Source: the human T2T-CHM13v2.0 reference genome, Homo sapiens. From it: DNA of 64,000 bases. The position numbers and the translations under genes were made by a program. Under the pieces are notes generated by a model. It saw only the letters and a program-made list of their open reading frames with translations, was not told the DNA's origin and did not search any database. Position 1 is the first letter of the stretch; each line of letters begins with the position of its first letter. Location: NCBI RefSeq assembly GCF_009914755.1, contig NC_060929.1. The stretch is one strand, 5' to 3'. Below are positions 1 through 64,000 of this stretch, piece after piece.

Positions 1-2188
1 AACTGCAGGAAATTGAGACATAAAAAACCATTCAAAAGATTAATGAATGCAAGAGTTGTTTTTTTTTGAAAACAGTAATAAAATATATAGGCCACTAGCT
101 AGACTAATAAAGAAGTCTAGCTAGAGAGAATATACAAATAAACACAATTAAAAATGATGAAGGAAATGTTACCAGTAACCCCCACATAAATAAAAACAAC
201 CATCATAGACTACTGCGAACACCTCTGTGCACACAGAGTTGTGCACACAAACTAGAAAACCTAGAAGAGACGGATAAATTTCTGGACACATACACTCTCC
301 TAAGACTGAGCCAGGAAGAAATTTATTCCCTGAACAGGCCAATAATGAGCTCCAAAATTGAAACAGTAAAAAATAATCTACCAATCAAAAAAAGCACAGA
401 GCCTGATGGATTTACAGTTGAATTCTACCGGATGTACAAAGAAGAGCTAGTACCATTCTTGCAGAAACTATTCCAAAAATCCCTCCTCCCGAAATCATTC
501 TGTGAGGCCAGCATCATTTTGATACCAAAACCTGGCAGAGACACAACAAATAAAGAAAACTTCAGGCCAATATCCTTGATGAACATCAATGCAAAAACCC
601 TCAACAAAATACTGGCAAACCAAATCCAGCAGCACATCAAAAAACTCATCCCCCATGATCAAATAGGCTTCACTCCTGGGCTGCAAGGTTGGTTCAACAT
701 ATGCAAATCAATAAATGTGATTCATCACATAAACAGAACTAAAGACAAAAACCACATGATTATCTCAATAGATGCAGAAAAGGCTTTTGATAAAATTCAA
801 CACCACTTCATGTTAAAAACTCTCAATAAATTAGGTATTGAATAAACATAACTTAAAATAACAAAAGCCATCTATGACAAACCCACAGCCAACATTATAT
901 TAAATGGGCAAAAGCTGGACGCATTCCCTCAAAAAACTGGCACAAGATAAGGATGCCCTCTCTTACCACTTCTGTTCAACATAGCATTGGAAGTCCTAAC
1001 CAGAGCAATCAGGCAAGAGAAAGAAATAAAGTGCATCTGAATAGGAAGAGAGGAAGTCAAACTATCTCTGTTTGCAGATGATATAATTCTATATCTAGAA
1101 AACCCCATAGCCTAGGCCCAAAAGCTCCTTCAGCTGATAAATAACTTCAGCAAAGCTTTAGGATACAAAATCAATGTACAAAAATCATGAGCATTCCTAT
1201 ACACCACCAACAGCCAAACTGAAAGCCAAATCAGAAAGGCAATCCCATTCACAATTGTCACACACACACACAAAATACCTAGGAATACAGCTAACTAGGA
1301 AGCGGAAGATCTCTACAATGAGAATTACAAAACACTTCTCAAAGAAATCAGAGAATATGCAAACAAATAAAAAAAATCCCATGCTCGTGGATGGGAAGAA
1401 TCAATAAAATTAAAATGTCTATACTTCCCAAAGCAGTTTACAGATTCAGTGCTATTCCTATCAGACTACTGACAACATTCTTCACAAAACTAGGAAAAAC
1501 TATTTTAAAATTCATATGGAACCAAAAAACAGCCTGAATAGCCAAGGCAATCCTAAGCAAAATGAACAAAGCTGGAGGCATCACATTACCCAACTTGAAA
1601 ATTACAAGGTTACAGTAACCAAAACAGCATGGTACTGGTACAAAAACAGGTACATAGACCAATGGGACAGAATAGAGAGCCCAGAAATAAGGCCTCACAT
1701 CTACAACCATCTGATCTTTGACAAAGCTGACAAAAATAAACAATAGGGAAAAGACTCTCTATTCAATAAATGGTGCTGGGATAACTGGCTAGCCAACTGC
1801 AGAAGATTGAAGCTGGACCCTTTCCTTACACCATATACAAATATCAACTCAAGATGGATTAAAGACATAAATATAAAACCCAAAACTATAAAAACCCTGG
1901 AAGACAACCTACGCAGTACCATCCTGGACACAGGAATGAGCAAAGATTTCGTGACAAAGACACCAAAAGCAATAGCAACAAAAGCAAAAATTGACAATTG
2001 GGATCTAATTAAACTTAAGAGCTTCTGCACAGCAAAACAAACTAACAACAGAGTAAACAGACAACCTACAGAATCGGAGATATTCTGCAGGTTGCAATTA
2101 TGCATCTGACAAAGGTCTAATATTCAAAATCTATAAGGAACTTAAATTTACAAGAGAAAAACAACTCCATTAAAAAGTGGTCAGAGTT

Positions 2189-2883
<695 letters not shown>

Positions 2884-3737
2884 GAAAAAAGCTCAATACT
2901 ATGAATCATTAGAGAAAGGCAAATCAAAACCACAATGAGATCCCAGTGAGTAGTCAGAATGGCTACTATTGAAACATCAAAAAATAACAGATGCTGGCAA
3001 GGCTGTGGTGAAAAGGGAATGCTTATACACTATTGGTGGGACTGTAAATTAGTTCAACCATTGTGGAGAGCAGTATGGTGATTCCTCAAAGAGCTAAAAG
3101 CAGAACTACATTCGACCCAACAATCCCTTTACTGAGTATATACCCAGAGGAATATAAAGCATTCTACCATAAAGACACATGCATGTGAATTTTCACTGCA
3201 GCACTATTCACAATAACGAAGACATGGAATCAACCTAAGTGCCCATCAATGACAGATAGGATAAAAAAAATGGTACATATACACCATGGAATATCATGCA
3301 GCCGTAAAAAAGAATGAGATCATGTCTTTTGCAGGAACATAGATGGAGTTGGATGCTATCATCCTTAGCAAATTAACACAGGAACAGAAAATCAAATACC
3401 ACATGTTCTCACTTATAAGTGGGAGCTACATGATGAGAACTTATGAACACAAAGAAGAAAACAACAGACCCTTGGGCCTACTTGAGCCAGGAGGATGGGA
3501 GGAGAGAGAGGAGCAGAAAAGATAACTATTGGGTACTGGGGTTAATACCTGGGTGATGAAATAATCTGTACAACAAACCCCCATGACACATTTACCTATG
3601 TAATAAACCTTCACATGTACCTCTAAACCTAAAATAAAAGTTAAACATTTTTTAAAGTAAAAAAAATTATGTGACTAGATCTTTATATATTAATCTTTTA
3701 TATAGCCATGACTATTTATTTTGGCTGTGTTTATTGA

Positions 3738-4039
<302 letters not shown>

Positions 4040-4356
4040 TGAGTTAATTCTTTAAGGGTGCAAAATTATTTTTTCCTCTTAGTTGGAATGAAATTCTGTA
4101 ATAAAATATAAATTGTTAAAATTTCTACAATTCATGTTGTTCATGTATAAATTCTGAAGAGAAAATTAATTCTCTTTGAATTTATGGATTTCTTGCCTCT
4201 GTATCTATTAGACTATTAGAATATTGTTTTAAAGGCCATTTGGGAACTCATGGTAGTTTTGTTTAGGTAATGTTTGATGTAGAAAAGTGTGAAGAGAGGT
4301 AAAGATGCTATGAGATGACAAAATAGAAAGTGTAAACATCTTAGTTCAATTCAATT

Positions 4357-4460
4357 CTCCCTCCCTTTTTTCCTTCCTTCTCTCCTTCCTCCCTTTTTCC
4401 CTTCTTTCCCTCTTTCATTTCCTCTTTCTTTCTTCCTCCTTCCCTTCCTTCTCTCCCTTC
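4357..4460. repeat. CT-rich polypyrimidine low-complexity tract
   Basis: About 100 bp of almost pure C/T. Confidence 0.85.
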
Positions 4461-4938
4461 ATTGCAATGTACCAACACATTATCATGGTCTTTCTCTGTA
4501 AGGAATGGGACCATGTAGATGGCTTTCAGAAAAGGATTCCTGTGTACTAGATAGTCCATTGTTTAGTTTATTATAACCAAGTTACTAAAATTTTGAACCT
4601 ATGAATGTCAAGTGGAACACAGAAACAACTTTGTAAGCCAGAACCACTTCACTATTATGATATTCATTGAAAAAGGTTTGACTTCACCTGTGTAATACAA
4701 ACAGCATGTAAATTAGCAGAAGGAGCTATAAAATGTTTAGATAAATATCAAAGTTGACTTTACAAGGAAACAGAGAGAGCCTGATTAGATTCTGGCTCTA
4801 TGCAAAAACCAGTTGTTTAGAAAAGATGGGTCTGGTTAAGAAAAAAACCGATGGTGATTTCTTCCTGAAGCCACACTTGACTAATTCACCTGCATTGGTC
4901 TTTTTGAATTCCTCTAATACTTACAGGCCATCCTATGA

Positions 4939-5269
<331 letters not shown>

Positions 5270-6149
5270 TAAGTGAGTGAGAAATACAAGTAAATAGTCC
5301 ACAATAGACCATGACAAATAGTTCTGAGTGCACCATTAGGGTCATGGAAAATTTTCCTCAATTTTTTTTTCAAAGCAGCGAGAGATGATTATAGAGATGC
5401 ATTTTATTACCACTGCTAATATTTTCTTTCTTTCTTTCTTTTTGGTTTTTTCTGAGGGACTTTTAAATGACTTTCCTACATTCTCCTGCAAATAACCTTG
5501 CTTTTCTTCCACCTGAACTTGGTATCTAGCTCTACCCTTGACTCTCTATTTAAAGACTGTCTTTTTCACTTTTAAACTTTCACGATGTGTGCCACCTAAT
5601 AGGTCAAGTGTAGATTTGGGATTAGAATGAGGTAAAATTGCAATTTTATTTGTGTTTACTTAATCTGTATTCGAAGTTCCTTGTATGGACAGTGGCTTTC
5701 CTAAGAACTAATAAAGAGACTAATGTAGACTGATTCAGTGGTAGGACTTCCAAGGAAAGGTGACCTTTACACAGATAGGAAATACTTGCAAAAAAGCATG
5801 GTGAGACCAGAGTGCAAATAGACAAAGAAAAGTCTCCATTCCAACATAAGTTAAGAAAAGTCTTTTTTTTTTAACCTTCTATTACTTGCTGTTGTACAAT
5901 AGTAAAGTATAAGTTATTTGAACTTTTAGGATCAATAAGAAAAGTTGTGTAGCAAACCAAAATCATTTCTGTAAGAAAATAGACTTATTTTTGTGCATTT
6001 TTTGATAGTGCATTATAGTAAATATTGTAGAATTCTTTTTTGCTAGGAATGCAAATAATTTTAAACAGAAGTTGTCAACTAAAATATTACTTTGCTTGAT
6101 TTATTTGATCTAAAAGGCATCCCAAGGATAAAATTTTGTTTTAATTAAA

Positions 6150-6277
6150 AAAAATTACTTTTGTAGAGATGGGGGTCTCACCATGTTGCCCAGGCTAGTC
6201 TCTTGGCTCCAAGCAATCCTCTTGCATCGGCCTCCCAAAGTGCTGGGATTATAGGTGTGAACCACTGTGCCTAACCT
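6150..6277 (-). mobile_element. FLAM / Alu left monomer
   Basis: Single antisense monomer gtagagatggggg...cctcccaaagtgctgggatta. Confidence 0.85.
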
Positions 6278-6779
6278 AAAATATAAAATTAAACTCCAAG
6301 TGATATCAATTTATTAGTATTATTGAACATAAATTTATTATTAAATATGAATTTATTATTTAACATCAATCTATTATTATTGAATATTAATTGTTTTGCC
6401 AGGTTGAATTATGCAATTTTAATAAGAGTTTTTTTTTTTTAAGGAAGATTATTTTGTGTGGGCTCTATCTCAATATCTTAAATTATGAGTTGAGTTGGTA
6501 ACAACTTTTTCCATGGAAACTCATGGAGTTTTAGTTTAAAAAACACTTAAAATACATATTTTTCGGTCTTAGACATGACTTTTTGAATAAAAATATCTGA
6601 ACAAGCATTCACAGGTGAATTTGTGGCATTAATGTTTGTGCGGGCAGCGTGCTTGGAATTTCTGAGGGTGCAGAGATTGTATTTCAGAAAAAGGAAGTGG
6701 TAGGAATTAAGGCAATAGAGTATCGTGGGGAGTAGGATGATAGCTAGTTTGGCTGATGCCCAGGAAAATAGGAGAAGGT

Positions 6780-7220
6780 AAGACTGAAAGGCAGTTGGGG
6801 GTACATTTGGAAATAGCTTGCAGCATCTTTGTTCAGCAGACAAGCGGGTATCACAGAATCTTTTTGATAAGCAGCAGACCTAAACAAGGCAGAGCTCAAA
6901 CTCAAAATGGAAACTACTGCCAGATGCATTGTTTGGAAGAATAATGGGCTTAATATGGGGTCAAAACCAAATTAGAGATAAAGCATGGGAAAAGAGAGCA
7001 ACAGAGAGTTGCAAAAAAGTGCTGAAGAAAAAAATAGATGCAACTTGGTGTTTAATTAGATATGGTGGGGGTGGGAGAGAAATAAAGCAAGATGACTCAT
7101 GTTTGGAGCCAGAGAGAACAAGTGTACCCTTAACGAACAGGAAGTCAGCAGAAACTGGTTCTTGGAGAAGTTTAATTTTAGAAATGTTAAGTTTGAGGTG
7201 CTGCCAGGACATCCAAATTT
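6780..7220 (-). mobile_element. L2 fragment
   Basis: L2-like motif ttttagaaatgttaagtttgaggtgctgccaggacatccaa. Boundaries approximate. Confidence 0.55.
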
Positions 7221-9879
7221 AACCCCTTTCTTGGGCCTTTTATTGTAGGGGATAAGAGGCAAGTCCGTTCTTTCAGAAAGGGTCCTGCTGTTTACCAATC
7301 GCCTATCTTAATTTTCCCAGTGAGCTTCTGACCGTGTCCCCCGGGTTCTGTTTTTGTTTGTTTGTTTGTTTGTTTTTCAGACGGGCAGTATGAGGTCTTT
7401 TCTGTATATTTTTGGGTTTAAGATATTGGTGAATCTACAAGATAACATTTTTCCTTTGTTAGTTAGTACGGATTATTTTTCACATTAAAGTGTCAGTGGT
7501 TATCGTAGTTCTCTTCACTAGAGCTTACCAAAGATGTCTTCATACCAGCAGTAAAGCTGTGGAGGAAGGCTAGAGTGAGTCACGGGAAAGAATATCCTAT
7601 CCACCCAGTTCGGTTTTACAATCGTGTAAGTAGAACTGGAACTCTGCACAGAGGTCAGGGTTAGAGAGAGAGATGGATTGATTGATTTATCTATGTGGAA
7701 GTGAGTTGGAAGGCAGCAGTAATTCTTCTGAGCGCATGCTTGAGCGTATTCTGCTTTACAACTCACATTTTGTTCGTGGCTGGCTGTGTCTTCTAAAACA
7801 GATCACACTGTTCTGGGGCACAGTGAGTCATTCCACGTTCTTTTCTTCCCTGGTTCCACTCTGCACTTGTTCCTAATCAACTTCCTCTTATCTCTAACCA
7901 TTTTGCCAGTGTTTCTGTCTAAGCACTTCTGTCTCCACTGAGGTCAGAAAAAAGGGAAATAGACTGAAATCAACATCGCATCCACAAGGGTTTATGAAGT
8001 ATCCTGCATGTGTGGAGCATCATTACAGGTTTTTCAATCATATTATATAAGTGACTGAAGTTAGATAAAAGAAAAGCTTACCTTTATATGACAATTACTA
8101 AAAGTTGGAATGAGTTATGGAGAGAGGCCACCGATTCTAAGTATAGAAGAAATGACTAGGTTGGGTGCTACCTGCTAGTTGATAATGGAACATAAGATCT
8201 TATATGTTCTTGGGATAACGTGAATTTTTTAAAATTCTATTTCTTGTGACATATGGGCTGAAGATTTTTTCCCACTACTTTCTGTGCCTGCGTAAGCAGA
8301 CCATTATCATTGAGCTTGTGTCTCTCTTTATATATGATTATTTGTATCTGCCACCTCCTCCATATTGGTTTATATGTTGGCTGATGAAAGTGGAAATTCT
8401 ATTCTTTCACTTAAATCTTATTTTCAATCATGTTTTCACATGATTATTATGTATCATAATCAATTCAGAATCATGTTTTTAAAGTGAAAATCATAAATAA
8501 TTGTCTTTCTATATGCAGCAGGTCATTATGCAAATGACAAAAATATTTCTTTCACATTAAATAGAGGGAATGAGGAAATAATGTCCTAATTCAGGCGGAA
8601 CTATTTTTGTTCTGCGTAACTAAGACATTTCCAATTTAGGGAATGCTGGTAGGTCAAGGGTCAAGGAAGAGGTCAGCAAAAGACTAATGTAATGCATTTT
8701 CTCTTTTTCTGCAGATTTCTGTGAATAGACCAGAAGCCGACCTTTACAGTGTGTTTGGGTGCAGGTGAGGCTGATTTGAGGCAAATGTGCTTTACAGATC
8801 TACAATCTTATACCTCACTCTGGCTGAAGCACCAGTCCCCAAGTGCAGACTTCTTGCCTGTTTCCCGTGTAACACTGTCCAACTCTGAAGGCTCCTACCC
8901 TGACCTTGGCCCTTGCTATTTTCTTCAGTGGTTCTGATGATGGAAGAATCAGAAGTGCCTGGTGTATACTGGAAATAGGGTGGGTGGGGGGGGGGTGGCG
9001 TGTATATTTTCGGGGAGTATTTTTCCTTTTTATCATCTCTATTCTAACTGTTTTCTCTGGGCACAGCTTTGCTCTAATTATAGCAAAGGCTAAACAAGGT
9101 GAACTTCAGTCTAGGAATTTTTAGTTCTATAATTTTATGAGAGAGAAGACTTTTTCAAATAATTTCCTTGCTTATTGGTTACTTTTTAACCTGCTTTGTG
9201 GGATCCATGCAGTTAATTGATTAATCATCTAATTATTACTGGCATGGTTATGGATGTTACTTACAATCTCAAGGCTTATTTTCCTGCAAGTGGGCATAAA
9301 AACACAAATTATAGGTTTGTTCTGAGTATTAAATGAGATTATGGCCAGTGCCTAGAACATATATTTGATGAAAAAATCAATTCAGTTCTATTGACACCAG
9401 CATTGAGATATGCTAAATTCAATGGTAATTCTGAGTTTCAGAGTTCTGAGAATGGCTTGAATAAGTTTATACTAACTTACAGTAGCAACAATTGTTGAAT
9501 GCTTACTATGTAGAAGGCATAGTAAGGCGTATGTTAAATGTGTTGTATTAACTTATTTAGTTCTCACTACAGCATCAGGAGGTAGGTTCCATCGTCTATA
9601 TTGTTTAGCTTGGATAGAAATAACTTGCTTAGGGATAGCCTGTTAGGTCTGTCTGATCCTGAGGTGTGTACTCCAAACTATATTATACTGCCTTCCTGTG
9701 ACCATTTTCTAAATACAAGTATCATATTTTGAAAGTAAGATACATAAAATTGAGCAGTTGTTCTGTGATTACTGTGAGGTAGACTGTGAGTTGGGAAATG
9801 TTACATTTGGAGTGGAAAACATTACAATTATGGATTCAGAATTCCATGATCAGGGATGGCTGGGGACAACTTCTATTCT

Positions 9880-10115
9880 AGAACATGGGTTGGGAACATG
9901 GACTCTGGACTCATATTTTCTGTGTTTGCATCTCAGCTCTGCCACTTTGTAGCTCTGTGACCTAGGACTAACTCAACTTCCTGAGTCTCAATTTTCTTGT
10001 CTATAAAATGATGAAAATGCTGCCCATCTCATAGAGTTATGAGGATTAAATGAGCGAATACATGTAGATTCCTTAGAATAGTGGCTGACACTTGGTAAGT
10101 GTCATTAGATATCAT
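9880..10115 (+). mobile_element. MIR
   Basis: MIR core gctctgccactt...tgtgacctagg...ctcaattttcttgtctataaaatg...gaggattaaatgag. Weaker MIR pieces also at about 9255-9360 and 9490-9700. Confidence 0.85.
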
Positions 10116-13100
10116 TAGCATTTCTATATCTTTCACTTTATATGTCTCTTCTGGCTGTCTTCATGTGTGCATAGTTGTACTCTTGCTAAGAAATGCATAG
10201 ATTTACTTAAGGATGTTGTGAAGCTTGTCCACAGAATTATAATGTGGTTTTGGAGTCTTTAGTATATTATAATAGAGGGAAAAGTTATTACTGTCAATTT
10301 TTTCCACCTTCAAAAACAATTATTGCTTAAGAATTACTGGGATTAATTATCTTTTAAATGTTTAAATCTGAATTCATATTTATAAAATTAATACCTGTTC
10401 AAAATCAATATTAGTAGAAGCCAAATATATTGAGTGACTTAGTTGGCCTTATCTTTAGTCATAATTTCAGATTGGAAGTGAAAGCGAATTTAAAAGATGT
10501 GGTTGTGTAGAACCATCTCTTTTATTCTTTTTATACATGCATGTGAGTGAGGTAAGTGGTTAGACATATTCTTAGTCTTTTTGCCCAGCTCAAGGAAGAG
10601 TTAATAAAATTACGTTATGTAAAGTGCATTGAACTCCTCAAGAGAGAAGTGTTACATTAATACCTGCCTCACAGTGATGTTCTCAGACTTAATGTTTGTA
10701 AATTGCCTTGGTACTCCCAGTAACATCCTGATGAAGCATCATTTTGTTTTATTGCAAGGAGCTCTAAGTTACACAGAATACAAGTTAAGGGGGAAATAAT
10801 ATCCCAGTCTTTATTTTACAATCAGAAGTACATAAAATAGAGAGAAAACATTTTGTTCCAGTTGTGAATGGTAAAATTGATCATTTATTTTTTTCTCTCT
10901 GTTACTTTGGGGATGACGTAGAGTTTATAATGTAGTTTAATTGAGCACTCAAGGTTAAAGTATTTAATGGCAGAATTGGTGATCATGATACAAAGAGATC
11001 TTTAAGGACACTGGTATTCAAATTTTTAAAGTTAAATTCCAATTTTAAGAGTCAGTTTTTTATATGATTACTATTAAGTTTGGCATTTTTGAGACATGTC
11101 TTAAATCGATATCTGTAATACTTACAAACATCAGTAGAGAGAATCATATTGTAAACACATATTCTTGCTGTAGGGTACATTTTAAATGTCTAAACACTAA
11201 TCAATATAGCAAAATTAAGTATTGACTAAAATAGCTTTATAATAAGTAATTATTGGTTTGCTCTTTTAGAAATTAGACATTTTCACTTTGGGAATAAAGA
11301 GTAAATTTACTGTCATGAAATTAAAGTGTTTTTGACCTTTTTGTACAACTTTCCTCTGTCTATGAAATGATTAGGTTTAAATATGATTGCACAGCTGTAT
11401 TATGTTGCAAGCATCAATTTTTAATTATTATAAGGTCAATGTTAGAACAAATGTGATTAGAACAGTACCTCTGTGCAGTTATTTACTTTCTACTCAGAAA
11501 CCACTCTGTGTTTACTAAAACTAACCCAAACCTCTCTCGGTTGATATGGCTAATTAGATTCTTGCCAAATATTTTATTTTCCTCAGTGTTCATTCTATGT
11601 ATGTTATTTTGTTGATTCGTTCAGTTTTTTAAAATACGAATTTCGTGATTTATTTCTTCCCTTCATAGGGGGACATTTATTTTTCTATGTGTCTGTGTGT
11701 ACATATCTCTCTGTGTGTATAACCACAGATAACAATAGCTTCACAATCCTCCTGCCTTGTATAGCACAAATATTTCTTCCCCACAATATTATTGAGAACT
11801 GATTTGTATAAAGCACATCTAAAGAGAAAAGGAGTTTCCTTGCCAAGCCTAGATTTTTATGATTCTATAGTCACAGAGATTTGCTGCTCTTCCTGATTTT
11901 CTCCTGCCACTCTATGTGACTTTGGATTTGGCCTTCAAATTAAAAGTTTCCTGCTATATAAAAAATGACAAAATAATACATGATCTACACATTATTCATG
12001 AAAATTCCCAAGATTTTCAGCATTAATAGTAATTCAGGTTTTAATCACAAAAGTGGTTTTCTAATTCTTAATTAGTTGTTCAGATTTCATTTACTGTTGA
12101 TATATTATCTACATTTTAAAAACAGCAATAATACTGGGCAAAAAAATTTTGTTGCCTTTAGTAAATGAAGCAGCCTAAGATTTCCTGCACAGAACACACA
12201 GGCCAAATAGTCCATCTCTGTGGTCTGGGGAACGAATGGTCAGATGTTGGCTGGGCTCCACTGGGAGTCTTAAGATGCAGCAGTAAAGGGAGGAAATCAC
12301 TTGGCTATGGCAAGTGGAAGAAGGGCTGGTGGAGTAGTGATTCATTAGTAGGAATAAGCAGAATGTGCTACTAAGAAGGTAAGTTTTACTTTTGATTCAT
12401 TAATAATTCTTCAGTCAATTTCATAGGGGTATAAAGGAACACTTAAAAGAACTTACTCCTATGTTAGATGATGCAGCTTTCACCCCATACTCCCTTCTCA
12501 TCTGTTACATTATTTTTGAGTCATGTATTCTGAAAATAGTTGCTTTTGAAAAATAAATATGTAGGGTCCTCTTGTCGAATACTTTCAAGTTCTATGTAGG
12601 GTGTAATGATAGAATTCTCCACAATGTAACAATGAGTGAGAAGATATTTTGGAATTGGATGGTTCTTCCCCAAATCTCTTAAATTATATTACCCAAGAGG
12701 AAGCTATTTCTGAGTGGTGTTGCGGAAGCCTAGTTATGGTAGTCAATGCTGAGAGCATCTTGGAAAATCTTGACATAAATGTCTCCAGAACCTCCGACTG
12801 TAAAGGTTCATGTAAAACATAAGCCTGTGACAGGCTTGCATTTCAAAGTTTCTAGTTTCAGGAACTGCTCTTAGCTACTGTGCTCTTAGTTACTAAGCTA
12901 TTTAGACCCAGCATATTTAACATATTTATAGTTATTATATTTAGTTGCTCAACAAATCTAAAAAAAGATAGCTACAAAACTGTTTTTATGTTTCTGCCAA
13001 TAGCTTAAATATCATTATTCACATTTTCTAAATAATATTGAATGGAGAGATTCTATGATTAAAAAATAACAAATCTAATTGCCAAGTTCCTGTTATTCTC

Positions 13101-13941
13101 CATCCCCTCTACTGCCTCCACCATCACTACTTATTGACCAAAATATTTATGAATAATGCACTGTAAACATTTCTACAGAAATTCTTCTTCTTATAAACAA
13201 AGCACCATAGAAAGATCATGAATGAACAATTTTATAGAATTTAAAAGCCAAAGAAATGTTAATCAAGGTTAAAATTATGCCTTATTCCTGTCAGCCACAG
13301 AAATTAGGTAAAAGCTTTGTTTTCTGATGAGGCAATTTCATGGAGCCTTTCTCAGTTACCTTCACTGAGCCCAACCCTTTTTCCAAGATGTCATTAAAAC
13401 ATCTTCACAAGAGGAGACGGCCAGCTATGGCACTTCATTTTTCAGTCTCTAACTGCCTCTGGATTTGTTTTACCTCTCAAGTCTGTACTAACATCCAGGT
13501 TTTGGATAATATGACGATTTGCATGGATTACATATTTAGAGCAGATTATACCATGTTTGGTTTGGTGGTCAGATGAGTCTAGTGTAGGGAATATAAATAT
13601 GGCTCACTATGTGAAGGTGCAAGGGTAGCATACTGTTATATTTCTAAATCGAATAAAATTGATATATTCATTATCCAACTTAGTTTGGCTAGATATTCAG
13701 TAGTGGCTGTAATTGGTTTGTTGCTCCCCTCTTTTTTGGTATGATACAGGAAGCTTATGTGGCCTACACACTAGGAAAAAGGCAGGGAAGGACTTTTGGA
13801 CCTCAGTTTACTTTTTTTTGCATTGTGATAGATGCTCATGGTTTTAAGTCTTGATGGTCCAATTTTAGGTGCTCCACTTAACTCCAAGCCAAGCTAGGAC
13901 AGGATAGGAAACTTTGCCAAAGCTTAAAGCCTTCTAGGAAA

Positions 13942-14069
13942 TGAAATTTTTGAATAGCCTGGAATCACTTTGCCTACCTGGTCATATCACCTCTTCTAGG
14001 GTGTGATGAAGAATTTTCACGAAGCCACCTGAGGAGCCAATTATTCTATGAAAATATGATCAGCTACAT
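13942..14069 (+). repeat. Left arm of a 128-bp inverted repeat flanking the RAB5C retrocopy
   Basis: Ungapped reverse-complement match to 15680-15807, 108/128 identical by hand count. Confidence 0.93.
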
Positions 14070-14094
14070 CATAAAAATGAAAATTAACATGATA

Positions 14095-15823
14095 GGAGGC
14101 TGAAGTCTGGGACACTGCCTTTGGGGAGAGAAGCAGAGCTGGTCCAAGCCCTGGCCCCAAGTAAAGCCACTGTCCTGGAGCCACCTTGGAGGTCCCCCTC
14201 CACACTAAATGCCTCTTTGCACAGCACTGGTCCCTGCTCCCACCTCTCTGGACCACTGCAGCTGGATGGGCAGTGGCGAGTTGGGGAGGCACAGCATGAC
14301 TCAATAAGATCTGTCTATTTAAGCGTGTTCTGCTGGGTCTGCAGTGGGCAAATCTAACCTGTCCTCTGCCTTGTGAAGGGACAATTTCATGCATACTAGG
14401 AGAGCACACTCGGAGCAGCCTTCCTCCCACAGAATGTCTGCTTGGACAACACAACAGTTAGGTTTGAGATCTGGGACACGGTTGGACAGCAGTGGTATCA
14501 CAGCCTGGCCCCCATGTACTCTTGGGGGGGCCCAGGCTGCCATCATGGTCTATGACATCACCAATACAGATACATTTGCCAGAGCCAAGGACTGAGTGAA
14601 GGAGCTACCAAGCAGGCCAGCCCCAACATGGTCCTTGCGCTCACGGGTAACAAGGCAGACCTGGCCAGCAAGAGACCCCTGGAATTCCAGGAAGCACAAG
14701 CCTATGCAGACGATGACAGTTGGCTGTTCATGGAGACATCAGCAAAGGGTGCAATGAATGTGAATGAAATTTTCATGGCAATAGCTGAGAAACTTCCCAA
14801 GAACAAGCCCCAGAATGCAGCTGGTGCTCCAGACAGAAACCAAGGTGTGGACCTCCAGGAGAACCACCCGGCCAGCCCCAACCGGTGTTGCAGCAATGGA
14901 GCCCCCCTTGCCTGTCCACTGCCCCCAAGTCTTCCACCTTAGTGACCTGGAATCCACTCTAACCAATTGTACTTAACGACTCGGGCCACCTCTTGGGTAG
15001 GGGGGTAGGAGTAGGAGTCCACCATGATTTCTCCATATAATTTTGGTCATAGGCCATAGTGAGTTATTTCACCTGTACATTTCTGTACAAACACTAATTG
15101 GATTTTAAGTCTTAAGTCACTTTTTAAATGTATATGATCTTCCGCTCTTCCCACTTCCTCCTCTTCCTACTGCTTTCCCACTTTTCTTTTGCTGGTAGTA
15201 GCCACGTGCTCCTGTCTCCTGAACCTTGTATATGGGGACAGTGGGGTCCAAGCAGCTACCTTCTTTCCCTCTTGTGGAATAGCGGACCCAGCAAGAGCAT
15301 CCATATTCTTACCTTGTTTGAAGTGGTCTTGGGTTTGGGCGGTGGGGCAGGCCTTGGGGCTAGGGAAGGAAGAGGCAGCTCTTTCTTCATCTGGCTGTCA
15401 TCAGGCTGCAGCCCTCTCCCTGCCCCCTACTCCCCTCTGGGAAACCACAGCATTATCACAGCATTATTGTGACAGCCACAAACCCGTAGCCTACAACCCC
15501 TCCACCCTCTGTCACCCTGACCTCTTGCTCTGAGCCCAGTTCTGACCAAATCATCATGAGTATTTGGGGGTGGCTGGGTAAAGGGGATAGTGGGAGGAGA
15601 CAGAACCAACTTTTACTTGTATTTTGTATTGTATGTTTTCTTCAAAATGTAACCAATCAGTATCGTCAATATAGTCAAAATGTGGTTGATCATATTTTCA
15701 TAGGATAATTGGCTACTCATGTGGCTTCATGAAAGTTCTTTGCCATACTCAAAAGGGGGTGATATAACCAGGTAAGGAAAGTGATTCCAGACTATTCAAA
15801 AATTTCAGTATAGTCAGATAAAG
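14095..15823 (+). pseudogene. RAB5C: Processed pseudogene (retrocopy) of RAB5C with 5' UTR, disabled CDS (about 14273-14900) and 3' UTR; symbol given is the parent gene
   Basis: Intronless Rab5 sequence: FEIWDT(V)[48 protein letters not shown], and the RAB5C-type tail GVDLQEN..CCSN. Start ATG is GTG (14273), in-frame stops (e.g. TAG 14397), frameshifts, ancestral stop now GGA (14898). TSD aaattaa(c/t)atgata at 14081-14094 and 15824-15837. Confidence 0.95.
15680..15807 (-). repeat. Right arm of the 128-bp inverted repeat, inserted in the retrocopy 3' end
   Basis: Reverse complement of 13942-14069; bracketed by tatagtca at 15670-15677 and 15809-15816. Confidence 0.93.
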
Positions 15824-16059
15824 AAATTAATATGATAATGAGATAATAGTTTATACTCACTACATAGCAAAAAATAAAAATTAGCACTATAACAAGTGAT
15901 GATAAAGAAAGGGAGTAATGAAACACATAAGCTGTCAGTGGGAATATAAGCAGGTGCAACCACAGGCAATGCTCACAACACTTAACCACGGTGTCAGGCA
16001 TTAATGCTTTAGTTACTGAATTGTGGGAAAGTCTCTGTTGGCTAAGAGGCTGGCTAGGT

Positions 16060-16166
16060 ACAATGACAAACTTGTCCTATTTTAACTTCTCTGGCTTAAA
16101 ACTGAAATGTCCTGTCCTAGAAACCCTCTCAGTCCCAGGAAAGCTGGGATAGTTTAGGTTACCCTG
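16060..16166 (-). mobile_element. MER81-like hAT-Blackjack MITE
   Basis: aaccctctcagtcccagg...gggatagtt..ggttaccctg resembles the MER81 end. Confidence 0.6.
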
Positions 16167-16269
16167 TGGACATAGCAGTTGCAAGGGGATCCTCCAGGGA
16201 CTTAGGGCAGCAGCTGTTTATCAAGTGTGGAACTATTTCAATATTTTACAAACAGGTCAAGTCATGCTG

Positions 16270-16885
16270 GTGTGTAGCAGCTGGATACATGCACTTTGGA
16301 AGACATTTTGGCATTTGGCGTTCTGTGAACTTCAATATACATATGCTCTGTGACTCCCAAGTTCCTCTCAGTGGCATATAGATTAGAACAACTCTTGAGC
16401 ATGTGTGTTAGGAAATGTGTACAAGAATGTCATGGCGGCATTGTATGTAATAACAAAAAAAGTTGGAAACAGACATCCTGCAACAAGACATTAGATGACT
16501 GTATTGTGCTTTTCATACAATGGAATACTGTGAAGCAGTAGCATTGAAGGGACCAGCATGAACTCATCTCACAAATGATATTGAACCAAATAAACAAGTT
16601 GAAAAATACAGAGGGTAAAGTTAGAATCAGGCAAAAGTAAGTAATATTTTAAGGAGATACAAACATATAAAATTATGAAGAATAGCAAGTAGATAATAAA
16701 TACAAAAATTTGTGGTGGTGATTCCCTTTGGGATAAAGGAAGGGGCTCACAAAAGCCTTCAAAGTTCTTGCAATGTTCCATTTTTAAGCTAACTAGTGAT
16801 ATGTGGTTGTTCTTTTTATTCTTTTCACCTAATGCATGCTTTATAAATTGTTTAATATGTTTACAATATTTAATAAAAAATTTTA
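16270..16885 (+). mobile_element. Ancient L1M 3' fragment
   Basis: tgtacaagaatgt..., catacaatggaatact, ctcacaaatgatattgaa motifs of old L1 3' ends. Confidence 0.65.
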
Positions 16886-17177
16886 AATCTCAAAAGTTAA
16901 ATTTTTGGGGGACACTGTCAATGTTTGTATCTTTCATATCCTTCAAAAGGAAATGGAAAACTAATCATTTAACGAATATTTATTGATTCATTACTGTGCA
17001 CGAGGTACAGAAAGATTGAAAAAGAAATGAAAAACAAAATTCCTCCCTTGAAAGGCATAAATTCTAGTGAGGGAGAATAACAATAAGTCTCTATATAAAT
17101 AAATATGTAAGTAAATGGGTACAATATATCTGTGGTAAAATTCAGTTTGAGGTTATCGTTAGAAAATAATAAAAACC

Positions 17178-17511
17178 AGCCCTGGCACTGTGGCTTATGC
17201 CTGTAATCACAGCACTTTGGGAGACTGAAGTGGGCAGATAACTTGAGGTCAGGAGTTTGAGACCAGCCTGGCCAACATGGCAAAATCCCATCTCTACCAA
17301 AAATACAAAAATTAGCTGGGTGTGGTGGCACACACCTGTAGTCCCAGCTACTCGGGAGGCTAAGGTAGGAGAATCACTTGAACCTGCAAGGTGGAAGTTG
17401 CAGTGACCTGTGATCATACCACTGCAACTCCAGCCTTGTGACAGAGCAAGACTCTGTCTCAAACAAACAAACAAAAAACCAAAACCAAAACCAAAACCAA
17501 AACCAAAACAA
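17178..17511 (+). mobile_element. Alu (J/S) with (AAAACC)n tail, inside an antisense L2 relic (about 16965-17690)
   Basis: Dimeric Alu, TSD aaaataataaaaacca at 17163-17178 and 17512-17527. Confidence 0.93.
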
Positions 17512-17957
17512 AAAATAATAAAAACCACAGGGAATATAAGGTGATGATGGGGTGTTAAAAGTGGCTATTTTAGACGGAGGTCAGGAAAAGCCTCCAGGAG
17601 CATGAACAGAGGATTAGATGAAGAGTGGAACCAGCCATGTAAATATTTGGGAAAAGAGCATTCTGGCGAGTGAAGAGCCTGCCAGCTCATCTCCCAAAGC
17701 TCTCTCCAAAACCATCTCTTTCATTTAGTCTCAGGGAAGCCATCCTCTTTCTCCCAGTTAGGGCCACTTCCCATCCATCAACTCCACACCTCTCTCCAGA
17801 CTTTATTGCTTTTGTAAGCAGAGGCTTTTCCAAATCAAGGCCTGTTAACTTTGGCAAGACAGCCTTCAGGCCTCCACGATTTTCAGGTTAGTTTGCTCTC
17901 TTGTTGGAGGAAGAGGGCAACATTGTTCATTCTTTTGCGTCTTTAAAGAAGCAAAAT

Positions 17958-18315
<358 letters not shown>

Positions 18316-18898
18316 TCAATAGATTACCTTGCCACATTAGGCAGGATAACAGTTTTTGAAGTCTGTTTGATGACTATAGTGCCTACTAAGTCTGCAGAAC
18401 CAATCTTCATAAAGGCCTAGAGAAGATTTTCTATGGTCAGTTTATGTAGTTATTTTCGGGTTAGAATGTTTTGTGTGGTCAACTTATGCAACTAATATCT
18501 TCATATCTTCGTTCAGACTTTTTTTTTAACTCTAGACTTGCATATCTAACTGCCCATTTTTAAAAATCTCAGCTTGGATATATTATAGATGTTTCAAATT
18601 TAACATGTCTGAAAAACAAATCTTCAATTTTTTCTTTAAATATTTCCCTTATCTCAGTAAATAGCAGAATCATGTTTTAATTTGCTTAGGCCTTAAATCT
18701 CTTAATCATTCTTGACCCTTGTTTTCTCTCATAGGCTATATCTAATGTAGCTGAAATTCCTGTTGGTTCCAGAACCTGACCACTTCTTACTCACTTCACT
18801 GCTATCACCCAGGCTGTGTCCACCCACATTCTTTGCCTGGATTATGGCAATGGACTTCCGACTTGTCTCTCTACAGTCCACCTAAGTTCCTTATAGTT

Positions 18899-20401
18899 CA
18901 GGCTCTCATAATGTGTCCCATAGATCCCTGAGGGTCCCCAAGACCCTTTCTTGGGGTACATGAGGTCAAATCTAATTTCTTAATTATATGAGGATCTACT
19001 GCTATTTTTCACTCTTACTGACATTTGTGTTGTTGGTGCAAAGGCAGTGGTGAGTAAATTGCTAGTGCATTATCACAAATCGAGCCAGTGGCACCAAAGT
19101 CTACTAGCAGTCAAACTGTACTTCACTAACAATCCACCAAAAAAAACGCAATTTCACTTAAGGATGTCCTTGATAAAGTAGCAAAAACTAAGATTTGTTC
19201 TCTCTTGAGAATACAACTTTTTAATATTCTATATGATGATGTGGGAAGTATGCAGAAAGCATTTCTGTTGCACACTGACATATGGTGCCTGTCTGGAAGG
19301 AACACATTGTGCAGTTGCTTTAGACAAAAACTAAACTATCTACTTTTTTTCATGAAACATCTATTTACTTGAATGAAAAACAGACAGAAAACAATAGTTA
19401 TTCAGATTTGAACATTTGGCAGACATTTTCTTAAAAATAAATAAAATAAGCCTAACAGTTCATGGAAAGCAATTTACAGTATCTGTTGCTGATGATAAAG
19501 TTTTTAAGTGAAAATTCAAATTTTGGAAAACTTGTATGTGCTTGAGAAATTTTCAATACCTAAGAACTTTTCATTTGATATTAGAAGTGCTATTAATGAA
19601 TATGATTTTTGATATTATGTAATGAAATGTTTGCAAGTTTGGAGAATCTGCATAACTCAATGAATCAATAATTTTTTCAAATGACCAATGCATGATGTTA
19701 AGAGATCATGTATGGATAAAATATCCATTCAAAGTGCAGAATAGCTGGATAGTCCCAGCTACTTGGGAGGCTTGAGCCCAGGAGTTTGAGACCAGCCTGG
19801 GCAACACGGCGAGAACCCATCTCAAAACAAACAAACAAACAGTACAGAATAGACCAATGGATCTTTCTGAAACAGAGTAGACGAGGTTTATTAACATGGT
19901 TTGAAAATCACCTTTAAGAAACTAGTACTTGTTAAGTTTTGGTATAATATCAAAGAAGAATATACAAAATTATCTGAAAAATTAATTGAAACACTCATTC
20001 CTTTTTCGATTACATTGTTGTGTAAGGTTGGATTTTCTTAATATACTTTAACCAAAACATCATATAGCCATAAATTTAATGCAGAAGATTTGAAACTCCA
20101 ACTGTCTTTTATGAGGCCAGATATTCATGAAATTTGCAAAGGTGTAAAGCAGTGCTACTCTTCTATCAAGTATTTTTTTGGCTTGAAAATATGCTTATTT
20201 AAAAAATATGTTATTTATCTTATTTTGTAATGGGTCATTATTACTTTAAAATGAATTAACAGACATTTAAAAACATTCTTACTAAATAGACTGAGATACA
20301 GTAAATATTTATACATATAACCCTGTTAAAGAAAATCTCTTTGGAGTCCTCAGTAAGTTTTAGGTGTAAAGTGCCTGTGAGATTAAAAAGTTGAGCTGCT
20401 G
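18899..20401. mobile_element. Charlie1a-like hAT DNA transposon, near full length
   Basis: Left end ...gggtccccaagaccctttc...gaggtcaaa, internal ggtgcaaaggcagtggtgagtaaa, right end ctctttggagtcctca...aaaaagttgag. Confidence 0.8.
19750..19840 (+). mobile_element. Truncated FLAM/Alu monomer inside Charlie1a
   Basis: agtcccagctacttgggagg...gagaccagcctgggcaac with (AAAC)n tail; flanked by agt(g/a)cagaatag. Confidence 0.85.
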
Positions 20402-21931
20402 CTTTTATCTCTTTCCTGAGTGACAGGCAGAGTCAACCATGCCACTCCTACCCCAACACAACCCAATGGTTCCTCCTTCACTCATGGTAAAAGCCAGAGC
20501 TCTCACAGTGGCCCATGAGGTCTCTCATTGAGCTTGTCTTCTCTAACCTTACCCTTTGTTCATGTTGCTCTAGATACCCTGACTTTGCTGTGTTCAGGAA
20601 CATGCCAAGCTTATTTGGCCTAAGAGTTTCTCTGCTTTTTCCTTTTGCCCTGAGCCCTCTTCCCCCAGATTTTTGTTTATCTTTTCATTTCATTTCTTGG
20701 CTATGCAAATGTTACCTCAAGGGAGTCACCCCTCTTGCTTTTCCAAAACTGTTATTTACCCCACTTGCTTAAATTTTTGTGATGGCACTTCTCATTACCT
20801 GATAATGTAATTTGCATTTATATTTTTACTTGCTTACTACCTGTCCTTTCTAGTAGAACTGCCACTGTATTAGGTAACAGGTTTTGTTATGTTCATTGAT
20901 TCAACTATAGGATCTAGAATGCACCAGACACATAGTATATATTTGTTGTATAAGTGATTTAATGGTCTGTCTTAACATCTTAGAGGTAACTGTGGCAGCT
21001 TCATTCACCCTCACTTTGCAGCCCAAAGTTGGAGAACTTTTCTGAAGGACTTCTATATGTCCATTTTGAAACAAGTCAGAGAAAGAGTCCTTTGTGCTAG
21101 GCTGACCAGATAGTTCCAGGCCAGGATTTTCATGGGATTTCCACTTTACAACAGAGGTCTTGAAATACCATAGTCCTGGACTACTTATGGTCTACTTTGA
21201 TGGCAAGTTCCAACTAATAACACACCATTTAATACTATATTGTGGAGTTTACTTGGCCGATGTAACAAGTCATAGAGCGTATATCAGTTCCTACAGTCTG
21301 TTGCTTTTCCTAAGCTCTCTTACTGGTTGGATACCTTCCTTATGTTGTAAAATCCTTTCCCTAGTCATACTTTTTTGGCGGGCTAGATACTATGAGTTTT
21401 TGCAATCACCAGAGAACACTGCAAAAATTCAACATCACTAAAATTTTGTCTGTATATAGGTCAGACCTTGCCTCTGCATGCAGGAAGCTTCTTGTACCAT
21501 AAAGCAAAGAGCTTGTAACGATCCATTTTTCTCTCCTTATAATACTAGGGCCATCAGCTCTTCCCACTCTTTCCCTTATTCCAAAAATTTGTGTAAGAAA
21601 GATTATGAGAGAATTTGTAAGTATAGCATACATTTGTTTGAAATATATCAGAAGGAGATAAGTTTTCATAAAAGAAAACCTCAGAAATAATATGACTTTT
21701 TAAAAACCAATTGTATTTGCAAAGACTTAGGCTTATAAGCAAAAAATTAATTGCACACTTTAACAGAGGTATTTATTGTGGAATTCTCTATGTGTTATTT
21801 TTTGATTTCATAGTAATTATACCATTTACCATCAAGATAACATTATTAAGATCTTAGAGTGAGCTATTTTAAAGGTTCATTTAAATATATTATTTCTTCA
21901 AATCCTCAAATCACTCTATTATAAATACTCA

Positions 21932-22327
<396 letters not shown>

Positions 22328-23499
22328 TCAATCTCAGTTCTTCTGATTTCTAGTCCAGTTCTCTTTCTATTTTTTCTCTTTCTATTTTACCATTATACTA
22401 TTTTGAGGTAACATTGAGTGAGTAAGGGTTCTTTATCATCTTGGTTAGTTAAGTGCATATTGATTTAACATTCATGTAATAATTGAATAATCACCTTTAG
22501 CAAATACCAGAGAATATAAATGCAGCCCAAAAATTATAAAGTACCATTGAAAGAAAACAATTTCTTCTGAAAATCCAATTTCAACAGGAGGCCAAGAGGA
22601 AATTTATATTATCAAATAAATAAGGGACTGAAAGAAAGCAGAATTTGTATGAGCTTGTACTATGAGATACCATCATAAAAAACTGATGGCATCTTTCAGA
22701 ATTGGTTAAAAGCCACAAACTTAAGAAGGAGAGGGAATTGGAAGTCTCTTCAAATATCTACTGTGTCTAGTCATGAGGCTATTTCCTGGACACTAGGAAT
22801 GACAATTATTTTATCCAAGCAAAGTAAACACTCTTCCCTGTTGCCAAATATCAGTAAGAAACATAGCTGGCAAAGAGTGAGGTGAAGGTTAAAAAAGCAA
22901 GAGAGAATATATTTATACTGATTTTTTAAGTGCTGAGTGTAATAGTTATTAATGTTAGTAAAAATGGATTAATTAGACAAGCATTCGACATTGAAAACAG
23001 CAGGCTTCTCTGTGATTTCTCAAAGTAATTTTTAATTGAAAATATGGGAACCCAAGAAAGTGATTTGATTAAAATTCTTTACTTTCAACATTGGTAATTA
23101 CAACAATAATTTCTTATTGCAGCACTTTTGAATATTAGTTAACTATTTAATTTTATGGTGCATGTCACTGATATACCTAACTGCTAGAAGATGATATGGT
23201 AATACACTTGTCATTAGTGCTTACTGATGTGTGAATTAAACATTGGTATAAAAGATGCTTCTCACAGTCATGTAAATGTTAATTAAATTGGTAAGTATAA
23301 AAACACTTCTTCTGAGCAACTTTTAATTTAAGCAGTTAGAATAAATATGTTACACATCAGGATGTTCTGATTCATATATTTTGGGATTGAGGAAAAATGA
23401 CTTTGGCAGGTTCCCTCTTAGAGTCATCAAATAGCTGTCTGTTCTTCTAATTAAGTATTTTGACATAAACTTTGAATGTAATAAGATAATATTAAAGAA

Positions 23500-23830
23500 T
23501 TGTTTACGGAAAGATAACTAATAAGTCAACATGATGAGGCATACTAGGAGAGCACAATCGGAGCAGCCTTCCTCACAGAAATTAGGTAATGAGGCAGCTG
23601 CAAAAAATGCTGGTATAATTTTTAACTGATTTAAAAATACATCACAGAGAGGTGAGAGTGCTGCTGTACTTCATATTGGTAGGGGCAAATGTAGCATATT
23701 GTCTTCATCAGCGAGGGATGTGGCCTTGTGAGAGGGGAGAATAACCAGCAATGGGAGAAGCTTTACAACCATGACAGTGCAGCCAGATCTGAAAGTCATG
23801 GGGATGTTTCTTCTAGAGAGATAAAGACAT
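23500..23830 (+). mobile_element. L3/CR1 relic hosting a 47-bp templated insertion
   Basis: With the insert removed the sequence reads agtcaacatgatgaggcagctgcaaaaaatgc, similar to the L3 3' motif as I recall it. Confidence 0.45.
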
Positions 23831-24599
23831 AGATAGATTAATGTTTTTTTTGAGAAAAGTATTTATTAGCCAGTGTCCTTGGTGTGTCTTGAAATTAGGA
23901 CACAATTGTTGTAGCTACAGACCAATTACCAGAAAGAATAGGCAGTGAAATTCATACACTGTTCTCTTACTTGTTTGTACTGTCTTCCAAAAGATTAGCA
24001 TTAGTTCTTGATTATAGAATTTTCCAAATGAAAATGTTTGCATTTTGATCTTTCAGAATGAAATTTAAAAACTGTGTTTAAAAAGACTTTAGATAAATTT
24101 AAGGAATAGTTGTTAAGCAAAATTAGAGGAAACATGAAGAAGCTGGGACTTTCTGTGTTAAAAAAAATGTTTCTCATCTTTAGCCTCTCCCAACAAAAGA
24201 TTTTCAAAATCAGTGATGACACCAGAAAAATGAACAATGATCAGATCCAGCATGCTATCAATAAGGCATAGTCTCAGATTAAAACCTCAAGGGTTTGCCT
24301 GTAAGACGTTTGTTGTGACCTAAGAAAAGTTTAAGGGTGTGCTTAGGGCTTCCAAAAATATTAATGCATGCCCTTTCTGATAGAAAATAGGTCCCCTAAA
24401 GATCTTAAGAGTGTGACTCTTAGATATTTTAAACTAGAAAAAAGGCTTCTAAGTACCCTAAAGTCCATGGACTTTGATGCTTGGGCCAAGTATTTTTAGA
24501 AAGAAATTGGGGTGTGAATTTTGTTGAGTGGAGTGGATTATAATTTGACACACAGGAGGCCCACAAAGCTTCTAAAGGAGTTACACAAAGTTTGACTTA

Positions 24600-25688
24600 A
24601 AGGGATGAGATGATACAAAATGAAAAGGAAATTCTTTGTATTTCTAACTCGCAGGAGACAAGTTAAAAAAAAACCCTGCTTATTTGCAAAGATGACTATT
24701 CTCATGAAGAAAGAGGGATGACTCAGAGGGCAGAATCAAGATCCCAGGAGGAGCAGTCAAAAGCTACAGAGAATCACTCCCAGGAAATAGGACTGTGCCA
24801 TAATTAGGGAACCAGTGACACATGCCCAAATAGATTTCAGAACGTCTGTGGACCTGCTATGTACCTACCATTTTGTCTCTTTGTGAAAGAGAGAATCTAT
24901 TTCAGTCATCCTATGCCTTTTCACTATTGTGTGATATGTGTATGTGGCAGATAATTTGTCTCTTAAGTTAACAAGTCTTCAGATTTACAGAAACTGTACT
25001 TGCAAGATTTGAACCTGAAGAAACATGGCACATCTGCACTTGGACCCAGTTTAAATAACAAGATCTTGAACCTCAAACCTGAGCCTGATGCCATAGTGGG
25101 ATGAGAATATTGAGAATCTTGAAAGAGTGAGTGGTACAGGCACAAATTTTGGTGGCCAAAAGGCAAACTGATAGTAAAAGAATGTCCCTATGAATTCTGT
25201 TCCTTTTTATATAGACATGCTTCTACTTATGTCAAGAAGAGGATTTTTAATTTCCCTCTTCTTGAATCTGGGCTGACCTCAGTGACTTTCTTGACCAATA
25301 AAATGTGGTGAAAATTATGTTATGGGATGTCTGAGGATAGGTGATAAGAAGCTACACAGATCCTGTCTTGTTTGTTGCAATGCTTACTTATGAGACATTT
25401 CCATTCAGAAAGTTGCTGTTGCTGTGAGAAGCTCCAGCCACAAAGAGAGGCCACTTGTAGGTATTCCAGTTGAATGCTGCAACTGGGCTTCCCACCAGGA
25501 GCCAGCATTAATTGCTATCTTGGATGAGTGGCTCAGTTAAGCCTCAGCCATTGTCTTCCGTTGTATGAGACACTTCAAATAAGAGCTACTCAGCAGAGCC
25601 CAGTCAATCCACAGAGCCATGAGAGACTATACATTGCTTTAAGCTACTAGAATTTGCAACGTTTTGTAATGCATAGATAACCAAAACA
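24600..25688 (+). mobile_element. MaLR: MLT1 internal 3' end (about 24600-25168) plus MLT1H-like LTR (about 25170-25688)
   Basis: cttgaatctgggctg...gtgactttcttgaccaata, gagcccagtcaatccacaga, terminal tagataaccaaaaca. Confidence 0.75.
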
Positions 25689-26289
25689 ATAACCATTTAT
25701 TCCCACTTTGCACACTTCTTTCTCTCCACATGGAATACCTTGCTTTGATACTTTTCTAGCATTCCACTAGCAAATCTTTCATCTGGCCTCTATTTCAAAA
25801 TTCCAAATAGAATTCACCCTCTCTTGAGTAACTTTCCTTGTTTTCGACTCTTCCCTCAACACGTGGGATTTAATTTGTCTCATGATAATTTTTACTTAGT
25901 GACACTGTGTTTCAAAAGTTTTTGATTCATTCTCTAGGGTATATGCTCTGCTTTTTTTCATATAGTTGTAACATTTTTAACACAGATTAAATTTCTTATA
26001 CTCCCTCCACCCCCAACCACAGCTCCAAGTTCATACTCATCACTTCAAAATTTTAACCAACTAAACCTCTTCTAGAGTGCTTCTTGGACTTGAAGGATAA
26101 GTTTTACACTCTTTGATGGTCTAGCCACCATACTGAACTTGTTTAACATGAACTATTGATCACCACATGAAACTTTCTGTTCTATACCACATTAATGGTT
26201 TGAAAGTCTGTGGGCTGTTTAGTTATCTTGAGTTGCTATTGACCCGTTTTCTTATTTTTCCCTGTTGCTGCCTTGACTTGGCCTATTAC

Positions 26290-26826
26290 ACCTCAGCCCT
26301 GTGGCCCTGGTAGTTTTTTCCAGTGTGCCCAAATTATTTCTGGCTTTAAGCCTTTGCCTTTGGGTTCCTTCAACCCCAAATTCTTTGCCCAGGCTCTCTC
26401 ATATCCTCCTGCTCTCAACTGAAATGTCACATCCTTCAAGCCCTTTTCTGGCCATCTACTCCACAGTAGCTCCAAATTCCATGCTTGTCTCTCCTATTAT
26501 TTGACTTTATTTTTTCATGACATTCATAGTTACATGGAATGATCTACGTAATTATGTTTTTTTTGTTGTTGTTGACTATAGATAGGCCTGTTTGGGGTAC
26601 ATAGCATGAGTGAGAAATTTTGGTGTTTGGCCACTGGGATTTTGTGGTTGTTTACTCCCTGGCTCCCCTTACTCTTGTTTGTCCTCTCACTAGTATGTGA
26701 AGTTCAAGAAAAAAAAAAAAACAACTTTTGTTATTTCAGGTATTGTCACATTCTCAAAAGAATGGCAGAGTGCCATACTATTAGGCATATTGTAGGTATT
26801 CAGCAAATATTCATTAGATGAATGAT
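26290..26826 (+). mobile_element. L2 3' end
   Basis: ctcaactgaaatgtcacatccttca ... gtaggtattcagcaaatattcattagatgaatga. Confidence 0.65.
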
Positions 26827-27414
26827 CAAACTCCCATATTCCTCTTGCCACCAGCATAGGGTGGGCCTTAGGAAACCAGCTGAAGGTAGGAGCAGTTGAT
26901 TCTGCACTCTGGGAACTACAATGACATCTTCTCAATGGTTTGGGCCAGGGGCACCAGTAACAGTGGGTTTTAATAAGTTTGAAAGAACCTCAACCCATTC
27001 TGTTAAGGTTAAATAAGAAATATTAGATTCTTAAATTTCTTATTAATATTTTTGTTCTGAAAAATCTGTCTTTATGCTTCAACAAGCCAGAACTGGGATG
27101 ACTGTGCCAAAACAACAATTTTTATTTTAAATTATTTTTATGACTCTGCCAATTGGTAAAAGGTTTCAATTTTAAAGATCAGTGCTTTTATTAAACTATG
27201 GGCAGAATATTTGCCTTCTTCTCACTTAAATATACACAGTCACTTAAATAATGGAATCAGTTGGTCATCTCATCTAGAGTCATATAGGTAATTTTCTCTC
27301 TCACTGTGTAAGATGACAGATTCCAGAGCTAATATATGGTTTTCAAGATTCTACAAAGAGAGTTGCCTGGAATAAACGTGTACATTTTTTTTTCTTTGAA
27401 AACCTGCAAGTTTA

Positions 27415-27890
27415 AGATGTTTAGCGTTCATCCATATCCTGTTTTTTCCTTCCAGGCAAATGGGGGGATTATGTTTCTTCCCCAACTTCCAGTTGGAGAG
27501 GAACCTTAAAACTAGTTCTGGCCAATGGGCTCTGAGCACAAGAGACATGTGCTCAGGTGTGTAATTTCATCATTTAATCACTAGCATGAGACCCTGCCTT
27601 CTCTTTCCTCCTTCTGTGATGTGGAAATTATTACTACCCAGCTCTCTATGGTGTCTCAGGAGGCTGCAGATTCCAGATGTGCAGACATAGGAGAGCAGAG
27701 TCTTCACAAACCGGGTTCCCTAAGTGACTCCCTGGTGGCCTATGTGGAGTCTGTAGCATGGGTCCCTCAGGCACTGCATCCCTAAGTGACTGTGGACCTC
27801 TTTGGGGTACATAGTATAAGTGAGAAATTATGGCATTGGCCATTGAGATTTGGTGGTTGGTTGTTATTGCACCATAGTCAATTCTAAATG
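27415..27890 (+). mobile_element. MLT1I/J-like solo LTR
   Basis: actagttctggccaatggg...; 3' part gtgagaaat...gccattgagattt...gttgttattgcaccatag. Confidence 0.65.
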
Positions 27891-29884
27891 TATAACATAG
27901 TTCAGGAATGAGATCTGAGGTTGATTTTTACTAGCTTTTTTCTAGTAGAAAAGATTTATAAATATTTGATAATCACTTTAAATTGCCTTTCAAATTACTT
28001 TTTTAAAGAAGAAATTTCTACAATGTGTATCCGAATTTAATGAAGGAGAATAGTTTGTGTGTTCCTGATTTTTCTTGATAGCATTGAAGAATATGTGGAC
28101 ACAGAGGAAAAAGCTCTAGGACTTCTGTGGTTTTAATTCACAAAATCATCTTTTATTTTTTCTTAAATTAGCTTCAGCTACTAGCACTTAAGATATTTCT
28201 CAGCTTTCATTTTTGTCATAGAAATTAGCATTTTTATTACCACAAATTATTCTTGTTTGCTAATTCCAAATATGTCCAAAAGCAAGAACAGCCTCCTGAG
28301 CTGTTAGACTTTGGAAGAGAATAGTAAATCAACTGGTGGATAGGACCATATATCATATTAAACACGGGAATTCACCACAAAATCATTACACTAAAAAGCG
28401 ACAATTTTGATTGATTAAAATGGTATGGGCTGGAGAGTGTTAAATCACTGTGAGTAATATGACATTATAATTTTACATATCATATTTCTGCCAAGACAAT
28501 GATGGTAAAAGGCATTGTCATCAGATGATAACAGACAATAAGAAGAATCCTGATGTTAGATTTATTACCGGGTTTAGATTTAGAAAGAAGTAATTCTTGT
28601 CCTGTTCCACTTATCAAATGACTGTAAATTCAGTGATGATGTAAAATTCTAAGGCAGAGCCACTTATAGATTTGACAAAGTGCCAGTTATAAACTATTTA
28701 TTGTTCTCAGTGGTTCTGCCTTACACACTTAAATATTTATCAGAAACATAAGCCCCTCTGATAAATGTTTTGGATCTTTGTGGCTAATTTTTTTTTACAT
28801 TTAGATTTTTCATCAGAAACAAAATCTGTATTTTTATTGTGTTAATAACACTGAATTCATAATTTGAAAGGATAATATATGAGTTTTAAAATTTGACTCC
28901 TTGTAACTTCTGACTTTAAGTGTGAAACTTTTGGAATAGTTCTTTATCCATGGGAGCATGCAGTCTTTGCTTGGTAGCATAGCCAATCGGACCAGGGATC
29001 AGCCTGTGAGGTAAAGAAAGGCAACTATGTGGTGGCCACTAATCCTGGGGTGGCAGGTTACGGCGTGAGAACCCTGGGACATAGCAGTGTTTTTTATATA
29101 GGAGACAGGAGACTGGAGCTAGCTACATCTTTTTATTAAGGCATTCAAATGTGAGACATATAAATGGTATAGCAACTCCAAAGCACAGAGAATCACAGAA
29201 AGAAAGCAATTAGTGGACTCCATAACGTTGCCAAAGCCACCAAATACAAAAGCCAAAAGTTGCAGGTAGAAAGTCAGAGTCACTAAGAAACAGCAGGAGA
29301 AGTAGATATTATAAAAACTGAAATAGAAAGTAGCTGAACCATCAGAAAACTGAAACATCACTCTAAAAGTGGGCTAGGTTGCAATCATAAAGCTGTTGAG
29401 ATTATTTTTTGTTATTCCTCAATTCCCTGGGTATCCTTACCGCAAACTAGCTTTAACTACTTTAAACTGGGCTTCTTACTCTTCCTCCAACTTCAAGAAG
29501 TCTAACACATCTAAGAAAATATAATGAATTCATAAGATCACAGAATTTCAACTCTACAAGAGCGCTTAGAGACATCTTGCTGAAACATTTCTTACTTATT
29601 TTTATTATGGGAAATTTCAGTGCCAGGGAGGAAAAACAACGGAGACAAGCCCTTACTTTGCTCTACTAGCTGAGCATGTACTGTGATCATAAGCTTCTTA
29701 AGGTTACAAACATGTTTTCAGTATCTGTTTCTTCTACCCCAGTATAAAGTAGGAGCTCAATAAATGCTTTTTGAATAGTGAGTCATAGTAAAATCTTATG
29801 GCATTAGACAGTTTAGATTTGTTTGCAGGTCTGGTTAGTTCTAAATAGTTAAAAGCAGATATACGGTAAAAAATGAAGTGACTC

Positions 29885-30187
29885 TTTTTTTTTTTTTTTT
29901 TTTTTTTTGAGATTGGGTCACACTCTGTGGCTCAGGCTGGAGTGCAGGGGCATGACCACAGCCTTGACCTCTCAGGCTCAAGTGATCTTCCCACCTCAGC
30001 CTCCTGAACAGCTGGGACTACAGGTGTGTGCCACCATGGCTAGCTAAGTTTTTTTTTTTTTTAATTTGTAGAGATGAGGTCTCACTATGTTTGCCAGGGC
30101 TGGTCTCAAACGCCTGGGCTTGAGCAATCCATCTGCCTCAGCCTCCCAAAGTGCTGGGATTACAGGTGCCAACCACCACACCGGGCC
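29885..30187 (-). mobile_element. AluJ
   Basis: Antisense Alu with J-type features, TSD gaa(g/a)tgactctt. Confidence 0.92.
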
Positions 30188-31778
30188 GAAATGACTCTTA
30201 TTTATCCCCCCCACCCCAATCTGTTGTGTTAACACTTCCTCTTCTGCACATAATACATACACATACTCATATACATACTCAAATAAAGGAGTTATTAATC
30301 TCTTAGGAATATAAACTGATTAAAGAGGTTTTATGTCCATCAAAATTGGTCTTGGAAAATTCATTGCACAAGGCTGGCATTTAGGGTTCACAAATTGCAT
30401 GGGCAGTGGGGCAATGACAATATCCAACTAAGTTACAGTTAGGTCTCCAGACTTACCTAGATTCATGGATTAAAAATGAAAAGAGTGTTGTGTTCTGGAA
30501 CATTTTCTGATTCAAGTGTAGGGAAGGTTAGTATGGAGCTAAGTTCTCTGACCCTCTAATAATTTACATGAAGCTTTCAGCATCAATCTCATTTCCTTGA
30601 ATATCAAAGGCTACAGAGTTTTTTTGAATAAGTCAAAACTTTAAAGAAGTCTCTGAGAAATAATATATGCTGTTCAGCAGACTGTTTCGTAGAAGAGAAC
30701 AATTAGTTGAATTTAGGGATATTTCTATTTCTTCAATTTTAGCCACCTCTGCAAAAGAACAAACAGTAAGAACTATCAAAGTCACATCTGCCATTCAATT
30801 TTGTTTTAACTTTCAGTTTTATTTTCCCTTGAGAGAAGTCCTTCAAAGCCAGAATAAATAATTCTCCTAGATAGTACACAGCAAATACAGAATGCTAGTT
30901 CTAATCTTCCCCTAGATTTTGTCTTAGGAGGTATAAAGACAAATCTTTAGTTTGGACTAATTCTGAATTATGAACTATATTGGAGGCCTGGCTTCCTTTT
31001 GCTAAGAAAGTTTCCTAGTCTAAATTTCCTAAAAAAGGTCTTCTGAGAAGTGTGATGATTTATTAGACATTACTAAGGGATAGGGCTTAGGAAAGAGAGA
31101 AAAGCTAGCAACGTCCATATTGTTCTCCCTTGGAAAAGTGGAAGTAGTATTTAAGGTCAGGGCACATGCCAACGTGAATTCTGACCATTCACAAAATTAC
31201 TCATTGTGTCAGATGGGGTGGTTTGCATTCTGTGTGACACAGTTTTTTTTCCCATAAATTATGGGAAAAAAAGTCTTAAAGAAGGGACAGTCCAGAAAAG
31301 TTTGGTGTCCTTATTCATGTGAAATGAAAGAAAAATTAATAAAGGTTTGATGTCAACCTTATAAACAGGTAAACTTTATATCATGTGCTGAATGCAAAAA
31401 ATCATTTCAAATTGTCAAGATTTCTGTGCTAAAGAGATTTTCAAAATTGTACTCCCAACAGCTCAGGATTGCTAGCATTTGTAAGGAAAGTTTACACACT
31501 GCTGAGAAGATACCTAAGATCATCTTAACATCTTCATAATTGTTTATGAGCCACACTTTTGTTTTAAAAGTAGTTCTAAAGAACTCGGGGGACTCTGACT
31601 ATCTTAATTGTATAGAAGTTGAAATTTAAAAAATGGTTCTTTCTAGCTTGATAAATTTTCATTCTGCATTAGTTAAGTAAGTTTTCACTCTGTTTCACCT
31701 ACGGTTGCTCGTGAACCTTGGAAGAGGAAGTCTAAGGTAAACTTTAGAACAAATAAAATGCTATATAAAGCTCCTTGA

Positions 31779-32060
31779 TGGTGCGGTGGCTCATGCCTAT
31801 AAGGTCAAGGTAGGAGGATAGCTTGAGGTTAGGATTTCGAGACCAGCCTGGGTAGCATAGTGAGACCCTGTCTCTACAGTTTTTTTTTTTTTTTTTAATT
31901 AGCAGGGTATGGTGGTGCACACCTGTAGTCCTAGCTACTTGAGAGGCTGAGGTGGGATGATTGCTTGAGCCCAGGAGTTCAAGGCTATGATCACATCACT
32001 GTACTCTAGCCTGGGCAACAGATCAAGACCTATTTCAAAAATAAATAAATAAACAAATAA
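31779..32060 (+). mobile_element. AluJ with deletions and a T-run central linker
   Basis: Sense Alu, (AAAT)n tail, TSD ataaagctccttga at 31765-31778 and 32061-32074. Confidence 0.92.
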
Positions 32061-32972
32061 ATAAAGCTCCTTGAGTGGGTGTTGGTATCCACACAAGGTG
32101 TGGGATAACACTGTAGATATGCTACAGGTCCATTAAACTACAGGGCAAGGACAAATAAGATTGGTGAATATTGAAATTTTAGCTAAAACTGGTCTTGCAA
32201 TTGCCTACTTAATTGTGAATGCTTGATATCCATTAATTATTGCTTTTTGAAATTGAGATTGCTTTGAAGCCTAATTTGTTATATTTGTGTTATCACATAT
32301 CTATTCTTTCTATCCATCCATCATCCCACCCTATATCTTTTTATATATTTCAAAATAACTTGCAGATGCCAATCAGTACACTTCCCCTGAAAGCACTTCA
32401 ACATAATGATCACTAGAATTCAGTATTTGATTTTTTGAGCTACAGTTTATATACAGTGAAGTTTTCATGATACCGCTGGTGAGGATGGAAGTCAGGGAGA
32501 CCATGAGGGGAAGCTTGACTCCAACACCACTCAATCAGCGTTGGCATACTTTAATCTGCTTTTTTGCCTAATCATCTGAGGAGCAATTCACTTGACAAAA
32601 TGGTTTCACAGCTAAAAAAAAGTTTCAACTTCACTAATCTTAAACATTATGATTTATTTTCAGGAAACAGGAAGCTCTCTTTCTGAGATTTTAGCCAGTC
32701 TTGATATTACAGATTTACTTAGTCTTAGAGACTCAACAAGCCAGTTTGTGTTTGTGAGCTGTCTCAGCAGGGGTGGCATCTCATCTTAGGTAGGATAGTC
32801 AATCTCTATTCACGGAGAATTTCAAAGGGATTTCGTATTCTGTGGCTTTCTCCATGCCTGAAATTATTCCTCCAGTATCACTTCCTAAGATCCTAAGTAA
32901 ATCATTTATCATTTTTTTTGTGATTTTAATTATATTTAGCATTATATTAGTGGTGCAGACTTGTTAAAAATA

Positions 32973-33480
32973 ATGCGTTAGTTTTATATTGCTGCTGTAA
33001 CAAATAACCACAAACTTAGTTGCTTAAAACAGTACAAGATTATTACTTTATAGTTCTGTAGGTCAGAAATCTGGGCTAAAATAAAAATGTTAGTAGATCT
33101 GCATTCTTTTCTGAAGAATATTTTATGGGATAATCCATTTACTTTCTGTTTTTCAGATTCTAGAGGATGTCTGTGTGCCTTTCTCCCCTTTCAAACGATA
33201 GGGAAGATATACTGAGTCCTGTCTTCAGCTAGGGGATGCCCTGGCCTCCTTCCTATCTTCAAAGCCTGCAAGAGTGGGCTGAGTCCTTCTCACTCCACCC
33301 TCTTCTTTTGTGTACCTTTTCCACTTGTAAGGACCCTTGTAATTGCATTGGATTCACCTGGATAACCCAGACTGATCTCCCTATTTTAAGGTCAGTTGAT
33401 TAACAAACTTTTTGCTATGTAATTTAACATAGGTTCTAGGAATTAGGATGTGGTGGAAAGGTATTTTTGCACCAGTCGCA
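32973..33480 (-). mobile_element. MLT1 (B/C/D-like) solo LTR
   Basis: ttgctgctgtaacaaataaccacaaacttagttgcttaaaaca...gttctgtaggtcagaa; aggacccttgtaattgcattgg. Confidence 0.8.
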
Positions 33481-34658
33481 AATGACTTAGTTATCAGTTT
33501 CATTTTATTATCAGAAATCAACTCATTTTGTTATCAAAGTTATTTGCTATTCTTTGCTACTTCATTCAAAACTGGAATCCTGAGTAGTGCTCATTTGGAC
33601 ATAAAGCCCCATGGTTCTACCCACTTGCTTTGGTTGTACTATTGAGAGCAGAAACTTCAAATCCAGGATCTGTTGTCCTCTAGGGAGTCCTGTAATTCAT
33701 TCTGCTTCTTCCTGGAGGAGTTGCAAAAGGGAGCCCCCACTGGGTGGAGCAATTAGAAAGTGGTTCCAGGACTCATGGTTTGGTGAGAAGATAAAGGATA
33801 GATTTCAGCACCACCCCAGCAGGGTACAACCTACACACAGCAGCCCTCCCACCTCACTTAGAGTTTCTATAGACTATGCCCCATGTTTTCAGCCTCTGCC
33901 TTAAACATTTATTTGCTCTAAGCTTCTAAAGGGTAACCTGTGTCTTATAAAGTCCCTTTACGGCTTATCTTAGTGCTGAGGACGGGGTAAACCCTCTGGA
34001 CCCTGTCTTGCTGTGATCTACAAGTGACAATACAAAACCACACCCTCTTTTTAGACAAAATTTAGGCATTTAAAAATAATAGTTTATAGATTTCTAGCTA
34101 TGTAAGATGATTTATTGAGTGATTAAAAGCAATCTTATTTATGATAAGTTAAAAAAATCAGGATTCATCTTCTATACATTTCTGCTCACAGTTAGAATCT
34201 GAATGTCCTGTCATCTGTGTAGGCTCAAGGAATTAGCTACTCAGAGAACCCAGAAATGGCCAGGAGCCCTTGGAAGAACAGTCTCTCTGTGACCCCATTA
34301 GCTTCGAGTCCCAGTTTCCCTGGAAAAAGTAGGGTGAGGTGTCTGACATTTTATTGAGATAAATTTTCTGGAATAGGGTTCACTCCAAGTAGAACTTCCC
34401 TGCTCTTAGGTTTATTAAGTTTCCTAGATATTTGGGGAAGGAATTCTAGATGTCTTGCGGTCATTTTCTCATTCTGCAAGTTCTGCTGAAATCCAGCATA
34501 TCAAGGAACAGTTGGAAGCACAGTATGTCTAAGAGGGAGTTTTGAAAATACATAGAGGAATTTAGAAAGAAGTTTTAGGACACGAATTACAAACTTCAAC
34601 TAGTTCCTAACTTTTTTGGGGCTGTTTTTGAATGAAAAGTTGTGATGGATTTCTAGTA

Positions 34659-34991
34659 CAGTCATGCACTGCTTAGTGATGGGAATATATTTTGAGAAAT
34701 GTGTCATTAGATGATTTCATCACACGCACTTTATACAATGTACTTACACAAACCTAGATGGTATAGCCTACTACACACCTAGGCTATGTGGGATAGCCTA
34801 TTGCTCCTAGGCTACAAACCTGTACAGCATGTTATTGTACTGAATGCTGTAGGCAATTGTAATACAATGGTAAATATTTGTGGATCTAAACATAGAAAAG
34901 GTACAGTAAAAATACAGTATTATAATCTTTTGAGACCACTGTCATATCTTGTCTGTCATTGACTGAAGTGTCGTTGTGCAGCGCATGGCTC
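34659..34991. mobile_element. Tigger3a-like TcMar MITE
   Basis: TIR-like ends cagtcatgca...gcgcatggctc flanked by TA; internal acacaaacctagatggtatagcctactacacacctaggcta. Confidence 0.85.
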
Positions 34992-35694
34992 TAATTCCAC
35001 AGGCATCTCAGGTCATACGAAATGTGTCATGTTATTAAACATTTCTCCATTTGTCATGGGACAATACTTAGCTCTCCGTGTAGGAATATTTACCATCCTG
35101 AAGGTTAAGGTCTTCAGGTTAGACCAGCCAACAGAATTCAGGAAAAAGTTTTTTTTTTTTGGGTGATAATAATAGACATCAAAGAACTTTTAGAGATGGG
35201 ATCCTGAAATTGATCAACACTCTTTTGGAAACATGTGACAGAAACCTAATTCAAATTACCTTGAGCAGAAAGGAAACATGGTGGCTCTTGCAGCTCCACT
35301 AGTTCACATGCCTGAAGGAATTGTTGGGGAAACTAGGATGCTGAAAGGGTCTCAGTACCTCTGGACTCTCTCTTTCTATCTAGCTTTTATCATGCTGGTC
35401 TCTGATTGGCTTTGTTCTGCACACAAGCTTTTTTCAAATGATGCAGAAGATGCCTGCTGGTAGCACCAGAGACCTAGCTCCAGACTCAGCAGTCCCTGAG
35501 GAGTGGGAACTCCTTTCTACCAGTCCTGTTCTAAGGAAGAACTCTGGCCTTCCTCGTACCCTATGCCCAAATGCTTGGAGAAAAAAATTTCTCTTGCCAT
35601 GGGTGTACTATGAGTTAAAAGTGCTGGCTTCATTTTCCTCGAGCTTGTTACTTAACCTCTTGCTGGAAAGGTCCCTGAGAAGAAGGTTACAATT

Positions 35695-35960
35695 CAGAGG
35701 AGCTGGCACTAGGGGAGGAGAGTGAGGTGTTCAGATGCAAAATATAAGGAGACATTGAACAATTCAGAAATCAAGATAAATTTTAACACAATATTTTAAA
35801 AAGTCAGGTTGGTCTCCTATGCCTTATGGATTGACTGCCTGTTTTGGTAAACAGTTTTTAGTGAAATGAGAGCTGATATGAGGCTGAGGTGAGTAAGTCA
35901 GGGTCATACAAGGTAGGGTCAGATCCTGTCTTTGTTTAAAATTTGATATTTGGTTCAAGA
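35695..35960. mobile_element. MER96B-like hAT fragment
   Basis: gctggcactaggggaggagagtgagg...gcaaaatataaggag resembles the MER96 family start. Confidence 0.45.
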
Positions 35961-37382
35961 GTCTTTAGGCAAGCAGAAAGTATAAGATGGAAGAGTGGTG
36001 GTGCTGATGTGACTTGTCAGGGTTTAGAAAGGCTAACTGGATGCGCTTCTTCTGCCTGAGTTGAGAGATAGATGCAAGGGTTAGGCAGATAAAAACTTTT
36101 TTCGTGAGAAAGTTTTTGGAGAAGGTGGTTTGGTAATAGTCCATTGTCCTTCCTCCTCTATACCTGCTACGTCTCCCCTGCCGCTAGCTATCACTTGGGA
36201 TAGTGCCTCAGGTGATCCCATGAGTTCCATTTACCCAGATCCCTGGTTGGCACTGGTTCAGGGCAGACAGGAAAGAAAAACCCTTGATGTTCATTCCTTA
36301 TAGTTTTTAATAAGTGAACACCACCCACTAATCAGATTAATCACTCCTAATTCATGTAAATAAAATGAGGCAAGAGGCTAGGGATGCTACCTGAAGGCAT
36401 CTTTATATGGAAACGAGGGGTCAAGGAGAAGATTTTCCACTAATAATGACTGGAAAATGTCTATTCATTTACTGTCAGATGTTTGAAAACCATGGTTTCA
36501 TCAAAGAAAATTGATCTGTGGGTTGAAGGTGGACTGAGAAGCTGCCATTTATACCCTTGCCTAAGGGAATGCCATACACCTGAACTTCACAACTTCCAAA
36601 CTTCAAAATTATAAACAGCTGGTGTCTGCTGAGTACCTATTATATGAAACTGTTCAGTGCTGGACCCTGGGTCCTGCCCTAAAGCAGTGTAAAATCTAGT
36701 TGGAAGGGGTATTAGTGAAACAAGGCAGGTCATGTCAAGAACCAAATAGCTGCTCTAGGAACTGGAGAAAGGAGAAATGTAAGAGACATTATTATTAAGG
36801 CAGCCTTTCTTTCTGGGAGAGGATATACTTCAGCTGGGCCCAGAAGAAAGGGTATTCTAACCAAAGGGAGCAGCTTGGCTGTGTAAATTTACAAACTGAG
36901 TAAAGTTACACAGCTTGGCATATATGTTGAATATTTGGGAACTGGCAGGATATTTGTCTGCTTGTGAATTCAGTGGAAGAAAATTACCAAAGCAAACTAC
37001 CAAACACATTAAACAATCTCTCCGGACCAAGCTCTGTGGTGCTTCTTATGCATCATCCAATTTAATCCCCCGAAAACTCTATGAGGTAAGGATTAGCTCC
37101 ATTTCATCAGTAAGATAGCTAAAATTTATAGAGGTTAAACAATGTTTCCTGGTCACATAGATCACATTTAGGAGATAAGAATAAAATCTACGTCTATTTA
37201 AATTCAAATTTCATGATCTTAGCATCTGTAATATTGTGAAGCCAAGGAAAGAAAGGCTGGGCATGAAGAGGCTTAGGGACCTGTCCCCGGGTTTGTTCAG
37301 TTGCTCTGGAGGAAGAAGAAAGTAAAATGAGGTTGCTATTAAGCTGGTTTTGCGTGTGGTAAAGTATTTGCTCACATGCTGA

Positions 37383-37698
<316 letters not shown>

Positions 37699-38017
37699 GT
37701 GAACGATTATTTTGAATCACCTATGTTATTAACTTATAGCATAAGGAATGGGTAAAGAACCTGAGTACAGCAAATACAAGACTTGATCTTGTATCTTTTC
37801 ACCTTACGCAGGCAAGACAGAAAAGCCAGCAAATGGGTGTTAAACAGTATAAAAGCTAATCACCTAAGGACACACAGAGTGGTAGAAGCAATCAGGAAAG
37901 GTCTTCCCACACTTACATAGAGATGGAAGATCCTCATTGAAATAACATCATTTTTAATGGATCAATTTCTACTTTTATACTAAATAGGAACACATTCGCT
38001 AGTATAACCGTTTATCA

Positions 38018-38032
38018 CCACTAGATGTCACT
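38018..38032 (+). promoter_or_regulatory. Candidate CTCF site
   Basis: ccactagatgtcact versus consensus CCACYAGRKGGCRSY, one core deviation; lies in apparently unique sequence. Confidence 0.5.
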
Positions 38033-39723
38033 GTAAGACTAAAGTTAAATTGCTGCACCCCCTTCCCAGCCCTCTCTTTTCAGATTTTTTTTTTTTTTTC
38101 AGTGAAAAAGTGGATTAAGAAGAAGAGATGAAGAGATACATGATGATACTGGTGGTTGGGGGGAGTTAAAAAATGGAGTGCTTTTATCCTAAACAGATCT
38201 CTTATTCTACTGTGTTTCCTTTTGCAGAACATTATATCACTTGTAGAAAAATAAGGTAACTTCCAGTAAATCTATTTAGAGTTAATATTTTTAGTTTTGG
38301 ATTAAGAATGTACTAATTCACTCAAAAGTAGCCACAGCTTTAGATCTAGACTTTAGTTGTCCATTTGTGATAGTATTTTAAATTGTAGTTTTAATAAAAA
38401 GAAAGCAGACATAAGACAGTGTCCTCTGACTACTGCCGTCTACATTTATGAGAACAGTATATCTTCATGGTGATAAGGTGTTGGTGAGATATTCTTCTGA
38501 TTTTATGGTCTCACTGAGTGTAATAGAAGGAAGCTCAGCTATCTTTATGAATGCCATTTTATTCAAAGATATCTTGCTTTGTTAAAATCCACAGAATTTT
38601 ATTGCCTAAATTATGTGATGAAGATTTCTCAAAAGGAAAAAAATCTTTTTCCTTCCTGTTATAGTCCTTACATTATTATGTAGATTTTACTGTGGATAAA
38701 ATATTCTGAATTTTGGAATTCTGTTTTCACTTTTTGATATTTTAGAATGTTAATGTAACTTTACAACTATTTCCTTCATTCCAATGGTTTTGTCATGTTG
38801 TGTCTCTGTCCTGACCTGTGACTTCTTCACCTCCTTCCTTTTCCCGGATCCTCTCCGCTCTCCACAGCCCTGACTCCCTGATAAAGTCTTTCCATTGCAA
38901 GGAGCCTTTCCATTATATCTATTGCTTGCATGCCTTGCTTTTTGCTTTTCCTTACTTTTTTAGCTCTTCTAAATTTAGTTTCTAATGAAGTCCTATACTT
39001 TTCTTACCAGCTTTTTTTTCCAGAATGGCCTCTATTAGCTCTTTATCTTTGATGACAATAAAGCTCTTTATCTTTGATAACAATAAAGAACATGAAAATA
39101 ATAATGGCTTATTTCCCCCAGCCTCTCTTTCTCATAATGTTTGTGACCACATGGCACCAAGTAACTGGTTGAGAAACCAGTTTGGTTGACCAGTTACTAG
39201 TTTTTACTACTTCCTATAAAATACTTATTTGGGTTGGTGTTTATTCCTGGTGAAAAGACTGGATGTTTGGATTCATATGGACATAGCCTTTGTCTCATCC
39301 CATTTCTTACAGTTCCTCAATTTTTTACTGTAACTACCCAATTTCATGCAATTATTTTCTGGTACCTGTAGGGGAGTGACCTGATCAGTCAGCCTGAAAT
39401 TGTCTTCTTCCAGTTTGTTAGGAGGAGATAAGTTTCTAATGTTTCATCAATAATCAAATAACCTATATATGATATATAGGACAGAAGGGAAACAATAATC
39501 AAATACCAATTATGAAATACTCCATGGTTCCCATGGAATGTGGCTAAGAAACATGAAGAAAATAAGGCCCAGAGTATGCAAAAGAGAAATTGAGAAATTA
39601 CAAAGTTAAGCCAAGTATTAGATCTACCTTAAACACCTAAGAGTAAAACAGACCAATTATCAATTTCTCTTTGAAAGGCTCCATCTGCTAGGAATTTCTG
39701 CTGATTTGCAGTGGAATTTAGGT

Positions 39724-39889
39724 CATAGCTACTCAAAGTGTTGTTTTGTGGACCAGCAGTGTCAGTATCACCAGGGGCCTTTTTAGAAATATAGAATCTC
39801 AGATGCCATCTCAGACCCACTGAATCAGAACTGCAGTTTAGCAAGATCTCCAGGTGATTTTTATGCACATTACAGCTTGAGAAACACAG
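39724..39889. mobile_element. MER5A hAT-Charlie MITE
   Basis: ctcaaagtg...accagcag...ttagaaat.cagaatctcag...actgaatcagaa...caagatctccaggtgatt; intact 8-bp TSD atttaggt (39716-39723, 39890-39897). Confidence 0.88.
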
Positions 39890-42572
39890 ATTTAGGTCAT
39901 TGTTAGAATTAGGACTACTTTATTTTCTTAGGGGTTCAAATGGTGGTTTTTTTCTTCTCCTCTTCCCCCCTCTCTTAAAACATTTGGGAAATATTCTCAA
40001 AGCAATAAGTCTCAATTTTTTTTAGCCAACAGAAAACAGTAAGAACCCTGCTTTACATTTTTCCAAATCCAAATGGAAACAATGGATTTGGAAATGAAAG
40101 AGAAGCAATGAAAGAGAAGGTATAAAATAGTTCCAATGGTTTGAGTAGTAATATATTACTTGATCTCTGTTCTGTATTAGACTTTGTCCCCAGTGAAACA
40201 ATTATACAGAAAAACTCCACTAACTTTGTATTCTTTAATTTTCTGTTGTCGCCCTGTCTCTTTCAGCCATGAAATGACTTCTTTTTTTCTTTTCATCAGT
40301 CTCTGTCTCCCATGCCTCACCTCCCTGGCCCATGTTCCAGCTGGCAACAGTTTATGAAGCATGTTGCAGTGTTAATACCTTGTTAAGGCTATTTTAGCTG
40401 TTGGGTCTTTCAGAGGTCAATGTCAGGACTGTTTTACTTTGAACCCTTGATGGGCAGGGTAAAGCTGGGGACATGTCGAACTTCTACCTTCTCACACTGC
40501 AGGAAGCCTTACAGCTGTAGGCATCTCTTCCCATGATGCAGTATTGCTGCAGGCCGTGTAAGCAATTAGAAGTATTCTGCTTCTAGTCAAATAATGAGGG
40601 GGGAGTTTTAAGACTTATTTAAAATTATTAGTGAAGTAGACATGGAATCATTAGGTTTCTTTTATATTTTAAAATTCAGTGCAGCCAAATATAGGTGTTA
40701 AAGACTGGATACATTTTATATCCTTTATTTCTAACAGGTGTCAAACATTGTTGAGTTTGTAACAAAGAAAAGAAAATGAAACATTTTCCTCCAGTTTTAT
40801 TATACTAGCATATTGTTTGACATCATTAGGATGTTTTAGTTTGGCAGTTGATTTTTCAGATTTTAAAAATAACATTTTAAGCATTTTTTTTTGTTTAAAT
40901 GCAGGGTGATTTATTGAAACCATGTTTTGGTTGTTTTGTTCAAGAAACATACATCATTCAGGTCTCTAACTATGAGGAGAGGAAGCAGGGATAAAACATA
41001 TTGGTGGCACAAATCTAATATAATCCAGTTTTATTCCAATTGCCGTGCACCTAATCTCTTTTTATTCCTCCACAAAAATATATGCTGTATGAAGCATACT
41101 TTTTTTCACACTCTTTTTTTGGTTAATTTAAACAGGGAACTTGAGTGGTCAATTTTTCCTCTTGCTTGTAAGGTTAACTATAGGCCAGAACTGTTTGTTT
41201 CTTTAATATTGACTTTGACTGCTGTTGACATTTTTTAAGGTCTATTTCTTTTAATAGTACATAGTTTAAGGAGAAAAATCAAGACTAATTAGTTGTTAAT
41301 GAGAAACGTGTATAATGAGAAACAAATGTAACATTAATGTCATGTACAATGTATGTCTGTGTGGTTTAAGAGGTAGGAACACAACCATTATTCAAAATTA
41401 AGGAATAAAATCATCGTAATAATTACTAGCAGATGTGTTGTAACTTGTATTGCAAGTCAAAGTTTCTTTGTCAGAACAACGTGGTGTAATATTTGATAGT
41501 ATGCAGTTGATATGATTTTTGAAGGCTTTACATATTTTTTTTTACCATTTTTTAAAAATCCATCTGCCTGGCATCTTAGGAGATTGAAAGAGATTTAGGC
41601 TAATATTTTCTTTTCCTTGCAACGTTATTATTCCCTTATCAGCACAGAGATATTTGTTGATACACTCTGACGTCAGATGGGGATGTGGCAGCCTCTTACT
41701 CGGCCAGGTTGCTGTTCTCTCATGGTCTAAGGAGCATCTTGTATGCTGCCCAAATACAAGTTTACAAATTGTATGTTTTCCACTGGAGACTGTTGAATTC
41801 CACTCAGTAGCTGGAATACAATGATCGTATGACCTCCTGGATTCCTGGCATAGAGATGGACTCACTAGTTCTCAGCCTCATGTGCACAGATCCTGTACCA
41901 CTGAGCAACATCTTGGGGTCAAGCAATAACAGAGTTCACTTCAGGGAACTCTGAATGGAGGCCACTCTGAAACATTGACCTTTTAGAATTACGGATGAGC
42001 AGGACTAAATGCCTGAGCTAAGGGTGTTGAGGATATGGGGTTGAGGGCAAGGAAGGGAAGACAGACAGTGAAACTTAATCCGAGCAGGTGTGAGGTTAAA
42101 TACTTGGGCTGTTGAATGGTGTGAACCTTAGAAGATGACAGTGATAAAACCATTTTCTGCTCATCTGTGCATCCATCCATCCATTATTCAGCAAATATTT
42201 ATCATATATATATGTGTTGGAGCAAAAGTTACAGCAAAGAGTAAAACATAGGAAGTTTCTTTTCTCATGAAACTTATGTTCTAGTGGTTAATAATATCTG
42301 ACATTATTGAGGCTCACTATATTCTAAGCACTCTTCTAACTACATATAATATCTCATTTAATTCTTATAACAATCCTTGTAGATTGTTCTAATTAAAACA
42401 GTAATAAGAAACCTCTGTTTCAGATATGACATCACTGATGGTAAAAATGAAAATAACACATTCTTACAGAACACATACTTATACAAAAATATTTTTGATT
42501 ATTTTCAACCAAATACACATTTAAACTACTGAGTTATTTAGATATCAGCATAAGTGTAAGAACACCTTTCTA

Positions 42573-42573
<1 letters not shown>

Positions 42574-42625
<52 letters not shown>
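42574..42625. repeat. (CA)26 microsatellite
   Basis: Uninterrupted CA run. Confidence 0.97.
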
Positions 42626-42628
<3 letters not shown>

Positions 42629-42774
42629 TTAAGTAAGAGGGAGAAAACCCTCTAATATGATATTGAAATTAACCCTGATAAAACAAATGTGTAGGGAAAA
42701 GCAATCATTGGAGTATGTGTGGGAGGGTGTTTTACATTTATGTTAGAGCCAGTTACTAATTTGTTCCTAGTAAA

Positions 42775-42968
42775 GGATACTTTTAAGTATGGATACATGC
42801 ACCATTTGCGTCAGAATCAGCAGGAGTGCTTGCTAAAACTGCCAGTTTGGAGGCATCTCCCTAAGCACAGTGTACCAGAATGACCAGAGGCAAGTCTCAA
42901 GAATCTGCATTTCCCACCAAATCCCTAGGTGATTCTTAATCACACTAACGTTTGAGACCCACGGATGT
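42775..42968. mobile_element. MER5-like MITE
   Basis: tcagaatca...ttgctaaaa...gaatctgcattt...ccctaggtgattct...gtttgagaccca. Confidence 0.65.
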
Positions 42969-43426
42969 AGAATGTTATTTCACAGTCTCATATCTCAGAT
43001 GGTCTCTATTTGAAATTCTTGAAGAGTTATGTTGTCAGCTGGTGAACATCTGTCTAGAATTCTAATACAAGCAATAATAGCGCATAATAACATACAATAT
43101 CCATTAATGTTGAACAGGGTGTCTGTTCCCTGGCATTATGAAACCTAGAATATTGCTTTTCTTTCTATGTGTGTTATGAACTAGTAGCATAAATCTCAAT
43201 TTTTGTCTTACTGCATTTCTGATGGCTGTTCTTCCATTTATCATATTCAATGCTTTAGTTCCTTTGCTTCCTGCTATTTTATCATGTCCCTGATCTTCTC
43301 TCCAAACTAATTTTTAAAACTTATTTTGAAAATAATTGTTTTTTAGAAGGGTAAGGATAAGTAAATATGTTTTGTCTATGATCAGGCCAGGATCACTAAG
43401 TTATTAGATACATATTTTTTTCTTTT

Positions 43427-43810
43427 TATTGGTCAAGGTGAGAAGTTGAACTTCAGTAACAAACAATTCCAATATCTCAGTGGCTTAACATACACACAGA
43501 GTTTATTTTTCCTTTGTGCTACAAGTCTAACATGGGTGTGTGGGGCTTTGTTTTAAATAGCCTTGAAGGAATATAGGCTATAGGAGACTCTGCTTCCTAT
43601 GAATGCACTGTCTGAAGCACATGGCCTCTTTGACTAGGGCAGGGATGGAGCCTCACACATAGGCTTTTAAATGTTTTGGGCAGGAAGAAGCACATACCAT
43701 TTTTTCTCTTAGACCGTACTAATTGGTCATGGGTCTTTACCTAATAAAAAGGAGGCAGGAAAATGTGGGGAAGCACATGTATATTTGGTAGGCCGTTAAC
43801 ACTTGCCGTA
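43427..43810 (-). mobile_element. MLT1-family LTR
   Basis: cagtaacaaacaattccaatatctcagtggcttaaca...gtttattttt. Confidence 0.6.
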
Positions 43811-44727
43811 TTTTTGGTAACTTTGAATTTTTACTTCAGTCTCACACTGCTTGCTATGAACAAAGCAGATGTGGATTACTGTATTTCATTCACCCAGGAG
43901 GGAGGCAGAAAGAAGACACCTTTGTTAAAAGATATTGTTGCTTGTATCAGGTAGTCTGAAAACAAGTTTCTCTTAAGCCCACAAGTTAGGTGCTACAAAA
44001 AATACCAATAATGAGTAAGCTACAGACGGAGAAAAATCATGCAACAAAAGAGAAACAGAATATTTGACAAAAGAAGACCCAAGTGATAGTTTTTAATCCA
44101 ACAAAAATTTTTGTTTTTAATACATGACAATTCTAAGAAAAGGGCATATTGGATAGGTACTACAAGAAACTTTGAAGACTTTTTTTTTGGTCCAAATTCT
44201 TTTTGTAAGTAATTTATTTGAAAATGTGCCAGGTGCTGTTGAGGGAGCAAAATTTCAGCAGTGAATTAAACAGGAAGTTCCTGCTCTCCTGGAACTCAGG
44301 TTGAAGAGGATAATAATGGCTAACTTGTATTCAGGCCTGCTATAAATACTCCTGTTACTACTTTATGTATGTTATTTCATTTAATCCTTACAACAATTTC
44401 ATGAGGTGTTAGAATTGAAGAGGGACTGCTAAGATGAACTTTGAGGGCACAGACATCTTCCTCTGATGTTTTTATTCCTATGAACCAGTAGTAGGCTTAG
44501 AAATATTAGGTTGAGCTGTATGAAACGATCATTTTTATAGGTAAAATGATTAAATATTGGAATTTTTGTTCAATTTAATTTCAACAGTCAAAATTTTTGG
44601 AAATTATCAGAACCAAAATAGACATGCATCATCATCATCCATCATTACCATGTGAACAGTTAGTGAGTACTTCAGTGTATCAGGGATATTGCACTATGCA
44701 TTTTGCATTTACTTTCTCATTCAGAAT

Positions 44728-44862
44728 ACCCTCTCCATCTCAAGGTCCTTAACTTAATCACATCTGCAAAGTCCCTTTGCCATATGGGGTAACAGAGTCA
44801 CATGTTCCAGAGATTAAGATGTGGACATCTTTGGCAGAGGGGTTGCTATTCTGCCTACCACA
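44728..44862 (-). mobile_element. MLT1B/C LTR fragment within a MIR
   Basis: ccatctcaaggtccttaacttaatcacatctgcaaagtccct...attctgcctaccaca. Confidence 0.75.
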
Positions 44863-45214
44863 CATTCTAATACGGTTCTATGCAGTAGGTACTATCAATA
44901 TTCCTGTTTTGCGATGAGAGAGCACCGGATGAAGAGGTCTGTTTCACTGGCCAAGGTCTTACTGCTGGACAGTGATGGGGCTTGGATGTGGACAAAGCTA
45001 TCTTACTTAAGAAATTGTACCCTACCTATTAAACTAAGGCAGCAAACATTATGTTCTAGATGTTCTACAGTGCTTACATATCCAATAAAACAACTCAATC
45101 CAGCAAGTCAATGCACTTTTTCTGGTAGAACCAAAGGAAGAAGGTCATTCTACTTACAGGTATTTTTTCTGGATCAATTTTTTTTTCTTTTGTGCTTTGG
45201 AGTGTGGCATTTAA

Positions 45215-45558
<344 letters not shown>

Positions 45559-45690
45559 TATAGTTATTCTTTAGGCCCACCTTTATAAAAATCTTTATGC
45601 CCTTCTGCCCAGCTGAGAACACCAGTCAGGCTCATTAATTTCAGAAACAATATGAACTCTGTCCCTTTCTCCTATTCAAATCGAGTATTT

Positions 45691-45995
<305 letters not shown>

Positions 45996-46510
45996 AAATG
46001 GAGTATTTTATATCAAACATACATGTAAATATGTATCCCTATCTCACATATTATAATGTAGATGTGTGTATATATATGTCTGTATACTAATATATAAAAC
46101 TCACACACGCAAACACACATTTCAATCTCTAGTAATAATTGTTAGTTAAGTTAAAACAGAATATATGCTCCTTAGGCATTAACCTGAAGGTCCTATATTA
46201 AAATGATTTTGCAGGGATAAGAAAGAGCATAGTAAAATTTAGTTTAAAATAGAAAAGCAGATAACTGAATTTAAAGTTTTTAAGTTTCAGCCTTGGGAAA
46301 GAAGAATATTATTATGTTTTTAAGTTTCTGCCTTGGGAAAGAAGAATATTATTGCTTTGTATGCCTGAGATGCTAATGAAAAAACCCAGGGAGCCATGTG
46401 AATTAGCAAAGAGATGGTTTCTTACCTTTCTGTACTTAGGTAGTTGGCAAATAGTTGATGCTTAAAAATACTGATGAATGAATCAACTAATGAATATACA
46501 TGAAAACTGA

Positions 46511-46822
<312 letters not shown>

Positions 46823-47048
46823 TAAACGTGTTGAAATACATTTAGATGGAATCAGATTAATATTTTAGATGGAAAACTTGGCAGAAGTGAAAATAAACAA
46901 TAATAAAAAGCAACTCAAATAGGGAGAATAGTAAAGTCATCATTAACTTGGGTGAGAGGTGATAATAACCTAAACCAAGGCAATATTAGTGGACACAGAA
47001 ATAAAAGAGACCAATTCAAATGATACGCAGGACATGGTAATCCATTAA

Positions 47049-47166
47049 CCCATTTATGCCTGAGGTTGCAATTTTTTGAATTTTGAAATCAGGCCTTGGT
47101 GATGACCTTGAGCAGTAACTCCCACATGCTTAGCGTTCCAATAATGGAATACTAGGCATAAATGGG
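47049..47166. mobile_element. MER85 piggyBac (PGBD3-derived) MITE
   Basis: Perfect 13-bp TIRs cccatttatgcct / aggcataaatggg, TTAA on the left and ttttaa on the right, internal palindrome gttccaataatggaa. Confidence 0.9.
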
Positions 47167-49158
47167 TTTTAACGTGGGTGATGGGGAAGAAAGAAAGACA
47201 ATGATGATCCAAAGGTTTCTAGCTCATAGAGTATGTAGAAATTCTGGTAATTAAAATAGAGAGCATAGGGTAGAGAGTATTTTAACTGAAGAGTACAGCT
47301 TTTGAATCAGAATGTTAGAGCAGACCAAACAGGTGCTGAGGCAATCGAATGGGGGAAGTTATCATCAGAAAACAAAAATTTAAGAAGCAGACATTTAGTT
47401 AATATGTAATCAGAAACAATCAGGAGTAGAAACAAATGAAACATTAAATAATTTGTTCTATAGAGCATCTACCAAATTTTTGAAACTAATTTCCTGGGAA
47501 TGAGATAGGTAGGTTTCATTTAAAATGGTTTCAAGTAAATTGAAGATGGTTGAAGGGTAGAATGAATGAAGACCCTGATATGTTGAATATTTCTTTCTTT
47601 TTTTTCTAGACGTACAACAGGTGTCTGGATATGATTCCCATACATTTGTTTGCAGATATGGCAAGTTTCCTTAACCCAGGAAACCTGAACACTTCAAAGC
47701 ACAGAGGAAGCATTTCATCCAGGGCTTATTGTTTCTCTCTAATTAGGGTGTTCAAATTGGTGTCTGGCCTGATACTCCAGGACTTCTCTCCTATTTCAGC
47801 CTTCTTAAAAATAACTAGAAACAGTATTATCTCTAAAAGCTTAACAATGATCCAACAATTCTTTCTAACAACTGAAACCCTCTACTTTTTCTTAGAGTGT
47901 TCAGGAGAAAAATAAACCCTTTGGGACAAAAGAAAGTGAAAGTAATACTTCATTTTAATGTTTAATGCTATTTCTCCTACAGGTCATCAAAATTAAGTTA
48001 AAGCAATAGATTTTAGAGAGTACAAACAGAAGTTCTAGATTCAGAATTGATTTATTTTGTTTTATTGCCATTTAACTATTTAACTTTTTTTAAAAGTGGA
48101 GATGATAAAAATAACTCTGAAAGAATATAGCATAAACCTTAGCATTTATTCAAAAAAGTGTGTGGCTAGAAATTATACATATATGGACATGATTGATATA
48201 TTTCATTTTTATCATAGAAATATAGCAATCCATTTAATACATTTTAATCTAGTTATTTTGGATATGAAACATTGGAAATTAAATATTACTTAAATTCATA
48301 TAAAGTCAGATCGTTGTTATATTGATAGTTATTTCATCTAATACTTTTTTCTTTGAATTAAAAAAATTCCAAAATAATATCCCACTGGTGCCAGATAAAA
48401 AATCTAGAGATATATAAAGGAAAAGATAATGATTTCCACATATGTGTCTATTTCTATCTCCCCTGAAATCAACTACATTAATAGTACAATGTGTGATATT
48501 CTGCATCTTTCTTCATGTCTATGCCAATGTATCAAACATGTATACACTTACTTAGGTTTTTAAATAAGAAAATCTTACTTTACATATTGTCATCACTTTG
48601 CTTTTTTCGTAGACTTCCAGATTAATAAAGTTAAAACATTCCCTTTAGTGGCTGGTTTATATTGCATGGAATGGACATACTACAGTATGTTTAATCATAT
48701 TCCTATAGATGATATTCAAGCTGATTTCAGTTTTCTTTTAACACAAAAGTATCCTTGTACCTATATTCCTATGTTCTGATGCTCGCATTGTTGTCCAATA
48801 TGTTTCCTAAAGTGGAATTTCTGCTTTTAAGAATATTTGAAATTTCACTTTTAATAGGTATTACTAGATTATTTTCTAAGAGCTTTTTAGCATTTTATAT
48901 GGCCTCCATTGCATAGAAAGTACTAGTTTTTCTACATTCTTGGCAGCATGCATTAATATTTTTAACTTTGCCATTTTGACAGGTGGCATCACATGTTTTT
49001 TAAATTTTAATTTCCCGACTATTAGTGAGATTATACACCATTTCATTTGTTTGTTTATAGTTGGAATATGTGCTTCCTAAAATTGCCCACTTTTGTATTG
49101 GCTCTTTTTCATTTATCAGTTTGTACGACTGCTTTCTACTCTCTCAGGCTAGTAATAA

Positions 49159-49298
49159 GTTGTGCACATGTACCCTAGAAATTAAAGTATAATTATATAT
49201 ATATACACACACACATATATATACACACACACACACACACATATATATATACACATATATATGTATATACATATATATATAAACTCAGGAAAAAAAAA
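49159..49298 (+). mobile_element. Extremely 5'-truncated L1PA end (about 35 bp) with a tail converted to a TA/CA microsatellite
   Basis: gttgtgcacatgtaccctagaaattaaagtataat matches the L1PA terminus; followed by (TA)n(CA)n and an A run. Confidence 0.75.
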
Positions 49299-51304
49299 GA
49301 CTTGGCCAACTCTCACTCTTCTCTTACTTGTTGGGAAGAAGATTCTCTGGTCTGAGATTTTTTAGGGTCCAAAGTTAGTCCTCTCATCACAGAGACTGGG
49401 AGCAATTTAGTTTTGTCAAGCAGCTAGCTGTCTTCTAGGACAACTGGGGCCAGTGGGACTGTGCTGCTGGCCCAAGGACTCCACATAGCATGTGCCTAGG
49501 AGGAATTTTCTCTCACTGTTCAGTGGATGAATGGATTCTGTTGACTTTTGCTAACTGTACTCTGTAGAAAAGCCAACAAATTTGAGATCTCTGCCTTGGA
49601 GGAGAAGCTGTTCCTTTTCTTTGTAATTTTTCCCTTGACTGTCATCTGCCTTTTAGAAGGGAGTTTCGATCATGGTCTCCTTGGAGATGTGGATAGAAGT
49701 AGGGATCTCAGAGACATCCCCTAGTCTCTGCCAGTATGCTTGCAGTGGTTGTTGAATTACTCCAGAGGGACTGTAGAAGGCAAGTGTGACAAAGATATTT
49801 GCTGACACTACTTAGATTTTCTGTGTTCAGATTTTAAATTACAGATTTACTTGACTTATAAGGAGAAGTTTTTGAATTTGGGCTTTCAAAATTGTTGTTG
49901 AAATGCTTCTCACTTTGGAATTGTCTAACTAATAAAGTTGTGCAGCCAATATAGTGTAGCAATTAATAATTAGAATTTTGAAAAGAAAGAAATTTAAGAT
50001 CCTAGTGATTTTGCTTGTTAACAGGGCGTCATTTCTTTATAGAATAAACATCATTATTCTTACATTGTAGGATCATTTTTGAAATTGGGAGTTAAATTTT
50101 AAGAAGTTATCTAAGATGCTTAGCAGAATGTCTGATGCATTGTAAAGACCTACTATATAAGAGCTTTAAAAGAATGTTTAAAATTAAACCTGTAAGTGAA
50201 CATTAATATTAAATTAATTTTCTGGTTCTGGTAAGTCTAACTACTGTGATTTCCCTTTACTTAGCAGTTTTCACCATTGCTATTCTAACAAACATCTCTC
50301 CATGTAATTTCTTTACATGTATCAAGGTTTTTCAAGCAGTTTATTCTTTTTCCAACTCTGCAAAAGGGACAGGTTTCCCTTACAATTTTAGAGTTTTCAC
50401 TTAAATTGCATTAAATATAAAATGCACATTTGCTATGGTCTCTGTGGTAATCAATATTTTACTTATTTGATTTTTTTGAGAGAATCCCAATCATAGTTTT
50501 TGAAACTATTTTTAATAGATTAAAATTGGTTTAATAAAAGTAATGTCAGTAACAGACAACTCACTGAATGGAACAATCATAAATGTTTTCCCTCTCCTTT
50601 CGTAAAGGTTTCAGGTAAACCTTGAGTTTAAAGTAAAGACTTAAGCAGCCTTAGGCTCTGCAAATAACAGCTCTAGCAACAAATCAAAGAATGATGTTTA
50701 TGTTCTTCCATAGAAAGATCGTTACCAATTGATCTTTTCAGCAAAACCTACACACGCGAGTAGCTGTAGAATAATTGCAGTAGAATCAGTATACCTTTTG
50801 AAAGTGACCAACAATGTTATTTGATGCGATAAACCATTTGAAGGCATTCTATCTGGAACACATGGAAATATTGAACTTTATTTTGATTATGTATTGGTAA
50901 AAACTCATGTTTTTTTCTTGAAGTTTAATTATTGTGTTTAATTGTGTATTTCATGGTGAAATGTACCAGTAATGACTATCCATGATTCAAGTAAAAGGTA
51001 GTTGATCTTAGAGCTTTTAGACAAAAAGGCTTGCATCTACATCCATTCAATGAGCATTCTTTAAGCACTTCCTGTGCAATAGTTCCTGTGCTAGGTTCTG
51101 GGGATGCAATGATGGAAGACAGAAATGGTCATGGTCCTTGTGAAGTCACAGCTTAGTGGAGGCACCATGTGTTAAACAGATAGTTATAAGAGTAATAAAT
51201 TACAGTTGTGGTAAATGCCATGAAGGGAAAGTATAGACAGAAGGAGAATCAGGGAGACCACTACATGGTTGCCTTAATATTCAGATCTCGCGCAATAGAA
51301 TTCA

Positions 51305-52258
51305 CTGTTATTAACGTATCACCACATTTTACAGTAGATGTCTTGAACTTATTCCTCCTTTCTAACTGAAATTTTGTGTCCTTTGACCAACGTCTCCCTG
51401 CTACAGCCCCCATCCCCTAGCGATCATCATCCTACTATTTGCTGCTATGAGTTCAACTCTTTTAGATTCCACATATAAGTGAGATCATGTGATATCTTTC
51501 TTTCTGTGTCTGTCGTATTTCACTTAGCTTAATGGCCTCCAGGTTCATCCATGTTGTTGCAAATGACAGGTTTTTCTTTTTTTAAGGCTGAATAGTAGTC
51601 CGTTGTATACATATACCACATTTTTGTTATCCATTCATCTGTTGATTAAGTTGATTCTATATCTTGATTATTGTGAATAATGCTGCAATGAGCTCAGGAG
51701 TGCAAATATCTATTCCAGATCCTGATTTCAATTCTTTTGGATAAATACCCAGAGGTAGAACTCTTTGATCACATGCTATTTTTTTTTATTTTTATGGAAA
51801 CCCCATACTGTTTTCCATAATGGATATACTAATTTACACTTCCACAAAGTGTACAAATATTCCCTTTTCTCTACATACTTGTCAACACTTATCTTTTGTC
51901 TTTTTTATAATATCCATCCTGGTGTAAGGTGATAGCTCATTGTAGTTTTTATTCACATTTCCCTGATGATTAGTGATGTGTTGAATGTTTTCATGTACTT
52001 GTTGACTGTTTGGATGTCTTTAGAGAAAGGGCTGCTCAGGTTTGTTTTTTTTTTCCCATTCTAAAAATCAGGTTATTTGTTTTCTTGCTATTGAGTTATT
52101 TGAGTTCGTTATATTTTTTGTATATGAGCTCCTTATCAGATGCATGATTTGCAAATATTTTGTCACATTCTGTAGATTGTCTTTTCTTCTGTTGGCCACT
52201 TCTTTTGCCATGCAGAAGCTTTTTAATTTGATGCGATTTCATTTGTCTATTTTTTTCA
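51305..52258 (-). mobile_element. L1MA-like 3' end
   Basis: tttttagattccacatataagtgagatcatg, aggttcatccatgttgttgcaaatgacagg, tgcagaagctttttaatttgatg. Confidence 0.88.
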
Positions 52259-52324
52259 ATATTGCGAAGTTCCAGATGTGTTATTTGTAACTGGACAAGG
52301 GAAGGAGAGAGGATGTGAAGGGAA

Positions 52325-52550
52325 CTAATGTTTATTGATTCTTTACTATGTGTCATGTACTTTAAATACTCTAATTTAATTTGAATAACAGCTTCAAGAG
52401 AGAGACATCCTTATTACCATTTACACACGAAAAAACTGTGGTGCAGGGAAGTCAGGTTAGCTCTCCCTGCTCTCTCAGCAGCTGTGCGGAGCTGAGCTCA
52501 GACCCCTCTGACCTCACTACTTCCAGTTTCTTTAGCCCTTCTGCTAGATT
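52325..52550 (-). mobile_element. MIR
   Basis: atgtttattga..ttactatgtgtca...ccatttacacacgaaaaaactgtgg. Confidence 0.6.
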
Positions 52551-55449
52551 CTTTACATTCACTAATAGCCTTCCTTTGCCTTAGGCCAACACACTTCACG
52601 GATATTTTCTGTAAAACTGTTACAGAATATCATAACAAAGTCAGAGTTCCTTCTCTTCACTTGAGACTCTCGAAGCAAATAGAAAATGAGACATAATTTG
52701 GATTTCCTAAGGGAAAAAATTAACACCCATGAATACTTGAAATAGTTTCACTTGAAAACAATCTAGAGATGGTCAGTAAAACTAATCTTGTAAAAACGGA
52801 GTAATGCAGAAAGTATTGTTGCCTTGGTGGTTACCAGAGAAAGTGGTCAATTCTATAAGTACTTCTTTAGCTATTTACTTTTATGCAACATAAGATCTTT
52901 AAATTAGAATCTACGAAATCTGGCTTTTAAAAAATATTAAATTAAATGCAAAAATGTCTCACAGTCATGCAGGCATGTGAGGCTGTACAATTTTTTTATA
53001 TACATATGTGTATATATATGCGTAAGCTTGTGATTCATGTAGTATCCTCTATGAATGTAAAAATGATCCACAAAGTAGAGAAGACTGACACAAATACACA
53101 AATACCGGAAAGGAGAAGAAAACTGCTTTCAGGTGCAGAGTATTGAATGCATAATTCAACAGTTAGAAAGAATAAATTTATGGCCAGCTGATCAGTTAAC
53201 ATTATTTGTGGCTTCCTGTGGTTACATGATATAGCTAATTCCATTCTCTTTCATGAGCCACAAACAACATTCATTTGCCAATATGAGAACTAAGCTGACC
53301 CACTCAGTAAATGGGTCTAAAAACCAACTAATAAAAGTGGAAGTTTGTGGATATTAGCCTATCGGTGTCAGTTTCAGGCTTCACACAAAACACCAAGCCT
53401 GCTTCCCAGAAATCTCTATTCCATTGATATTCATTTGGTATTGGACATTAGTTATTTACTTATAAAATACGTGTTCATTACAAAGGTCTGTTAGTGCAGT
53501 TACATTAATTATTCATCCTGAGATTCTGAAGTACGTTGGAGGTTCCGAAAGGTAATTTCTAGCTACTGATGGGAAATGTTCCACATGAGAGCCTATCAGC
53601 AAGATTTCAGGAAATAGTTCATGGATTTGGAAGGTAGGAACAAATCGGTACTTTTATCATTTCCCTTAAAGTTTTCTACCATTTAGAAAGATAAAATAAG
53701 ATAATTAGAAAAGATACTTTTTTCCCCTGAAAAGTCAATATGTTACAAATATGTCAGAAGTGCGTAAAGTTGTAACTTAATTAACCCTCCCCCCCACATT
53801 TCCTTAGTATAGACTAAGAATTGCAATATCATAAGATTATAGAAGTTAGATTTGGTTTCACTATTTTTACTGCTTTAACGGGATAAATGTATGTGACACT
53901 TTATGTATAGCTATATGAATGTAGAGACCTAGACATAAAGGCAGAAGAATTAAAAATTTGTTAATTCATTTAAAAATGCTTCATTTTTTAAATGTTTCGG
54001 ATTGTTTTCCATGGTATTTGTTTAAATACTAAGTTCTCAATGCCCTAAAATGATTTCATTTTAATTTTTTAATTTATTTTATTTTATTTTTTGTGGACAA
54101 ATTTAGTTTTAACTACTCTAAAACATAGTCATCGATTTTATACGTATTATGTATAACATATAACATACATATGTACATAATACATATATATGTTACACAA
54201 AGCATAACTATATCTCATTGTTAAAAATTCAAACCACAGAGAACTCTGGTCAGCAAATTATGGAAATCTCCTTTTATTATTTCTTCCTACCACCTCCATT
54301 TCCCTCTTGAGAGGTAACATAGCAATTTTATGAATATCTCTTCTATCCCTTTTCTCTTCATTTACATACAAATACATGCATACATACACATGAACACATA
54401 TATACACACGTACACATATATATACACATATATACATATATATTTCTTATTTTTTGCAAAAATGGGATGTGTTTTTAAGAATTAAATTTATTAGACATAT
54501 TAGGATAAGTAATCTCACACATGAAGAAATAATTATTTTTATAATTATTAACTCACTGTTTTCTTTTGGGTTCAATTACCTCGTGTCTTTCATCAGTGGT
54601 AAATATTGTAGTCTTTTGTTCCATGGTATCAAATGCAAAGTGCTTGGAATACATTACTGGTTTAAATTTTTTTTTAATTAATCCTGAAGATTATGTTTGC
54701 ATTTTCTGATTAGATAATCTGCAAAGGCAGAGTATAAGAGTAGAATAACTACGTAAATATGTACTATTTGATCTTGGAATGAGAAGAAAGAAGGATATAT
54801 GACAAGGAGTCTCTGACTTCCTTGGGAAACTTAGTGAACAAAAATGAATCTTGGTGTTTTAAAAGAGTTAGTGCCCTTTTGTTAAAAATATGAAGATGCT
54901 ACCTTACTTGTAAGGGGAAATAGAGGGGAAAAAGTAGATGTTAACAAGTTTAATATGTATTATTTTCCAGAATATATTTAAAATATTTCATCTTATTGTA
55001 AACCATTTCTCCTTTTAAAATTTAAAAATGATTTATGCACATAGATAAAATAATTAAGAAATATAGAATGCTACCAAATATCAAGTAATTTTCTGACCCT
55101 GGTCCTAGGCCCATTTTCAATTCCACTCCAAGAAGTACTTTTTAAAGTGTTTCTTTATCCTCTCAACCCCAAGAGTCCAGAAGCTAATTATTTTTATCTT
55201 ATACAAATGGAATTTTATGAAAACCAACAGAAATAGATTTTTTTATTCTCCAACAAGAGGAACTTGTGATATCAAGATATTTGAGCCCTCAGTCATAGGT
55301 TGGGATTGTCTGAATGCCTCTGGGGTTCTGATTCCCAAAGCTGGGGATATTCCCATGATAATTTATGCAGACAAGAAAGGGTTATCCACATCTTACTGTT
55401 CCTATGTCCCTCTGGCAATGTCTGTGATTAAGAAGGAGAGGCGAAATGT

Positions 55450-56060
55450 ACATTCAATAAATATTTATTGAGCATTTACTATATGAAGGCATGTTCTAGG
55501 TTTTGGGAATGCAAACATGAGCTAAACAAAGTACTTGTCCTCATAGAGCTTACATTTTAATAGGGCATATTGGCAATCAACAGGAACAAATACGTAATAT
55601 AAGGTGAAGTAGTGATAAGTTCTATAAATATATAATGCATAAAAGGATGTATTTTGGATAGGATGTCAGGGAAGGCCTTTAAGAGAAATACACATTTCAA
55701 TAGAAACTAGAATGAAACCACGAAGTGAGGCATCAGAATGAAAAGCACTCCAGGCAGAGGGAATGACGGGTGCAAAGGTCCTGTGGCAGAAGCAGTGATT
55801 TTGGAGAACTGCAAAAAGGCAAGCCTCCTAGAATGCACAGACTATAGGGGAGAGTAATAGGACTTCAAGTAAGAGACTAGAAATGTAGCCAGGGAATACA
55901 TCAAGTAGGGTTTAGAGATCATGGGAAGAAGGACTTTTGATTTATTCTGTATAATCGGGAGCCATTGGAGGGTTTTGGGCAGGATATTGGCATCGTGTAT
56001 TTTACATTTAAAAATGTAAAAGCAATTGGTCTAGCTGCAGTGTGTCTGTTTATGGACTGT
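55450..56060 (-). mobile_element. L2 3' end
   Basis: cattcaataaatatttattgagcatttactat...ctcatagagcttacatt...ccaggcagagggaa...gggagccattggagggtttt. Confidence 0.8.
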
Positions 56061-57302
56061 GGTTGGATATTTTAGCATAGGATGCACACTACAGAGGGTA
56101 AATACAGACTTTAGAAATGTAGACAAATATCACTCTCATGCGGGAGCTATTCTATGTGAAACCCTTCTTTGTAAGTTTCTTCAGGCATAAGACGCTTTTT
56201 TTTTCAGATATTTCTAAAGTTCATCAAGGAGGAGGAGGAGGAGAAGGGGACACAAAGGGCAGGCTGGGAGAATAGCAAAACACATCCTAGAACGCAAGCA
56301 CACTCCTAACATTTACAGGGCCAGAGGCAAGAGTTTAAACAAAGGACCATATACAACATTTCTAAATATTTAAAAGTTATTAATCAAGTTAAAAATGCAT
56401 TCTGTACTTATGCCTTGACAATTACACTTGGAAGATAAAGTGTAAATTTAGGATCCTCAAACTTGTTGAAGTTCTGTGAACAAACATAGCTATATAAGAA
56501 GAGCCAGCTCTTACCCTGTCCCTGGCCCAAGGCCTCTTTTCTTTTACTACCAATGGCCGAATGCCTGAAATTCATATGTGTGAACAATCTTTCTCTATGT
56601 TCAAACTCCATCCCTACCCTCTACAGACACCTGTTCCTTGGTGACCACCCAGGCAAGGGTATGCACATGGCAGGCGCGGTGTGGTGTTCACGAGAGTGCA
56701 CTACTCAGGTAGTCTTTCAAGAAGGACTGTGGTCTCAGTGCTAGGAGTGTTGTTGGCATACGACCTTCAGATCATCCTTTTGGAGATACTTTAGCTTCAG
56801 AGAGCTGACTTGCTTAAGTCATACCCTTACAGACAATGCATATATAAGGACTTTTGGAGGAAGGTCTTCAAAAGGCCAGACATTTGAGCCCAGCATGAGA
56901 CAACTCTGACTAAGAGTTGTCAGTTTAGATCCAGGCTAAGTCTCTCTAATTGCAGTTAAGGGAAGAGTAGTAAAAGTCATAATGAACCACTTCTGAACTG
57001 ACAGAGGATAAAGATGAACAGTAAAAGCTCTTGATCAGATAAACTAGCCCCACCTCCAAAGACCTCAAAACTTGACTTGAGGGGCCAGAGTTTGTAAATG
57101 TGCTGTACTATGTGCTATGGAAACCAGTTAAGAGATAACATGGTGTTTCTCTGTGACTACCACAAGGCCCCCATTCTGGGAAATATTATATGATGAATGG
57201 GCAGGTACAGTGTTTTAGAACAATTGTGAGGTATATTTTGTTATGTTTGTCTTCTAAATAGCAAAGAGGTTTTTTTTTTTTTTTTGGTTAAATTAAATGT
57301 GA

Positions 57303-57742
<440 letters not shown>

Positions 57743-57789
57743 TAGAACTTTGCTGTAAGATGCTATGCATTATTTAAATTAAGTTGGTA

Positions 57790-60020
<2,231 letters not shown>

Positions 60021-60562
60021 TACACCAGGAATATTGGATGTAGGAAATTCAGTGATGATAGGGTGGCTCGATTACACTCCAGAACATAAGTAAGTTCTAT
60101 CTTTATACTTCATCATTCTTAGGGCATGGCTTTTGCTGCCAAGGTCTCCTTCTCTCCAAGATGTCTGCTGAATCTGCAAACTCTACCTTCTAAGCAGAGA
60201 GAAGAAAGAAAAGGAGAAGGACAAAAATGTTCTTTACAATTTAGCTAGCTGCTTTTAAAAAGCTTCCTTTTAAGCCTCACCTAATGGCTTCTGTTTACAT
60301 ATCATTGTCCCTCCAAATATACATGAGTGTGAATCATTTTAGCTACAACATTGACATCTTCAATACAATAAGATTCCCATTAAGAAAGAAGAGGAGAAAA
60401 TGGATAGTGGATCAGTATCTTGTGGTGTTTGCCACAATCTTTTAAGTAGTTCCTTTAAAGAGGTTCAAGTGAAGTTAACTTTTTGACTCTTTGCGTGTCT
60501 GAAAATTCCTTCACTTTATTTTTATAGTTGCTTAATTAGTGATGTAAAGAACTTTAGGTTCA

Positions 60563-60895
60563 GAGATCATGTCCTCTGCAGGAACATGGATGGAGCTGGA
60601 GGCCATTATCCTTAGCAAACTAACGCAGGAATGGAAAACCAAATACAGCATGTTCTCACTTATAAGTGGGAGCTAAATGATGAGAATACATGGACACATA
60701 TAGGGGAACAACACACAATGGGGCCTATTGGAGGGTGGAGGACGGGAGGAGGGCAAGGATCAGGAAAAACAACTAATGGGTACTAGGCTTAATACCTGGG
60801 TGATGAAATTACCTGTACAACAAACCCCCATGACACAAGCTTACCTATATAACAAACCTGCACATGTACCCCTGAACTTAAAATAAAAGATAAAA
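60563..60895 (+). mobile_element. 5'-truncated L1PA 3' UTR insertion
   Basis: Same type of 3' UTR as the L1 at the window start; TSD aaagaa(c/t)ttta(g/a)gttca at 60546-60562 and 60896-60912. Confidence 0.92.
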
Positions 60896-62242
60896 AAAGA
60901 ATTTTAAGTTCAAAACATTTTTCCCCTCAGAATCTTAAAATAATTATTTCACTTCGTTCCCCCTCAGAATCTTAAAAGCATTCAGAATCAAAAAGTAATA
61001 CAATGAAGCTCCAATATTGGTTTTATTTTAGGTAATTTTTTTGTCTTTTTCTCTGAAACACTATAAATATTTTTCTTAAAAGTTTTGTAATTTGTTTAAC
61101 ATATTCTTGAATAAGGTTTTTACATTTTATTTATTTAAACATTTAAAATTTCAGCCTGCCAGGGTTTATCGGACTGAAGATTCTTTTCTTTCTTCAGCTC
61201 ATATATTTTCTTGAGATTATCTTTATCTTATTTTGTCCGTTTGTTTGATTGGTGTTCTCTCTTTTGAGTTCCTTTATCTTATGAGTTTCTGCTTTTTTCT
61301 TTTGGGTTCTTATATGATAGACGTAGGAATTTATGCTTTTCTTCTCTATATCTCAACTTTTTGCTCACATTTTTAATCTTTGCTTTTTTGTTCTATATTC
61401 AAGAACTTTCTCGGAGTTTTTCTTCCATATCATTCCTTTATGTATCAGTGTAATCTATTACTTAACTCCTTCATTCATTTATCAATGTTATTGATTACTT
61501 AACTCTTTTATTCAATTTCTTTTTTGATTAATATTTTTGTTCTTTTCAAAATACAAATTAATTTTATTTTTTAATTTACAAGGTTTTTTTTTAAAATTTG
61601 TTCTTGGATTGCTTCTTTCCCCCACAGTAGCTTATTCTTCCTTTATGGATACAATAGCCCCTCAAATCCTCTGATAATATCAATTTACCATTTTTGTTAT
61701 GTATCCTCTTTTCTAGAGTTACTGCTGTTCTCCTGGGGTCATTTTTCCCTGTTCAACTTTATCCCTCTCTTTTTTGGTATTGGTTTTCCTGAAATAGCAG
61801 AGTTTTAGCTTGTTCATTCATATTTAGGAATGAAAGATTAGGTAAATTAATGTAAAATCAGTTGTAATATAACAGAAGGGTAAACCTAGTAAGATTATGC
61901 TTAATTTTACTGATTTTAATAGGCAGGAAATTATGAATGTTTTGTTTCTTCTGTTAAGTACATGCCTGTTTATACAACATTATAGGTACTTGTTTTGATC
62001 TGTAATCGGGAAAGAGGGAATAAAAACTAGTGAGTGAACCATACAATTCTGGGGAAAAAAATGGAGCTACAGCAGGAATATAATGAAGAATTTAGGAGAG
62101 ATTAGAATAACTAAGTAGGTAGACAAGGAACTCAGTTCAGTAGCTACAGATGTCCAATAAACATTAACACAATTAAAAGAGGGTCCAACATTTCATTCCA
62201 AGAATGATAAATCCACTAAATTTTTTTTGAAAACAAAGCAAC

Positions 62243-63280
<1,038 letters not shown>

Positions 63281-64000
63281 AATTTATTTTTTGTCTCTGA
63301 AAGACGAAACTCCTAATTTTTATAACCCCTACTATTTATAATAAAATACTGAAAAGAAATAGTTATTTTTAATCACACCAATAGGCCAAATCAATAGATC
63401 ATAATTATAGGAAAATTGGTCAGATATAGCTGGCTATTTGATTCATAAAGAACGCCTTATTTCTGAGAAAGGAAAAATATCTCATAACTAAAATTAATAT
63501 GAATGACTATGTGTAAAGGTTTTGAGATGGAAAACATCCAACATTGTGAGGAAAAGGAGTTCAACTAAGTGATCAATAACTTCAGTATGAATGCTTAGAT
63601 TGTGGAATCAAGTATTATGTTCCCCCCAAGTGTTAACTGTTGAAAACCTAGGTCTACAACTTTGGCTTGAATAAATTGGTATTTTTATCCTTTTGGGTTT
63701 AAAAATTACTGAAACCCTAGGAATTAAAAAAAAAATAGGATTTTCATGGCCTTATCCAGTGGTAAATGCTACTGCCTGGTACTCCATCTGAGAAGAAGGA
63801 GAAGGGCTTGAGGGAAGAGATCACTGATTGGCTGGTCCATGCAAAGTCCTTTAAATTTATTTCCCTAATTACAGCCCCATGGTGTTATGCTGTTCCCTAT
63901 TCTTTTTCACTCCAAATTTGATACCTCCCTGGTACTCTGCCATTAAAATAGCTTTTGCCTCTCCTGCAGTCTTTTCCTATGGCTTTTCAGCATGTTCTAT

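What the first reader, a model, noticed from the sequence alone, without database searches (positions are those of the whole stretch)
23534..23596. 47-bp chimeric insertion stitched from the RAB5C pseudogene and a second donor 10 kb upstream
Seen: 23539-23577 matches 14391-14429 at 37/39; 23574-23589 (cacagaaattaggtaa) matches 13296-13311 exactly; the two donors share cacagaa; the insert (23542-23588) is flanked by direct repeats atgaggca (23534-23541, 23589-23596). tgatgaggca also occurs at 13325-13334, beside the second donor. The fragment reads Y*ESTIGAAFLT: it shares the pseudogene's premature TAG but keeps parent residues I and T where the pseudogene now has L and P (RAB5C is YQESTIGAAFLT). 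Inference: copied from an earlier state of this pseudogene, not from RAB5C mRNA, by multi-template microhomology-guided synthesis (polymerase-theta-like or MMBIR-like).
Basis: partly seen in the sequence, partly recalled or inferred. Interest (0 to 1): 0.72.

Follow-up and report, generated by a model that had tools for sequence, protein, structure and literature searches.

The report
Two-donor DNA repair patch near pseudogene
A 47-base stretch of human chromosome 5 is a patchwork of two pieces that match a decayed RAB5C gene copy and its neighbouring DNA 9–10 kb away, most likely pasted in when a germline DNA break was repaired in a primate ancestor; it is a tidy but ordinary example of a known kind of repair scar.

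Summary
23539-23577 matches RAB5CP2 at 37/39, 23574-23589 matches 13296-13311 at 16/16, and an 8-bp direct repeat flanks the insert. The piece spans a RAB5C exon junction, its best genome match is the local retrocopy, and it shares that copy's TAG, which RAB5C and the chr10 retrocopy lack. So it was copied from the local pseudogene after some decay (rough estimate: 15-43% of the retrocopy's age). The second donor and the 10-bp match to the break end beside it are unlikely to be chance. Corrections: only one 'ancestral' site (I versus L) is secure. The polymerase-theta label fits poorly, as donors lie 9-10 kb away against about 20 bp in cells. Best model: a break with 3' overhangs whose two ends copied two nearby templates and joined at a microhomology, with 16 nt skipped or lost later. 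Chimeric repair-mediated duplications of this kind were described in 2009. No outgroup genome was available, so the empty site is untested. Side finding: the retrocopy carries a 128-bp inverted copy of its own flank, as old as itself. Ordinary class, no sign of function.

The parts
23542..23588 (+). 47-bp chimeric insert
23534..23541 (+). left direct repeat ATGAGGCA; its last 3 bases (GCA) are also the microhomology to donor 1
23589..23596 (+). right direct repeat ATGAGGCA; also identical to 13327-13334 beside donor 2
23539..23577 (+). segment matching donor 1 (RAB5CP2); spans the RAB5C exon junction
23574..23589 (+). segment matching donor 2 exactly
14391..14429 (+). donor 1, inside RAB5CP2 coding remnant; 9.1 kb from the insert
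13296..13311 (+). donor 2, unique DNA 1,080 bp upstream of donor 1
13325..13334 (+). 10-bp match to the target end (23532-23541); likely priming or resolving site; 16 nt between it and donor 2 (13311-13326) are missing from the insert
14095..15677 (+). full-length RAB5C retrocopy (exon 1 to 3' UTR end), longer than the annotated 14095-15097
14081..14094 (+). left target-site duplication of the retrocopy (13/14 identical to 15824-15837)
15824..15837 (+). right target-site duplication of the retrocopy
15680..15807 (-). 128-bp inverted copy of 13942-14069 (108/128) inside the retrocopy's 3' end, between two copies of TATAGTCA (15670-15677, 15809-15816), which is the mRNA 3' end; separate, older event

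Best explanation
The 47-bp insert matches two local DNA donors and was likely written by microhomology-guided repair of a germline break, after the RAB5C retrocopy had begun to decay. Shown: two donors in the same orientation 1.1 kb apart, 9-10 kb from the insert; microhomology at all three junctions (3 bp, 4-8 bp, 8-10 bp); no poly(A) and no L1 endonuclease site. Inferred: the break had 8-nt 3' overhangs carrying ATGAGGCA; the left end primed at GCA in the pseudogene and copied about 36 nt; the right end primed at 13327-13334 and copied leftwards through donor 2; the two new strands annealed at CACA(GAA); fill-in duplicated the 8-mer. Sixteen bases next to donor 2 were skipped or deleted later. 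One strand making three switches at a stalled fork gives the same product and is included in this explanation. The result is likely a neutral scar.
For: Best and only other genome match is the local retrocopy. The fragment crosses an exon junction. TAG is shared with RAB5CP2 only. The GCA microhomology exists only in the pseudogene's derived state (RAB5C and chr10 copy read GAG). Donor-2 and 10-mer nulls are small. The insert has 1 difference in 33 interior bases against 15.7% expected if as old as the retrocopy (p 0.025; likelihood ratio 14-296 without using the GCA bases). Pace 2009 (PMC2671141, parts 1-3 of 8 read) describes 20 two-donor chimeras among 1,136 duplicons, 5 with donors 289-3,432 bp apart, and microhomology plus target duplication in 3 of 39 proximal cases. 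Complementary 3' overhangs give short duplications in cells (PMC8355091, abstract only).
Against: No outgroup: the insertion itself, its polarity and the empty site are inferred, not seen (no paralogous flank). The 16-nt skip is an extra step with only 1 bp of microhomology and no supporting hairpin (z 0.66 and 1.10). The donor junction is 2 bp off the longest shared register. Dating rests on 2-5 sites; with site 14427 counted and nothing else, p is 0.06. In Pace 2009 every chimera had a donor within 5 kb; here neither does. DNA versus RNA template cannot be read from the sequence.
Confidence: 0.8

Rival explanations
1. RNA-templated patch: a plus-strand transcript covering both donors was reverse-transcribed from the right break end (primed at the 8-10 bp match), with a skip and a jump to the pseudogene part, by L1 ORF2p acting without its endonuclease or by another reverse transcriptase.
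For: Both donors and the priming match are on one strand within 1.1 kb, so all copying could be one minus-strand synthesis. RNA can patch breaks in cells (PMC5110952, parts 1-2 of 4 read).
Against: No annotated transcript starts upstream of 13296 (hub table). No poly(A), no TT/AAAA site on either strand. An RNA can diffuse, so it does not need the target to be 9 kb away. Class 2 TSIPs lack target duplications (PMC5110952).
Confidence: 0.08
2. By-product of the retrotransposition itself: a fragment of the same RAB5C cDNA was captured at a nearby break when the retrocopy integrated.
For: The retrocopy did capture flank DNA at its birth: 128-bp inverted copy, 7.8% per copy against 8.2% for the retrocopy branch. 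Such captures are seen in cell experiments (PMC11702581, passages).
Against: Needs a parallel or RT-error TAG and almost no change since; likelihood ratio against it 14 to over 30,000 depending on sites used.
Confidence: 0.04
3. Single-donor copy plus 11 nt of untemplated filler at a staggered break; donor 2 and the neighbouring 10-mer are coincidences.
For: An 11-nt match alone is found for 3.2% of null positions in the 19-kb region; other chance 15-18-bp matches exist in the window.
Against: The match is 16 bp, abuts donor 1's end, lies 1.1 kb from it (0 of 35,537 null positions within 2 kb), and has a second independent match beside it (0.0005-0.004).
Confidence: 0.04
4. Canonical polymerase-theta end joining with iterative templated synthesis, reaching the donors through a chromatin loop.
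For: 3-4 bp microhomologies and multi-template inserts are theta hallmarks (PMC7407515, PMC11541566, passages).
Against: Theta templates peak within 20 bp of the break and synthesis is 1-25 nt in those papers; here 9-10 kb and about 36 nt.
Confidence: 0.04

Closest known systems
Chimeric repair-mediated duplications (Pace et al. 2009, PMC2671141)
   Same: Short copy of unique same-chromosome DNA; two donors about 1 kb apart joined at a microhomology; no poly(A); microhomology with target duplication is one of their junction classes.
   Different: 47 bp (their floor is 50), not inside a recognised transposon, both donors beyond their 5-kb cut-off; not in their Table S1.
Doublets (Thomas et al. 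2004; known only through the passage in PMC2671141, paper not held)
   Same: Short, unique, non-tandem local paired duplication under 100 bp.
   Different: Chimeric, and no longer identical to its donor.
Class 2 templated sequence insertions (Onozawa and Aplan, PMC5110952)
   Same: Copied patch at a break with microhomology, no poly(A), no L1 site.
   Different: Has an 8-bp direct repeat; donors are local; polymorphism status unknown.
Polymerase-theta templated insertions (TMEJ)
   Same: Priming and resolving microhomologies, more than one template.
   Different: Templates are 9-10 kb away and longer than usual.
FoSTeS/MMBIR template switching (recalled; named in PMC11541566 passages)
   Same: Serial switches over kilobases with return to the starting site would give this product.
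   Different: Tiny product with no copy-number change around it; cannot be told from two-ended capture.

Membership tests
Repair-templated insertion (broad kind) | Insert is a copy of sequence that remains at a unique donor site | tested here: met
Repair-templated insertion (broad kind) | Microhomology, filler, deletion or short duplication at junctions | tested here: met
Repair-templated insertion (broad kind) | No poly(A/T) tail or L1 endonuclease site | tested here: met
Repair-templated insertion (broad kind) | Empty orthologous site in an outgroup | not testable with these tools
   no primate relatives held; no paralogous flank
Pace 2009 proximal RD set | Donor within 5 kb | tested here: not met
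   9,113 and 10,231 bp; so not filed in that set, though it works like one
Pace 2009 proximal RD set | At least 50 bp, interrupting an annotated transposon | tested here: not met
   47 bp; flanks not masked in the hub table and single-copy
L1-mediated insertion (class 1 TSIP) | Target duplication of 5 bp or more | tested here: met
   8 bp
L1-mediated insertion (class 1 TSIP) | Poly(A) tail and TTTT/A site | tested here: not met
Polymerase-theta templated insertion | Template within about 20-50 bp of the break | tested here: not met
   local matches are 8 bp or shorter; donors 9-10 kb away
Polymerase-theta templated insertion | Dependence on POLQ | not testable with these tools
   ancient event
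FoSTeS/MMBIR | Serial microhomology switches by one nascent strand | tested here: inconclusive
   same product as two-ended capture

The most novel reading that the evidence does not exclude
The insert is a fossil of RNA-templated break repair in the primate germline: a reverse transcriptase primed on a local transcript by a 10-bp match, skipped 16 nt, jumped 1.1 kb into the pseudogene and resolved at 3 bp. With the 128-bp inverted capture in the same retrocopy, also between 8-bp repeats, the locus would record two template-jumping events tens of millions of years apart.
Probability: 0.07. Interest if true: 0.6.

Novelty: new member of a known kind. Interest (0 to 1): 0.27.

Why it matters
It is a clean natural record in which every junction of a germline repair patch can be traced, and it preserves an earlier state of a pseudogene. 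It suggests that catalogues with a 50-bp floor and 5-kb limit miss such events, and that an apparent target-site duplication can be tied to homology at the donor. It has no visible function: it lies outside genes and 1.7 kb from the annotated enhancer. Similar local copies also turn up in control DNA.

Tried and rejected
RAB5C mRNA or another retrocopy as source: rejected; RAB5C and the chr10 copy lack the TAG and match worse. A better contiguous donor: none found (the DNA search can miss common words). Splicing or back-splicing as the join: donor order is reversed on both strands and donor 1 has no GT at the junction. Hairpin-driven 16-nt skip: no support. A wider patchwork in the flanks: besides the known segments only one other match of 10 bp in 200 bp, against a mean of 2.1; an 8-bp match to the retrocopy's left target duplication (23528-23535 vs 14086-14093) is at chance level. 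Empty site through repeat paralogues: flanks are single-copy; the predicted junction has 0 exact and 36 one-mismatch scattered matches, uninformative. Local hotspot: 4 kept pairs plus 1 near-miss in 84 kb (the insert's own pair was filtered out) against 1 clear and 1 marginal pair in 60 kb of control; too few to call. hAT-excision footprint was considered for the 8-bp repeats (recalled) but not tested. Thomas 2004 was not held.

Full report
Observation. All coordinates check out: 37/39 to 14391-14429, 16/16 to 13296-13311, ATGAGGCA on both sides of the 47-bp insert, and TGATGAGGCA at 13325-13334 and 23532-23541. A genome search with 23530-23600 returned 2 places, the query and the local pseudogene. 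A 27-nt core with up to 3 mismatches returned 3: the insert (0), RAB5CP2 (1) and a chr10 retrocopy (3). The donor-2 16-mer occurs 5 times in the genome including the insert. Nulls: 0 of 35,537 positions have a 16-bp covering match within 2 kb of donor 1 and 48 within a 19-kb region; a target-end 10-mer lies within 50 nt of a random site at 0.0005 (8-mer 0.004); an 8-bp repeat at similar spacing occurs at 0.0006. These nulls were set after seeing the pattern, so they overstate significance somewhat.

Source. The fragment crosses a RAB5C exon junction, so its source was spliced. In the alignment of RAB5C, RAB5CP2 and the chr10 copy the TAG is private to RAB5CP2 and the insert. Two other differences from RAB5C are shared with the chr10 copy and are not diagnostic. 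At 14409 the insert keeps the ancestral A, which is secure. At 14427 the apparent ancestral A may come from donor 2, since the exact pseudogene match ends at 14426 and donor 2 starts on the same base. The 3-bp left microhomology GCA exists only in the pseudogene's derived state, which suggests decay came first.

Age. RAB5CP2's own branch has 96 changes in 1,169 non-CpG sites, 8.2%. The insert differs from donor 1 at 1 of 33 interior sites and has no private change. Five site sets give a best estimate of 15-43% of the retrocopy's age, with wide intervals (up to 0.90), and likelihood ratios of 14 to over 30,000 against equal age. Sets that count the identical repeats and donor 2 are biased by how these were found. 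On recalled primate branch lengths this points to the ape or catarrhine period, fixed before the human-chimpanzee split with probability above 0.9 in all five sets.

Mechanism. Shown: same-orientation donors 1,080 bp apart, 9,113 and 10,231 bp from the insert; no poly(A); no L1 endonuclease site. The 10-bp match to the target end lies 13 bp past donor 2, so the donor region was probably chosen by homology to the break end. Inferred: a break with 8-nt 3' overhangs; the left end copies the pseudogene from GCA; the right end copies donor 2 from 13327-13334; the new strands anneal at CACA(GAA); fill-in duplicates the 8-mer. This needs a loss of 13311-13326 (16 nt), for which folding gives no support, and a join 2 bp off the longest shared register. 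A single strand switching three times gives the same product. Rivals are RNA-templated repair (0.08), capture at the time of retrotransposition (0.04), chance donor 2 (0.04) and canonical polymerase theta (0.04).

Comparison. Pace et al. 2009 (PMC2671141; parts 1-3 of 8 and further passages read; Table S1 searched) found 1,136 such duplicons, 20 of them two-donor chimeras. Their nearest row (hg18 chr5:90,870,553; donor 964 bp upstream) fits a pair that I find at window-equivalent 75815-76977, about 53 kb past the insert; no row fits the insert. It fails their 50-bp and 5-kb cut-offs, so it works like those events without belonging to that set. Polymerase-theta templates peak within 20 bp of the break (PMC11541566, passages) with 1-25 nt of synthesis (PMC7407515, passages). 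TSIP classes come from PMC5110952 (parts 1-2 of 4). A search for RAB5CP2 found 1 paper, a case report that does not concern this insert (passages); searches listed nothing on this locus by title or abstract start. The library lacks most subscription papers.

Side finding. The retrocopy is full length, 14095-15677, with a 14-bp target duplication. Inside its 3' end sits a 128-bp inverted copy of its left flank, between two copies of the mRNA's last 8 bases. Its 7.8% per-copy divergence equals the retrocopy's age, so it likely arose during integration, as a false start, a jump to local DNA and a restart. Cell experiments report three insertions with sequence templated from DNA near the site (PMC11702581, passages; its supplementary figures were not seen).

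Verdict. Real, well supported, and a new member of a known kind. The main gap is the missing outgroup. Interest 0.27.

Noticed in passing
window 15680-15807 vs 13942-14069: 128-bp inverted copy of the retrocopy's left flank inside its 3' end, between TATAGTCA repeats, inside the target duplication; same age as the retrocopy. Arguably as interesting as the assigned finding.
   Followed up: partly
window 14095-15677: RAB5C homology runs about 580 bp past the annotated end of RAB5CP2 (15097), to the mRNA 3' end.
   Followed up: yes
window 58540-58610 vs 59060-59130: 71-bp copy (94%) of DNA 450 bp downstream interrupts an Alu; textbook repair-mediated duplication, not found in Pace Table S1 searches.
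   Followed up: partly
window 26587-26653 vs 27797-27862: 67-bp pair, 84% identical, 1.1 kb apart, unique in the genome search; likely an older local duplication near the annotated enhancer.
   Followed up: partly
L035-L036, window-equivalent 75815-75923 vs 76873-76977 and 69330-69372 vs 71356-71398: The first pair fits a published repair-mediated duplication in L1MB4; the second is a 43-bp pair 2 kb apart.
   Followed up: partly
L020-L022 (G000:C6:17875396-17876508): A fragmented RAB5C 3' UTR retrocopy in three spaced pieces ending in an A-rich tail.
   Followed up: no
chr8 control L040-L042, positions 21789-21949 vs 22967-23126 of the joined 30 kb: 161-bp local duplicate, 89% identical, 1 kb apart, in control DNA: such copies are not rare.
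   Followed up: no
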